Source: Candidatus Krumholzibacteriia bacterium
Lineage (GTDB): Bacteria > Krumholzibacteriota > Krumholzibacteriia > Krumholzibacteriales > Krumholzibacteriaceae
Reading direction: 5' to 3'
Length of the DNA stretch: 64,000 nt
NCBI GenBank assembly: GCA_963836185.1
Contig: CAWIIQ010000001.1
Span: forward strand, 1,216,001 to 1,280,000
Shown one piece after another: positions 1-64,000 of the stretch. Position numbers and translations under genes: made by a program. Position 1 is the stretch's first letter. Each line of letters opens with the position of its first letter. A model generated the notes under the pieces. That model saw only the letters and a program-made list of their open reading frames with translations, was not told where the DNA came from and ran no database searches.

Positions 1-2
1 CC

Positions 3-644
3 AGGGTTGTCAAGTTCGTCATATTTACACTTCTGCTTCTGATGATCATCTACTTCCTGCCCGACCGTACGAGGATCTCTTCCGACCATGTGTTCGGATC
101 GTTCTTCAAATCGCTCGGCGTAGGTGTTCTGGTGCTTCTGGTCGGATCGGTGGTAGTGCTCATCCTCGGGGTGGTCCTGAGCATCACTATCATCGGAATA
201 CCGGTGGCTCTGCTGCTGGTCCTTTCCTACGGAGCGCTTCTGCTGCTGGGATACTTTGTCAGTGCTCTCGCACTGGGCAGGATCCTCTGCAAGAAATTCG
301 GGCCGGAAGGTGCGTCGTCGTTCCTGTGCGGCTTCATGGGACTGTTCCTCATCACTCTGCCGGGCTTCATCGCGGCCATGATGTGGGTCGTACCGTTCCT
401 GGCGCCGATACAGCTCCTGCTGAAGACGATCGCCGTGTTTGTCACCTTCCTCACGGTGACTCTCGGCTCCGGGGCCCTGATCATCTCCAAGGCCGGCACG
501 TTGTCGCTCGAGCGCCCCGAAGTGCCTGAGCTTCCCGATGCGGCGGCGGTACATGTCGGTCCGGCCGTGACCGACGATCCTGTTGTTCCGGGCGCGACCG
601 ATGAACCAGATGCGCCTGAATGGCCGGGGCCGGACGAAGAGTAA
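3..644 (+). CDS. Integral membrane protein, C-terminal part (5'-truncated by window)
   Basis: Frame open from window start; 4-5 hydrophobic helices (e.g. LSITIIGIPVALLL) and an acidic Pro-rich tail. Confidence 0.7.
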   Translation, partial: RVVKFVIFTLLLLMIIYFLPDRTRISSDHVFGSFFKSLGVGVLVLLVGSVVVLILGVVLSITIIGIPVALLLVLSYGALLLLGYFVSALALGRILCKKFGPEGASSFLCGFMGLFLITLPGFIAAMMWVVPFLAPIQLLLKTIAVFVTFLTVTLGSGALIISKAGTLSLERPEVPELPDAAAVHVGPAVTDDPVVPGATDEPDAPEWPGPDEE

Positions 645-745
645 TCCCGGGTTAGCGCTTTACTATTTTCCCGAGAATTGTTATTATACGGGGAGACCTC
701 AATCCGTAATTCCCCGTATATACGGGAGTCTGGAGCGCCCCCACA

Positions 746-2131
746 TTGCCTGGCATATTCCGTAAGCTATATCTACTGTCGGCATTGATCATCCTGGCTG
801 CGGCATTATATGGTGAACAAGCCGTAGCTGGTGGTGCGTTTGCTTCGAGGATGTCGGCTGTCGACGCTTCCCGTGAGGCGCTGGAGGTCGAGGTCAGTCC
901 TTTCCGGGGCAGCATCGTCGATGAGATCATCGTCACGGGTAACACCCATACGAAACGCTGGACTATCATCCGCGAGATGGCTACGAAAGAAGGCGAGCAT
1001 CTCGACGAGCATATCCTATACAGGGACCACTCCTACCTGCGCGGGCTGGGATTTTTCTCAGAAGTCAATATCACGATCGACGAGACATCCGCCGGACACT
1101 GCAATATTATTGTAGAGGTATCGGAACGTCCCGACCTTTTCATGAAGTATCCTTTGCCATTAATCAATTACGACATGACCAAAGGCGTGAGCTACGGAAT
1201 CCGCTGGAAGGTCAGGAACTTCAAGGGAACAGGACAGGAACTGTTCGCCGCGGTCGAAAAGAGGAGAGGGCACGAGCAGGGGGGAAGCGTCTCCTGGAGC
1301 ATGCCGTGGGTCGGTAGCTACAGGATGAGGCTGAGCTTCCAGGGATTCACCCATCAGAAGCTCACCGTCCCCGAGAAAGCCGATTTTGTGAAGGAAAGAC
1401 ACGGCGGCGGGGTGATGATGGGATTCCCGCTGACACGCAGCCTTCTGCGCCAGGTATGGATCATGCCCGACATCGTTGTCGAGAACAGGCATTCAAGGTT
1501 CAGTATCGATGGTCCGCCGAACCAGAACGGCGACTTATTCAATCAGCTCTTTCTGATAACTGGACTGTCGCTTACCTATGACAGCAGGGACAACCGCACT
1601 ACTCCTTTCAGCGGTATGTACGCGGGGGCCAGGGTACGCAGATATTCGAGCGTCAACGGTCTCAAACAGCAGTACTCGTCGATGTCGCTCCTCAGTTCAC
1701 TTTATATGCCTGTTCCCAGAGTTGGAACACTGATCCTCGCCTTTGCGGGAGATAACTGGGACGGGGATGTGCCCTGGTACAACAAGATGGGAATGGGAGG
1801 CATGAACGACCTCAGGGGATTCCCTGAGAGCGACGCCCGTGGCACCACAAGGCTGCTCTCGACTATCCAGTGGAGAAGGAATGTCTTCGGTCCGAATGTC
1901 TGGGATATCCCGTTGATAGGGAAATTCGATCTGGCGCTTAATACGATAGCTTTTGTCGACAACGGCGCGCTGATGAGCTCACTCGACATGGCGCCCAGTT
2001 CAAGTTTCCGTACGACAGCAGGTTTTGGTCTCGAGGTCATATCGCCTATTCAGAACCTGCTGAGATTCGAAGTCGCTTTTTCTGAGCAGGGAGCGCCTTC
2101 CTACTATATAGCCACGCGCAACAGGTTCTGA
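746..2131 (+). CDS. Omp85/BamA-TamA family outer membrane protein (single POTRA + beta-barrel)
   Basis: Signal peptide; POTRA motif IIVTGNTHTKRWTIIREM...LGFFSEV; barrel motifs YDSRDN, LRGF, AGFGL; C-terminal Phe. Confidence 0.85.
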   Translation: MPGIFRKLYLLSALIILAAALYGEQAVAGGAFASRMSAVDASREALEVEVSPFRGSIVDEIIVTGNTHTKRWTIIREMATKEGEHLDEHILYRDHSYLRGLGFFSEVNITIDETSAGHCNIIVEVSERPDLFMKYPLPLINYDMTKGVSYGIRWKVRNFKGTGQELFAAVEKRRGHEQGGSVSWSMPWVGSYRMRLSFQGFTHQKLTVPEKADFVKERHGGGVMMGFPLTRSLLRQVWIMPDIVVENRHSRFSIDGPPNQNGDLFNQLFLITGLSLTYDSRDNRTTPFSGMYAGARVRRYSSVNGLKQQYSSMSLLSSLYMPVPRVGTLILAFAGDNWDGDVPWYNKMGMGGMNDLRGFPESDARGTTRLLSTIQWRRNVFGPNVWDIPLIGKFDLALNTIAFVDNGALMSSLDMAPSSSFRTTAGFGLEVISPIQNLLRFEVAFSEQGAPSYYIATRNRF

Positions 2132-2603
2132 TCCCCGTTCAGATACTGTAATCCCTTCTCTTATTCTGAGCTCGTCACAGGTCCCGGTCCCGGGACAGAT
2201 CTTCCATCATATGAAATCACTTACAGTTGCGGATATTTTACCAGATTCTGGATTAACCCCCCTTGTATACCCTTAACCGAAAGTAATATAAGTAAATAGC
2301 CCGGTATTCGTGGTGTCAGGCATCAAAATTTCTAGGGAAAAATCCCCATTTTTACCGCTTTTCGAGCCGGCATTTGATCGATTGAATGCATCCGGTCCAT
2401 ATTTCTTCCGGTTTATTCCGGCAGGGCGGTGGATCTTTGCATGTTCCGTAACATATTGTAAAACAAATAGTAACGCAGTGACATCCCAGTGGCGGCGCCA
2501 GGATCTCTTCTCATTTTTTGGCTATGGGAGGGGGGATGGAAGGGCCAGTCCTGATGCGGGGAACATCCGTTGCAATTCCTATATGTACGGATGATTACAG
2601 CCC

Positions 2604-3707
2604 TTGTGCGCAGGACTGTTTTGTGACGAGGAGAAACTGCTGAAAGATAAAGTAGTTATATACATTCTGCTGGCTCTTGCCGCCCCCTTGTTCGCCGCAC
2701 CGGCGGTGCTGTGTGCGGAGGATTTTACCCACCTCTATACCCTGGATAACGGCACATCAGTAACTGTCTATACGCCGGAAGTCATCCTTTCGAGCATGAC
2801 AGAGCGTGACCCGAGTGGAAATCTCGTCTTTTTCCCTGAAGGCGGGGGCAGCTATTTCCTGATAGAGGATGTTTTCAGCCCGCTTATCATGAACCATGGT
2901 GCCGGTGAGTTCTTCCCGATGAGTGAAGAGACAGTCATGCAGGCCCTTCGTGAGATCGATATCGATGGGCGCATGATCGATATGCACGTCGATATCTATA
3001 TTCTCCCGATGCCGAGACTGTATTACATGAACAGTACTTCGATTGGATGCAGGATATTTCTTTCACCGGGAGTATGGGAAGTGTCCGCATCGACGACCGC
3101 AAGTATCATCACTCACGAGTTTGGCCACTGTTTTCAGAAGGCTTACCTGCCCGATGTGGATGTTGAGGGATGGGAGACATATCTCGGGTTAAGGGGCATA
3201 CTGGATGATCCTGTCTACACCGAGAGTGCTATACATATGAACAGGCCCAGTGAGATATTCGCCGAGGATTTCAGAGTGCTTTTCGGCGGAGAACTTGCCG
3301 TCTATCCAGGCAGCATCGAGAATCCCTTTCTCGCTCAGCCTTCTGATGTGGTCGGGCTTGAGGAATTCATGGCTTCTCTTGCCGGCGAAGCTGTCGAGGC
3401 CGAGCTTCCGGCAGGCAGCGAGGTCATAGCGTCGGTCGGCAACTATCCCAACCCATTCAATCCCGTGACAACGATCAGGGCCGCCTTCAATGGACCGGTC
3501 ATCGGCAAAGATGTAAGTGTCAGGATCTATGCCGCCGACGGTTCACTCGTCAGGGATCTCTGGTCGGGCAGGGTCTCTCAGGAAACATTTGAGAAGACGT
3601 GGGATGGGATGAATGACTACGGAGCCAGGGCTGCGAGCGGGATCTACTTCTACCGAGTCACCGCAGGTCATGAATTTCGCACGGGGAAAATGCTTCTTGT
3701 ACGGTAG
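2604..3707 (+). CDS. Secreted zincin-like metallopeptidase with T9SS-type/FlgD-Ig C-terminal domain (true start may be about 2640)
   Basis: HEFGH plus downstream EIFAEDF; C-terminal NYPNPFNP...WDG.ND.G..AASGIYFYR...KMLLVR. Confidence 0.75.
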   Translation: MCAGLFCDEEKLLKDKVVIYILLALAAPLFAAPAVLCAEDFTHLYTLDNGTSVTVYTPEVILSSMTERDPSGNLVFFPEGGGSYFLIEDVFSPLIMNHGAGEFFPMSEETVMQALREIDIDGRMIDMHVDIYILPMPRLYYMNSTSIGCRIFLSPGVWEVSASTTASIITHEFGHCFQKAYLPDVDVEGWETYLGLRGILDDPVYTESAIHMNRPSEIFAEDFRVLFGGELAVYPGSIENPFLAQPSDVVGLEEFMASLAGEAVEAELPAGSEVIASVGNYPNPFNPVTTIRAAFNGPVIGKDVSVRIYAADGSLVRDLWSGRVSQETFEKTWDGMNDYGARAASGIYFYRVTAGHEFRTGKMLLVR

Positions 3708-3733
3708 TACGTCTCTCTTTTGAGAAAAAGTAA

Positions 3734-5282
3734 TTATGGGTGACCCGGCCATGGAGTTACGAGACTCAGTAGCCGGGTCTTCCCTTTTGACCGACGTTTC
3801 CAATCTGTCGGTAGTTTTGCCTTATTAATTGGTTCCCCTCGGTACTGCCCGGAACATCGGCGTTGCACCTCATAACGATACTGTCCTCTTTGTTCTTTGA
3901 CGCGATCCTCAGGTTTCTTTTTATCAGTATTCTTCTTGTTCATACGATCCAGATAAAACTGTTCCATTGGGTCCGTGAGATATTGTTCCGCAGCTTCCTT
4001 GACATACTGCTCCATGTGCTTCTTTCCGTAGGCCCTCTCGGCCTCGAGCCGGTTGTGCTTCCCGCACAGCAGCCTGAGATTCTCCGGTGAGTCGTCCCCG
4101 CCCCTGGCAAAGGGGACCTTGTGGTCTATCTGCAGGTCCCAGGTAGACCCGCATCTCCTGCCACCGGGGGAGACAAAGGAACATCGCCCCTTGTCCCTGG
4201 CATAGACCTCGTCGCGGACCTTCCGGGGGATATGACGGGAGATACCTTTCTCGCGCGAGCCGCCTGCGGCAGTACCAGGGTCTATCTTCTGCTGCTATTC
4301 GATCTCCCGCTGCATTGCCGCTCCTGCCGTACTCTTCGATTTCCTTCTCGGCCCTCTTCTCCCTCTTCTCTTTTCTCCTGATCCTCCCCTCAGGGCTTTG
4401 TCTTTCGATGTACTCGTCCATCAGAAGAGAGAAGAGCTCGCCGAGCTCAAGATGCCTGTGATACTTCGAGGAGAGAAGAGAACGGACCCTCTCGACCTTT
4501 CGCATGAAGTCCGGATCCGCTCCGAACGTGACCTTCAACCTCTCCTCGAAAACCACTGTCTGCGCGGCGAAGGGCCTGCTGCCAGTATCAGGGCTGGCTG
4601 CCGGCCCTTCGCCGCTGCCAGTCTCGCTCCCCTTCGAAGTGGCAGGATTTTTACCGCCACCGGTGGCGGTGGAGAATTTACCACCCCCGTCTAATGTGTT
4701 GTCTCCGTACCTGTTGCCATCGTTCGTCTTGTCTCCGTCACTCTTGCAATCGCCATCTCTGACCTCGAGCAGAGTTTTTACATATACCGGGGTGACCCTG
4801 TCTCGGATAGCGCTCTTCGGCCTGCGGCTGCTGACAAGAAGCTCGACCTCTCTCTTCGAGGCTCCCTCTATCCGGCAAAGAAGATCAGAGACATTCTCCG
4901 GTGTCATGATCCTGGTGATCATCGCGAGGTTGGTCATGCTGACCTTCCCGCAGGAGAGCGAGCGGTAGACAGCCGGGTAGTCCCTGATGCACCTGGCGAT
5001 ACTTATCCTCCTGGCCGCGGTGGACTCGGAGTACCCGAGACGCTCTGTGCAGAACTCATAGAGAGAGCTGAAGCCGAGAGGAAGATAGAGCTTTCTTCTG
5101 TCTATCTCGATCAGGTGCACGAGGATAGAAAGCACTGTCTTTCTCTCAGTCTCAGAGAGCTTGCGTATCCCGGATAGAAGGGCCCTGTTTGAGACAGACT
5201 TCAGGGCTTTTGCTCCAGGGATGGTCTTTGTGGATCTACTGCTGGAACAAATCGAGCTCTTCGTCGTCCTCATCATCGTCAC
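3734..5282 (-). CDS. DUF222-like N-terminal domain + HNH endonuclease; one frameshift near 4230-4300
   Basis: N-terminus ER..VL.ILVHLIEIDRRKLY..LGFSSLYEFC...LGYSES.AARRI; the alternate frame gives SRHIPRKVRDEVYARDKGRC...RCGSTWDLQIDHKVPFARGG...ENLRLLCGKHN, continuing into ORF 3734..4015. Confidence 0.8.
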
Positions 5283-5344
5283 CTCCGGGTGAGATCAGGT
5301 TATTTATCTCTGCCCCGCTCATTTAACCCTCCTCCATCGGGGAC

Positions 5345-5353
5345 ATTATAACA
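5345..5353 (-). promoter_or_regulatory. Extended -10 promoter (TGTTATAAT) for the HNH gene
   Basis: Minus strand reads TG-T-TATAAT about 65 nt upstream of the GGAGG RBS/start. Confidence 0.5.
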
Positions 5354-5711
5354 CGGACTTCTGGCGGCAAAACAGATGGCCCGTGGAGCCACGCCGGGGG
5401 CCGGGATAAGCCGGATGCCGGAATCTTCGAGAGAGGCGAAGAGAGGGGCCCTGAGGGCCGCCTGGCGGCGTAATCTACGGCGGGCACGCAGGTTGGAGAA
5501 TCGGGCCCGAAAAAGCCGTCAAGGATTATTTTTGGGTTTTGGGGGATATTATTGATTGTTTTGAGGATTACTTTGGGGTTTTCCGACGACTATTCTGGAG
5601 TTATCTGGAGTGCTTTTGGGGTTTCGGGATTGCTTTGGGATCTTCGCGGGATATTTCGAGGAGGAGCAGGTTTGAATCCGGGAAGATAAGGATGGATTCA
5701 GTGAACCGGTG

Positions 5712-6755
5712 TTATTTTCCGTATTCTTCACGTGAAGCTCTGAGCTGGCCGCATGCCGCGCCGATATCTCCACCCTGGCTTCTTCTGACTGTCACAGCAG
5801 GTGCTGTCGGCAGAAGTATTTCGATAAACTTGTCGATTCTCTCCTCGCTCGGTCGTTTCAGTCCGCAGCCCTTCCATTCATTGAACGGGATTATATTGAT
5901 CTTGAAAGGCCTGCCTGAGGTCATCGAGGCGAGTCGGCGCGCATCTTCAGGGGAGTCGTTCTCATCTGCGATAAGGACGTATTCCAGGGTAGTCCTCATC
6001 TTTCTTCCGACTGCGTAATCCTCAGATGCGGCAAGCGTTTCTTCGATATCCGCGGCCGCGGGCATCAGACGCTTTCTTGTTTCATTATCGACAGCGTTGA
6101 GTGAGACAGCAAGCCCCGCTCTGAGTCCACTTGCCTCCAGCTCCCTGATCCGCTCAGGGAATCCGATCGTACTTACGGTGATCCTCTTCTCACGCAGGGC
6201 GAATCCATCCTCATGGTTCAGGATCTCCAGCGCGGGAAATACATTTGCCGTGTTCAGAAGCGGATCGCCCATTCCCATAAATACTATATTGAACCTTCTC
6301 CGGGGAGGGATGTGGTTCAGCCTGAAGTAGAGTATCTGGTCAAGTATCTCTCCGGTATTGAGGTCTCTTTCCAGTCCTCCGACACCAGTCCTGCAGAAAG
6401 AGCATGCAAGGGGACAGCCGACCTGGCTGGAGACACATAATGTGAAGATCCCGCGAGCTTCCATCAGTACAACCTCGACGACGGCGCCGTCCTCACATTC
6501 GAGCAGAAATTTCTGGCTTCCATCTGAATCGGAGGATACACTTCCCGCCACACGCAGTTCCGGAATACGGAAGTGTCCGTTGAGCCTGGTGCGCAGGTCG
6601 AGGGAAAGGCTGGTCATCTCGTCAAACGAGGCGGCGCCCTTCTGCCAGATCCATTGCATGATCTGCCTTGTCCTGTGTCTCTGCTCGCCCATCTCCGTAA
6701 TTGCTTCCGCAAGCTGTGAGGGCGACAGATTCTTTATGTTGATCCTGTCGGTCAT
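5712..6755 (-). CDS. rlmN: 23S rRNA (A2503)-C2 methyltransferase RlmN
   Basis: CVSSQVGCPLACSFC radical-SAM motif, MGMGDPL, AACGQL. Confidence 0.95.
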   Translation of the reverse strand: MTDRINIKNLSPSQLAEAITEMGEQRHRTRQIMQWIWQKGAASFDEMTSLSLDLRTRLNGHFRIPELRVAGSVSSDSDGSQKFLLECEDGAVVEVVLMEARGIFTLCVSSQVGCPLACSFCRTGVGGLERDLNTGEILDQILYFRLNHIPPRRRFNIVFMGMGDPLLNTANVFPALEILNHEDGFALREKRITVSTIGFPERIRELEASGLRAGLAVSLNAVDNETRKRLMPAAADIEETLAASEDYAVGRKMRTTLEYVLIADENDSPEDARRLASMTSGRPFKINIIPFNEWKGCGLKRPSEERIDKFIEILLPTAPAVTVRRSQGGDIGAACGQLRASREEYGK

Positions 6756-6814
6756 TTTTCCTCCCGGATGTGATGATAGTGAATCCGACCGTGAAGCCGA
6801 AAGGGAAAAAGGAG

Positions 6815-7765
6815 ATGAGGTGCTGCATCGATCTAGGAAGCAGCTACTTCAGGAAGCTCGCTGTTGATGTCGAGAATGGCCCCGATGGGCCGAGTTTCAG
6901 GAATCCTGTTCAGGAGAGAGTATATATCGGCTGGGGTGAGGAGGTCGAACACAACGGGACTATCTCTAAGGAGACCGCAGAGAGTGCCGCTGAGATTCTC
7001 AGGAGACTCACAGGGGATATGACAGGGCGCGCAGGCGTTCATCTGACGGTTGTAGCGACGAATGCGCTTCGTGTCGCGTCAAACCGCGATGAGGTCAGGG
7101 AGTATCTCGAGGATATCGCTGGAGTGGAAATTAATATCCTTTCGGAAAGAGGAGAAGCCCTTCTCGGATTTGCTGGAGCGACATCAGAACTGACTAATGG
7201 TACTCCAGTCATCCTGGTCGATCTGGGAGGAACAAGCACCGAACTCTCATGGGGTTCAGCGCCCGCCGGTTCTGCATTTGTATCTTTGCCGCTGGGAACG
7301 CATTCATATCTTGATCCCGGGGCAGTATCCGAACTGATCGCTGATATCTTCCCGGCATCGGGGATCCCTGTCGGGGATTCACGCTTGCCGGGCTCGAGAG
7401 AAAGTCATACAATCATGGTCACCGGCGGGACCGCTGTCAGCCTTGCGGTCGCCTGGAAACAGATGATCGGCGAAAAATATGATGATGCCGTGTCGATCGG
7501 GATCTCCGCCGACGAGTTCGAGAGGCTCTATGAATGGATCGACGCCTTTTATCTTTCAGGGGCTGAGCAGGAGCTTGCTCTGCCGCTCGAAAGGATAAAG
7601 CTGTTCCTGCCGGGTATGAAGATGCTCAAAGAGTTTTTCAGGGCTCTTCAGGCGGATGGAATGACGATAACCGCCCGCGACCTCAGATGGGGCGTCGTGT
7701 TGGGCGATGGAATAACAGAATGGGGGTACCTTGCCGATGAGCAAGAGAGTCCTGATAGTCGATGA
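6815..7765 (+). CDS. Ppx/GppA family phosphatase (short form)
   Basis: IDLGSS, VATNALR.A.N, ILS...EA, VDLGGTSTELS motifs; start chosen at ATG 6815. Confidence 0.75.
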   Translation: MRCCIDLGSSYFRKLAVDVENGPDGPSFRNPVQERVYIGWGEEVEHNGTISKETAESAAEILRRLTGDMTGRAGVHLTVVATNALRVASNRDEVREYLEDIAGVEINILSERGEALLGFAGATSELTNGTPVILVDLGGTSTELSWGSAPAGSAFVSLPLGTHSYLDPGAVSELIADIFPASGIPVGDSRLPGSRESHTIMVTGGTAVSLAVAWKQMIGEKYDDAVSIGISADEFERLYEWIDAFYLSGAEQELALPLERIKLFLPGMKMLKEFFRALQADGMTITARDLRWGVVLGDGITEWGYLADEQESPDSR

Positions 7766-9113
7766 CGAAGCAAGCATACGGAGCTCACTTGAGAAGCTTC
7801 TTTCCTACGAGAAATATACAACTCTATCCGCGCCCGACGGTCCATCCGCATTGGAGGTAGTGGCCGACAAGAGGATCGACATCGTCCTGCTGGATATCAA
7901 GATGCCGGGTATGGATGGGCTCGAAGTCCTTCAGAAGCTCAAAGAGATGAAAGAAGAATTGCCGGTAATAATCATATCCGGGCACGGAAACATATCCACG
8001 GCTGTCGAGGCTACCAAGCTCGGCGCATTCGATTTTATAGAAAAACCGATAGATCTGGACAGACTCCTGCTTACCGTAAGGAACGGCCTGAAGCAGGGAA
8101 CGTTGAGTCAGCAGAACATCGAACTCCGCGAGAGGATACCGGGCGGCACGGAGATCGTCGGCGAGCATCCATCTATAAAGGAGATACTCGAGACGATAAA
8201 CCGTGTGGCACCGACCAGTGCGAGGGTCCTCGTTATGGGAGAGAACGGAACGGGCAAGGAGCTCGTCGCGAGAAAGCTTCACGAACTCAGCACCAGGAAT
8301 ACCGAACCGTTCATCGAAGTGAATTGCGCTGCTATTCCGGAAGAGCTGATAGAAAGCGAACTCTTCGGCCATGAAAAGGGATCGTTCACCGGCGCTGTCT
8401 CGAAGAGGATCGGAAAGTTCGAACTTGCCGATGGCGGATCGCTTTTCCTCGATGAGGTCGGGGACATGAGCCTGTCCGCCCAGGCGAAGGTCCTTCGCGT
8501 CCTGCAGGAATCCGTGTTCGAGAGGGTAGGAGGGACCGAGACGAAGAAGGTGGATGTCCGTGTAATCGCAGCATCGAACAAGAATCTGCTGGAGGAAGCG
8601 GGCAAGGGGAACTTCAGGGAGGACCTGTTCTATCGGCTCAATGTCGTACCGGTTGAGATGCCCCCTCTGCGGGACCGAAGGTCCGACATCCCGATGCTGG
8701 TATCGCATTTCCTCGATCAGGTCGCAGTCGAACTCGGTGCCGCCGCGAAGAAGGTCGACAAGAAGGCGCTCGAGATGATGGTCGAATACTCCTGGCCGGG
8801 AAATGTCAGGGAGTTGAGGAACCTGATCGAGAGACTCTGCATCCTGACTCTCTCCGATACTATTACCAGGGAAGACATGCCTTCGCTCGTCCTCACCAGG
8901 GAAGAAGATATGATGAAGGATCCGTTCGGCCTGCAGACTTACCAGGAGTTCAGGGACTTTACGGAGAGAGAATTTCTCGTTAAGAAGCTGCGCGAAAATA
9001 ACGGGAATGTTTCGAAGACAGCGCGTCAACTCGGGATGCAGCGCAGTAATCTGTATAAGAAGCTTGAGAAGTACAGCATCGATCTTAGAAGTGATAAAGA
9101 CGAAGAAAATTGA
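7731..9113 (+). CDS. NtrC/NtrX-family sigma-54 response regulator (REC-AAA+-HTH)
   Basis: VLIVDDE/LLDIKMP receiver; GENGTGKE, ESELFGHEKGSFTGA, FLDEVG, WPGNVREL; Fis-type HTH. Confidence 0.95.
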   Translation: MPMSKRVLIVDDEASIRSSLEKLLSYEKYTTLSAPDGPSALEVVADKRIDIVLLDIKMPGMDGLEVLQKLKEMKEELPVIIISGHGNISTAVEATKLGAFDFIEKPIDLDRLLLTVRNGLKQGTLSQQNIELRERIPGGTEIVGEHPSIKEILETINRVAPTSARVLVMGENGTGKELVARKLHELSTRNTEPFIEVNCAAIPEELIESELFGHEKGSFTGAVSKRIGKFELADGGSLFLDEVGDMSLSAQAKVLRVLQESVFERVGGTETKKVDVRVIAASNKNLLEEAGKGNFREDLFYRLNVVPVEMPPLRDRRSDIPMLVSHFLDQVAVELGAAAKKVDKKALEMMVEYSWPGNVRELRNLIERLCILTLSDTITREDMPSLVLTREEDMMKDPFGLQTYQEFRDFTEREFLVKKLRENNGNVSKTARQLGMQRSNLYKKLEKYSIDLRSDKDEEN

Positions 9114-9221
9114 CAACCCGTAATATTTAAAATATATCTTACGTGCTGTGCTGCATATGTTGTAAAAAATCTGACAAAGCGGCTAACCTCTGTTTTTTCA
9201 TAGATTTTTATCACGAAAAAT

Positions 9222-9250
9222 TTGACAGCGGCCCTTGCGGAACATATTTT
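9222..9250 (+). promoter_or_regulatory. Sigma-70 type promoter for the small-protein/TPR-activator operon
   Basis: TTGACA-N17-TATTTT in AT-rich intergenic DNA. Confidence 0.5.
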
Positions 9251-9318
9251 TATTCTGTGGGTGTTTAGGGTGTGACGGGTCTTTTTGGGACAGGTCAGTT
9301 CCAGGAGGAGATAAGGTC

Positions 9319-9627
9319 ATGAAGAGAACGGCTCTTCTTATTGCCATTCTGATCGCGTTCTCTCTCACTGCAGTATCGCAGGTCTACGCCTCACCGATAG
9401 CTGGTGAAAAGGCGGTGACCGTTTCCAGCTGGCTCTCATACTATATTGCCAACTTCCTGAGAGCGCATCGCGTTACCGTCGGATATGAAGACGGGCTCAT
9501 CAGCGATGCAGGAGAAAATGAGATACTGCGTGGAGACGCGGATGATTACGCGAATGGTAAAGGGGATATAAAGGATCTCGATCCCATTATTCCCAACGAC
9601 GACAAGAAGATTACGGAACAGGATTAA
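9319..9627 (+). CDS. Small secreted protein (102 aa), candidate signalling pro-peptide
   Basis: Strong RBS AGGAGGAG at 9303-9310; Sec signal MKRTALLIAILIAFSLTAVSQVYA; acidic C-terminal half containing GDADDYANG. Confidence 0.8.
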   Translation: MKRTALLIAILIAFSLTAVSQVYASPIAGEKAVTVSSWLSYYIANFLRAHRVTVGYEDGLISDAGENEILRGDADDYANGKGDIKDLDPIIPNDDKKITEQD

Positions 9628-9690
9628 TTACTAGCGGTCTACTTACGGGCTCTACCGGTAATTCGCCAATTGCCACTTAAGGAGAAACCG

Positions 9691-12600
9691 ATGCCTGACG
9701 GCCCGCAAGGTAAAGAGAATTTCGAGTACGAAAAACACCAGCCGAGGCATAAGTTCAAGTCTACCGGCACCGAGGAAGAACTCGGCGACATGCATCTGTC
9801 GACCGAGAATTACTCGGTTGCGCTGGAATACTATGACAAGGCCCTCCAGAAGGTCCAGACCGCCGGCGGCGGTCCGAGCGACCTCGTAAGAGTCTACAGG
9901 AAAATCAGCGACTGCTATCGAAAGAAGGGATTGCTGCGCGAGGCCATGTCGTTCCTCGACAGCGCCGCGACTCATTGTGATGAAGAGGACCTGATCGGCA
10001 AGGGTGCTATCGCGTGCCGCCGCGGGATCATCCTCTACGAGCGAGGCGACATCAAGCACGGGCTCAGAGAGGCCTGCTCGGCTTACAGGATCCTGCGCAC
10101 GAGCGATGAGCACAGGGAAGTCGCTCACACGCAGCTTCTTGTCGCGAACTGCTATGCCAGGCTGGGGCGCAGCGACGAGGCTGAACAGTATTTCCTCGAT
10201 GCTCTTTCCTCTTACAGGCGTATCGGCGACACGGTCGGTGAGTCATATGTATTGAACAACCTGGGACTGTTTCACAAGAATGCATGTCGCTGGGGCAGAG
10301 CTCTCCAGTTCCTCGGCAGAGCCCTCGAGATCTGCGACGAAGTCGGTCTGACCCAGCACAGGGTCAGGGTCACGCTTAACATGGGCATCGTTCACCTTAA
10401 GAAACGTGACTTCGCGGGAGCGGAGAGCGCTTTTGTCGCGGCCAGGGATATGGCCAGGCGGATCGGCGATGACCTCAAGTATACCAAGTCCACCTTGATG
10501 CTCGGTGTAAAGGAGACAAGAGCGGGGAATCTGCTGGCCGCCGAGAAACACCTGCTCGAGGCACGGGTCACTGCGGAGCGGAGAAATTACCAGCGGGAGA
10601 CCGCTCTCGCCGACGAGTTCATCGGAGACCTGATGCTGGCGAAGGGCGATCTCGAGGATGCCCTCGAAAACTACACCATCGCGCTCAAGTCCGCCTCGAG
10701 ACTCAACCCGCAGGGTGACATTGTCGCTGAGGTTCAGCGCCGGATGATGAATGTCTACCTCGTTCAGAGAAAAGCCGAGGAGGCGCTCTCCATCGGCCGC
10801 CGTGCCATCGAATCGTGCCGCCGCAGCGGAGAGATGCACGAAATAGGATACGTTGAGAGAATGATCGGTCAGGCTCTTGCCATACAGAAGAAAGAGACCG
10901 AGGCCGAAAAACAGATAAACATGAGTATCAGGACCTTCCTGTCGGTCAACAATCCGTACGAAGCTCATAAGTCGGGAGTGATCCTGGGCGAGCAGCTGTT
11001 CCGCAGGGGAGACAGAAGGTCGGCGGTGATGGCGAGGAAACTCGTCAGCGAGACTGTCACGTTCTTTGAAAGGAACGAGGAGTACGCTGATCTGGCGGGA
11101 AGCCATTTCCTCCTCGCGAGGATCGAGGATATCCTCGGCAACAGGGATGAATGCCTGCTGCATCTCTTTGACGCGCAGCGGCTCGCGGAAGAGCTTCACG
11201 ACCGCAACCTGAACAGGCGCCTGCGCAGGATGCGCAGGAAGATAGAGGACGCTGCCGCCGGACCTCACGGGGCGCCGGGCAGGGACTCCTGCCAGTCCGG
11301 TGTGCTGAACGGTACGTTCATGCATGATCCGCAGCTGAAGTCCTATCTGGACTATATTCTCAGCGACCTGATGAGAAATCTCTCGGCAGGTCACGGGTTC
11401 GTCGCGCTGACCGATGGCAAGGGCAGTGAGCCGGTAGTGCTAGCCCGCCGCGGGATCGGGGACCAGGAGACGAAAGCTATCACCGAGTGGTTCCTCACTG
11501 GTGACGACGCCGACACTACCGAGAAATTCCTCGTTACTGATACGATGAACGATCGGCGTGTCAGGGAGATATTCGGACAGCTCCCGGGTGGCGATTCTCC
11601 CGCCTATTTCCATCCTCTCAGCAAGGGAGGCAGGAACTTCGGGCTTCTGTTCTTCCAGTCCGAAGGGAATGAGGGAGCTCCGACCGTCGGATCGATATTC
11701 GAGATAGTGTCGACATACGCCGGATTCATCGATTTCCTCATCAGCGGATCGATCATGGGCGCGCCGCCAGTGCCGGGTGCTGCTGCCGCGAAGAAAGGTA
11801 TCGATGGATTCATAACGAACGACGAGAAGATGCTCAGGATCCTCGATCTGGCGGGCAAGGTCGCGGTGAGCGATTCCACTGTGCTGTTGATGGGTGAGAC
11901 CGGAACCGGCAAGGGCCTTGTAGCCCAGGCGATCCACGATATGAGCAGAAGGCGTAATAAGAAGTATATACATGTGAACTGCGCCGCGCTCCCCGAGATG
12001 ATCCTGGAGAGCGAGCTTTTCGGTCACGTCAAGGGCTCCTTCACCGGAGCGGTGTCTGACAAGAAAGGTCTTCTCGAGGAGGCCGACGGCGGCACGATAT
12101 TCCTCGACGAGATCGGGAAGGCTCCTCTTCCGATACAGGGTAAGCTCCTTCAGTTCCTCGACACGAGAAAGGTGAGACCGGTCGGCAGTAACGAGATGCT
12201 TGCAGTCGACGTCAGGTTGATCTTCGCTTCCAAGGTGGATCTGCTTCAGCTCTGTAGCGAGGGAAAGATGCTCGAGGATTTCTATTACAGGATCAATGAT
12301 TTCCCGTTGACTATCCCGCCGCTGCGTGAACGCAGAGGGGACATTCCTCTCCTGGCGGATTATTATCTGCGCAGCAGTTGCTCCGCAATGGACCGTAAGA
12401 TCATCGGGTTCAGTGATGACGCTGTGGAATTTCTGATGAACTGCGAATGGCCGGGAAACGTCAGGGAACTCAGCAAGATAATCAAGCGTGCTGTCATCCT
12501 GGCCGAGGATAATGGCGTGATAACGCCTCAGCAGCTTGCGTTCGATTTTGCCGGGAAGCCGGAAGAGACGATCAACGACTCAGTGACCTTGCCCGACATG

Positions 12601-12738
12601 GTCAGGGAACTCGAGAGAAAGATAGTCTCGGAAGCACTCGGCGGGAATGAATGGAACAGGAAGGCCGCTGCCGCAGAACTGGGCATCAGCTATCCCACTC
12701 TTCTCAAGAAGATCCGCGATTACGGGATCATCCAGTAG
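9691..12738 (+). CDS. TPR-repeat sigma-54 enhancer-binding protein (TPR - GAF-like - AAA+ - HTH)
   Basis: RBS AAGGAG before ATG 9691; about 520 aa of TPR helices (ALEYYDKAL, YVLNNLGLFH...ALQFLGRALEI); GETGTGKG, ESELFGHVKGSFTGA, FLDEIG, WPGNVREL, WNRKAAAAELGISYPTL; no receiver domain. Confidence 0.93.
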   Translation: MPDGPQGKENFEYEKHQPRHKFKSTGTEEELGDMHLSTENYSVALEYYDKALQKVQTAGGGPSDLVRVYRKISDCYRKKGLLREAMSFLDSAATHCDEEDLIGKGAIACRRGIILYERGDIKHGLREACSAYRILRTSDEHREVAHTQLLVANCYARLGRSDEAEQYFLDALSSYRRIGDTVGESYVLNNLGLFHKNACRWGRALQFLGRALEICDEVGLTQHRVRVTLNMGIVHLKKRDFAGAESAFVAARDMARRIGDDLKYTKSTLMLGVKETRAGNLLAAEKHLLEARVTAERRNYQRETALADEFIGDLMLAKGDLEDALENYTIALKSASRLNPQGDIVAEVQRRMMNVYLVQRKAEEALSIGRRAIESCRRSGEMHEIGYVERMIGQALAIQKKETEAEKQINMSIRTFLSVNNPYEAHKSGVILGEQLFRRGDRRSAVMARKLVSETVTFFERNEEYADLAGSHFLLARIEDILGNRDECLLHLFDAQRLAEELHDRNLNRRLRRMRRKIEDAAAGPHGAPGRDSCQSGVLNGTFMHDPQLKSYLDYILSDLMRNLSAGHGFVALTDGKGSEPVVLARRGIGDQETKAITEWFLTGDDADTTEKFLVTDTMNDRRVREIFGQLPGGDSPAYFHPLSKGGRNFGLLFFQSEGNEGAPTVGSIFEIVSTYAGFIDFLISGSIMGAPPVPGAAAAKKGIDGFITNDEKMLRILDLAGKVAVSDSTVLLMGETGTGKGLVAQAIHDMSRRRNKKYIHVNCAALPEMILESELFGHVKGSFTGAVSDKKGLLEEADGGTIFLDEIGKAPLPIQGKLLQFLDTRKVRPVGSNEMLAVDVRLIFASKVDLLQLCSEGKMLEDFYYRINDFPLTIPPLRERRGDIPLLADYYLRSSCSAMDRKIIGFSDDAVEFLMNCEWPGNVRELSKIIKRAVILAEDNGVITPQQLAFDFAGKPEETINDSVTLPDMVRELERKIVSEALGGNEWNRKAAAAELGISYPTLLKKIRDYGIIQ

Positions 12739-12915
12739 ACCTGTATATTCCGCACATCCGATCGATTCCAGTCATCGTCGCGTATTAATGGTCCAGGCCG
12801 GTCTTTTTGATTTATTTTTATAATAATCGGAGACCGTCCGGCGCCACGATGCGGTCATTTCGACATCCGTCGGCCAGAATGGTTTCCATGAACAATTTCA
12901 TTGTCATTTCAAGAT

Positions 12916-12967
12916 GTTGCCCGGCAACGTATTATGGGTGGCCCACGGGATGTGTAAAGAGTCTTTA
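12916..12967. promoter_or_regulatory. Two palindromes, candidate upstream activator sequences
   Basis: GTTGCC-C-GGCAAC (12916-12928) and TAAAGA-G-TCTTTA (12955-12967), 115-170 bp upstream of a sigma-54 motif. Confidence 0.35.
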
Positions 12968-13082
12968 TCCCGAGTGTATTCCCGCTGCGGGACGTAAGAT
13001 TTAGCGCAAAAGTACTGCTTTGTAACAGATTGAATATGAATGCGTTGCGGTGCATTCGCGCAGACCGGCCGATGCTCCGTTT

Positions 13083-13097
13083 TGGAACGGTGCTTGC
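13083..13097 (+). promoter_or_regulatory. Sigma-54 (-24/-12) promoter
   Basis: TGGAACG-GTGC-TTGC; exact GG-N10-GC spacing, one mismatch to TGGCACG-N4-TTGC. Confidence 0.65.
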
Positions 13098-13108
13098 CTT
13101 TACATATA

Positions 13109-13252
13109 ACCGGTATCGGTTGGCGAATGGGAAGTGGCAAAACCGGAGAGATGCAGAGATTTCGATCCCATAAGCTCTCTTATGAAGCTTGAAATAGGGT
13201 ACAGGTGGGGTCTCTAGGGAATGAAATCTCAAACATCTCTCCGGTAATTTTA
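13109..13252 (+). ncRNA. Candidate sigma-54-dependent small RNA (long hairpin)
   Basis: ACCGGAGAGATG (13142-13153)/CATCTCTCCGGT (13234-13245) perfect 12 bp; nested GAGATTTC (13156-13163)/GAAATCTC (13223-13230) and TCCC/GGGA; followed by AATTTTAT; no substantial + strand ORF. Confidence 0.5.
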
Positions 13253-13322
13253 TATCCGTAAATACCCCTATTATATAATTTAAACTTGACTCTGAGTACC
13301 CCAGAACATTTATACTTAATAT

Positions 13323-13420
13323 TGTCAGGGGTGTAAGATACCTAAGGAATGGCGAGATCCATAGGAATGCGAGTATGGACATCCCCTCCGGTGCTCGCGT
13401 CTTGTGCCCCTGACTTTTTC
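13323..13420 (+). ncRNA. Second candidate small RNA (about 95 nt, closed by a long terminal stem)
   Basis: Upstream TTGACT-N19-TATACT (13286-13316); GTCAGGGGTGTAAGA (13324-13338) pairs with TCTTGTGCCCCTGAC (13400-13414) using G-U pairs, then TTTTT; internal repeats AGGAATG(G)CGAG. Confidence 0.45.
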
Positions 13421-13795
13421 TATCCACGACATTTTCTGAGATAAAGGCGAAGCTGGACCGGCAACCGGTCTGTGCGCAATCGAAGTGCGTGCGGTCCATA
13501 GTAAAGTCTATCCATCTGACCGGACCACGTGATCGACCCTCACAGTCGTCATCAAACCTGTTCCCTTCTGTCCGGTTTCGCCGAGGCGGACGCAATTACT
13601 AAAGTCGTGATCTTGTCCCTTTTCGGGGACGTTTGTGTGGAATAGATACGACAATTCCCGGTGGTGCGTGGGCAGGCGTTGTGCTTTCGGGGAGCAGGCA
13701 CACCGCCCGCCGGCGATTTTTAAAGACCTGCATCTAAATACCTTCCACGATCAATCAAGCATATATCACTACGCATCCGAGGCATCGTACGGAGG

Positions 13796-13810
13796 TGGCA
13801 CGCCAGTTGC
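13796..13810 (+). promoter_or_regulatory. Consensus sigma-54 promoter for the lipoprotein gene
   Basis: TGGCACG-CCAG-TTGC, a perfect match to TGGCACG-N4-TTGC. Confidence 0.8.
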
Positions 13811-13824
13811 GTTTATATATCGAC

Positions 13825-14814
13825 ATGATGAGAGCAGGAAGCGCACATAAAGCATCACAGGTTTTGACAGCGATTCTGATTGCCGGATTTTTGTTCATTT
13901 CCTCCTGTTCAACGGAGGAACAGATCGTGTACGTGCCGATGGAGGTCCCAGCGGATTGTCCTCCATCGGCACCTCGCGGTGTCTACGCGATCAACCTGGA
14001 TGGCTATGTGCAGATACGCTGGATTCCGAACCCCGAGGACGACATCGCGGGTTACGACATATGGAAGAATGACGAGCTCTATGGGACGTATGAGTGGGTC
14101 GATTATGTGCTGGTAGAGGATCCTGAACCTTTCGAATACTACTTTGAGCACGACACTCCGAACGGCCAGAAGTCCTATTACGCGGTATCCGCTTACGACG
14201 TGAATGATAACATGAGCGAGCTGAGCTACGAGGACGTCAGCGCGACGCCGAGGCCGGAAGGATTTCTCACACTTTATGACGAGTCGGTCGAAGCCGATTC
14301 CTGCGGTTACGATTTCTCTTCGCAGAGTAACATCGCGCAGGACTGCTCGCTTCCGACGACAGACATCATGTTTGATACGACCGGCGGGGTCAACCGGTTC
14401 GTGGTCAACATGCCGATCGTCATGATCCAGGATTACGGTTATACATCCAGTTTCGATGATATCAATATCGCTCCCGAGTCCGGCTGGTCCGATGCAGGGC
14501 TGGCCGAAGTCATCGATAACCATTGCTACATAATCAGGATCGGCGAGTCCGACGGCCTGCACTATGTGAAGCTCTGGGTACACACGATTGGGGGCGGTTA
14601 TGTAGATTTCTGGTGGGCATATCAGACGGATCCCGGCAATACGGATCTGATGGAGTCCGCTGGAACCGATGAGTTAACATCCGGTCCGGCAGAGACCGGT
14701 GGAATAAAGGTCATGAACGGTTTTCCAAAAGGTCGACAAGTCCCCCCGACGCTTACAAGCTCGGGTAAACAGGACGATGACAGAATCCTGCAGCGGCAGA
14801 ACACCTTACCTTAA
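13825..14814 (+). CDS. Lipoprotein with Fn3-like domain and beta-rich C-terminal domain
   Basis: Lipobox FISSC; PPSAPRGV...IRW.PN.E.DIAGY.IW...YYAVSAYD...SELS Fn3 pattern. Confidence 0.8.
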   Translation: MMRAGSAHKASQVLTAILIAGFLFISSCSTEEQIVYVPMEVPADCPPSAPRGVYAINLDGYVQIRWIPNPEDDIAGYDIWKNDELYGTYEWVDYVLVEDPEPFEYYFEHDTPNGQKSYYAVSAYDVNDNMSELSYEDVSATPRPEGFLTLYDESVEADSCGYDFSSQSNIAQDCSLPTTDIMFDTTGGVNRFVVNMPIVMIQDYGYTSSFDDINIAPESGWSDAGLAEVIDNHCYIIRIGESDGLHYVKLWVHTIGGGYVDFWWAYQTDPGNTDLMESAGTDELTSGPAETGGIKVMNGFPKGRQVPPTLTSSGKQDDDRILQRQNTLP

Positions 14815-14859
14815 GCTGGCACTTAAATAAGGTTTCCGTTACCCGGAAGGTCGACCGAA

Positions 14860-14926
14860 GGGGAGAGTGAAGAAAGCGATTGCTGAACAGGGGCGGCAAG
14901 AGATCTTCACTCTCCCCGACTTTTTT
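14860..14926 (+). terminator. 14-bp stem with 30-nt loop followed by a U-tract (terminator or 3'-UTR structured RNA)
   Basis: GGGGAGAGTGAAGA (14860-14873)/TCTTCACTCTCCCC (14904-14917), then GACTTTTTT. Confidence 0.6.
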
Positions 14927-14981
14927 ATCAGCCCGCATTTGACTTGATGAGTCCCGGACATCAACTTATTATTCGTCAGAC

Positions 14982-17900
14982 ATGCGTATACCTGTTTCGT
15001 TCATAAGGATCACCACCGCCGCTATAGCGGCGGCAGCTTTTTACGGAGCCTTGGCCCCGGTACAGGGAGCCTTTGCCTATGGACCTGAGATGAACAGCAT
15101 TCCGCGCATGCCGAAGGGCCGGCCGGCCGGTGTTTACCAGCAGCAGGCGATATCCGGCCTCCTTGCCGGCAGTTTCGACGCGCCGGATACCCTTGAGCTT
15201 CTTGTAATACGTGTAGCCTTCTCCGATATGGATTTTACATCTCCTCCTCACGATTCGCTCTATTTCGCCAACGAGATGAGGCACACCTGGGAGTATTTCA
15301 GGGGAGCATCCATCGGGGCGTTCGGCCTTGGCTGGAAGATAGCGGCAGGCGTCACAACGCTCAGTTTCGAAGCGGCATACTACGGTGATGATGACCTGTG
15401 GGAGGAGAGGGTATCGGAGATCCTCATGGAGGTGGTTGCGGAGAATGACGACGAGATAGATTTCTCGCGATTCGACGCTTTTGCCATTATCCATCCGGGA
15501 GCCGGCCAGGAGACCGACTTCTCGGGCGATTCTCCCTGGCAGCTCTGGTCGGGCTTTATCGATCCGGTCGAGATGGATGCTGTGCTGGCCGATACACTTG
15601 GGACCCCGGGGGTGCCCACGAACGATCTCATCGCCGGAGATACATTTTACGTCGACAACGTGATGGTCCTGCCGGAGAACGCCTCGCAGGACGGATTAAC
15701 ATTCGGCTCTCTCGGGATCTACGCCTATCAGGTCGGAATGCGTCTCGGATTGATCCCGATGTACGACACGACACCGTCGGGTTATCCCGATTCACAGGGG
15801 ATAGGAGCGTTCGGCCTGATGGGGTACGGCCTGTACAATGCTTCAGGCTTTATACCGGCTTTTCCCTGCGCGTTCCATCGATACCTGATGGGATGGACGG
15901 AGCCGGTGACTATAGATGCTGACGGCAGTGTCGATGTGGTTGATATAAACTCGTCGATGCCGGCGGATACATCGCTGGTAAGGATAGAGATCAGCCCTAC
16001 CGAATATTTTCTCATCTCGAACAGGGTGCACGATAAAAACATGAACGGCCGTTTCGATTTCGGCGATGTGAACGGCGACGGCATCCCCGCTAACGAGGAC
16101 ACTCTTCTAGGTGCCGAATTTGATTTCTTTCTCACCGCGACGACAAACCCTTTCCACTACGAGGATATCAGCGGCGAGCAGGTCAAGGTAGTCGATACCG
16201 GAAGCGGTATCATGATCTGGCATATCGATGAGACTATTATCAGGAACCAGCTCGGCATAGGGCGCTACCCCAACGACAATCCGGGAATCAGCGGCGTCGA
16301 CCTCGAGGAAGCGGACGGCGTACAGGACCTCGACCGTCCGGGCGGGAGCTATGCCTTCGGCGGCTGGGGGGATTCATACAGGGACGGCTGGTACACCGAG
16401 TTCGGGCCGGAGACGATACCGGCGAGCCTCAGCAACACTGGAACTCCGACAGGCCTGACCCTGTCGACCGATTCGCTTCCGGGCCCGGTGATGAACATCT
16501 CTATCGAGTCGGGAGAGGAACTTCCCCGTGTTACGGGCGAGATCGACGGGACAGTGATGAACCTTTCCCCGGTCGTTGCCCAGCTGGATGGCGACGTAGA
16601 ATATGAGCTCATACAGGCTGCCGATACAGGCAGGATATATATCGCGTGGGATGCCGGTGCCCAGGCGTGGGACGGCTCTTTTGATCTGGTCGTGGATATA
16701 CCGGGAGCCGCGTGGTCGGGTACGCCTGTCGCGGCGGAGCTCGATGGAACTCCTCCGATGGAGATCCTTGCGGGATCGCGCGACGGCAGGATACATGCTT
16801 ACCGGACTGACGGCTCTCCGTATCCGATCGATACCGGACCTTCACCCGGCTCGCTTGAGGTAAAGGGCGAGATCGTCAGTATGCCGATAGCTTTCGAGGC
16901 AGATGGAGATCCCGGTCTGGAGGTAGCGTTTCTCGTCTCTGATGGTGATACATCATGGATGTATCTCGTCGGCCATGCTGATGCGAATGATCTGGACGGT
17001 TTCATCGCTGGCGATGGGGTGTTTGGCGCGCTCATCAGCCCCAGCAGGGTGATCGCTCATCCGGTCCTCTGCGTCGATGATGCCGGCGCCGGCTCAGGCG
17101 GATTCTGTACCGCGGTGACTGATCCTGATGGTCATCTGAGCTTTATGCATATCGAGATGATGTACGGTCCCCCGGGAATGAGCCTCACTTCATGGAGCAT
17201 GACAGGGACTTACGGACTGGAAGATCTGCTGCAGCCCGCTTCGGGAGATATCGACGGAAACGGGACGGATGATGTCATCCTCGCGATTCCGGATGGGGAT
17301 ATCTTCTATATCGATATATCGAGAGGTATTGAGACTTCATCGATCACTCTGGAAAGGCCATCTTCGCCATCTCTCGCCGACATCAACGGCGACGGCACGC
17401 TTGAGACACTCATACGCGATCGCGGCCGCCTCTTTCTTCTGACTGGATTCGGCACCCTGGTATCCGGATGGCCCCTGCAGCTCGAAGAGTATCTCGTGAA
17501 TGTAGAACCCGATACTACCCCTGCCCAGCCGGTGGCGGCCGATGTGGACGGGGACGGGGAACTGGAGGCAGTCTTCAATGTCGCCGGCGAACTGAGGGCG
17601 TATCGATATGACACCAGGCTCGAGCAGGGATGGCCCATAAGGGGAGAAGGGGACCATTCGATCTCTCCTGCCTTTTCACCGGGGGCGGGCTCGAAGATGT
17701 TCATATACACCTCTGGCGGTTCAGGCGGGATAGCCGGGGCCGATCAGACAGGAATGGTTTTCTTTCCCGGAGTCTCGACGGTCTCAAGGATCGATCCGGG
17801 AATCGTGTGGGAAGCCGCGGGAGCCTGGCCGGCATACCGTCTGAATGCGTTCGGCACAGCCAGGCAGGCAATGTCCGGGGGCGATGTCCAGGGCGGGCCT

Positions 17901-18188
17901 CTGGTCGACGGGAACTCGATGATCTGCTATCCGAATCCCGCGACAGGTTATTCTTTCAATCTCCGCCTTAATGTCTCGGAAAAGGCCGATGTGACTGTCA
18001 GGCTGTTCAATCTCGAAGGGACGGAGGTCTATTCCTCCACAGCGACGCATGAGTGGAGCGGCGACGTGCCGTTCGAGACTGCGGTCCCGGTCGGCGGACT
18101 GGCAAGCGGTATATATCTCTGCCATGTGAGGGTACAGGGCGGGGGCGAGGACTGGAGCGGTTCGAGAAAGGTCGCGATAATAAGGTAG
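14982..18188 (+). CDS. M6 (immune inhibitor A)-like domain lacking HExxH + FG-GAP repeats + T9SS-type C-terminal domain
   Basis: IIHPGAGQE, GIGAFGLMGYG, EYFLISNR, GIMIWHIDE, VDLEEADG M6 motifs; DIDGNG/DINGDG/DVDGDG repeats; YPNP...SGIY...KVAIIR. Confidence 0.8.
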   Translation: MRIPVSFIRITTAAIAAAAFYGALAPVQGAFAYGPEMNSIPRMPKGRPAGVYQQQAISGLLAGSFDAPDTLELLVIRVAFSDMDFTSPPHDSLYFANEMRHTWEYFRGASIGAFGLGWKIAAGVTTLSFEAAYYGDDDLWEERVSEILMEVVAENDDEIDFSRFDAFAIIHPGAGQETDFSGDSPWQLWSGFIDPVEMDAVLADTLGTPGVPTNDLIAGDTFYVDNVMVLPENASQDGLTFGSLGIYAYQVGMRLGLIPMYDTTPSGYPDSQGIGAFGLMGYGLYNASGFIPAFPCAFHRYLMGWTEPVTIDADGSVDVVDINSSMPADTSLVRIEISPTEYFLISNRVHDKNMNGRFDFGDVNGDGIPANEDTLLGAEFDFFLTATTNPFHYEDISGEQVKVVDTGSGIMIWHIDETIIRNQLGIGRYPNDNPGISGVDLEEADGVQDLDRPGGSYAFGGWGDSYRDGWYTEFGPETIPASLSNTGTPTGLTLSTDSLPGPVMNISIESGEELPRVTGEIDGTVMNLSPVVAQLDGDVEYELIQAADTGRIYIAWDAGAQAWDGSFDLVVDIPGAAWSGTPVAAELDGTPPMEILAGSRDGRIHAYRTDGSPYPIDTGPSPGSLEVKGEIVSMPIAFEADGDPGLEVAFLVSDGDTSWMYLVGHADANDLDGFIAGDGVFGALISPSRVIAHPVLCVDDAGAGSGGFCTAVTDPDGHLSFMHIEMMYGPPGMSLTSWSMTGTYGLEDLLQPASGDIDGNGTDDVILAIPDGDIFYIDISRGIETSSITLERPSSPSLADINGDGTLETLIRDRGRLFLLTGFGTLVSGWPLQLEEYLVNVEPDTTPAQPVAADVDGDGELEAVFNVAGELRAYRYDTRLEQGWPIRGEGDHSISPAFSPGAGSKMFIYTSGGSGGIAGADQTGMVFFPGVSTVSRIDPGIVWEAAGAWPAYRLNAFGTARQAMSGGDVQGGPLVDGNSMICYPNPATGYSFNLRLNVSEKADVTVRLFNLEGTEVYSSTATHEWSGDVPFETAVPVGGLASGIYLCHVRVQGGGEDWSGSRKVAIIR

Positions 18189-18296
18189 GATACTGATACA
18201 GGAGAATAGATGCCCCGGCCGGCTCCCGAAGCAGACGCCGGCATTAAAGCCCACGGGTGTTGATGTTGACCCGGGAGGCTTTATTTACTACAATAT

Positions 18297-19244
18297 ATGG
18301 AGATGGCTATGAATGGAGGAAAGATGTCCCGCAAAATGGTTCTGCTGGCCGCAGCAGTATTGATGACTATGACGACTTATGCCTCGGCTGGCGAACCGGG
18401 CTCATCCGGCTTCACGTTTCTCAGGCTTGGAAACGGAGCGAGGGCCGGTGGTATGGGTGAGGCCTTTACCGCCGTAGCGGACGACGCGACCAGCATCTAC
18501 TGGAACCCCGCAGGTATGGTGGGCGTCGAGGAAGTCGAGCTGAACCTTACGCACAACGAGTGGCTGATGGATATAAGGTTCGAGCAGATCACCGTAGTGA
18601 ACGAGATGTGGGGCGGTGCCGCGGGACTCAGTTTTACAGGCCTCTATTACGGCAGCATCGACAGGTACGGCGAGTACCCGTCGCTGACACCTGACGGCAC
18701 TTTCTCGCCATACGACATGGCGCTCTCGCTCGGATATGCCAGGGATATCATTCCAAATCTCGCATTAGGAGCGGCCTTCAAGATAATATACTCAAAAATC
18801 GATTTCGAATCGGCGACCGGATACGCGTTCGATCTGGGAGTGACGCACAGGTCGAAGATCGAGGGCCTGATCCTCGCGGCATCAATGCTCAACCTCGGCC
18901 CCCAGACCAGCTTTGTCGAAGAGAAATTCTATCCTCCATTCCAGCTGAGGCTGGGCGGCGCCTACGAGATCAGGAAGGAAGCCCTTCACGGCGGCCTGAT
19001 CCTTGCCGCGGACGTAGTCTTCCCCAACGATAACGACGCGAAGGCTCATTTCGGCGTCGAGTACGCATACCAGAAACTGCTGATGGTGAGGTTCGGCTAC
19101 AAGAGCGGGTATGATGTCCAGGGGGCTACAATGGGCGCCGGCATCGCGTGGAAGAGCCTGAGGTTTGATTACGCCTATATGCCGATCGATTTCGAGCTTG
19201 GCGATGCTCACCGGTTCTCGCTGACCGTATCACCTTCGCTCTGA
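18297..19244 (+). CDS. PorV/PorQ (UPF0164)-family outer membrane protein
   Basis: FLRLGNGARAGGMGEAFTAVADDATSIYWNPAG signature; HRFSL near the C-terminus. Confidence 0.88.
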   Translation: MEMAMNGGKMSRKMVLLAAAVLMTMTTYASAGEPGSSGFTFLRLGNGARAGGMGEAFTAVADDATSIYWNPAGMVGVEEVELNLTHNEWLMDIRFEQITVVNEMWGGAAGLSFTGLYYGSIDRYGEYPSLTPDGTFSPYDMALSLGYARDIIPNLALGAAFKIIYSKIDFESATGYAFDLGVTHRSKIEGLILAASMLNLGPQTSFVEEKFYPPFQLRLGGAYEIRKEALHGGLILAADVVFPNDNDAKAHFGVEYAYQKLLMVRFGYKSGYDVQGATMGAGIAWKSLRFDYAYMPIDFELGDAHRFSLTVSPSL

Positions 19245-19981
19245 TATTTCTCCAGGGTGAAATGTCCACCTTCAAGACGGGCGTAGGAGAAGTGCGTTTC
19301 CCAGTCGCCCAGGATGATAAAAGTCTTCCCGGAGAATTCCTTTATGCGCGGCATATGGACGTGCCCCATGACAAAGGCATCGTTCCCATCGTTGAAGAAA
19401 TTCTCCTCGGCCATTTCAGTCAGCCTGTCGGCGCAGGCCGCAGTCTTTTTATGAGTGAGCCCCTTGCTTGTCCTCGAGAAGGAGGAGGCGAAGGCATAGA
19501 GGAGGTCCGGATGGAAGAGTTTCGCGATGGCCACCACGGGACCGCTCCGTATCAGTGCCTTCAGCGCCTTGTACCCGTAATCACCGGGCAGAATGTTGTC
19601 GCCGTGGGTGATCATCACGCGGCGTCCCTGGATCTCGTGGATCGTCGTCGCGGGGAGGACCTTCACGCCGAGGGTATCGGGGAGGTACGATCCGAACCAG
19701 TGGTCATGGTTGCCGCCCGTGATAAAGATCTCGGTCCCGCTGTCGGCGAGTCCGCCGATAGCCTCGAGGACATCGCCGTAATATCTCGGGATGACGCTTC
19801 GGTACTCGAACCAGAAGTCGAATATATCGCCTGCGAGATAGAGGCGCGACGCGCCCTCTATCGACCTGAGGAACCCGCCAAACAGGTCCCGCTTCCTGGT
19901 CTCGCCAGGGGTGTGCTGCCGTGAACCATGTTTATCATACTTGAAATGTGTGTCTGACAGAAAGTATACTGAATCGCTCAA
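19208..19981 (-). CDS. lpxH: UDP-2,3-diacylglucosamine diphosphatase (LpxH-like)
   Basis: FLSDTH, GDIFDFWFEY, GNHD, HGD, GHVH, LGDW metallophosphoesterase motifs. Confidence 0.85.
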   Translation of the reverse strand: MSDSVYFLSDTHFKYDKHGSRQHTPGETRKRDLFGGFLRSIEGASRLYLAGDIFDFWFEYRSVIPRYYGDVLEAIGGLADSGTEIFITGGNHDHWFGSYLPDTLGVKVLPATTIHEIQGRRVMITHGDNILPGDYGYKALKALIRSGPVVAIAKLFHPDLLYAFASSFSRTSKGLTHKKTAACADRLTEMAEENFFNDGNDAFVMGHVHMPRIKEFSGKTFIILGDWETHFSYARLEGGHFTLEKYQSEGDTVSENR

Positions 19982-20088
19982 GCGCAGCTCCCCTGTGAAT
20001 CGAACGGTTTCGAGGGATATATGTCAGAGTAAGTGTAATATTTCAAGAAATTTTACCCCCGGCAGGGGCATGACAGGGAGGATGGATC

Positions 20089-20418
20089 ATGGACGACCTC
20101 TGGAGCAAGGTTAAGAAGAATCTCGTGGAATGGTACGAAACGGCAGCTGACAAGACGGATGAGTATGCCCGTATCGGAAAGAAAAAAGTAGAGATCACAG
20201 GCCTTAACAGGTCGATAGAGAAGCATTTTTCAGAGATGGGCGGAAGGGTCTACGACCTGATCGTTGAGCAGGGCCATCGTGGGAACAAGACAGTCGACGA
20301 CGTGGTCGTCAAGCGTATCGTGGCCGAGGTGAGGGAACTCGAGAGCCAGCTGAAACTGAAGGAAGAAGAGATCGAAACGATAAAGGATGAGAAAAAGCAG
20401 GGCAAAAAAGAAGAATAA
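20089..20418 (+). CDS. Small coiled-coil hypothetical protein
   Basis: GGAGG RBS; charged helical sequence. Confidence 0.7.
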   Translation: MDDLWSKVKKNLVEWYETAADKTDEYARIGKKKVEITGLNRSIEKHFSEMGGRVYDLIVEQGHRGNKTVDDVVVKRIVAEVRELESQLKLKEEEIETIKDEKKQGKKEE

Positions 20419-20481
20419 AGGCACTGAAACGCCTTTTTGGGCGGGATAGCGTAAAATATCAAATATAGGTGGAATCAACTA

Positions 20482-20510
20482 TTGACAGGGTCCTGATATT
20501 CGTGTAAACT
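20482..20510 (+). promoter_or_regulatory. Sigma-70 promoter upstream of the sigma factor gene
   Basis: TTGACA-N17-TAAACT. Confidence 0.55.
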
Positions 20511-20776
20511 GTGTTTCGTATATGGTTTCAGGTGCCTTAGCGAGCCTGGTCGGGCAGCGCGGCACCCATACCTTTTACAGCCCCACCAAAAAAAATAGAA
20601 CAATTCGCCAACTTGTGTGTATACAGAATCAGGAGTAATTAAGAATAGCTCTTGATTACGCAAGGGGGAAAGGAAAAGGGGCAAGGGAAACGGTAAAGGA
20701 GACGGCTGGACAGGGGAGTTTATTCAGGCAGCCGCCTTTACATAACGACTGAATGTGAATACATTTAGTATGGGGA

Positions 20777-21649
20777 GTGAATAGGATGTACCCGGAAGGA
20801 AGAGATAGCGAGTACCTGGGCGAGAAGAGTCTCGATCTCTACCTGAAAGAAATCAACAACACTTCTCTTCTCACTCGAGAAGAGGAAAGAGATCTTGCTG
20901 AAAGAATCAGGGAGGGACAAGAGGAAGCGCTTCACGCTCTGGTAAAGGCGAACCTGAGATTCGTAGTATCCATAGCGAAGCAGTATGTCAACCAGGGCCT
21001 GTCCCTTGCGGACCTCATTAACGAGGGAAACATGGGGCTTATCAAGGCAGCCCACAGGTTTGACGAGAAGAGAGGCTTCAAGTTCATCTCCTATGCAGTA
21101 TGGTGGATCAGGCAGGCAATGCTCCAGGCTCTGGCCGAGCAGTCCCGTATAGTACGTCTGCCGCTGAACCGTGCCGGCACCCTTTACAGGATCGGCAAGG
21201 TTTCCAGGCAGCTCGACCAGGAACTCGGGAGGACGCCCGAGGTCGAGGAGATCGCGGAGAAGCTCAACCTGTCCAAGGAAGAGGTCAGGGATACGATGCA
21301 GATAGCGAACAGCCATCTGTCCCTCGACGCGTCCTTCAATAATGACCAGGAAGAGAATTCTCTCGTCGATTATCTTGCCGACGATACGCAGGCGCCGCCT
21401 GATGAGATGACGTATTCCAATGCCCTGAGCGATGATATGCAGAAAGCCCTGAGCACCCTTACCGACAGGGAACAGATCATTCTGGGCCTGTACTTCGGGC
21501 TTGAGGGCGAAGAGCCTCTCACACTCGAGGAAATAGGGCAGAAAATGAGCCTGACGAGGGAAAGGATCCGTCAGATCAAGGAAAAGGCGATTCTGAGGCT
21601 GAGGCACAGCACCAGGAGTAAATATCTCCAGGGATACGTAGAAAGCTAG
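20777..21649 (+). CDS. RpoD/SigA-family sigma-70 factor lacking region 1.1
   Basis: SLDLYLKEI (1.2), NLRFVVSIAKQY...ISYAVWWIRQ (2), TLEEIG...TRERIRQI (4). Confidence 0.93.
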   Translation: MNRMYPEGRDSEYLGEKSLDLYLKEINNTSLLTREEERDLAERIREGQEEALHALVKANLRFVVSIAKQYVNQGLSLADLINEGNMGLIKAAHRFDEKRGFKFISYAVWWIRQAMLQALAEQSRIVRLPLNRAGTLYRIGKVSRQLDQELGRTPEVEEIAEKLNLSKEEVRDTMQIANSHLSLDASFNNDQEENSLVDYLADDTQAPPDEMTYSNALSDDMQKALSTLTDREQIILGLYFGLEGEEPLTLEEIGQKMSLTRERIRQIKEKAILRLRHSTRSKYLQGYVES

Positions 21650-21678
21650 ACGTATCAACAAGATAGATGAGTACCCGA

Positions 21679-21718
21679 GGTGGGGAGGAGTCGTGAGACC
21701 CCTCCCCGCCCTTTTTTT
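21679..21718 (+). terminator. Rho-independent terminator
   Basis: GGTGGGGAGGAGTC-GTGA-GACCCCTCCCCGCC followed by T7. Confidence 0.75.
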
Positions 21719-21838
21719 ATGTGTGCCTGGTGGTACGTGATTTGCAGAAAAAAGGGCGGTAAATACTCCTTGACAGGGAGTAGGCTCGAACGTAGGTTCT
21801 GGTATCAACGGGAATCATTTAACGCTTCGACCGGAAAA

Positions 21839-22757
21839 ATGGACAGATACTTTACTTTCATGTACGTCCGCAAGGGCAATGCGGGCGTGCGGACGATCCG
21901 TATTCGCAGGGTCGCCGCTATGGCGGCAGGCCTCTGCCTCATCGCGCTTCTGGCGGCAAGCGTCATTACAGGCGTGCGTTATGCCGGGATCAGGATAGAT
22001 TCGGACCGTATGGCCGGTCTGGAGCGCGAGAACGAGCAACTGCGCACGCAGCTCGTTTCCTTCGAGGCCGAGCTCGACGGCCTGAAGGGCAGGATGGACA
22101 GTAATTTCGAGCTCCAGAACCGGGCGAGGCTGATGGCCAGCCTCGATCCGCTGTCGGAGGATATATGGCAGGTCGGTGTTGGTGGTCCCGAACCGCAGCT
22201 TCTCGAGAGGGAGCTCGAATGTGTCCGACCAGGTGTTTGCCGGGCTGGAGAACGACCTCGACATGCTCGTCAGGCAGACGGAACTTCAGAAACAGAGTTA
22301 CAACGAGATCATCGGCATCCTCGAAGAAGAGGCCGCGAGGCGCGACTGCACCCCCTCGATCCGGCCGCTCAGGGGCGGATTCCTTTCGAGCAGGTTCGGC
22401 AGGAGGATGGATCCGTTTACCGGCAGGATCACGCGTCACAAGGGTGTCGACTATTTCGCCAGGACCGGAACGCCGGTCATGTCCTCCGCGGACGGGGTCA
22501 TTACGATGGCGAAGAAGAACGGCAGTATGGGACTGACCATAGAGGTGAACCATGGAAACGGCTTCAAGACCCGCTACGCTCACCTCGCCAAGATGCATGT
22601 CAGGCGGGGCCAGAGGATAAAGCGTGGGGAGATCCTCGGAGCCGTCGGCAATACAGGAAGATCGACGGGGCCTCATCTCCATTACGAGGTGATCTTCAGG
22701 AAACAGCACAGGGATCCCCTGAACTATATCATCCCCGAAGGGGTCTATTTCGACTGA
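21839..22757 (+). CDS. M23 family metallopeptidase (frameshift about 22200-22225)
   Basis: TM + coiled coil in one frame; SSRFGRRMDPFTG..HKGVD...YAHL...GRSTGPHLHYEV in the next. Confidence 0.88.
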
Positions 22758-22896
22758 CCCGCTCCCCTGCAGGCAATACCTATCGTGCCCGCTTCAAGCG
22801 GCCGGACAGACCATGTCCGGGGAGCGGTCTTTCTGCATACGGAGCGGTGCGGTATGAAGCAGTGCTGCTTGAAGCGGCACGGGGAGGAGAGAAGAT

Positions 22897-24234
22897 ATGA
22901 AACGTATCATTCCTGTCATCATGTGTATCATGGCGGTTTCAGCCCTCTTTCCCGTCTCCACTGCCGGGGGGGAACCTTCTCCTCCGCGAAGAGAGGTCGT
23001 AAGCCTGCGCTACTGGACGGCCCCCGAGCATACGAGGATCGTCCTCGACATGAGCAGTGAATGCGTCTACCAGGTATCCGAACGCGGCGGACCCGACAGG
23101 ATAGTCATCGACATCCCGAAGGGGAGGCTCGCCGCCGGGCTGCGCAAGCTGCAGGTCGGCGACGGAGTCGTCGAAAGGGTAAGGGTCAACAGCCTCTCGA
23201 ACGGCGCCCAGATCGTGATCGATCTGCCGGCCAGGTCGGACTACAGCCATTTCGCGCTCAAGCCGAACAATATACATCCGCGGCACAGGATCGTCATCGA
23301 TGTGAACAGGACGATGACTGTCACGGAGAAACGGAAAAAGACTGAGAAGGCGAGAAAGGTCGCCCAGAGCGGCGACTATGTCGTGATTATAGATCCGGGG
23401 CACGGAGGAAGCGCGCCCGGCGCCGGTTCGAGGTACGGCCCGCCGGAGAAGACGTACACGCTGCCGCTTTCGAAGATGATCGCCAGGGAGATCGAGAAGC
23501 ACGAGGGGTTCAAGGCGGTGCTGACCCGTACCGGTGACTACGACGTCGAGTGGCACAGAAGGATCGAGATAGCCCGTCAGCATGGAGGGCACTGCTTCTT
23601 GAGCATCCATATGAACGGCAACAAGAATCGCAGGATCAGGGGATCGGAGATATATTTTCTCTCTCCGGAGGGGGCGACGGATATGCATGCCACCGCGGTG
23701 GCGGAACGCGAGAACATGCAGGTGAGGATGGAGGATGCCGGTGAGATGGTCGAAGGTGACGCCGGACAGATCCTCTTCGAGATGATGCGGAACCAGGCGC
23801 TCAACCAGAGCTCTATCCTGGCGGAATATCTTGCCGGCGAGTTCAAGCAGATCGGATCGATACCCTTTCATGATGTCCGGCAAGCCAACTTCATCGTTCT
23901 GAGGGGGACGACCATGCCGTCGGCCCTCGTCGAGGTGGCGTATCTCTCGAACAAGAGCGACGTGACACAGATAAAGAAGCAGTCGGTTCAGCAGAAGGTT
24001 GCAAAGGCGGTGGCCTCCGGCGTAGTATCATACCTGCTGGAGAATCCGCCGGAGAACATGGAGCGCAGGCCGATGAGACTGGCGGTCCATACCGTCTCGA
24101 AGGGCGAGACGCTTTCCGGCATAGCGAAGAGATACAGCTGTTCGATAAAGGATATCAAGACATTGAACAATATCGGTAACACGTCGATGATAAGGCCGGG
24201 GCAGAAACTGACGATCTACGCAAAGGCTGAATAG
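22897..24234 (+). CDS. N-acetylmuramoyl-L-alanine amidase (AMIN + Amidase_3 + LysM)
   Basis: TRIVLD AMIN, IDPGHGG, SIHMN, LVEVAYLSN, HTVSKGETLSGIA LysM. Confidence 0.92.
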   Translation: MKRIIPVIMCIMAVSALFPVSTAGGEPSPPRREVVSLRYWTAPEHTRIVLDMSSECVYQVSERGGPDRIVIDIPKGRLAAGLRKLQVGDGVVERVRVNSLSNGAQIVIDLPARSDYSHFALKPNNIHPRHRIVIDVNRTMTVTEKRKKTEKARKVAQSGDYVVIIDPGHGGSAPGAGSRYGPPEKTYTLPLSKMIAREIEKHEGFKAVLTRTGDYDVEWHRRIEIARQHGGHCFLSIHMNGNKNRRIRGSEIYFLSPEGATDMHATAVAERENMQVRMEDAGEMVEGDAGQILFEMMRNQALNQSSILAEYLAGEFKQIGSIPFHDVRQANFIVLRGTTMPSALVEVAYLSNKSDVTQIKKQSVQQKVAKAVASGVVSYLLENPPENMERRPMRLAVHTVSKGETLSGIAKRYSCSIKDIKTLNNIGNTSMIRPGQKLTIYAKAE

Positions 24235-24262
24235 CGGAACACGGATCAGGGATGGAGGAAAC

Positions 24263-25240
24263 TTGAGCTTCGACCGGATAATCAAGGTTATGACGCGCAA
24301 TCTCGGAGCGAAGATCGTGTCGCTCATCTTTGCCTTTTTCCTCTGGCTGCATGTAACGGCCCAGCAGGGTGAGAACCAGTCGTTCAGGGTTCCCCTCACG
24401 ATGACAGGGATCGCCGACAGCCTTACGATAACGCATGACGTTCCCGAATCTATCGAGGTCACTATCCGCGGCTCGAGGAGCAACCTGATGAAGCTCAGGC
24501 TGTTCGGCAGGCTCGAGGCGACGGTCGACCTGTCCAAGGCGGTCAAAGGCCGGAATACGGTCTCACTTTCCGCGGCTATGATTAACTTGCCAGAACAGAT
24601 CGACCCGAGAGAGGTCACAGTCGACAATCCCAAGACGCTCGTCCTTAATTTCGAGGAAGTCGTCACGAAATCAGTGCCTGTCAGGATCGCATACAGGGGT
24701 GAGATACCGGATGACGTGATCATCGATGGTTCCCCGGTGATAATCCCGGCAAGGGTCAAGATGACCGGCGCCGCAAGTATCCTCGAAGGGATCGAGGTCC
24801 TTTCCACGCGCGAGATCGACATCAGGGGCCGCAGGGGAGATTACTCGGAAGAGTTCGAACTGATGCTCGGTGGCATGGATATACGCGTCGTGCCGGACAA
24901 GGTGCTGATCGAGATGTCGATCCACAAGAGGGCCATCCGTACTCTGGCAAATATCCCTCCGACGATGCTCCGGGAAGACGAGAGCCTTACAGTCGAGTAT
25001 TCCCCGAGGATAGTCTCTCTCACGATAGAGGGCCCCAAGGAGATCATCGACCGAGATAACGACCGAGGATGTCTCGGTAATACTCGACCTGACAGGAAAG
25101 CCGCCGGGGACATACCTGATCGAGCCCGAAGTGATCGTCCCGAACGGAATTGAAAGATACTTCCTCGACACGGACAATTTCGAGATAACTATACTGCCCG
25201 TCCGGAAGCGGCAGCCGATAAGGAAAAGCAGGACGGCAAT
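24263..25240 (+). CDS. YbbR/CdaR domain protein (frameshift about 25050; end approximate)
   Basis: KIVSLIFAFFLW TM anchor followed by repeated V.VTIRG/V.MTG/V.LTIEGP YbbR modules. Confidence 0.8.
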
Positions 25241-25241
25241 A

Positions 25242-26162
25242 ATGGCTGACACCCCGAAGAACGGCGGCGGCAACATGCTTTCTTCCTATATCGGAAGATG
25301 GATGTCGCTCGTCATGCTTCTGCTCCTTGTGACGCTGGCCGCGGCCGCGCTCTTTTTCGAGCCGGACTATCCGGCCCATGTGCCTCTGCGCATAGGTGTC
25401 TGCGCTTTCGATTCAGTCACTGCCGGCCCTGCTCTGCGTTCCTTCGCATCGACAGTGAGGGAGCAGGAAGGTGGTGACATCAGCTGGGTATGGCTCGGTC
25501 CGGGGAGGGAACCGGCAGGATGTGACTTCTACCTGATGACATCGCTGCAGATGCTTGCCGCCCGCGAGAAGAGTATGATGGATTGTCTTCTGCTTTCCAC
25601 CCCGCGCATCGACGGTTCATTGTCGATGGGTGTCGTGGTCGTCCGGGCGGAAGCCGAGCCCGACTGGTCGCGCACGGCTTTTACCTCTTCTGTCTCGGCT
25701 ACCGGATTCATCTCGCCTCTCGCCGCTATCGCGGAAGGCGGAGTGTGTGTCGAGGACCTTTCCTACGAAACTGCTTTCCGAGGGATGCCCGGTCTGCGGG
25801 GAGGCTGTAGCGTTCGGAGTGCTTCAAGGCAGGTATGGCGCTGGCGGCATTCCTCTCGAGGAACTCAGGAGGACTCGAAGGGAGAGGGGTCGATCGGACA
25901 GGGAGAACTCCGTGTCCTCTTTACCGGGCCCGAGCTTCCGGAGATAGTGCTTGTCATCAGATCCTGTCGACCGAAGAATGGAAGTCGAGTGGATTCGCCC
26001 GGAGACTGCCCGGGATCACTGAGAAGGCTTTCCGATCCCCTGTCCCGGGAGATGGCCCGTCTGGGGATGGTCCTGTTCAGGCCGCCGGCCGCAGGTGAAC
26101 TCGAGATGCTCGGCAGTGTCCCGCTGCCGGTCCGGGAAGAGGCCGGTTATCACTTCCCTTGA
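25242..26162 (+). CDS. PhnD/SsuA-like substrate-binding protein (probable internal frameshifts)
   Basis: TM anchor; AFTSSVSATGFISP resembles the PhnD S.SG motif; the frame shifts to VAFGVLQGRYGAG. Confidence 0.5.
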   Translation: MADTPKNGGGNMLSSYIGRWMSLVMLLLLVTLAAAALFFEPDYPAHVPLRIGVCAFDSVTAGPALRSFASTVREQEGGDISWVWLGPGREPAGCDFYLMTSLQMLAAREKSMMDCLLLSTPRIDGSLSMGVVVVRAEAEPDWSRTAFTSSVSATGFISPLAAIAEGGVCVEDLSYETAFRGMPGLRGGCSVRSASRQVWRWRHSSRGTQEDSKGEGSIGQGELRVLFTGPELPEIVLVIRSCRPKNGSRVDSPGDCPGSLRRLSDPLSREMARLGMVLFRPPAAGELEMLGSVPLPVREEAGYHFP

Positions 26163-26240
26163 ACGAGGACACTATAAACCGCTATATTCCCCGGGACAGG
26201 CGATGACCGGGCCGTACTTTCCACCGGAGGATCCTGAGTC

Positions 26241-26645
26241 TTGAGATGGAATCTCAGAAGATGGCTGCCGCTGATAGTATGGATAGTAATGATCTTCGGT
26301 CTTTCGTCGATCCCGGGATTCTCGTCAGATGATGTGAATCTTCCCACTGGATTCGACAAGGTCGTACATTTCATGGAATACGCCATCTTCGCGCTGCTCT
26401 ACTACAGGGGATTAAGCTATGGCGGGGTGAGGGTCAGATGGAGCATCGTGATCATCGTCATAATGACCGGGATCGCCATGGCTGCCCTTGACGAGATGTA
26501 TCAGAGTTATATACCGCGCCGCGACTCGAGCTTTTTCGACCTTGTCATGGATTCGACAGGGGTAGTATTCGGAACACTCGCGGCGGTGACGAGGCATATC
26601 ATCCAGATAAGGAAGGCCTCAGAGAGAAAGGCCGTGGGCGAATGA
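26241..26645 (+). CDS. VanZ family membrane protein
   Basis: IFGLSS.P, DKVVHF.EY, DE.YQSYIP.R.SS..D...D..G. Confidence 0.88.
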   Translation: MRWNLRRWLPLIVWIVMIFGLSSIPGFSSDDVNLPTGFDKVVHFMEYAIFALLYYRGLSYGGVRVRWSIVIIVIMTGIAMAALDEMYQSYIPRRDSSFFDLVMDSTGVVFGTLAAVTRHIIQIRKASERKAVGE

Positions 26646-27910
26646 GATTCAAGAGACCGAGAGGAACGCAGGATCTTTTCGGGGACAGGATGCGGTCATG
26701 GGCAGGGGTCGAGGAGATGCTTGCCGCGCTCGCCGATCGCTACGGGTACAGCGAGATACGCACCCCCGTATTCGAGGTCTCCGAGCTTTTTGTACGCGCC
26801 GTCGGTGAGGCGACCGATATCGTCTCGAAAGAGATGTATGCATTTGCCGACAAGAAAGGGCGCAGCCTGACCCTGAGGCCGGAGAATACGGCGCCTGTGA
26901 TGCGGGCCTTCATCGAGAACGGGCTCCACAGGACCGGGGGAATAACAAAATTCTGGTACCAGGGTCCGATGTTCAGGTATGACAGGCCGCAGGCGGGCAG
27001 ATACCGCCAGTTCCACCAGTTCGGCGCCGAGGCGATCGGGCATCCCGGGCCGGCTGTCGACGCCGAAATAATCGACCTGAGCCTCGCGATCTACAGGATG
27101 TTCGGTTTCGAAGGGCTGGAAGTCAGACTCAACAGTGTCGGATGCCCTGTCTGCCGGCCAGGTTTCCGCGACGTTCTGCGCGGAGCGCTCGAGCAGCGCC
27201 GGGACGAGCTGTGCGATACCTGCGGCGAACGGGCAGAGGTAAACCCGATGCGGATATTCGACTGCAAGGAATGCGAAGATATCAAGGCGAAGCTTCCGGT
27301 AATAACCGATCATCTCTGCGGTGAATGCTCGGAGCACTTCGCCGGGCTCCAGGCGATCCTTCGCGGTATGGATGTTGATTTTATACTCGATCCGCTTCTC
27401 GTGAGGGGACTCGACTACTATACGAAGACGGCTTACGAGGTCCTTCATCCAGGGCTCGGCGGGCAGAACGCACTCTGCGGCGGCGGACGTTATGACGGGC
27501 TTGCCGAGGAATGCGGCGGGGGAAATATCCCCGCGGTAGGATTCTCGGCCGGGATGGAACGGTTGATGGAGAACCTTCCGGAGGAGTTCGCGGGGAAGAT
27601 CGGGCTCGAACCGGTCGACGCCTTCTTTGTACTGCCCGATGAGGCGACCTCCGCCAAGGTCCTCTCGCTAGCCGGGACACTGCGCTCATCGGGGTTGCGG
27701 GTCTCGGTCGACCTGTCCGGCCGCTCGATGAAAAAACAGATGAAAGCGGCTTCGGAATCAGGGGCCCCGCTTGCCGTGATAATCGGCCCGGAAGAGATAG
27801 AGAAAAACGAAGCCGCCGTCAAGATCCTCGCGAGCGGCGAGCAGGAGAACGTACCGTTTCCGGAACTGCCGGCGAGGATACTCCAGGAGAGGAAGAACGA
27901 AGTTGACTGA
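26642..27910 (+). CDS. hisS: Histidine--tRNA ligase
   Basis: PRGTQD, LRPENTA, RYDRPQAGRYRQFHQ, LVRGLDYY, GGGRYDGL. Confidence 0.97.
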   Translation: MRFKRPRGTQDLFGDRMRSWAGVEEMLAALADRYGYSEIRTPVFEVSELFVRAVGEATDIVSKEMYAFADKKGRSLTLRPENTAPVMRAFIENGLHRTGGITKFWYQGPMFRYDRPQAGRYRQFHQFGAEAIGHPGPAVDAEIIDLSLAIYRMFGFEGLEVRLNSVGCPVCRPGFRDVLRGALEQRRDELCDTCGERAEVNPMRIFDCKECEDIKAKLPVITDHLCGECSEHFAGLQAILRGMDVDFILDPLLVRGLDYYTKTAYEVLHPGLGGQNALCGGGRYDGLAEECGGGNIPAVGFSAGMERLMENLPEEFAGKIGLEPVDAFFVLPDEATSAKVLSLAGTLRSSGLRVSVDLSGRSMKKQMKAASESGAPLAVIIGPEEIEKNEAAVKILASGEQENVPFPELPARILQERKNEVD

Positions 27911-29711
27911 CACACCAGTATATCATTTCGGCGATGAGTGGAAGAGGACCGCGCAGTGCGGAAAGCTCAGTTCCGCCGACGAAGGAAATGAAGTGACACT
28001 CGCCGGCTGGGTAAGAAAGGTGCGCGAGTTCGGAGACCTGACTTTTCTCGACATGTGGGACCGCAGCGGACTTGTGCAGCTCGTAGTCGAGGCGGGTGGC
28101 GAGGAACTTCATCTCCTTTTCAGATCGCTGCGCAACGAGGACGTCCTTGCCGTCAGGGGGAAGGTGAGGCGGCGGCCGGCCGATATGGTCAATGCCGGCA
28201 TGGGAACTGGCGAGGTCGAGGTGGAGGTCTCGGCGGCGGAGGTCTTCAACCGGAGCAAGGTGCCCCCTTTCAACGTTACCGACAAGTCTCAGGCCAGCGA
28301 CGAGTTGAGGCTCAAGTACAGGTATCTAGACCTGCGCCGCGACTCGATGCAGTCGAAGCTGCGGCTGCGTCACGATATCGCGCTTAAGACGAGGGAATTT
28401 CTTTCCGGTGAGGATTTCATCGAGGTCGAGACGCCTATGCTTGTCCGCCGTACTCCGGAGGGGGCGAGGGATTACATCGTTCCGAGCAGGCTCCAGCCGG
28501 GAAAGTTCTACGCCCTGCCGCAGTCGCCGCAGCTGTACAAGCAGATACTGATGGTCTCTGGAGTCGACCGGTATTTCCAGCTGGCCAGGTGCCTTCGCGA
28601 CGAGGACCTGCGGGCCGACCGTCAGCCCGAGCACACACAGATCGACATCGAGATGAGTTTTATCTCGGAGAGCGATATATTTCCGCTTGCCGAGAGCGCT
28701 GATGAAAAAGATATTCGGCGAGGTCGCAGGTATTGATCTCGAGACCCCTTTCCCCGTTCTCGACTATGACGAGGCGATGCTGAGGTACGGCACGGACAAG
28801 CCCGACCTGAGGTTCGGCCTCGAGATCGCCGAGTGCTCCGATATCTTCCGCGGCAGCGGATTCTCCGCCTTCGCCTCGGCTGTCGAGGATGGAGGAGCGG
28901 TCAGGGGGATATCCTGGCCTGACGGCATCGGGCCAGTCAAAAAGCCAGATTAAGAAGCTCGAGAAGATCGTAAGGGGAGCAGGGGCGGGAGGGCTCGCTG
29001 CCCTGAGCGTCGATGAAAACGGGAGTCGAGTCCCCTGTTGCGAAATTCCTCGGAGAAGACGAGATGAAGGCACTTCTCGAGAGATTCGGCGCCTCGGCTT
29101 CGTCACCCTCGCTGATACTTCTTGTAGCCGGGGATGTCCCGGTGGTGGAGAAGTCGCTCGGAACGCTCAGGACCCACCTGGGAGCTGAACTGGTCGGCGA
29201 CAATCGGGAGATGCGGTTCCTGTGGGTGAACCGTTTTCCCCTCTTCATGCCCTCCGGCGATGGGGGCTGGGATCCGGCTCATCACATATTCTCGATGCCG
29301 CTCGAGGAGGATATACCCTCGATCGATTCAGATCCGGGAGCGGTCCGCGGGCACCTTTACGATCTCGTATGCAACGGGACAGAACTGGGCTCGGGATCTA
29401 TCAGGATCCACAGGCGCGAACTGCAGGAGAAACTCTTCGGCGTGATCGGGCTCGGGAAAGAAGAGGCCGAGCGCAAGTTCGGCTTCCTGCTCGAGGCATT
29501 CGAGTTCGGCGCTCCGCCCCATGGGGGGATCGCCATCGGTCTCGACCGGCTGGCGATGATAATATCTGGAGAGAATTCGATAAGGGATTTCATAGCGTTT
29601 CCAAAGACGCAGAGCGCCACTTCACTGATGGAAGGGGCCCCTTCGGTTGTGGAGGAGGCTATCCTCGATGAACTGCATATTGAGGTAACGGAAAGGAACG
29701 AAAGGGAATAA
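27903..29711 (+). CDS. aspS: Aspartate--tRNA ligase (2-3 frameshifts at 28690-29030)
   Basis: RLKYRYLDLRR, TPEGARD, LPQSPQLYKQ, RDEDLRADRQPE; YGTDKPDLRF; GSIRIH, PPHGGIAIGLDR. Confidence 0.95.
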
Positions 29712-29723
29712 CGGGGCATTATC

Positions 29724-29739
29724 AGGCACAGCTCTTGCA
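29724..29739 (+). promoter_or_regulatory. Possible sigma-54 promoter
   Basis: AGGCACAGCTCTTGCA, GG-N10-GC spacing, 100 bp upstream of a lipoprotein pair; a TTGACA at 29764 is an alternative. Confidence 0.35.
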
Positions 29740-29838
29740 CGAAAGCTGGAAAAGGCTTTTTGCTTGACATGCAGCCTGTACGGCATTAATGTTCCTGTAA
29801 GTTGTTATGGTATATAACGACAGGGAGGAAAAAAGGTT

Positions 29839-30129
29839 ATGAAATCAGCACGTGGATGGCTGATGCTGACGATCATATTCAGCCTGGTTGCAGGAATTTC
29901 TGCCGGTTGCGGACCCGCGCCTCCGTGCGAGACGAGCCTCGTGACACTTGACGAGACGCGACTCGACGCGGAGAGCTATGAGAAAGAAGCGGCCGAGACG
30001 GGCGAAAAGGTTGATGACCTTGAGACGAGGCTCGCTGCCAAGCGTGGCGAGATCGATGCGATCAAGGAGAAGCCCGAAGAGCTCGAGAAAAAAGTATATG
30101 AACTGAAAAAAGGCAGCGGCAGGGAATAG
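29839..30129 (+). CDS. Small coiled-coil lipoprotein
   Basis: GGAGG RBS; lipobox SAGC. Confidence 0.8.
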   Translation: MKSARGWLMLTIIFSLVAGISAGCGPAPPCETSLVTLDETRLDAESYEKEAAETGEKVDDLETRLAAKRGEIDAIKEKPEELEKKVYELKKGSGRE

Positions 30130-30147
30130 GCGGCTGGCAGAACGGAG

Positions 30148-30864
30148 ATGGGAATAATGAACAGAAGATTTTTGATCGCGCTGGTGTTCATTCCTCTGAT
30201 CATCGTACTGGCCGCTGGCTGCAGCAGCCACAAGCCCCGGGATATCGATATCAGCGAGGGCGAATACTACGAGGACGAGGAATACCAGAAGCTGTCAAAG
30301 GATCAGAGGGAGCAGTACTGCACGGATCTGGCTATGGAGCTCGATACGCTCGAGACCCGGTCGGAGACAGCCCAGGCACAGCTCGAACAGAACAAGGAAG
30401 ACATCCAGACCCTTACGAGGGAACTGCGTGACTCGGAGAGGGAATACTCGAAGCTGCGCAACCACGTCGATGAACTGACGCTGCAGCTGCAGGAACTAGC
30501 CTCTCTGCCGAAGGAGCATAAGCTCATCTACGGCGAGTGTCTCTGGACGGTAGCTGGGTACGAGCAGATCTACGGAGACCCCCTCAAGTGGACGAGGCTC
30601 TGGAGAGGCAATACAAACATGATCGAGGATCCTGACTGGGTCCTGGCCGGATGGACACTACAGGTTCCCAGGCACTGGCCCCGCAAGCACATGGTCGTGC
30701 AGGACGAGTGGCTTGCCAAGATCGCCGGATACTGGGAAGTATACGACAACTACCGCCAGTGGCCCGTTCTTTTCGAGGCCAACAGGGACAGGATCAACGA
30801 TCCCGACCTGATCTTCCCCGAGCAGGAACTGATAGTTCCCAGGGAATTTCCTGCTTCGGATTAA
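30148..30864 (+). CDS. Lipoprotein with coiled coil and two LysM domains
   Basis: Lipobox AAGC; GECLWTVA...IYGD..KW and DEWLAKIA...ANRDRINDPDLIFP. Confidence 0.88.
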   Translation: MGIMNRRFLIALVFIPLIIVLAAGCSSHKPRDIDISEGEYYEDEEYQKLSKDQREQYCTDLAMELDTLETRSETAQAQLEQNKEDIQTLTRELRDSEREYSKLRNHVDELTLQLQELASLPKEHKLIYGECLWTVAGYEQIYGDPLKWTRLWRGNTNMIEDPDWVLAGWTLQVPRHWPRKHMVVQDEWLAKIAGYWEVYDNYRQWPVLFEANRDRINDPDLIFPEQELIVPREFPASD

Positions 30865-30948
30865 GCGAGGCGGTCATACAGACTTAGCATACATGACTCT
30901 TGGTCTGCGAGTGCGGACCAGGAGTTTTGTATTAAAAGGGAACGGTAT

Positions 30949-31935
30949 TTGAAACAGAAATCGAGAAAAAGGGTGCTTTCACTTGCCGGCGTCGACGGGC
31001 TCAAACTCCTGGGCGCAGGCGACAGGAATCTCGGGATGATCGAGGAGCACTTCGAGCAGAATATCGTGGTCCGCGGCGATGAGATCATCATTACCGGCGC
31101 TAACAGGCGGATAGACGAGCTGACGGCTGTGCTGCAGACGTTGATAAGTATCGCCGCCGGCGGAAGGGCCGTGACCGAGGGCGATGTGATGACCGTTCTG
31201 CGAGGAGACGGGAGTGACTCGAAGAAGATCGGTTCACTTGATGAGACCGTCGTCTACTATTCCACCGCCAGAAGGAAGAGCATCGTTCCGAGGAGCGTAA
31301 AACAGAAAGAATATGTCAGCGCGGTGGCCGGGCATGATATCGTATTCGCGATAGGGCCTGCGGGAACCGGTAAGACATACCTGGCTGTCGCCATGGCGCT
31401 CGCCGCGCTTAAGAGCGGCGAGATCGAGAAGATATACCTCTCAAGGCCGGTCGTGGAGGCGGGAGAAAACCTCGGATTCCTGCCGGGTGACCTGCAGGAG
31501 AAGATCGATCCTTATATCAGGCCTGTATTCGACGCGCTGCATGACATGATAGGCAGGGAAAAGACACAGAGGATGATAGATACGGGTGTGCTGGAGATCG
31601 CGCCCCTCGCTTATATGCGCGGAAGGACGTTGAACAACGCATTCGCCGTCCTCGACGAGGCGCAGAACAGCACGATCAACCAGATGAAGATGTTTCTGAC
31701 AAGGCTAGGAGTGGACTCGAAGGCTATCGTGACGGGCGACATCACGCAGATCGACCTTGCCGATCCGTCGAAGTCGGGGCTCGTGGCGGTTTCCGGGATC
31801 CTCGACGGTGTCGAGGGCATAGAGTTCGTCTGGTTCGGGGAAGAAGATGTGGTGAGGCACAGGCTCGTCAAGATGATCATAAAGGCTTTCAGCCGGATCA
31901 GGCCGAACGGCGAACCGGAGGCTTCCGATGAATGA
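30949..31935 (+). CDS. phoH: PhoH-like ATPase
   Basis: GPAGTGKTYLA, RPVVEAGENLGFLPG, PLAYMRGRTL, DEAQN, GDITQIDL. Confidence 0.95.
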   Translation: MKQKSRKRVLSLAGVDGLKLLGAGDRNLGMIEEHFEQNIVVRGDEIIITGANRRIDELTAVLQTLISIAAGGRAVTEGDVMTVLRGDGSDSKKIGSLDETVVYYSTARRKSIVPRSVKQKEYVSAVAGHDIVFAIGPAGTGKTYLAVAMALAALKSGEIEKIYLSRPVVEAGENLGFLPGDLQEKIDPYIRPVFDALHDMIGREKTQRMIDTGVLEIAPLAYMRGRTLNNAFAVLDEAQNSTINQMKMFLTRLGVDSKAIVTGDITQIDLADPSKSGLVAVSGILDGVEGIEFVWFGEEDVVRHRLVKMIIKAFSRIRPNGEPEASDE

Positions 31936-34228
31936 CCAGCCATCAAACGGAGATAAGGGCAATTCCCTCGACGGGCTGCGCAAGGGCCTGACTGTCCTTC
32001 GTCCCAGCGCTTTGAAGAAAGACAGCCGGGTGCTTCCGGCGATCTACATCACTGTCTTTGTCATTCTCTCGATACTTCTCTTTCCACCGACCAGGAAGAC
32101 AAGAGAGATAGCCTTCAACGAAGGTGACATAGCCGATGTCGATGTCATCGCTCCCCTCGATTTCGATGTGCCGCTGAGCGGCCAGGAGGTAGAGATCAAC
32201 AGGGCGAGGGCCGCGGTCAGCGTACCCCCTGTGTACAGGATCAGGACAGAGGCGCTGGAGCATCTGCCCGGAGACCTTACCCTTCTGATGGAGAGGATAA
32301 AAGAGGTCGCCCTGGCCGATTCCATCCCCCCGGAACAGCAGACTCAGATGATCAGGGAGATGGTTCCCGCCCTGGAGAGAGAGGCAGTAGAGCTGCTTCT
32401 CGTGAAAGATACCCGGCGGACGATCCTCGATGAGGGACTCGATATACAGAAGCGTCTCCTGGAGCGGGGGATCATAAATGACGCTTCTCCGCTGAGGCGA
32501 AGGGACTATCCGCACATTGCGCTCATCGACGGGGAATCGGAGAGCCTGAAGCCGGCAAACGGCCTGCTCGAACAGGGTCAACTCGAATCTGTCATACTCG
32601 GCCGGGCGGAGAGAGCATTCCCCGGAAGTGATGACGCGCAGCAGCTCTTCTACGCGATCGTCCGGTCACATCTCGTTCCGAATATGATATACGATGCCCA
32701 GGAGACGAGGCAGCGGCAGGAATCCGCGATGAACGAAGTCAAGGAGTTCTACGGGGTCTCCAAGAATCAGAGGATCATCGCGAAGCACGACAAGGTGACA
32801 AAGAAACAGGTCGAGGAACTCGAGGCTCTCGAGGAATCGCGCACGGCTGAGGAACTGAAGACTTCTCCGGCAACGAGGATAATGCTGTTTTTCGGGAAGA
32901 TCGTGAGGATGCTTCTTCTCGCCGCGATGTTCGGCGCGGCACTTTACAGGTTCGACAGAGCGCTTGTCATGGATGTGGAGAAGCTGACGCTGACATTCAT
33001 GATAATAATCTTCTACCTCCTGATGACTGCGCTTGTAGTAAGACTGCCTTTCCTGAGCATGTACCTCATACCTGCAGCCTTCGTAGCCCTGGTAGCGACG
33101 GCCTTTTTCGGTTCGCTCACCGCGCTGATATTCACGCTGTTCGCTTCGCTGATGCTGATCACACACGCCGAACTTCCGGGAAGCATCGTGTTCATAACGA
33201 TACTGGCAGGCTCGGCTGCTATATTCAGCATAGCTCATCTCCGCGAAAGGCGTAATTTCTACACGATATTTCTTTATACTTCTCTCGCGTATATAGTCGG
33301 GATCTCGAGTTTCGGCATCTCCGAGGCGTTCAGCCTCGGCGAGTTTCTTTTCGGGTCCCTGTGGGGAATCGCGAACGCGTTCGCGTGTACGATACTTGTC
33401 ATGTTCCTGATGCCGATATTCGAGTCGCTCTTCAGCGTGACAACGGACTTCACACTGATGGAGCTAAGTGACCTGAACAGGCCGCTGCTCAAACGTCTGA
33501 TAATCGAAGCCCCCGGGACTTACCATCACTCCCTGATGGTCGGCAATATGGTCGAGTCCGTCGCCCAGGAGGTCGGAGCCAACGGCCTTCTCGCGAGGGT
33601 GTCAGCATACTACCATGATATCGGTAAACTCGCCAAACCGGAGTACTTCTTCGAGAACAAGGGAGAGAACTTCAACAAGCACGAGAAACTCGCTCCTACG
33701 ATGTCGGCGCTGATACTTGCATCGCACGTCAAGGAAGGCCTGGACCTCGCGAAGAACGAGAAGATGCCCAAGGTCGTGATGGACGGTATCCGCGAGCATC
33801 ATGGAACGACTGTCATGGCGTTCTTTTACAACAAGGCACTCGAGTACGACTCTCACGACAGCGTCAATGTCGACGATTTCAGGTATCCGGGTCCGAGGCC
33901 GCAGTCTAAAGAGACAGCTCTGATAATGCTCGCCGATTCATGTGAAGCGGCGGTCAGGTCCCTGAAGGAACCGTCCGCGCCAAGGATCAGGGCTACCGTA
34001 TCGAAGATATTCGCGACAAGGATGAACGACGGGGAACTGGACAACAGCGGACTGACCCTTAATGACATCGCGGCGATAAGGGAGAAATACATTCAATTCC
34101 TCACCGGCATCTTCCACCCGCGGGTGCAGTATCCTTCGCAGGGAGAGCGGGAGAGGGAAGGTGATCACGAAGTTGAGGATAACGGCAGGCAGCAGCAGTC
34201 CGTCGGTGACAGGAAAAAGAGAGTTTGA
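31928..34228 (+). CDS. 7TM-HD (HDIG) phosphohydrolase, PgpH-like c-di-AMP phosphodiesterase
   Basis: Extracellular domain, 7 TM helices, EAPGTYHHS, YYHDIGK, HHGT, FRYPGPRP, LADSCEAA. Confidence 0.9.
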   Translation: MNDQPSNGDKGNSLDGLRKGLTVLRPSALKKDSRVLPAIYITVFVILSILLFPPTRKTREIAFNEGDIADVDVIAPLDFDVPLSGQEVEINRARAAVSVPPVYRIRTEALEHLPGDLTLLMERIKEVALADSIPPEQQTQMIREMVPALEREAVELLLVKDTRRTILDEGLDIQKRLLERGIINDASPLRRRDYPHIALIDGESESLKPANGLLEQGQLESVILGRAERAFPGSDDAQQLFYAIVRSHLVPNMIYDAQETRQRQESAMNEVKEFYGVSKNQRIIAKHDKVTKKQVEELEALEESRTAEELKTSPATRIMLFFGKIVRMLLLAAMFGAALYRFDRALVMDVEKLTLTFMIIIFYLLMTALVVRLPFLSMYLIPAAFVALVATAFFGSLTALIFTLFASLMLITHAELPGSIVFITILAGSAAIFSIAHLRERRNFYTIFLYTSLAYIVGISSFGISEAFSLGEFLFGSLWGIANAFACTILVMFLMPIFESLFSVTTDFTLMELSDLNRPLLKRLIIEAPGTYHHSLMVGNMVESVAQEVGANGLLARVSAYYHDIGKLAKPEYFFENKGENFNKHEKLAPTMSALILASHVKEGLDLAKNEKMPKVVMDGIREHHGTTVMAFFYNKALEYDSHDSVNVDDFRYPGPRPQSKETALIMLADSCEAAVRSLKEPSAPRIRATVSKIFATRMNDGELDNSGLTLNDIAAIREKYIQFLTGIFHPRVQYPSQGEREREGDHEVEDNGRQQQSVGDRKKRV

Positions 34229-34637
34229 CCGCGCGGCAGGCCTGATCGAGGAGATGGGCCGTGGATGCGCCGGGGACAGGCAGGTCGAAGTCACTCTTAT
34301 AGGTGCTCGCCGCATGGCTCTCCTCAACCGGGAATACAAGCGTCGCAGGGGTGCCGCGGAGATCCTCACATTCAATTACGACGACGATCCCTCACCGGAA
34401 GAAGAGGGGCCGTCAGGTGAGATACTGATCTGCTGGAAGAGACTCGCCGCCTCAGCAGCGAGGCTGGGTGTTTCAAGACAGGTTTATCTCCTGAGGCTGG
34501 TCGCTCACGGACTGTCCCATCTCGAGGGATTTACGCACCGCGATGACGCGGAGGCGATGGAAATGGAAAAGCGCGAACGGGAGATCCTCTGTGGGACCGT
34601 AACGGAGAGGGATATAGCGAGGTTGTTCCGCTCTTAG
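34161..34637 (+). CDS. ybeY: rRNA maturation endoribonuclease YbeY (divergent)
   Basis: LNREY, GEILIC, AHGLSHLEGFTH; conserved phoH-HD-ybeY-corC context. Confidence 0.8.
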   Translation: MITKLRITAGSSSPSVTGKREFDRAAGLIEEMGRGCAGDRQVEVTLIGARRMALLNREYKRRRGAAEILTFNYDDDPSPEEEGPSGEILICWKRLAASAARLGVSRQVYLLRLVAHGLSHLEGFTHRDDAEAMEMEKREREILCGTVTERDIARLFRS

Positions 34638-34651
34638 AGAACAGTGAAATC

Positions 34652-35904
34652 ATGCAACCACTTATATTGAATACTATCGCGCTGCTTCTGCTGACGGTAG
34701 CCCAGTTTCTCGCCGCCGGGGGCTTTACTGCCTTCACGAAGATATCCCGCATGAGCGAGGAAAGGGTCTTCCCGAAGGGTTCCGGAGCTGACAGCTGCCC
34801 CAGGATGATCCACAGGGGAAGGCTCCACGCGGCGATGATACTCGTCGCTGTCCAGGTCGTCCTTATCGCGGCCGTCTCGTATGTGCTTCCAGCGACCGAG
34901 GACGCGATAATCGAATGGTCGTCAGGCAGGCATATCTTCACCGTCGCCGTGGTACCTGTCGCTGTCGTCTTTCTCATGCTGATCGCGGCGCTGGCGGGGA
35001 CAGGCATCGCTGTCAGGCATCCCGCCGGGATGGCCAGGTTCGTGTCTTACCCCTTCTGCCCCGTGTATATTCTGCTCAGGCCCTTCTCCGGTCTGCTTCT
35101 GAGGATAATGGGCCTTATTTTCCCGGAACTCCCCGGGGAGCTTGCCTCGCCCTTCATGCTTATCCATCATTCCGTCGAGCCTGGTGAGGGATTCATCGAG
35201 GAAAACGGAAGCAGACTCGTCAACAGCATCGTCGAGTTCGGAGAGAAGAAGGTGCGTGAAGTAATGGTGCCCAGGATCGATGTATTCGCTATCGAGAAAG
35301 GGCTGACGATGACCGAGGTCCGCGAGTGTGCTCTCCGGCGCCGGGCATTCACGCGTGCCTGTTTATGACGGTAACATCGACCGGATCGTCGGCATGCTCT
35401 ACGTGAAGGACCTGGTGGCGGTCGAGGATGGTGAAGAGGACAGGGGTATCGAGCATCCTGACGCGGGAGCCCTATTTTGTTCCTGAGGGCAAGAAGATCG
35501 ACGACCTTCTCAATGAGTTTCAGGTCAAGAAGATGCATATGGCGATAGTCGTCGACGAGTATGGGGGGACCTCGGGCATCGTGACTCTCGAGGATATACT
35601 CGAGGAGATCGTAGGTGAGATACGTGACGAGTTCGACCATGAAGCCCCTCTCGTCAGGAAGGCGGGAGAGGGCAGGTACGTGGTCGAGGGCAGGACATCT
35701 CTCGATGATCTCGGCGAGATGCTCGGGAGGGAGCTCTCCTCCGAGGATGTCGACACGCTTGGAGGATTCCTCTACAACCTCCTGGGCAGGGTTCCCGAGG
35801 AGGGAGAGGAGTTCGAGTACGAAGGAATGACCTTCAGGATAGAACGTCTCGAAGGGCAGAGGATAGCCGAGGTCGTCCTGACGATTGCCGACCGGGAGGA
35901 ATAG
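34652..35904 (+). CDS. Hemolysin/CorC (CNNM-CBS-CorC) protein (frameshifts about 35330-35430)
   Basis: VREVMVPRID, VVDEYGGTSGIVTLEDILEEIVGEIRDEFD, TLGG. Confidence 0.9.
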
Positions 35905-35908
35905 ACTG

Positions 35909-36569
35909 ATGTTCATATGGCTGAGAAGAAAGTTGCTCACGGGCCTGCTGATCCTGATGCCGACCCTGCTGACCGGCTGGATACTAATCCGGCTTTTCAG
36001 GTTCGGCGGATAACATCCTTGAACCGGTCATCGTGAGGTATCCCTTTCTCGACATACCGGGACTGGGATTCTTCGCGGTAATCATCATCCTGCTGCTCAC
36101 GGGGATATTCGCCGGGAATTTTATAGGGCGCCGGACTATCCACTGGGTGGAGAAAGGGATCAACCAGATCCCGATGGTGAGCTGGATGTATACTGCCTTT
36201 AAGCAGATGAGCGAGGTGTTCCTGCACGAGAAGAGGACGGCTTTCCGCAGAGCTATCATCTTGGAATACCCGCGCAGAGGTGTATATGCGGTCGGATTCG
36301 TGACCTCGACCTGGAACTACCACGACTCGAGCGGGAGAGAAAGAGTCTTTATAAATGTCTTTCTTCCCACGACCCCCATCCCTACGTCGGGCCTCTTCCT
36401 CATGATCCCAGAGGAGGACACGATCCCGATGAACTGTTCAGTCGACGAGGCTCTTAAGATGGTGATATCGGGGGGTGCAATAACTACGTCGATCCCAGCC
36501 ATCGATGCTGCGAGGGAAGCTGCTGAAAGCGGCGACAGCGCCGCCGGTGAATCCTCTCCACGGGAATAA
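35909..36569 (+). CDS. DUF502 membrane protein (frameshift about 36000)
   Basis: MFIWLRRKLLTGLL.. then IP..SWMY..KQ, EYPRRG, VFLPTTPIPTSG, ISGG. Confidence 0.85.
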
Positions 36570-36658
36570 TTCCTTGACTGTAGACCAGTTCCGCTTCATC
36601 CTGTTGTCCTGCCAGCAGTGCCCGGCGCACGGCTGCGCGTGTAAAGGCAAGGATAGAT

Positions 36659-38018
36659 ATGGATGATAATCTCGATCTCAAGGTCGATTCGATAAGGGAA
36701 CTCTTCGAATCTGGAGGGACGGCACGGTTCGCCAGTGCCCTCGAGGGTTTGCGTGCGCCTGACACCGCTGAGGTCCTTACCGCCCTTCCCGGGGAGATCC
36801 AGATCCCCCTCTTCAAGTCGATGGAGCAGGAGATGGCCAGCGAGGTCCTCACGCTCGTCGACGAGGGGATAGCACGCGATATCCTGGAGCATCTCACGAT
36901 CGACGAGATCGTCCCTCTGATCGACTTCATGGCAAGCGATGACGCCACCGATATCATAAATCTCCTCGACTCCGACACGGCGGGAGCGGTCCTTCGCAGG
37001 ATAAGCCGCGAGGATTACGAGGATGTCTCCGAGCTCCTGAAGTTCGACGAGGAATCGGCCGGCGGCCTGATGGCCAGAGAGCTCGTCACTGTCCGTTCAG
37101 GCAAGTCGATATCCGATGTGATCGCGACGCTGCGCAGTGAGCACGACAGCATTGAACATATCCAGTACATATATGTCGTGGACAGCGAAGGTGTCCTTCT
37201 CGGGACGATCCCCGTAATCAACCTGCTCGTCACCGACCCTGGCAAGAAGGTCGAAGAGGTGATGGAACGCGACTTCCTGAAGGTGACTGCCGATACCGAC
37301 CAGGAAGAGGTCGCGGCGATGTTCTCCAAGTACGATCTCTACTCGATGCCCGTAGTCGACGATAGCGGAAGGCTCGCCGGCCGGATCACCGTTGACGATA
37401 TAATCGACGTCATAGAGGAAGAGGCGACCGAGGACATCTCGATGATGGCCGGTACTGGAGAAGAGGAGTTCTACGAGAGGTCGCCGGTAAAGCTATCAAG
37501 GGCGAGGCTGCCCTGGCTGCTGACGGGCCTGCTCGGCGGGATAGCTTCGGCCGTGATAATGAACAGTTTCAAGGAATCGTTCGAGTCGGTGCTGACCCTG
37601 GCGTTTTTTGTTCCGGTGATCATGGCAATGGGAGGAAATGTCGGCATTCAGTCCTCGGCGATCGTCGTCAGGGAGATTGCTCTCGGAGGGTTGAGCGTCT
37701 CGCAGACGGGGGGGAAGTTGCTCCGCGAGCTGAAAGTCTCGATAATCAACGGCATCGTCATAGGCACGGTACTCCTGATAATGGTAACGATATGGCAGAA
37801 GGACTACAGGCTCGGGCCTTCTGCTCGGTATCTGCATGTTCATCATCATATGCTGGGCAACGATAATGGGGGCGTTCATCCCCCTGATGCTCAAAAAGGC
37901 CAACATCGACCCCGCGCTCGCGACCGGCCCCTTCATCACGACATTCAACGATATTCTAGGTATAGCCATCTATCTCGGTATCGCCACTGTCTTCCTCGAG
38001 TGGCTTGGGAAGGGTTGA
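36659..38018 (+). CDS. mgtE: Magnesium transporter MgtE (frameshift about 37815)
   Basis: MASDDA.D, SAGGLM, DQEEVA, GRITVDD, ARLPWL, MGGNVGIQS; next frame DPALATGPFITT.NDI. Confidence 0.92.
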
Positions 38019-38036
38019 CGGACGGGACGGTGAGAG

Positions 38037-38784
38037 GTGAGCGTAATCCTCAAGGACAGGGCTGTCATTCTCAAGACATGGGAGTATGGCGAAACGAGTC
38101 TTGTCGTATCCGCGCTGACGAGAGCGGGAGGTAAGGCGAATTTCCTGGCCAAGGGGGCAAAGCGGGCAAAGAGTCTGATGCACGGAAGGTTCCGGACGGG
38201 GAATGTGGGGGATATCATATATTACGACAAACCGGGAAGAGGGCTGAAGCTGATCAAGGAATTCTCCGCCGGCCCCATGTTCGATTCGATGGATGCCGGG
38301 TTCGAGCGCCTCTGTATCTTTCAGGCCGGGCTGGAGCTCTGCCGGCCGGGCATCGGCGGGAGATGAGCAGGAAGGGACGGTCTTCGATCTCGTGGAGGCG
38401 TTCATCTCCGAGCTCGTTTCCGGCGCTGATCCCTGGGCGGCATTCTTCGCACTCGAGATTATGCTGCTTACCGCCTCAGGGCTGATGCCGGAGATCGAGC
38501 GCTGCGACCGTTGTAAAAAAGAACTTGCGGGATGCGGGTTTTCTGTAAATCCTACGAGTGGCGCCGTTGAATGCGGCGGCTGCACTGCGGGCGAGGGAAC
38601 CCTCTCGCCGGGATCGTGCGATCTCCTCGCGAGGATGTCTGCCGGTTTCAAGGGAGTGCGCGGGGTGGAGATAGGCGCGGAGGCCCGCAGGGAGATCGGT
38701 ACCCTCCTGCACCACATGTTGACGCATCACATGGATGGATACAGGCTTCCCGGTTCTCTCGGGATGCTGAAAGGAGTCAGCTGA
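38037..38784 (+). CDS. recO: DNA repair protein RecO (frameshift about 38340)
   Basis: [20 protein letters not shown]; C-terminal CxxC...CxxC zinc finger; recO-glyQS context. Confidence 0.85.
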
Positions 38785-38786
38785 GG

Positions 38787-39686
38787 ATGACGTTTCAGGA
38801 ACTGGTGGCTGCCCTCGACGGGTTCTGGTCCAAGAACGGGTGCCTCGTGACAACGCCTTACAACTCAGAGGTGGGGGCCGGCACGATGAATCCGTCCACC
38901 TTCCTGAGGGTCCTCGGGCCGGAGCCGTGGAAGGCCGCCTATATCGAACCGAGCAAAAGGCCGAACGACGGCAGGTACGGCGAGAATCCAAACAGGGTTC
39001 AGCAGTTCAACCAGTACCAGGTGATCCTGAAGCCTTCACCCGATGATGTGCTGCCGCTCTACATCGAGAGTATGAAGGCGATCGGAATCGATCCGGAGAT
39101 GCACGACATCCGGCTCCTCGAGGATGACTGGGAGTCGCCTACCCTCGGCGCTTCCGGCCTTGGATGGGAGGTATGGCTGGACGGGATGGAGATCACGCAG
39201 TTCACCTACTTCCAGCAGGCGGGAGGGCTGGAGCTCGATCCGATCGCGGCCGAGATCACATACGGGCTCGAGAGGATCGCGATGTATATCCAGAAGGTTG
39301 ACGACATCATGGAGATCGAATGGCACGACGGCGTCAAGTGGGGCGAGCTGAACATGCAGGCCGAGCGTGAATTCAGCGCGTTTCATTTCGAGCACGCCGA
39401 TACAGAAATGTACTTCGGGATATTCGAGAAATTCCAGGGAGAGGCGCGGAGGATGCTCGAGAAGGGGTTGATACTGCCCGCATACGACTACGTCCTGAAA
39501 TGCTCGCATATATTCAATATCCTCGACGCGAGAGGCGCTATCAGCGTTTCCGAGAGGACCAGTTACATCGGCAGGATAAGGGACCTCGCACGGAGGACCG
39601 CCGAGGCGTACGTAGCGGAGAGAGAAAGACTCGGGTTCCCTCTGCTCAGGGAAAAGAAGAAAACCGGAGGAAAGGTTTCGCGATGA
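38787..39686 (+). CDS. glyQ: Glycine--tRNA ligase alpha subunit
   Basis: [41 protein letters not shown]. Confidence 0.97.
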
Positions 39687-41848
39687 AGAACGACTTCCTG
39701 CTCGAGATCGGCTGCGAGAACCTGCCCAGTGGATATATCGATGGAGCGCTGCGCCAGCTCGAGGAGAAATTCTCGAAGGAGCTTCGCTCCATGAATGTCG
39801 AATATGACTCCCTCTACGTGACAGGTACGCCCAACCGTCTTGTCGTGCACATCAAGGGGCTGCCCGTAAGGCAGGAAGGGTCAGTTACCACTGTCACAGG
39901 GCCCCCCGTTTCGGTGGCAGTCGCTGAAGACGGAAGCTGGACGAAAGCGGCCGAGGGATTCGCGAAGAAGCAGGGTGTAACGGTTGGTGACCTCACACGT
40001 CTGAAGACGGACAGGGGAGAGTACCTTGCTGTCGAGGTCACTGAAGAGGGAAGGCCCCTCGACGTGGTGCTGCGTGAGATGGTCCCGGCCTGGATATCGT
40101 CTCTCCGTTTTCCAAAGGTGATGAAGTGGGATGATACAGATCTCAGATTCGCCCGGCCGGTAAGGTGGGTCCTGTCGCTGCTAGGCGATGGGGTGCTGAA
40201 GTTCGATCTCGGAGGACTCTCGTCAGCCTCCGCTACCAGGCTCTCCCCATACTTCGAGGAGAATGTGGCGATCGAAGGGCAGAAGCACTATTTCGAGGTG
40301 CTGAAAAAGGACCGGATCATCCTCGATCGCGTGAAGAGGGAGGAAAAGGTTCGAAGCGAGGCGCGGAAAGCAGCTGAGGGAGCCGGATGGCTCCTCGTGG
40401 AAGATGACGAGCTGTGCTCGATGGTCGCCAACCTCGTCGAGACACCTGTTGCCATGGCGGGCTCATTCGATAAAAAGTTCCTCGAACTGCCGCGCGAGGT
40501 GATAGTGACAGCGCTCAAGAGCCACCAGCGGTATTTTTCCGTACAGGCGAAGAACGGGGACCTCAAGCCGGGATTTATCGCGTTCGCAGATGGCGCGAGG
40601 AAGAACAAGGCCGAAATATTGAAGGGATACGAGAGGGTACTGCAGGCGAGGCTCGAGGATGCGGGCTTCTATTACAGGGAGGATACCTCTATATCCCTTG
40701 AGAAGATGTCAGAACGTCTCGGCGGGATCGTATGGCTTGAAGGGCTGGGCACTCTTGCCGACAAGGCAGTCAGGACCGCATCGCTGGCCGCCCGGATTGG
40801 CGGCTCCTGGAAGCCCGGAGAGAGTGCGCTGGCCGGCAGGCTGGAGCGCGCGGCACGTCTGGCGAAAGCCGATCTGGCCAGCGAGATGGTCAAGGACGGC
40901 AAGGAATTCACGAAACTCCAGGGATATATTGGAAGGGAGTACGCCAGGGCGGCTGGAGAGGATGACGAGGTGGCCGAAGCTGTCTTCGAACATTATCTCC
41001 CCAGATTCTCGGGGGATTCGCTGCCGGCGACGGACACCGGTACCGTGCTGGCTCTCGCCGACAGGCTCGACACTATCGCGGGTTGTTTTATCCAGGGATT
41101 CGGACCGACAGGATCACAGGACCCATATGCCCTGCGCCGACAGGCTGTCGGAATCCTCCGCATCTGTTCGGAGAAAGGGATACCCCTGGAGATTCCAGAA
41201 ACACTTGCCTTCTGCCTCGGACAATACGGGGAGGAGGCGGTCGACTCCTCGGGGAAGAAGAGCGGCGAGCTCCTCGAAGGCATGATCGACCTTTTCTCGC
41301 AGAGGTTAAACTCGATCCTTCGCGCGCGGGGATTCGACTATGATATCGTCGCGGCAGCCCTTACCGCCCCGTGGCAGTATCCATCGGCTGTAGAGGGGAT
41401 GGTCGGGAGTCTGGGGGAGATGAGAGAAAAAGGCAGCCTTCAGGATTTTGCGCTGGCGATGAAGCGGATCGTCAATATCCTGCCGAAGAAGTACAGAAGG
41501 CCTGTATCGCGGGAAGAGGGCGATAGTGCGCTGCTTGAGATATCAGGCGCTGATGGAGCGGTCCACTCGTTCGACCCGGAACTCTTTGCCGAAGATCAGG
41601 AGAAGGTCCTCTTCGAGGCAGCCTCGACGGCGGCGGGCAGGATGCGGACCCTCGGACCAGCGGAATCGAGCGTCAGTCTCGATATCCTGGCCAGCCTGGT
41701 ACCCTCGGTAAACTCGTATTTTGACGAGGTTCTGGTGAATTGTGAAGACGAATCAGTGAAAAAAAACAGAATTGCCTTCCTTCTGGCCCTCAGCAGGTTT
41801 TCAGGGCGATTCTGCAATTTTTTAGAGATCGTCTCCGATCAGGGGTAG
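39683..41848 (+). CDS. glyS: Glycine--tRNA ligase beta subunit
   Basis: [44 protein letters not shown]. Confidence 0.96.
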
Positions 41849-41942
41849 TAAGATAATTTTCCTGGTGTCCTCTTTTGGGGCGGCATATGGCCCCGAAGCT
41901 CCACAATTCGCATAATTGCCTTATTCTAGGTATATATACTGG

Positions 41943-41972
41943 TTGACAGATCGCCTCTTCCTGTGATAAAAT
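41943..41972 (+). promoter_or_regulatory. Strong sigma-70 promoter
   Basis: TTGACA-N18-TAAAAT with TG extended -10. Confidence 0.6.
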
Positions 41973-41978
41973 CCTCAA

Positions 41979-42238
41979 GATCTCAGAGTAGACGTTTGGT
42001 CGTGCCCCCTGTGGGCGAACCTTCGTGGTACGCAGGGTTTCCACTACGCCGACCGCCGTTGGAGAACCAGACTTACTCGACATAATTTTGGAGCTCAACG
42101 GGAAAGAGACCTTGCACGGACCAGCTGGATCATTCGAAAGGAGTAAGGGTAAATACGATCCGGTCAGATGGTTTTCAACGCCACTACTGAGATAATAATA
42201 GTTTAGGTTTATTCTCTTAACGCTGGGGGGAATAAATA
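41979..42238 (+). promoter_or_regulatory. Long structured 5' leader (candidate cis-regulatory RNA)
   Basis: Helices 41997-42005/42114-42123, 42057-42069/42169-42180, 42072-42078/42141-42147, 42125-42131/42157-42163 and a hairpin at 42011-42044. Confidence 0.4.
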
Positions 42239-45200
42239 ATGAGGAAAGCCTTAGTAGTCCTACTGGGCGTTTGCCTCCTTGCCCTGTTCGTCGGATCCGT
42301 GTCGGCGCGCGATATCGACAGAAGCGGCCTTCAGGTAATGAAAGCCGTTACGGATGACGAAAACCCTGCTCTCATCGACCAGGGTGCTCAGACACTGATG
42401 GCTTCGGCCGCAGTTGATACCTTCTGTATAATCTGGTACGACTTCGAGCCGATGTCATGGCAGGGCTGGACGAGTCTGGACAAAACTGCTCAGGTAGATA
42501 CGTTTTTCCACGTTGACGATTTCGCTGGGCTCGGCGGCGGTGCCTTCGGGCGTCTCGCTCCCATCGAAGGATCCAAGTCACTGTGGTGCGGTACCCGTGG
42601 GGGCACCGATTTCTACCTTTGCTCATGGATCAATGCACCTGGTTACGGCAACGGCTGGAACCAGTTGTGCTACACGGATGTCATTCCCTTTACTGGCATC
42701 CTTACGTGGTCATTCAAGGCTATCATCGATTCAGAGCCTGATTTTGACTTCACGCACGTAGAGTACGACGCTGGTGACGAGAACTGGGTCGAGATCGATG
42801 TATTCGATGGCGTTGACACACTCGACGCATCGTATCAGCTTCTCCTTACCCAGGCTGCCACCAAGCTTCGTTACCACTTTACCGCTGACGGTGCCTGGTC
42901 CGACCAGGACGGTCTCTGGGACACCGATGGTGCCTGCATCATCGATGAGATCTCGGTCACCGATGCCACCGGACTTCTCGATTACGAGGATTTCGAAAGC
43001 TATGCCGTTGGAAGCAAGGGCGAGCTTGGTATCTGGAACTGCTGACGTCGAAGACGCTTTCGGCGCCTACGCCGACCTCAGGAACAACCTTGTTGACAAA
43101 GATCCCTGTGCCGACAACTTCGGCGCTCAGTTGATCTTCTTCAACGGTTCATCCTATCCCAGTTCCGATTATCCCGGTATGTTCGACACTCCGTTCTGCA
43201 CGGGCCCCGGCGGGATCTCCGCCCCCTGTCAGGACGAGTCGGTCATATCGCCTATCATCGACATGAGAAGGTATTCATCGGCTTGTGACGTAAATCAGGA
43301 TATGCCCATCGACGCTGGCGACCTTGCCACGCTCGGCGGTGCCATCATGAGATTCGTCACCTACCGTGACCTTCCGTCGGAGAACCTCGTATACTACACC
43401 TGGTCGGTTAGAAGCATAGATGAAGCTACTAACTGCCCGGGGCAGTGGAGAGATCGTAACTACGTCTACTACGGTGGAGACAAGGATTACATCCAGAACG
43501 GACAGGACATCTCTGACCTCGTCGGTTCTGAGCCTGTACAGCTGACCGTTGGTGTCACTGACATGTGCGATGTCTGGTGGGAAGGCGGCAACGACTGTGC
43601 TGCCCATACACCTTCACCGTGGCTCGACAATGTACGTCTCTACCGCTACGCGACTGTAGGTCCGTCCTGGAGTTTCCGTGGCCTGGAGCTTTTCCAGGAC
43701 ACCTTCCCCCAGGAACTCGAGTTCAGCGTAGATCCTATGGAAGAGATCTGTCGCGCCGACGCGGCGAACGATATCGCCCCCGACGCGGAGCCCGATCGTA
43801 TCGATCCGGGCTGACTCGGCTGTAGTCAAGTGCGCGGCCCCTCTTGCCGGTGGCCTGGATACCCTGGCGACCGGTGAAGAGAGAGTCTACTTCCACTGCA
43901 ACGTTCATTTCCTCGGCCCCGACGGAAAGCCTGACATCGCAGGTATGATACTCGAGGGTTCGGATGGACGTTACATCAGTGATGACGGTGACTGGACCGT
44001 GTTGCTGTGTGAGCCTGCTCAGAACGCGAGCGGTGCCATCACACCCGAGACCTACGCGATCGACCTCAATGACTCGCTCTTCACGCGCGGGTACATGATC
44101 GAGTACTACTTCAAAGCGTATGACATCCTGGGCTATTCGTCGACTCTTCCGGCTTCGGCCGAGGAAGTCGATGGAAACAGGTATGAGTTTACCTGCCTGC
44201 CTACCCTGAGGACAGTTCCCGGCGTCCTGTACTGCGACGATTTCCATGGTCGCGGCACATTCGAGGGAACAGTGCAGACGTACTATGATCCGGCATTCGC
44301 GTCCGTTTCAGCTTCGGTTGACGCTATGCCCGACAGGTACGACACCAACGCACCGTCCTCCGGTGTCAGCAACGGTGTAGGCGCATACGTTTCGGCAGCT
44401 GGTCCTCAGTCGATCTTCTGCCAGGCCTATGAGAAGGTCATCTTTGATTCCGGAGATCTCAACTCGTATACGATCTCTGAGGGAACCCTGGAGAATTCCG
44501 ACAAGTCGAACGACGCTCAGCTTCTCGTAGATTGGCTGAATCAGTCGGACCACAAGGTCGGACTCCTTGTAATGGGCGACCAGATCGCTTATGACCTTTC
44601 CCTTTCGGATCAGGCGATCGCTCTCGAGCTCGTTTCCACGACCTGTGGTGTCACGCTTGAGAACTCGAGTTATTACGAGCTTACCGGTGGCCGTACGGCC
44701 GGCGGTACGATAACTCCTCTGATCACCGGTGTTGCGGGTGGACCGTACGCAGGCATGACCTACTATGCCTTCGGCGGCTGCCCGATCATCAACGACTTCG
44801 ACGTTCTTCAGACAACGGGCCCCGGCGCTTATGCACTGCAGTATCCTGACTATGCAGCCGCGCCGTACTTCGCCGGTATCCACACACCTTCACAGGTGAA
44901 CAGTGCCGGTTACCCGCTCAGGACTGTCTGGGTCGGACACAGCTTCATGCAGATCAGAGACGCTGTAGCAGGCGCTCCCGCAAGGAACACGTTCCTCGGG
45001 AAAACCTATGAGTTCTTCGAGAACGCGACGTCGGGCGATTACACCGACACCGAGCTCCCGAAGGCCTACAGCCTCGCGCAGAACTTCCCCAACCCGTTCA
45101 ACCCGTCGACGCGGATCCAGTTTGCGCTGCCCTCCAAGGGTCACGTAAGCCTGAAGATCTACAACGTGGCTGGACAGCTGGTCAAGACTCTGCAGAATGG

Positions 45201-45342
45201 TGTCATGGATGCTGGTTCTCATGAACTTACCTGGGATGGCGCTAACAATCTCGGGGCCAATGTTGCTTCCGGTGTTTACTTCTACAAGATCAACGCCGGC
45301 GACAACTATGAGAACATGAAGAAGATGGTTCTTCTGAGGTAG
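42239..45342 (+). CDS. Large (about 1030 aa) Cys/Asp-rich secreted surface protein with T9SS-type/FlgD-Ig CTD; two +1 frameshifts (about 43038, about 43812)
   Basis: Signal peptide; three ORFs join as ..GIWTADVEDAF.. and ..IDPGDSAVVKC..; C-terminal LAQNFPNPFNPST...WDG.NN.G..VASGVYFY...KMVLLR. Confidence 0.85.
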
Positions 45343-45380
45343 TACCGGGAAACCGGGAATCCTTCGAGGATTCGATCTTT

Positions 45381-45413
45381 GAGGCCGGGGCTCATACCCC
45401 GGCCTCTTTTTTT
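45381..45413 (+). terminator. Rho-independent terminator
   Basis: GAGGCCGGGG-CTCATA-CCCCGGCCTC followed by T7. Confidence 0.85.
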
Positions 45414-45566
45414 GGTGACTTCGGCAATCGTCGGCTGAAACAGCCCGAAACGATCATGTGGATGCGCTGAACCTCCCGAAATATATTGACATGCGGAATT
45501 CCAGATACATATATTAAGTGTAGATTTGGAGAGATATATATCCTTTTGAAATAGTCCCAAAGAAGG

Positions 45567-47531
45567 GTGGAGATGAGACGTTTCAACTCAAGGAATATCA
45601 TAGGATTACTGGTGTTTGCGGCATTGGTGATCCTCATCCTCCTGCCAGCATGCAGGCAGGAGCAGGACCCGCTGGACAGGAACAGGGCTCCGGAGACGAT
45701 CCTCACGGTCGCGCCTCCAGAAACAATCAATGCCGAATACCGGGTCCATCTTTACTGGTACGGCGAGGACAAGGACGGAGTCGTTACCAGATACATGTGG
45801 TACCGTTCGGATACCTTGAGGACGCTCAGGCCCGATCTTGATCCTGAACAGGACCTGCTCGACTGGAATCCCGAGGCGAGGAAGGACGATTTCGAGGCAG
45901 GCACATATACTTCAGCGAACGATACGGTGATCGTCTTCACCGGATTCGATATTACGACTGGCGCGATGCTTAACAGGCAGGCGTTTCATATCGTAGCGGT
46001 GGATGATGGCGGGAGTATGGACAAGACGCCGGCGAGGATCCAGTTCTTCGCCCAGGTCAATTGTATTCCCGAGGTCAAATTCTGGTTCGAAAGCGAGACG
46101 ATACCGAGAAAGCCTTACGTCCCGGGCGACCTTGACACGATCAGTATGTTCGAGCCGTTCTGCGTGGAGTTCCAGGGCAGCACCTGTAACAACGTCATCA
46201 ACGGGTACCAGTGGATATACGAGGGTACCGTTTATCCAGACTTCAACAATGACGGTGTGCCTGACTGGTATATCCCCACTTATGATCCGCCTGAGGTAGT
46301 TCAGGTCTGCCTCGACAATCAGGGTGATACACGTGTTTCCGAAGGCGATTTCTACTTCAGGGTAACTGCCAGGGACGAGGCGGGAGCCAGGTCGAATGCG
46401 GATATTATCACTGGTGAGGGTGTTTTCCAGGTCGTGGTCAACCATGATCCTGATACAGAGATCACCTTTGGTGAGAGCTTTTATACAGAACAGTCGGGAA
46501 TCATCCATGAGGCTGAGAGGATCGAATTCGACCCGGCTCATCCCGACACACTGCCCTATAACTCAAGGCTCAGGATGCACTATATCGGCTGGGATGACGC
46601 CAAGGACAGCCTTGAGTATACAAACCCGCCTGTTCCGATGAGGTTCCAGTTCAAGTTCGAGCGGTGGGGGTATGGTCTCAATGGTGGTATCAACAGCCAC
46701 AAGCCTGCCTGGATGCCGGAAAAGAAGGCAGAGGATACAAACTGCAATTCAGATGAGGATTCGACGACGATGGTGATCGGCTCGTACGATTACCTGTTCC
46801 TCGCCAAGTCTTTCGACGAGCAGTACAGGTACGACCACACACCCGATACAGTCGCGTTCGTGGGCAATTTCCCACCTGGAATCGACAAGATCTCCATCGC
46901 GTTCGATTCGATACCTTATACACCCGGGCTGGAGCTGGCTGATATCAAGGGAGATACGGTCTTCATCGCGATCGGTGAGCCGCTGAGTATAAGGGATGAA
47001 GAAGATTACGTGTCCGCGTACATGGTCCAGTATGATCCGGAAACTGAGATATTCAACCAGTTCTTCAAGATCTACATCAATGGCAGTGGACACGACGATT
47101 ACCGGGATCCACCGGGATCCGGGATTATGGGCTGGCTGTTTTCTCTTACAGCGGAAGAGGACAAGTACTACCGAAACGAGGGTGAGTGGCTGTACGATTT
47201 CGATCCGGACACGCTCCTTCAGGAGATAACATTCAGACTCGTCATTCCGAGGGATCCGGACTTTCTCGATTATCCCCGCCCCGATCCCGATTTCGTCAAC
47301 GATCCTCCTCTATGGATGGGGAATCAGGATCTGGTCGTCAGGGGATCGGACCTTCACAAGACTGAGAGCTTCAGGGAATCGATCAGGGGTATCAGTCCTG
47401 TATATGTCGACAAAAATCCTTGTAACGAACTTGTGTCTCCGGGTGTATGGATCTCTCAGGACCGAGGCATCTCCAACTATGCCAGGACAGATCTATACAA
47501 CGGCTGGTTCTACATAAAGCTGGTGTACTAG
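45567..47531 (+). CDS. Large lipoprotein with Ig/Fn3-like modules
   Basis: Lipobox LPAC; NRAPET...VHLYWYGEDKDG.V..Y module; repeated F.V.A.D motifs. Confidence 0.8.
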   Translation: MEMRRFNSRNIIGLLVFAALVILILLPACRQEQDPLDRNRAPETILTVAPPETINAEYRVHLYWYGEDKDGVVTRYMWYRSDTLRTLRPDLDPEQDLLDWNPEARKDDFEAGTYTSANDTVIVFTGFDITTGAMLNRQAFHIVAVDDGGSMDKTPARIQFFAQVNCIPEVKFWFESETIPRKPYVPGDLDTISMFEPFCVEFQGSTCNNVINGYQWIYEGTVYPDFNNDGVPDWYIPTYDPPEVVQVCLDNQGDTRVSEGDFYFRVTARDEAGARSNADIITGEGVFQVVVNHDPDTEITFGESFYTEQSGIIHEAERIEFDPAHPDTLPYNSRLRMHYIGWDDAKDSLEYTNPPVPMRFQFKFERWGYGLNGGINSHKPAWMPEKKAEDTNCNSDEDSTTMVIGSYDYLFLAKSFDEQYRYDHTPDTVAFVGNFPPGIDKISIAFDSIPYTPGLELADIKGDTVFIAIGEPLSIRDEEDYVSAYMVQYDPETEIFNQFFKIYINGSGHDDYRDPPGSGIMGWLFSLTAEEDKYYRNEGEWLYDFDPDTLLQEITFRLVIPRDPDFLDYPRPDPDFVNDPPLWMGNQDLVVRGSDLHKTESFRESIRGISPVYVDKNPCNELVSPGVWISQDRGISNYARTDLYNGWFYIKLVY

Positions 47532-47595
47532 GGATAGTCACGTGACGACCGGGCCCGGGCAGGCTGTTTCCGGGACTCAGGAGGTTGAAGGTCAA

Positions 47596-49851
47596 ATGCG
47601 AAAATTTATGCTCTATCTGATGATGCTCTCACTCCTGGCTGCGGCAGCTATGCTGGCAGGCTGTTCCGAAGGTGTCTATACAGGTGTACGGGACGAAAAC
47701 GATCCGCCGGAGATATGGCTCTCGAGTGGCCCTGTAGAGGGCGACACAACCGGCTACCAGGTACATTTTTACTGGAGCGGTTGGGATCCCGACGGGGAGA
47801 TCGATTATTTCGAGTTCGTAGTGGCAGAGGGAGATCCTATCGGGTATAACCCCGCTGATCTCGCTGACGGCAACTGGATATCGACTTCGGTGCATGACAG
47901 TGTGTTCCGTGTGCCCGCCGACGACAATGCCAGGCCCTGGGAGCCGAACGATCTCTATACGATCTATGACAAGACTCATACCTTCTTCATCAGAGCGGTC
48001 GATAAGGAAGGGAAGAAATCGGATGCTGCGACCAGGTCGTTTACAGCATGGACCCTTGCCCCGACGATCGAGATAGAGCGGCCGATCGGTACTACGCGCA
48101 CTTACAGTACAGTGATCACTTTCGGCTGGACGGGAGTGGACCCGATCGACAGCCCGCAGAACACCCAGGATCCCGATTCGATGCGGTACCTGTGGTCTCA
48201 GGTCGTTGATAAAAGCGGCGTGTACGATGCTACCTTTAATATTATCGCGGATCTCAACCAGAACCCGGAGGATTACGAAGATCTGTGGAGTCCCTGGATA
48301 TGGTACCGTGCCGATGGGGATTCAGGCAGGGAGACGATTCTCGGTGACGATGAGATCCTCGAACTTAACAGGAGCCATATATTCGCTCTAATGGCCAAGG
48401 ACGATGCGGGAGCCGTGACTTCCGTGTTCCAGACGAACAGGAACGTCAGGCAGTTCCTGGTGTCGTTCAAACAGGGACCGCTTCTCACGGTCTCGGAGAC
48501 GTTTCTAGGCAGTAACAGGTTCCTCGGCACGGAAATGAATTACGTGCAGAGTGACCTGCCGCCAGGTGTCCCCCTGAACTTCAGGTGGACCGCGACGGCG
48601 GAAGATTACGGCGGAGAGATAAAGAGCTACAGGTACGGCTGGGATATTCAGCAGCTTGATGATCCATCCCAGTGGTCCGTTACTGCGAGTCCGTTCATCA
48701 AGACTGCCGAACCGAAGACATTTTTCTCGGGAGTGCACAGGTTTCTCGTAGAGGTAGTCGATAACGGACAGAAGATAACGTATGGAAAAATAGAGGTCAC
48801 GATCATACCGTTCTCGATGGAGAGAAGTGTTCTCTGGGTGGACGACTATCCTCTCGGCGGGGAGGATCCGGTAATGACAAATCCATCCGAGACCGTACAC
48901 GATACATTCTGGGTGGATATATGCAGCAACGCTATCGATTTCAGGCCTGACAGAGATGTATATGATGTGGCGTCGCAAAATAACAAACCGCCCGAGATGA
49001 GACAGATCGGATTATACGCTAATATCATATGGACCTACAGTTCGGCGATAACCACAGCTTGGCAGCAGGTGATCCCGTTTGTTCCCGAATCGATGATCGG
49101 GACAGGGACACAGCTGACGGTCAACTACCTGTCTCTATTCCTGGCCAAGGGCGGACATCTGCTGTCATCGGGCAGAGCTGACAGGTCCGGTGGCGGCCTG
49201 GTCGAAGCGTTCCCTTCGATGCCCCTGCTTCCCGCATCGTTCAAGTACGATATGGCGGGAGTAAACTCTGAAGATACTAGCGGTGTCAACTCGATGCCGT
49301 ACAAGGATTACTGTGTCAGTGTCGTGGACAAGGTCTCGGGAATGTTCCATAGCGGCGAGGATATGGCTCCTAATATCAACAGATCCATCGCCAGGGATGG
49401 GCTTGCTGACATTTACAAAGAGGCCGATGATGGAGGCGATGACGGGATCGGGGATTATCCCGGATTCCCTGAACATCTGACTCTCGATGACCTGGTGACT
49501 TGTTCGTCCTGTTTCTTCAATCCCCAGTATAGAGGATTTACATACGTCGAGGTATATGATCCGGCGTACTGGCTGGAATTCAAGCTCATTCCATCCTCAT
49601 TGGGCTGTTACAACGCGATGTACAGGATGCATGCGGTCTCGACGAACTCCCCGATCGATGAGCAGGCCGTTGCTGTCATCATCACAAAGTACAGGAAGAA
49701 CTTTGAGGCGGATATCGCGAATGGCGTACCGGTGACTATCCTTCCGGCGGACAGTTTCCATTTCGGATTCCCGTTGTGGTTTTTCGAGCACGACAAGGTC
49801 TATCAGATAATGGACGAGATATTTGCTGAATGGCAGATTGCAGCTGAATAG
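47596..49851 (+). CDS. Large lipoprotein, paralogous N-terminus to the upstream gene
   Basis: GGAGG RBS; lipobox LAGC; NDPPEI...VHFYWSGWDPDGEI; C-terminal VLWVDD alpha/beta domain. Confidence 0.82.
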   Translation: MRKFMLYLMMLSLLAAAAMLAGCSEGVYTGVRDENDPPEIWLSSGPVEGDTTGYQVHFYWSGWDPDGEIDYFEFVVAEGDPIGYNPADLADGNWISTSVHDSVFRVPADDNARPWEPNDLYTIYDKTHTFFIRAVDKEGKKSDAATRSFTAWTLAPTIEIERPIGTTRTYSTVITFGWTGVDPIDSPQNTQDPDSMRYLWSQVVDKSGVYDATFNIIADLNQNPEDYEDLWSPWIWYRADGDSGRETILGDDEILELNRSHIFALMAKDDAGAVTSVFQTNRNVRQFLVSFKQGPLLTVSETFLGSNRFLGTEMNYVQSDLPPGVPLNFRWTATAEDYGGEIKSYRYGWDIQQLDDPSQWSVTASPFIKTAEPKTFFSGVHRFLVEVVDNGQKITYGKIEVTIIPFSMERSVLWVDDYPLGGEDPVMTNPSETVHDTFWVDICSNAIDFRPDRDVYDVASQNNKPPEMRQIGLYANIIWTYSSAITTAWQQVIPFVPESMIGTGTQLTVNYLSLFLAKGGHLLSSGRADRSGGGLVEAFPSMPLLPASFKYDMAGVNSEDTSGVNSMPYKDYCVSVVDKVSGMFHSGEDMAPNINRSIARDGLADIYKEADDGGDDGIGDYPGFPEHLTLDDLVTCSSCFFNPQYRGFTYVEVYDPAYWLEFKLIPSSLGCYNAMYRMHAVSTNSPIDEQAVAVIITKYRKNFEADIANGVPVTILPADSFHFGFPLWFFEHDKVYQIMDEIFAEWQIAAE

Positions 49852-49865
49852 TTGAAGGAGGAGTA

Positions 49866-51197
49866 GTGATTTCCATCCGTTGGATCAAAATTCTATTGGT
49901 ATTTGCCGTCCTTGCAGTCGGTCTGAACGGACCGGCGAGGACGCAGAGCGAGATAGATACGATGGTACTCGTTCCACAGGCGCCCGACTCGTATTACGTG
50001 GAGAGGAGGGGGGCAAATATCGTCATAGGATGGTATCCTCCTGCTGACAGTGTCGGCAGGGTGATAGGTTCGAGAGACTATACGAACTGGTATGGCACTC
50101 ATACTGCGGTCGACGGAGTCACAGTATCCTTTACCGGCTATTATACAAACGGCTGGATCGACAGGCAGGTCTTGATAGCAAAATACGACAGGAATTCGTA
50201 CGAGGTGGGAGTCTCCCCCAGTATCCCCATGAAACTTGAAACGGTCGATATGTTTGACAGGACGTTCCAGAAGAACTTCGATATCGGCACGGAGTACTAT
50301 ACTCCCGGCGATCCGATAGAGATGACACTCAAAGAGATCGTCGGTGCCGGCGAGGATCCCCTTATACTCGAACTAGGGTTCAATGTCCACTTCAGTGAGG
50401 GTTTGATCGATACGAGCCTGTATGGTTCTGCCGCCCAGATCCTTCTCGATACTCAGGATTTCGAAGGATTCCATATCTGGCGGGGCCTCTCACCTTTTCC
50501 TTCCGATATGCAGGCTATAGGGGAGATCTCCAAGGAGGATTACTTCAAGGTCTCGATCTTCGACGCGATCGAGGATGTTCCCCAGAAATGGAAATGGCTC
50601 TGGGAGTATTTCAGGGACAATATCGAACCTGCCTGGCCGCGACAGGACAGTCAGGGTAAATGGTATTATGAGTGGGTTGACGAGAATTCCTACTCAGGGT
50701 TCACTTATTATTATAATGTCACTACTTTCGACAGAGGGTTTTTCAGGGGTTTCAATACATACAACAAGCTGGACAATTTCATCTGTGATGAGGATCTTGA
50801 GAATCCTGAGACTCCCGGATATCCCGTGGATTGCGATACGATGAGCCTGGCTTTCGAGATGACCGTCGATACAGGGACTGATATCGGTAAGGTATATGCG
50901 GTTCCCAATCCATACCGGACAGGTACTTCGGAACAGACAACGCCTTACTATCACAACTATCCCGACATGACCATCAAGTTCTTCAATATGCCGAGCGAGG
51001 CGCAGATCAAGATCTACACGGTTGCTGGAGATCTCGTATGGGAGGGATCCCACATGAGCGAGGACGGTTCGGACGGTATACTTGACTGGGATGTGAGGAA
51101 TAACGGCGGACAGGATGTCGGATCGGGCGTTTACATCTACAGGGTGGAAGCCTCGAACGGTGAGGAAGTGTACGGCAGGCTCATAGTTATCCGCTGA
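49866..51197 (+). CDS. Secreted protein with T9SS-type C-terminal domain
   Basis: Signal peptide; DFEGFHIWR, YYYNVTTFD Fn3-like; VYAVPNPY...IKIYTVAGDLV...WD.RN..G..VGSGVYIY. Confidence 0.82.
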   Translation: MISIRWIKILLVFAVLAVGLNGPARTQSEIDTMVLVPQAPDSYYVERRGANIVIGWYPPADSVGRVIGSRDYTNWYGTHTAVDGVTVSFTGYYTNGWIDRQVLIAKYDRNSYEVGVSPSIPMKLETVDMFDRTFQKNFDIGTEYYTPGDPIEMTLKEIVGAGEDPLILELGFNVHFSEGLIDTSLYGSAAQILLDTQDFEGFHIWRGLSPFPSDMQAIGEISKEDYFKVSIFDAIEDVPQKWKWLWEYFRDNIEPAWPRQDSQGKWYYEWVDENSYSGFTYYYNVTTFDRGFFRGFNTYNKLDNFICDEDLENPETPGYPVDCDTMSLAFEMTVDTGTDIGKVYAVPNPYRTGTSEQTTPYYHNYPDMTIKFFNMPSEAQIKIYTVAGDLVWEGSHMSEDGSDGILDWDVRNNGGQDVGSGVYIYRVEASNGEEVYGRLIVIR

Positions 51198-51219
51198 TCC
51201 CGTTCAGCCCAGATCTTTG

Positions 51220-51254
51220 ATGACCGCTCCGCTGACGGGGGCGGTCATTTTTTT
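51220..51254 (+). terminator. Rho-independent terminator
   Basis: ATGACCGCTCCG-CTGA-CGGGGGCGGTCAT followed by a T-tract. Confidence 0.8.
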
Positions 51255-51356
51255 AGGCGCGGCAGGGGCGGAAGTATTCGGTGAGGGGGTTGACATGGGA
51301 CATTCTTTCGTTCAGAATCCGGTCCGGACAGTCCAGGTGGCAGGAATGACCGACAG

Positions 51357-52286
51357 GTGGTGACGATGCTCAGAACGAACAAACAATATCTGGTGGAGAA
51401 GGCCGTTTCCGGAAAGATCTCGAGCCCGCGGATCCCGTTGAAGAATCCGTGGCTGATCGATACCGACGGTGCGCCGCATGTCATGCCGGGCACGGGAGGG
51501 ATCACCTATAATGTTTCTGTAGGTGATTCAGCCCTGGACTTTGTCGGAGATCATATCGAGCCGGGAGTAAGCGTGACCCTGAAGAGCTCCGAGGCGGAAC
51601 GAAGTGTTCTCGGCGGGCTCAGCATATTGACATGTGTCGGTAATGAGGCAAAGGTGATGTCGGGACAAGCGCTTGGCGCCAGAGGTGTAGTGACGGGCAA
51701 ACATGGCGGAGTAGAGCACGTGATCATTGATTTCTCTAGCGCCACGCTTGATAAGCTCGCGATCGGGGACACGATTCAGATCAGGTCTCTCGGCCAGGGG
51801 CTGCAGCTGAAGGATTACCCCGATGTGCATGTCATGAACATCGATCCGGGACTGCTCGCGAAGCTCGGGATAGTATCCCGTACCAAGCAGATGATAGTCC
51901 CCGTGACTCATGTCATCCCCGCTTCTATCATGGGCTCGGGACTTGGATCGAGGCACAGTTACAGCGGAGACTACGATATTCAGATCGGTGAACAGGGATC
52001 GATACGGAAATTCGGGCTGCAGAACCTGAGGATCGGCGATGTGATCGCCATAAGCGATGCGGATTGCAGGTTCGGAAGAACTATAAGACCGGGCGCAATA
52101 ACCATCGGTGTAGTCGTTCACGGGGCGTGTGTCACGAGTGGGCATGGTCCCGGCGTGACAGTCCTTATGACAACGGTGAAAAAGCTCATAGTACCCAGGA
52201 TAGAAGAGAGCGCTAATCTGGCCAACTGTCTCGGGACGGGCGGCCCGAAGAAGGCCGGGCGCCCTCGAAACAGGAGAAGGCATTAA
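51357..52286 (+). CDS. DUF4438 family protein
   Basis: PGTGGITYNV.VGD, DHIEPGVS, C.GNEA, GKHGGVEH, MGSGLG, GDYDI, GHGPGVT. Confidence 0.85.
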   Translation: MVTMLRTNKQYLVEKAVSGKISSPRIPLKNPWLIDTDGAPHVMPGTGGITYNVSVGDSALDFVGDHIEPGVSVTLKSSEAERSVLGGLSILTCVGNEAKVMSGQALGARGVVTGKHGGVEHVIIDFSSATLDKLAIGDTIQIRSLGQGLQLKDYPDVHVMNIDPGLLAKLGIVSRTKQMIVPVTHVIPASIMGSGLGSRHSYSGDYDIQIGEQGSIRKFGLQNLRIGDVIAISDADCRFGRTIRPGAITIGVVVHGACVTSGHGPGVTVLMTTVKKLIVPRIEESANLANCLGTGGPKKAGRPRNRRRH

Positions 52287-52304
52287 AAAAGGAGGAACCT
52301 GTCA

Positions 52305-52850
52305 ATGCCGCAGTGGAAAAAACTATTGCCTGAACTGGACTGGATAGCCGATGGCGATCTAAGGGATCTTGTCGAAAAGGTATGGGAGGACGCTTTTCAA
52401 CTTGGAGGATGGGAGGATGGCGATCTCGATTCGATTCCCTTTACACTTCTCGTTCAGGACACTGATATCAACCTGTTCGATCATACAAGGATCGTTACTC
52501 ATCTGTGCAGGCAGATAGCGCAACCGTTGAAGGAGATGCAGGGGCTTGAGATAAATGACGATTATCTTATCGCCGGCGCTCTTCTGCACGATGTGGGCAA
52601 GTTGCTCGAATACGAGAAAGTAGATGGAAAGGTCGTCGTTGCCAGGAGCGGCAGGCTTCTGCGCCACCCGCTGTCAGGTATGGGCCTGACGGTCAAGTGG
52701 GGTCTCCCCGAGGAGATCAGCCACTCGATAGCGGTCCATTCGCGGGAGGGCGAGAGGTCGCCTCGCAGCGTGGAGGCTACCGTCATCCATCACGCCGACT
52801 TCATTATGTTTCATTCGTTCAAGAGCAAGAAAGAATTCCCCGACATCTGA
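52305..52850 (+). CDS. HD-domain (HDIG) phosphohydrolase
   Basis: GALLHDVGKLLE, LRHP.SG, AVHS.EG, IHHAD. Confidence 0.88.
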   Translation: MPQWKKLLPELDWIADGDLRDLVEKVWEDAFQLGGWEDGDLDSIPFTLLVQDTDINLFDHTRIVTHLCRQIAQPLKEMQGLEINDDYLIAGALLHDVGKLLEYEKVDGKVVVARSGRLLRHPLSGMGLTVKWGLPEEISHSIAVHSREGERSPRSVEATVIHHADFIMFHSFKSKKEFPDI

Positions 52851-52860
52851 CAGGGGAGCG

Positions 52861-54597
52861 ATGCGCTTAAACAACAGGCTCGCAACGGGATTGATCATAC
52901 TTGCCGCCATGACGCTGCCGGCAGCGTCTCAGACTCCGGGATCTGAGGCAGGCCGGGCTGAGTGCGGCAGGTCCCTGGCCCGGATGATACCGGAGATGGA
53001 AGCTGACGATATCGTCGCAGTATGGATATATTTAGCCGCGCCGCCGGATGACGACGCGGCTTCTTCACGCAGGGCAGGCGAAAGGATCAGGCTTCGCGTG
53101 GCGAAAGAAAATGATCCTGCTGCACTGCGGCCTCCCTCGAGGGATGTCACAGACAGGATCAGGCCCTTTGTCGAATGCGTCAGGAACAGGTCTTCATACT
53201 TCAACGCCATCAGCGCGGATGTAAAGATAGAGGCCATACCAGTTCTTCTTTCAATGCCTGATGTCAGGAAGGTCGACGCCGTAAGGAAGTACAGGAGAGC
53301 CAGGGTCCCAGAGCCTTCGGCAGTGGAAAATGCTCCCCGGAAAACATCCTCCTCGCAGCAGATCGGAATATACGGGGAAAGTTTCAACCAGCTCTACATG
53401 ATCGAGGCGATCGATCTCCTCGAGATGGGTTTCAACGGATCGGGAGATTCCAGCTCCGCCGGTCAGATAATGATCGGGATCCTCGACACGGGTTTCCTCC
53501 TCGACCATTATGCTTTCGACCGGCTCGAGGTCCATGCCCAGTACGATTTTATAAACGATGATCCCGTTACAGAGAATGAACCGGGGGACCACCCCGACCA
53601 GGACAGGCACGGTACCCTCGTGCTCGGGACGATCGCCGGATATGCCGAGGGTGGTCTGATCGGGCCCGCATGGGGAGCGTCCTATCTTCTGGCAAAGACT
53701 GAGATCTACGGCGAAGAGATAGAGATAGAGGAGGATAACTGGGTCGCAGGGCTCGAGTGGTGCGACAGCATAGGGGCCGACATCGTGACGAGCTCACTGG
53801 GATATATCAGCTGGTACGATCCGGATTACGATCTGGACGGGGAAACGGCCCTCTGCACGAGGGCTGCGAACAGGGCAGCTTCAAGGGGGATCGTAGTCTG
53901 CAACGCCGTCGGTAATTACGGATGGAACGGGCCGACTTCGCTTATAGCGCCGTCAGACGCTGACAGTGTGATCACAGTCGGCGGCGTCTATGATAACGGG
54001 AGCCTGTGGCCGTCGAGCTCAAGGGGCCCGACATCAGACGGGAGAATAAAGCCGGACTTGATGGCCCAGGCCGTAGCCGTTCAGACTGTAGCCTGGCCTT
54101 TCGATTACGGGTACGGGAAGTACAGCGGCACATCGTTCGCGACCCCCCTCATCGCGGGGCTCTGCGCGCAGCTTCTCGAGGTTCATCCCGGCTGGACGCC
54201 GATGCAGCTGAAGGATTCACTGCGCGTCCATGCTACAGGCAGCGATTCACCGGATAACAGCTTCGGGTGGGGTATAGTGCAGGGCCTAGCATCGGCAGGA
54301 TTTTCATCAGGCGTTTCGACTGACGTATCATTCTCTAACGGTTATCCGAATCCGTTCGATGACGCGATCGTGTTTGACCTTTACTCAGGGAGATGGACTT
54401 ACGTGACGGCGCGGGTCTACGATATCTCCGGCCGTCATGTCAGGACACTTCTCTTCGAGGAGCCCCTTCTTTTCGGAGCGAAGGCCGAATGGGACGGCAG
54501 CAACGATGGCGGAAGACAGGTAGCGAGCGGGATCTATTTCGTCGAGTTCATATCACCGCAGGTGAAAAGGGTGATCAAGATCGTCAGGATCAGGTAA
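52861..54597 (+). CDS. S8 subtilisin-like serine peptidase with T9SS-type CTD
   Basis: ILDTGF, HGT, SGTSFATP catalytic triad; IKPDL; YPNPF...VASGIYF. Confidence 0.93.
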   Translation: MRLNNRLATGLIILAAMTLPAASQTPGSEAGRAECGRSLARMIPEMEADDIVAVWIYLAAPPDDDAASSRRAGERIRLRVAKENDPAALRPPSRDVTDRIRPFVECVRNRSSYFNAISADVKIEAIPVLLSMPDVRKVDAVRKYRRARVPEPSAVENAPRKTSSSQQIGIYGESFNQLYMIEAIDLLEMGFNGSGDSSSAGQIMIGILDTGFLLDHYAFDRLEVHAQYDFINDDPVTENEPGDHPDQDRHGTLVLGTIAGYAEGGLIGPAWGASYLLAKTEIYGEEIEIEEDNWVAGLEWCDSIGADIVTSSLGYISWYDPDYDLDGETALCTRAANRAASRGIVVCNAVGNYGWNGPTSLIAPSDADSVITVGGVYDNGSLWPSSSRGPTSDGRIKPDLMAQAVAVQTVAWPFDYGYGKYSGTSFATPLIAGLCAQLLEVHPGWTPMQLKDSLRVHATGSDSPDNSFGWGIVQGLASAGFSSGVSTDVSFSNGYPNPFDDAIVFDLYSGRWTYVTARVYDISGRHVRTLLFEEPLLFGAKAEWDGSNDGGRQVASGIYFVEFISPQVKRVIKIVRIR

Positions 54598-54739
54598 TGC
54601 CCGACTGCTTTTAATCTTGAAAATCCGGGTTCTATCGGATAAATTCCGAAAAGACAGCAAGGAATGATTGTTGATTCGTAATGTATTGATATCGTTATAG
54701 ATATAGAAACGTTGCTGTATCGGCAACAGGAGGTCTCTC

Positions 54740-57475
54740 TTGACTGACAAGAATGTATATTTTTTCGGAGGCAAGGAAGCCGACGGCAATGCCGGATTGC
54801 GTGATCTGCTCGGTGGTAAAGGGGCCAATCTCGCCGAGATGGCCAGCACGGGAATTCCCGTGCCTGCCGGATTTACCATCTCCACGGAGGTCTGCACCTC
54901 GTTCTACAGGAACGGGGGAAAATATCCGGAAGGCCTCGAGGCTGCCGTAGAATCGGCGATCGAGAAGGTCGAAAAGACGATGGGAGCAAAATTCGGCGAT
55001 CCGGCCGATCCGCTCCTTCTTTCCGTGCGTTCAGGCGCCCGCGTGAGTATGCCGGGGATGATGGATACCGTCCTCAACCTCGGACTGAACCTGGAGACGG
55101 TCGAAGGGCTGGCCCGCAAGAGCGGAGACGACCGGTTCGCCTGGGACTGCTTCAGACGATTTGTCCAGATGTACGGCGACGTGGTCCTCGATATGAAGCC
55201 GGTCGGAAAGGACGCGAGGGATCCATTCGAAGAGATCCTGCATTCGAAGAAAGCAGAGGTCGGGGCCAGTCTCGATATGGATCTCGGGGTGGATGACCTA
55301 AAGGACCTGGTCGATCTGTACAAGGCGAAGATAGCCGAGGATACCGGCCTGGAGTTCCCGGAGGACCCGCGCGAGCAGTTGTGGAACGCGATCGGAGCGG
55401 TCTTCAACTCGTGGAACAATGACCGGGCGAACACATACAGGCGGATCAACGGGATCCCTGACGACTGGGGGACAGCGGTCAACGTCCAGTCGATGGTATA
55501 CGGCAATCTTGGCGACGATTCGGGAACCGGTGTCGCGTTCACGAGGAATCCCGCCACCGGAGAGAATCTCTTCTACGGCGAATATCTCATGAAGGCCCAG
55601 GGTGAGGATGTCGTCGCAGGGATCAGGACACCTCAACCTATCAACAATTCGCAGAAGGGCGAAGTCGAGGCCGAGTCTCTCGAAGAAGAGATGCCGGATA
55701 TGTACGCAGAACTCGAAGCGATACGGCTGAAACTCGAGGAACATTACAGGGACATGCAGGATCTCGAGTTTACGATCCAGAACGGAAAGCTCTGGATACT
55801 CCAGACGAGGGCGGGCAAGCGGACAGGATTCGCCGCGATAAAGATAGCGATCGATATGGTCCGCGAGGGCCTCATATCGAAGGAAGAGGCTATCCGGCGG
55901 ATAGATCCCGAGCAGCTCAACCAGTTTCTCCGGCCGGTTTTCGATCCGGAACAGAAGAGGAAGGCCTCGGAAGAGGGCAGGTTGATGGCGAAAGGTATCA
56001 ATGCAGGCCCCGGCGCCGCTACGGGGAAGGTCGTATTCAACGCGGAAGATGCCGAGCAGTGGGCCGCTGACGGAGAAGAGGTCATCCTCGTAAGGATAGA
56101 GACGAGCCCCGAGGATATCAGGGGTATGGATGCCGCGTCCGGCATCCTAACCTCGGCGGGTGGAGCGACTTCTCACGCGGCGCTCGTAGCCAGGCAGATG
56201 GGAAAGGTCTGTGTCGTGGGGGCGAAGGAGATATCGATCGATTACAGTGAGAGGAAGCTCGTGTCAGGCGGCATGACCCTCTCTGAAGGTGACTTTATAT
56301 CGATAGACGGCTCGACCGGAGAGGTCATCTCCGGAATGATAGAGACGAAACCATCCGAGATCATACAGGTCCTGATAGACAAGACGCTCGATGGGGATGA
56401 TTCGGTTGTATACCGCGACTACGAGGAACTGATGGGCTGGGCCGACAGCCTTCGGACGATGCGGGTAAGGGCGAATGCCGATCGTCCCGATCAGGCCGCC
56501 GCTGCCGTCGCGTTCGGCGGCGAAGGGATCGGTCTATGCAGGACGGAGCACATGTTCTTCGAGGGGGAGAGGATCGACTGGGTAAGACGCATGATTCTTG
56601 CCGATGACGAGTCGGGGAGGAAAGAGGCGCTGGCGAAACTCCTTCCGATGCAGAGAGAGGATTTTTACGGAATATTCAAGGCTATGGGAGGGCGGCCGGT
56701 CACTGTGCGTACTCTCGATCCGCCGCTCCACGAGTTTCTTCCACACGAAGCTGATGAGATCGCTGAGCTCGCCGGCAAGATGGGCGTCGATGCGGGAGCT
56801 CTTGCCGACAAGGTCGTATCACTGAAAGAGGCCAATCCGATGCTGGGGCACAGGGGATGCAGGCTCGGTATAGTATATCCGGAGATAACGGAGATGCAGG
56901 TCAGGGCCATAATCGAGGCAGCCTGCGACCTGGCAGCAGAAGGCGGCGAAGTGAATCCGGAGATAATGATCCCCCTTGTGGGCAGCGCCAGGGAGTTCGA
57001 ACTTCAGGAGGAAGTAGTCAGACTCGTGGCGGCGGAGGTCATGAAGGATCGCGGTGTAGAAGTCGACTATCTCGTCGGCACGATGATCGAGATCCCGAGG
57101 GCCGCCCTGACAGCTGACGCGATCGCCGCCAAGGCAGAGTTTTTCTCGTTCGGCACGAACGATCTGACCCAGACGACATTGGGGATCAGCAGGGACGATG
57201 CGGGCAAGTTTATAGCCGACTATGTAGAAAAGGGAGTATGGCCTGCCGATCCGTTCCAGAAGCTCGATCAGGAAGGTGTGGGGACACTGATCAAGATCGG
57301 CGTGGAACTGGGGAGGGGAGCAAGGGAAGGACTCAAGGTCGGTATCTGTGGTGAGCATGGTGGAGAACCATCGTCGATCGGGTTCTGTCAGAAGACAGGT
57401 TTCGATTACGTGAGCTGTTCGCCGTTCAGGATCCCGGTAGCGATCCTCGCTGCGGCGCAGTCTGCACTGGAATAA
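54740..57475 (+). CDS. ppdK: Pyruvate, phosphate dikinase
   Basis: [59 protein letters not shown]. Confidence 0.97.
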
Positions 57476-57574
57476 CCCGAAGAAGGGTGGGGGCGTATCG
57501 AAAGCGGCGACAGGGGAAGCAGGACGCCTGACTGCGTCAGCAGTCTCAGAAGATCTATCCTCGGTTTTCTCGCA

Positions 57575-58294
57575 GTGGCTGTCGTGGTCCTGGCCGTGTG
57601 TTGCGGGACTCTGGCCGCGACTCGTTCGGTGTGGCTTGCCGTCGATCTTGTCCTGTGGACCATTCCGGTGATCGGCGCGTTCACGATATTCTCACTCAGG
57701 AACATGAAGTTATTTCGAAGGCCGGACGGGAGGGAGGTCTGCCGTTTTGAAGCGGCAAACGCTCTTACCGCTGTGAGGATCTTCCTTGTGCCTCCTGTCC
57801 TGGTCCTCCTGAATCACGGATATATGATGCAGGGAGCGATCCTGTGGCTGATCGCTGAACTGACCGATGTTGCTGACGGTTTCGTCGCGCGCAGGTTCAG
57901 GCAGGAGACTGATTTCGGCCTCATGCTCGATCCTGTCGGCGATATCATGGCCACGATATCGGTCTTTACATGGCTGTTTGTCAGTGGCATGGTCCCGTCC
58001 TGGCTCTTCGCCCTGCTCGTCGCGCGATACGTGCAGTTCTTTGCCGGCCTCGCGATACTTTCTCTCACACGAAGACTTCCCAAGCTTCATGCCACTACTG
58101 CCGGCAAGGCCGCGGGAGTGGTTCAGGGCGCGATAATAATGTTTATTCTGCTCCGGACCGCCCTCGGCGATCCGGAGAGGCTTACTTCGTACGATCATAT
58201 ACTTTTCCCGGTTCTGGGAGCCGCGTTCCTTTCCGTCATCGTTTCGCAGACAGCTATCGGTCTGAGGGCGGTAAGGAACCACGATGCTTCCTGA
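57575..58294 (+). CDS. CDP-alcohol phosphatidyltransferase family protein
   Basis: ANALTAVR, D.ADG.VARR..QETDFG..LDP.GD. Confidence 0.88.
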   Translation: MAVVVLAVCCGTLAATRSVWLAVDLVLWTIPVIGAFTIFSLRNMKLFRRPDGREVCRFEAANALTAVRIFLVPPVLVLLNHGYMMQGAILWLIAELTDVADGFVARRFRQETDFGLMLDPVGDIMATISVFTWLFVSGMVPSWLFALLVARYVQFFAGLAILSLTRRLPKLHATTAGKAAGVVQGAIIMFILLRTALGDPERLTSYDHILFPVLGAAFLSVIVSQTAIGLRAVRNHDAS

Positions 58295-58307
58295 CAGGAG
58301 GTAGGAG

Positions 58308-58799
58308 ATGGACCTCGGCGGCGACCTTGCGGTTATGGATCCCTCGATGATATTTCAGGTGACCGGCATTTGCGGCCTGACCGGCAAGATGAAATTCATA
58401 ACGATAGACAACGTGGCCAGTTTCTGGTTCAGGGAAGGCGGACTTCTATTTGCGACTATCGATACGGGAAAGAGAAAGATCGGCGAATTCCTCACGGACA
58501 GCGACTTCATAACGGAAGAGCAGCTCGATGAGGCTCTCGAGGAGATGCGTAAGAAGAAGGGGAAGAAGAGGATCGGCAATATCCTCATCGACCGCGGATA
58601 TCTCGATTACGAGACTCTCGAGAAGGCTATACACGAGCAGATAAAGGAAGTCGTATACGAGGTCCTGCCCTGGAAGAAGGGGCAGTTCGTATTTTTCGCC
58701 GACGTCGAGCCTGAGCACGAGGACATACTGCTCGATATAAGGATGGATCACCTGATACTCGAGGGCCTGAAGCGCATAGACGAAGCAGCCAGGGATTGA
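58308..58799 (+). CDS. DUF4388 (PatA-N) + MshEN-like domain protein
   Basis: GDL....IFQ, KIGEFL...FITEEQLDEAL, RIGNIL, W..G.F.F, LILEGL.R.DE. Confidence 0.8.
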   Translation: MDLGGDLAVMDPSMIFQVTGICGLTGKMKFITIDNVASFWFREGGLLFATIDTGKRKIGEFLTDSDFITEEQLDEALEEMRKKKGKKRIGNILIDRGYLDYETLEKAIHEQIKEVVYEVLPWKKGQFVFFADVEPEHEDILLDIRMDHLILEGLKRIDEAARD

Positions 58800-59734
58800 C
58801 AGTGTTTCCAACGATTCCGCAGAGGCAGAGAACACTCAAGCGGTTGATGATCGCCGCCGCCGTTATCCCCATCCTCTCTGGCGCAGCTTCCGGCGAAAAA
58901 CCGGAGCAGTTCGACGGAACGGTATCATCTACGAGATCGATGGCCTTGGGCGGGGCATTCTCCCCTCTGGCCGACGATATTTCGGCGCTCATGATCAACC
59001 CTGCCGGACTGATCAACACGGGCGGTATCGCGTTATACGGCGATTATATGGAGACGGGTGGTGAGTCTGGGCCATGGGAGGGAAAGGTCTTCGGCGGTTT
59101 CGAGAAATGGGGGATCGTCTTCGCCGGTGCCGGTTCACAGAAGAGTTATGACGACGGGGTTAAGGAGGGCCAGCTCTCGGCAGGATTCGCGATCAACGTG
59201 ATGTCCGGCTCGGTCGGTTCGTTCATATCGATAGGCGGGGCGTTGAGGGCGGGGCGAGTCTCGTTCGATCTCGATGACGGATGCGTGCCATGCGGCACTT
59301 CACCAGGCCGGTACTCGTACAACGCGCTGACAGCGGACCTCGGCATGATGATAAGGCCCCTGCCGTTCATATCGCTCTCTCTATCAACAGAAAACATATC
59401 TGAGACCGGGTTCGGTTCGGGGGAGTACTACATCCCGTGGGAAAGGACCGTGAGATACGGTGCGGCCTGGCTTCACGAGGACAGGTTCACTGTCTCGTGG
59501 GAAAGCAGGCACATCGGTGACCAGGTGACGAATCATTTCGGGTTCGGCCTGCGGACGGCCCTGCCCCTCGAGATCATGGCGGGCATCACCGATGAACGTA
59601 TCTACGGCGGAGCGAGGTGGGACGGGGGTAGATGGAGGGCCTCAGTGGTCTTCGGCCAGGAGGCGGAGAACGTCATCACTGCCGGCGCATCGGTCGAGAT
59701 ATTCTTCAACAGGCCGGCGAGGATCTATCAGTGA
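58796..59734 (+). CDS. Divergent PorV/PorQ-like outer membrane protein
   Basis: RSMALGGAF..LADD.SA...NPAGL signature. Confidence 0.7.
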   Translation: MTVFPTIPQRQRTLKRLMIAAAVIPILSGAASGEKPEQFDGTVSSTRSMALGGAFSPLADDISALMINPAGLINTGGIALYGDYMETGGESGPWEGKVFGGFEKWGIVFAGAGSQKSYDDGVKEGQLSAGFAINVMSGSVGSFISIGGALRAGRVSFDLDDGCVPCGTSPGRYSYNALTADLGMMIRPLPFISLSLSTENISETGFGSGEYYIPWERTVRYGAAWLHEDRFTVSWESRHIGDQVTNHFGFGLRTALPLEIMAGITDERIYGGARWDGGRWRASVVFGQEAENVITAGASVEIFFNRPARIYQ

Positions 59735-59740
59735 AGCCGG

Positions 59741-61278
59741 ATGAGCCGCATAATACTTTCTTCCAGTGATGATCCTTGCACTGTTGCTATGCGGCGGTGC
59801 CGGCGCTATGCGAGGTGAACGCTGAAGCATGCGAGCCGGATTCCTCAGACAGCTACAGGTGGGGAGGGGTCTACACGGAGCCTGATCGGGCTGAGGGAAG
59901 AGGATACTGATTTTCCCATGGAACGATCCAGCAGTCTATATCGTCCCTGACCGACCGGGTATCCCTGATGTTCGAGGCGGATTTCGCGGAATATTTCAAT
60001 ATCTTCGTGAAGGGGACTACGGGTTACTGGAAGCTAGGGACGGGATATCTACTCGAGCCGGTTTTTCATAGACCAGGGTCATATCTCCGCTACATGGCGC
60101 GAACGCGCTGACGGGGAAGCTCTTCCTCAGGGAGCGGGTGTTCCGCAACCGGAACAGGCTGATGTTTCTCGTCTCGAACGACTCGCAACTGATCTCGGGG
60201 AGAGGCGAGGGATTTGATGTCGCGGCTCTGACTGCCGGCCCCGTTCTTCTGACATATACCGGCGCAGTCTTCAGGAATCCATGGCGAACAGAAGGCAGAA
60301 CTTCGGCCTGCCGCCGTGCCAGTCTGGAAGGTGATTATCTCAGCCTCTTCGAGGGAGGGATACAGCGGCCCTCATGGCACGCCGGGCTGACGCTCGCCGA
60401 CATGTGGTCGGACCGGTCTACTTAGAGCGATGACTCGGTGCTGTACGGGATCGACGGCGGGATTCGATCTGGCCGGAGGCAGTGTCAACCTGGAGTTCGC
60501 GAGGTCGGCGTACAGCATGGGATGACTTCGAGAATGGCCTGCTCGGCCTCGACCTCGACGCGATGGAATGGGGCAGTTTCAGCGCGGGGCTTCCTTCCGA
60601 CGGCGCGCTGGCCGCGGAATGGACCGGGATTCGCTTGGAACACGGAAGGGAAGGGAAGGTTCGGGCTCACTCCCGGATACCGCTATTCCGGAGATGAATT
60701 CATCGACCATATCGGAGAGGTATCATCCGGATATGTTGAGAGCTATCTCGAGACATGGTGGAAACACGCGAAACTCGCCACTGCTAGTTACCCTGAAGGC
60801 GGCTGACAGGTACGATTATGAGACGGGAAAGGGTGGCGGTGTCCTCGAGACTTCCCTCTGGACGAGATTCAGAGGGGGGCTCGAGACAACGGCGAGGGCT
60901 TTCTTCGCCGAGGGGAGCCGGCCCGTAGTGATACTCTCCACAGTCGATGATAACAGCCTTACGAGGCTGCTTACAACCGCGAGGATCGACGATACGGGAG
61001 GGGAGAGTGAGTTCTCGTTCCTGACCGAAGCCGGCATCAATCTCGGAAGAAGATGGACTCTGGGAGGCTCTGTTTATCTCGAGCGGTCTGTATCAGGATT
61101 CTATTCTGCCGATATCGAGATGCAGAGGCCGGGAAGAGGTTCGTGTTCAGGGCATCGGCTGGTACGTACATCCCCGGATATGACCTTTGCCGGGCTGAAT
61201 TACGATCCTGCTCTACAGGAGACGATCAGGGACAGGACGATCTCATTCTATACGAGGATATCACTTGGAGGGATATAG
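59741..61278 (+). CDS. Probable exported/outer-membrane beta-rich protein, broken by several frameshifts
   Basis: Hydrophobic N-terminus after ATG 59741; successive + strand fragments with alternating beta-strand pattern; fills the operon gap. Confidence 0.45.
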
Positions 61279-61281
61279 AAG

Positions 61282-63224
61282 GTGAACCGTTTCGAATCAG
61301 CAATAATCTTCCTAATCTGCGCGGCGGCGATATCGCTCGTTGTGCCGGCAAAATCGTATGCCTCGATAGAGGTCGACGAGGAAGAGGTCGTCTTCAGGCT
61401 CGTGGATCCGGGCGCGGCAAAGGTGTTCCTGGCCGGCGATTTCAATAACTGGAACCCGACGATGGACAGCATGGTCAAGCGTGGAGGGGGCTGGGAGGTC
61501 AGGCTCTATCTCGTTCCTGGCAGATACAGGTACGTCTTCGTAGTCGACGGGAAGCAGATACCGGACCCGGACAATCCGAACAGGGACGCGGAGGGTAATA
61601 CCTTCTTCATATTCGTCGAGGAAGACGGCGTCTACGATATCATATTCGAGGTCACCGAGACGGGTGAGAGGAAGATCGAAGAGATATACACACCGTACGG
61701 GGCCCTGACAGCGACCGCTGTGGAGGACTACGGCCTCTTTACGGCTTCTGCCGGGGTCGATGGCGAGATCGACGGTTCCCTCGAGGGAACATCCTCATCG
61801 GGGCGGAATACGAGACGACGGCAGAAGATCCGATGAATGCATATCTCGTCAGGGCGAAAGGGGAGTGGGTGACAGACAGGTTCAGTGTCGGCGCTTTCCA
61901 CAGGTCAGGCAGGGTCGGATTCGACGATCCCCTGTCACTGTTTACCGATGTCGGGCCATATGCCTATCCCCTCGATCTATTCTGCAGGGGTGCCGAAGTA
62001 GCAGCAGGATGGAAGAACTCGGTCGAGGGCCGCGTCTTCTTCGCCAACAGGATCGACAGGCCCTGGGTTGGGACCGATTACCTGCCGGAATCAGGGCGTA
62101 GATTCGTGACCGACAAGGACATGATAGGAGGATCGCTTACAGGAAGATTCGGATCGTTCAGGCTGGAATATTTGTACAGGCATGACAGAGGCCCCGAAAA
62201 CGAATGGTCGGCCGGGGACTCAGTCTGGACAATGATAAGTGGATACGAATCGAGGACCTCTCACGGCCTTCTGCTCGAGATAGAGAAGAAGGACTGGCCG
62301 GTCCTGACGGCCCAGTACCTTACCGGCCTGACCCAGCTCATTGCGAACTCGATATATTCCCCTCAGGTGGAGGCCTCGGGCACAGACCTTTCAGAGTATG
62401 ATCTGGACTGGGAGGAAGGATACAGGGCCCTCGCCGGGATATCCTGGCCAAAGGGATCTTTCCTGACGCTCCTGAAGTGGCACCGGACGACGATCGAACG
62501 GAACGCCGAAGTGTACGATCGTATGATAGACTGGGAAGATGCCAGGATGGATTTATACGAAGCCGGAGTGAGTTACTGCACAGAGAGGATCACGCTAGAC
62601 TTCAATATTGATTTCCTGGATTTCAGCGGATCCGGAGGGACGGGAGGGACCTTCTGGATGAATAACTCCAATTTCTGGCTCGATGGAGATATGCTGCGGA
62701 CAGAACTTTTCCAGTTCATCGAGTCTGAGAGGATGTGGAGGGCGACACTGGATGTAGAAGAGGGCGGAGTGGAGGATATCCCCGGGCCTTACCGCCTGGA
62801 GGGATATCTTCTGGCGAAGGTAAACTGGGACGGGTATGAGGATAGAAGCATGTTCGAGATATCGGGAGGAAAGGGTATCCGCGCCGGCTCGTATCTGTCT
62901 CTCCACGCGGACCTCAGGTACGTATCATATAATAGACGATCGCTGGACCGGCGAGAGCAGTTTCTTCGATTTCTGGGCCGGGCTTCGAGGGAACCTCGGA
63001 GGTTCGGGATGGGCCGCACTCGGAGTCGGTATTGCACCGCACAGGTTCGACAGGTGGTACTTCGATTTCACTGGAGACGGGAGGGAGCGTTATCTTCTTG
63101 ATCCGGCACTGGTCTACAGCAACTATAATAGGGGAGAGCACAGTCTGCTCGAAATGCTGAGAGAGCTGAGAAAGCCCTCTCCGAAGAGTGGAGATTGAGC
63201 TTTGAGGGTGGTTTTTCCTTCTGA
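61282..63224 (+). CDS. Exported glycogen-binding (CBM48/AMPK1_CBM) domain fused to a probable beta-barrel; frameshifts about 61790, 62935, 63160
   Basis: Signal peptide; VFLAGDFNNW...PGRYRYVFVVDG...DPDNP; corrected C-terminus ..WRLSFEGGFSF* (TGA 63222-63224) is a barrel-type terminal Phe signal. Confidence 0.7.
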
Positions 63225-63248
63225 TAGAATCAATTTTTCGGAGGATCG

Positions 63249-63641
63249 ATGAAAGTATCTGTTATATTGAGAGTGGCTGTCATGGGCGCCGCGCTGCTTC
63301 TTGCGGTCGGCTCGTGCAGATATATAGATAAGGCTGTCGAATCTCCCGTGCTGAAAGAGGGAGAGATCCTGTTCAGTTATCCGTCCCACTCGGCGAAGAC
63401 GATACAGGTCGCCGGCGACTGGAACAACTGGGGTGAAGGGGATGCTGCGCAGGGCGAGGTCCTCGTCGGCCTGATGGAGAAGGACGAAAAAGGAGTCTGG
63501 AACCTGGCGCAGCAGCTGCCGCCGGGCAGGTACCGTTACTACTTTCTGGTGAACGAGACTCAGAGGATACTCGACCCCGCCAATCCGAGAGTCGCGGACG
63601 ATCCATGGGGAGGGAAGGCAAATCTGCTGATTGTGCCGTAA
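63249..63641 (+). CDS. Lipoprotein, glycogen-binding (CBM48/AMPK1_CBM) domain
   Basis: Lipobox VGSC; VAGDWNNW...GVW...LPPGRYRYYF...DPANP...DPWGG. Confidence 0.85.
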   Translation: MKVSVILRVAVMGAALLLAVGSCRYIDKAVESPVLKEGEILFSYPSHSAKTIQVAGDWNNWGEGDAAQGEVLVGLMEKDEKGVWNLAQQLPPGRYRYYFLVNETQRILDPANPRVADDPWGGKANLLIVP

Positions 63642-63643
63642 TC

Positions 63644-64000
63644 ATGAGAAGATACAGAATGATCGTGATCCTGGTCCTCGCCGCGGCGGCGCTCTGGTCC
63701 GCCGGGTGCGGGGTGTCCGGAGGGAAGCCCGGAAGCGTGGAGCCATCGGCGGGCCCCCAGATCACTCCTGAAGGAGTGAGGTTCTCCCTGTATTCCACTA
63801 AGATCAAGAAGATCAACATAGCCGGATCCTTCAATAACTGGTCGATGACCGCCGACCCCCTGTACGATCGTGAAGGTTCGGGGATGTGGACGATAGTACT
63901 TCCGCTTCCTCCTGGAAAATACGAGTACAAGTTCATCATCGACGGCGATGAATGGATACCCGACCCGGCAAATCCGACGACGACCGATGACGGATTCGGT
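63644..64000 (+). CDS. Lipoprotein, glycogen-binding (CBM48/AMPK1_CBM) domain, 3'-truncated
   Basis: Translated manually: MRRYRMIVILVLAAAALWSAGC...IAGSFNNW...LPPGKYEYKFIIDGDEWIPDPANP...DDGFG. Confidence 0.85.
   Translation, partial: MRRYRMIVILVLAAAALWSAGCGVSGGKPGSVEPSAGPQITPEGVRFSLYSTKIKKINIAGSFNNWSMTADPLYDREGSGMWTIVLPLPPGKYEYKFIIDGDEWIPDPANPTTTDDGFG

Follow-up and report, generated by a model that had tools for sequence, protein, structure and literature searches.

Does a small exported protein encoded directly ahead of a tetratricopeptide-repeat (TPR) sigma-54 activator serve as its signal, with a regulatory RNA as the response? The question is raised by a locus in the 64,000-nucleotide stretch of Candidatus Krumholzibacteriia DNA analysed here (the window). 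RRNPP papers, including PMC10075063, treat intracellular peptide-receptor signalling as a trait of the Firmicutes. A positive answer would place a peptide-signalling circuit of a not-yet-described kind in an uncultured two-membrane phylum, and with a conserved, multi-channel peptide/TPR pair wired to sigma-54, such signalling would gain both another cell plan and another type of output. The anatomy and coordinates given in the original prediction hold: a promoter, a 102-aa ORF, a 63-bp gap, a 1015-aa ORF, two -24/-12 sites, hairpins and a lipoprotein gene.

A mini-protein gene is paired with the activator gene

The mini-protein gene (9319..9627, + strand, by ORF calling) lies 63 bp upstream of the activator gene (9691..12738, +). 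The operon has a predicted sigma-70-type promoter, TTGACA-17-TATTTT (9222..9250, +; 10/12 consensus), and relatives carry a TTTGAC box at the matching position. The TPR activator is found in 203 of 208 Krumholzibacteriota genomes. A signal-peptide mini-protein lies upstream of it at 80 of 87 loci (38/38 in the first set and 42/49 further loci), among relatives that are not independent samples; of the other seven loci, four lack room for the gene, two are frameshifted, and in one it was not found. The intergenic gap is 30–119 bp across 38/38 loci. Mini-proteins also precede 36 of 37 assessable paralogous receptors, with one orphan receptor, and a second mini-protein/TPR activator pair is encoded in the same genome. 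The genes of the mini-protein and of the TPR-GAF sigma-54 regulator form a stable pair, linked across the phylum, and the strict adjacency anticipated for homologues is seen in orthologues and independent paralogous clades alike. No dedicated protease, permease or transmembrane transducer gene is linked to the locus; family-5 peptide-binding proteins and RpoN are encoded in the genome.

The 102-aa product is predicted to be Sec-exported, with a signal peptide at about residues 1–24, a helix at 29–51 and the rest disordered; AlphaFold2 forms helices 2–18 and 29–51 only. Signal peptides were called by heuristics (basic n-region, h-region, AxA-like site), which all 80 orthologues satisfy. Precursors are 91–120 aa long (100 aa or less in 5/80), and 79/80 retain the hydrophobic helix, on either side of the motif described next. 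Every Atlas look-alike of the mini-protein scores below 0.9.

Within the disordered region, residues 70–81 (L-R-G-D-A-D-D-Y-A-N-G-K; 9526..9561, +) form a conserved acidic motif that is the candidate ligand core. G72, D73, A74, D75 and G80 are unchanged in 31/31 order-level sequences, and mean identity is 82% for the motif vs 21% for the remaining mature protein. Motif codons differ synonymously between relatives, which places the conservation at the protein level. A basic residue follows the motif in some mini-proteins and not in others. The acidic motif, GDADDYANG in the window, is clade-specific, with a separate class in each of three supported receptor clades (GD[AP]D-type; [AGS][DE]PGEDPHL; variable [GA]EPG..P). 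The expected co-variation is borne out in that the protein-level motif differs between receptor clades; motif classes follow these clades, though shared descent alone could produce such a pattern. In one sediment RNA run (n=1), 5% of the words were present. Its contigs, mostly from relatives, cover 9355–9584, 9623–9813 and parts of the activator and lipoprotein genes, and the RNA1-containing bin received no depth from them; contigs of this kind cannot report transcription, strand or level.

The activator combines a TPR input with an atypical AAA+ domain

The 1015-aa activator contains TPRs (27–522), a GAF domain (547–689), Sigma54_activat (708–873) and HTH_8 (971–1011), and has no transmembrane segment (maximum KD19 1.53). 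The TPR input had been recognised correctly, and the GAF-type domain had been overlooked. One orthologue (G037) lacks the GAF region, yet keeps the mini-protein and the sigma-54 promoter P1. The TPR profile is nearest to Pins/LGN and kinesin-light-chain TPRs, which bind linear acidic peptides; Rap proteins also matched (E 3e-7 to 8e-6). Invariant basic and Asn residues in the TPR region (R176, R177, K196, R200, N230, K237, R302, R350, R351) would suit an acidic peptide ligand. A complex prediction of TPR 25–525 with mini-protein 60–91, using alignments for both, gave a score of 0.02 (mark 0.32), with controls not folded, and counts neither for nor against binding.

The AAA+ domain has Walker A/B motifs and a GSFTGA loop, with ASK replacing ATN, and the protein ends in an HTH, as in sigma-54 bEBPs. 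Walker A/B, D863, R867 and sensor II are invariant. Among 72 main-clade activators the GSFTGA/GAFTGA-type loop is present in 63, and the arginine hand RxDxxxR is replaced by LEDxxxR in 72/72, L861 standing at its first arginine in the window's protein. Q821 occupies the position equivalent to PspF R122, where 71/72 have Q or H and 38/40 paralogues show arginine; the arginine equivalent to PspF R168/NtrC1-R299 is retained. PMC3419264 defines the RxDxxxR motif and describes R162A as nearly eliminating PspF ATPase activity, R162K leaving PspF active, and NtrC1 proposed to use the R867-equivalent arginine as its finger. Given these observations, the invariant K848 could substitute in the activator. 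Since none of the 72 orthologues has an arginine finger at the position of PspF R162, function as a solo activator is uncertain, and a natural bEBP family of this kind bears on the unsettled identity of the catalytic arginine.

Two sigma-54 promoters carry different enhancers

Promoter P1 (13083..13098, +) matches 10/12 consensus positions and recurs at 32/36 loci. P2 (13796..13811, +) matches 11/12, recurs at 24 of 29 loci where the downstream sequence extends for 1.1 kb or more, and is one of 14 sites of that grade in the 3.5-Mb genome. With RpoN, the promoters and upstream enhancers complete a sigma-54 arrangement in which each enhancer's protein is assigned presumptively. The P1 enhancer, a palindrome TRTAAA-N5-TTTAYA (12953..12969), lies 130 bp upstream of the -24 box and is present at 10/12 or better between -121 and -131 in 23/25 order-level loci. 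Among 362 sigma-54-like sites it is the top genome-wide match (22.8 bits vs 11.5 for the next), with a matrix built including the site itself. The P2 enhancer (13614..13652), identified by conservation, consists of a palindrome YGTCC-N8-GGACR at -182 (13614–13631) and a weaker second site; the palindrome is found at 9/10 or better in 21/24 P2 regions and 0/32 P1 regions. Downstream palindromes had been noted from the sequence and do exist; the first reading missed or misread the one at 13614–13631. The two enhancers, with the 9–12-residue candidate ligands, are testable parts supplied by the locus. Another strong P2-type palindrome precedes an LptF/LptG-like gene (name read from sequence) on contig C2.

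Because their enhancers differ, P1 and P2 probably answer to two activators, and the idea that one activator drives both is not upheld. In one genome (G004), P1, its enhancer and RNA1 have moved intact behind an inserted gene; in three others (G035, G040, G037), P2 and the lipoprotein gene are detached and P1 stays. An NtrC/NtrX-like response-regulator bEBP (7737..9113, +; Pfam Response_reg, Sigma54_activat and HTH_8) with an intact RxD finger is a candidate P2 activator or hetero-oligomer partner. In 72/76 loci it is no more than 2.3 kb upstream of the mini-protein gene, with RxD in 71/72; in G035 and G040 the distance is slightly larger, with contig and strand unchanged. Loss of this regulator in family f5 was considered as a natural experiment and set aside, the gene being present slightly further upstream. 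Its HTH sequence differs from that of the TPR activator, and P2 with the lipoprotein/M6-like/PorV genes more likely answers to this adjacent regulator. Autoregulation through a P1-type site upstream of the operon was rejected, as that site is not conserved. In the 900 nt that follow the paralogues, the 40 loci show no -24/-12 site apart from two weak 9/12 matches.

The lipoprotein (13825..14814, +; 329 aa, Cys28, lipobox ISSC) is encoded nearly leaderless behind P2. Its N-terminal part is fibronectin-III-like; it has no Pfam or NCBIfam family, and its Atlas look-alikes score 0.95–0.97, some of them named FN3. Envelope and T9SS-type genes make up the outputs and the neighbourhood of the locus.

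Three structured RNAs and predicted RNA1 targets

RNA1 (13110..13254, +) is a structured RNA of about 145 nt, its ends inferred, with a single-stranded seed (13112–13140), a long covarying stem, an invariant loop (13203–13214) and a U-rich tail. The hairpin at 13125–13260 has a z of -6.0, and double changes affect 19/21 stem pairs, a count reached by 0/500 shuffles. The loop core occurs in 22/23 class-level loci. RNA1 has no Rfam match and is taken as a covarying new family. It is not 6S RNA, which is located elsewhere (C1:1727883); a CsrB-type sponge, suggested by GGA words, was also rejected, as the genome has no CsrA match. Nor does the 92.5%-complete genome contain an Hfq match.

The RNA1 5' end is complementary to the activator's translation-initiation region (9661..9695, +), at 9670–9678 (9 bp) and 9686–9695 (10 bp, over the AUG), with 9661–9669 as an alternative. 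Among 2946 start regions from crude ORF calling, false ORFs included, the activator start ranks 2 by helix length and is the sole ATG start with an RNA1 helix of at least 10 bp covering the codon, whereas by whole-duplex energy it ranks only 76. At order level, 19/24 RNA1-activator pairs beat at least 190/200 shuffles. Where the RNA 5' end is rewritten (family f3), 4/5 RNAs prefer f3 targets, and family f6 has a third sequence solution for pairing in 7/8 loci. At class level the pairing is not evident in 4/7 genomes, and over 23 loci the self helix averages 8.6, only slightly above the off-diagonal value (7.9). Pairing between RNA1 and the start codon of the activator is a prediction, covarying in three lineages and not evident in others. 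A second predicted partner of RNA1 is the leader of an outer-membrane operon, whose first gene keeps a site complementary to the RNA1 loop in 9/9 orthologues (at least 12 bp in 6/9 vs 1/250 background windows). A candidate loop site ahead of an OMP gene at C1:2111925 was rejected as a conserved target, being absent in 4/4 homologues. Genome counts of the loop complement exceed the reversed control; the word occurs commonly in coding sequence as well, so these counts were left unused.

RNA2 (13324..13419, +) is a three-way-junction RNA of about 95 nt, order-restricted by motif, with two invariant loops, one anti-Shine-Dalgarno-like. The hairpin at 13318–13425 has a z of -4.4, and double changes in 15/33 pairs were reached by 0/500 shuffles. 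Both hairpin RNAs had been expected to be sigma-54 outputs, but RNA2 has its own sigma-70-type promoter (13286..13316, +), TTGAC-N16-19-TAnnnT in 21/23 loci; in the window its spacer is 19 nt, and the stock promoter scan left this promoter out of its list. Pairing of RNA2 with the mini-protein ribosome-binding site was not supported (rank 1343 of 2946). RNA1-RNA2 loop pairing of 7–8 bp is possible and is broken in G038, a lead only. RNA3 (14730..14925, +), a conserved structured element, spans the 3' end of the lipoprotein gene and its 3' UTR and is present in 17 of the 26 loci whose available DNA is long enough; its terminal hairpin (14850–14930, z -4.7) has an invariant G-rich loop. These three RNA elements without Rfam families seem Hfq-independent.

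A proposed circuit and its alternatives

The best explanation, to which we give a probability of about 0.45, is a circuit leading from an exported peptide through the TPR-GAF regulator and P1 to RNA1, with feedback and envelope arms. The mini-protein is likely exported and likely cut, releasing the acidic motif. The peptide would be re-imported via an Opp/Dpp-type permease and would bind the TPR groove of the regulator, which would then act at P1 and make RNA1; we infer both P1 (not P2) as the target and the sign of regulation. The predictions for RNA1 are that it lowers translation of the regulator itself and that it pairs with the outer-membrane operon leader. The peptide of a diderm may be a readout of proteolysis in the cell's own periplasm instead of a measure of cell density.

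It is possible, though on the doubtful side, that the TPR protein needs the adjacent NtrC/NtrX-like regulator as its partner in a hetero-hexamer, reading peptide AND phosphorylation, or that it represses while bound to DNA. Neither option conflicts with peptide sensing, but the output logic would change. Two trans-acting arginines are missing (LED 72/72, Q/H 71/72), the intact partner is syntenic in 72/76 loci, and the HrpR/HrpS hetero-hexamer described in PMC3105312 is a precedent. However, the GSFTGA/GAFTGA-type loop (63/72) and the invariant Walker A/B, D863, R867 and sensor II count against this reading, R867 or K848 could serve as the finger, and the two proteins differ in HTH sequence as the locus's two enhancers differ from each other. 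The original prediction in full, with one activator driving P1 and P2 and the RNAs acting as Hfq-dependent Qrrs, is very unlikely. It fits the conservation of both promoters directly behind the activator, but not their different enhancers, the detachment of P2 while P1 stays, the sigma-70-type RNA2 promoter or the lack of any Hfq or CsrA match.

The motif might instead be sensed before export: a Sec or envelope stall would let unexported precursor build up in the cytoplasm, where its motif binds the TPR directly, with neither processing nor re-import. The locus is core and single-copy, its motif is near-invariant across the order, its outputs and neighbours are envelope and T9SS-type, and it carries no import or protease gene; as a precedent, in PMC10482370 the bEBP VasH is bound by cytoplasmic Hcp. 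We nevertheless regard this as unlikely, since several paralogous pairs per genome with differing, fast-changing motifs and an orphan receptor resemble separate channels. An indirect link seems equally improbable. Here the mini-protein, held in the periplasm or membrane by the hydrophobic helix that 79/80 orthologues retain, would signal through a transducer or merely be co-transcribed, and the regulator would sense otherwise via its GAF domain; yet the G037 orthologue without a GAF region still has the mini-protein and P1, no transmembrane transducer is linked, and motif classes follow receptor clades, for which shared descent could suffice. Broadening the exported-peptide circuit, we tentatively suggest, as a rather doubtful generalisation, a phylum-wide peptide-signalling class in two-membrane bacteria, in which exported mini-proteins release acidic peptides, particular to each clade, as ligands of sigma-54 regulators fronted by TPRs. 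Its core member would be a finger-less subunit integrating peptide and phosphorylation, acting Hfq-free via one new base-pairing RNA on envelope operons and its own synthesis.

Relation to known systems

A literature search found no description of a mini-protein/TPR-GAF sigma-54 activator/RNA architecture. Similar to Vibrio LuxO-Qrr, as presented in PMC3262071, the locus joins a bEBP to a sigma-54-driven sRNA with feedback on bEBP translation, here predicted. Of the proposed LuxO/Qrr-like output, the sigma-54 promoter driving a structured RNA stands, with feedback on the activator as a prediction, and the Qrr-like Hfq dependence does not. Unlike LuxO, the activator has no receiver domain or phosphorelay and scores 228.5 against an 800-bit LuxO cut-off; RNA1 is unrelated to Qrr, with no Rfam match. 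Pseudomonas CbrB-CrcZ likewise links a sigma-54 activator to an sRNA that it drives, as does enterobacterial GlrR-GlmY. Those sRNAs, however, are protein sponges under two-component control, and RNA1 has base-pairing signatures.

Like Vibrio cholerae VasH-Hcp, the proposed pair would have a bEBP regulated by cytoplasmic binding of a secretion substrate; Hcp, however, is a T6SS tube protein without a signal peptide, and the excerpt of PMC10482370 describes no TPR sensor for VasH. Pseudomonas syringae HrpR/HrpS also has two adjacent bEBP genes, with subunit specialisation (PMC3105312), but these are tandem paralogues, unlike the receiver-domain and TPR-GAF bEBPs here, whose hetero-oligomer is hypothetical.

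The RRNPP(A) systems of Bacillota (Rap-Phr, NprR-NprX, PlcR-PapR, AimR-AimP) share a small Sec-type precursor gene adjoining that of a cytoplasmic TPR protein. Also in common are paralogous pairs whose peptide motifs differ and the occurrence of an orphan receptor, and the TPR profile reaches Rap structures. RRNPP criteria specify a propeptide of 10–100 aa (validated 21–50 aa), a receptor of 250–500 aa and genes -60 to 400 bp apart (PMC10075063); in that and related RRNPP papers the effector (HTH or three-helix bundle) is N-terminal and the TPR C-terminal. The 63-bp gap (30–119 bp, 38/38 loci), the heuristic signal peptide (80/80) and the TPRs agree with this scheme, whereas the propeptide (102 aa; family 91–120 aa), the receptor (1015 aa) and the domain order, with TPR N-terminal and HTH C-terminal, do not. 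The RRNPP-like input holds as a small signal-peptide gene linked to a TPR receptor, and membership fails on receptor size and architecture. Further differences are a precursor of about 108 aa encoded upstream of the receptor, an internal motif plus hydrophobic helix, a TPR-GAF-AAA+-HTH receptor in a diderm host, and TPRs for which Pins/LGN and kinesin light chain are closer matches than Rap. The near-invariance of the motif across the whole order, at a core, single-copy locus, is also unlike kin-specific pheromones.

Linkage of a small, predicted secreted protein to a TPR-fronted sigma-54 activator

The locus, within the stretch G000:C1:1216001-1280000, encodes a 102-residue predicted Sec-exported protein (the mini-protein, 9319-9627), followed after a 63-bp gap by a 1015-residue activator (9691-12738), and a 329-residue lipoprotein (13825-14814). 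These ORFs, and the two -24/-12 promoters at 13083 (P1) and 13796 (P2), which score 10/12 and 11/12 consensus positions, are as the original prediction placed them. The activator matches TPR, Sigma54_activat and HTH_8, with no NCBIfam model at cut-off among the best 25 matches listed. In its AlphaFold2 model (mean pLDDT 80.9), residues 27-522 form helical hairpins and are followed by a GAF-type alpha/beta domain (547-689), the AAA+ domain and the HTH; the predicted TPR and sigma-54 activator portions are both present, and the GAF-type domain had been overlooked. The 855-residue orthologue in genome G037 (L061) lacks the GAF region, yet retains the mini-gene and P1.

The locus is real and phylum-wide. 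Its TPR profile finds matches in 203 of the phylum's 208 genomes, a count in which a few weak best matches may be paralogues, and in 125/125 good-quality genomes. The expected adjacency of a small signal-peptide ORF holds in 38/38 loci, where it lies 30-119 nt upstream of the activator, and in 42 of a further 49; of the other seven, four have no room, two are frameshifted and one has no small ORF found. All 80 complete mini-proteins pass heuristic criteria for a signal peptide and contain an acidic Gly-Asp motif; 79 also have a hydrophobic stretch, which precedes the motif in 41 and follows it in 38. Residues G72, D73, A74, D75 and G80 are invariant across 31 order-level mini-proteins, and their codons differ synonymously. 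Within the motif, identity averages 82%, against 21% in the remaining mature mini-protein and 63% in the TPR; other families carry GDADGLSG, GDPDDIIxGN, GDPGDAGDG and similar versions. AlphaFold2 models only the signal helix and a helix at 29-51. The mini-gene leader (9255-9318) contains a G-rich block conserved order-wide, and many relatives have a small hairpin immediately before the mini-gene Shine-Dalgarno.

A second mini-protein/TPR-bEBP pair is present on another contig of this genome (G000:C2:222682-226785; L194), with the motif ADPGEDPHL and an 818-residue activator whose arginine finger is intact; a lipoprotein-like ORF comes next. Among 40 paralogous loci examined, 37 have upstream room and 36 of these have a mini-gene (one cut by a contig end), leaving one orphan receptor. 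An AAA+ tree of 69 domains, excluding rows that lack the full domain, supports the main clade at 100/100, the clade with the [AGS][DE]PGEDPHL motif at 99/97 and the clade with variable [GA]EPG..P motifs at 99/96. Motif classes follow receptor clades, as anticipated for a small ORF co-varying with the TPR, but because kin share labels this match shows co-inheritance, not co-evolution. The best TPR-profile matches are Pins/LGN and kinesin light chain (E-values to 4e-18), with Rap proteins weak, and Arg, Lys and Asn are numerous among the near-invariant polar TPR residues. TPRs of the Pins/LGN and kinesin light chain type bind extended acidic peptides. Elsewhere in the genome (G000:C1:968535-973166), a 1543-residue sigma-54 activator that has TPRs and an extended N-terminal region is encoded with no mini-gene evident beside it.

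Promoters and enhancers

P1 is present in 32/36 loci, and P2 in 24 of the 29 with sufficient DNA. An enhancer, TRTAAA-N5-TTTAYA, lies at -121 to -131 of P1 in 23/25 order-level loci, and the P2 enhancer, YGTCC-N8-GGACR, is found at 9/10 positions or better in 21/24; a P2-type motif of at least 9/10 was sought before P1 and found in 0/32. The P1-type enhancer is essentially unique genome-wide. The P2 type is repeated before an LptF/LptG-like permease gene (G000:C2:330309, minus strand; L195); this strong copy accompanies a -24/-12-like site and suggests a small envelope regulon for the second activator. In G035, G040 and G037, whose TPR gene is not followed by the lipoprotein, P1 remains beside that gene. 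An NtrC/NtrX-like regulator lies directly upstream in 72/76 loci. In the assignment we infer, P1 would be the target of the TPR protein and P2 that of the upstream regulator. The lipoprotein ATG lies ~15 nt past the P2 -12 box, without a Shine-Dalgarno in this genus (13796-13825), and the P2 transcript would therefore be nearly leaderless.

Conserved RNAs and predicted pairing

Two conserved RNAs without Rfam matches lie between P1 and P2. In the stem of RNA1 (13110-13254), 19/21 pairs show double changes across 20 sequences, a result reached in 0/500 shuffles, with slid controls much lower, and searching with the RNA1 model picks up more divergent members in f3 and f6, two of the families. 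RNA2 (13324-13419) covaries at 15/33 pairs (23 sequences) and is preceded by its own sigma-70-type box in 21/23 loci; sigma-54-driven hairpin RNAs had been predicted, which holds for RNA1, behind P1, and not for RNA2. The RNA2 3' half is tandemly duplicated just behind the gene in L033, L034 and L036 (G003, G005, G008). A third conserved structured element (14730-14925) runs from the end of the lipoprotein gene into its 3' UTR. It contains complementary blocks, and the loop of its terminal hairpin is G-rich and invariant; it occurs in 17/26 loci, all 7 class-level ones lacking it, and is possibly a 3'-UTR-derived RNA.

In this genome RNA1 is predicted to pair with the activator message through a 10-bp helix over the AUG and a 9-bp helix before the Shine-Dalgarno, ranking the activator 2/2946 by helix length and 76/2946 by duplex energy. 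Such pairs beat at least 190/200 shuffles in 19/24 order-level and 3/7 class-level loci. The RNA1 5' end is rewritten in f3, where 4/5 RNAs favour f3 targets, and f6 has a third pairing sequence, 7/8 of its loci matching perfectly over 10 nt (+7 to +16); the helix was not seen in most loci of f4, f5 and f8. The invariant RNA1 loop is present in 22/23 class-level loci. A 14-nt stretch complementary to this loop occurs on contig C2, in the leader preceding a gene for a secreted protein. The site is recognisable in 9/9 first-gene orthologues found by protein search, six of whose leaders offer at least 12 bp with the loop versus 1/250 background windows, and two substitutions are G-U compatible. 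Five more genomes have the site in a similar leader and are not independent because they were found by pattern; in four, this leader is followed by a gene of CarboxypepD_reg type that probably encodes a TonB-dependent receptor. The predicted site is distant from the ribosome-binding site. Neither Hfq nor CsrA was found in the genome (92.5% complete).

Interpretation of the locus

Aligned with ZraR and NifA, the activator has Leu in place of the first Arg of the bEBP RxDxxxR motif, and its residue corresponding to PspF R122 is Gln. The first Arg is replaced in 72/72 orthologues and the R122 position changed in 71/72; among paralogues the first Arg is present in 38/40, the other two being unmatched by the pattern. 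In PMC3419264, R162 is the PspF arginine finger (R162A nearly dead, R162K active), and the second Arg is proposed in that role in NtrC1. On an axis separate from the other readings, the TPR protein may need the intact adjacent regulator as partner subunit, by analogy with HrpR/HrpS (PMC3105312). The uniform loss of the first Arg favours such dependence, which is nevertheless doubtful, as an invariant K848 may compensate and the second Arg is invariant. The activator may instead act as a repressor.

The most likely reading (probability about 0.45) is that a processed peptide would be the ligand of the TPR-fronted sigma-54 regulator, which would in turn drive a single RNA output, with feedback. 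It is unlikely that the mini-protein/TPR pair instead monitors export, and equally so that mini-protein and regulator are linked only indirectly. Least probable is the one-activator version originally predicted, since P1 and P2 carry different enhancer motifs. The processed-peptide reading retains the predicted likeness in workings to RRNPP systems at the input side and LuxO-Qrr at the output side. Membership of either does not hold: size and architecture place the locus outside RRNPP criteria as set out in PMC10075063 and PMC9765709, and it is without LuxO's receiver, Qrr and Hfq as described in PMC3262071. The locus is apparently undescribed; a full-text literature search, covering listings and abstract openings from a library with few subscription papers, returned no description of this system.

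Neighbouring genes

In 20777-21746, a gene for a group-2-like sigma-70 factor has a sigma-54 site scoring 11 of 12 behind it, at 21731; beyond the site lie a gene without a Pfam family and one of AMIN-amidase-LysM type. Nearer the locus (14982-19244), an M6-like protein that ends in a T9SS-type C-terminal domain has YQVGM at the expected HExxH position, and its match to the 'T9SS-dependent M6-like inactivated metalloprotease' model stays below cut-off; the gene after it encodes a PorV/PorQ family protein, above cut-off.
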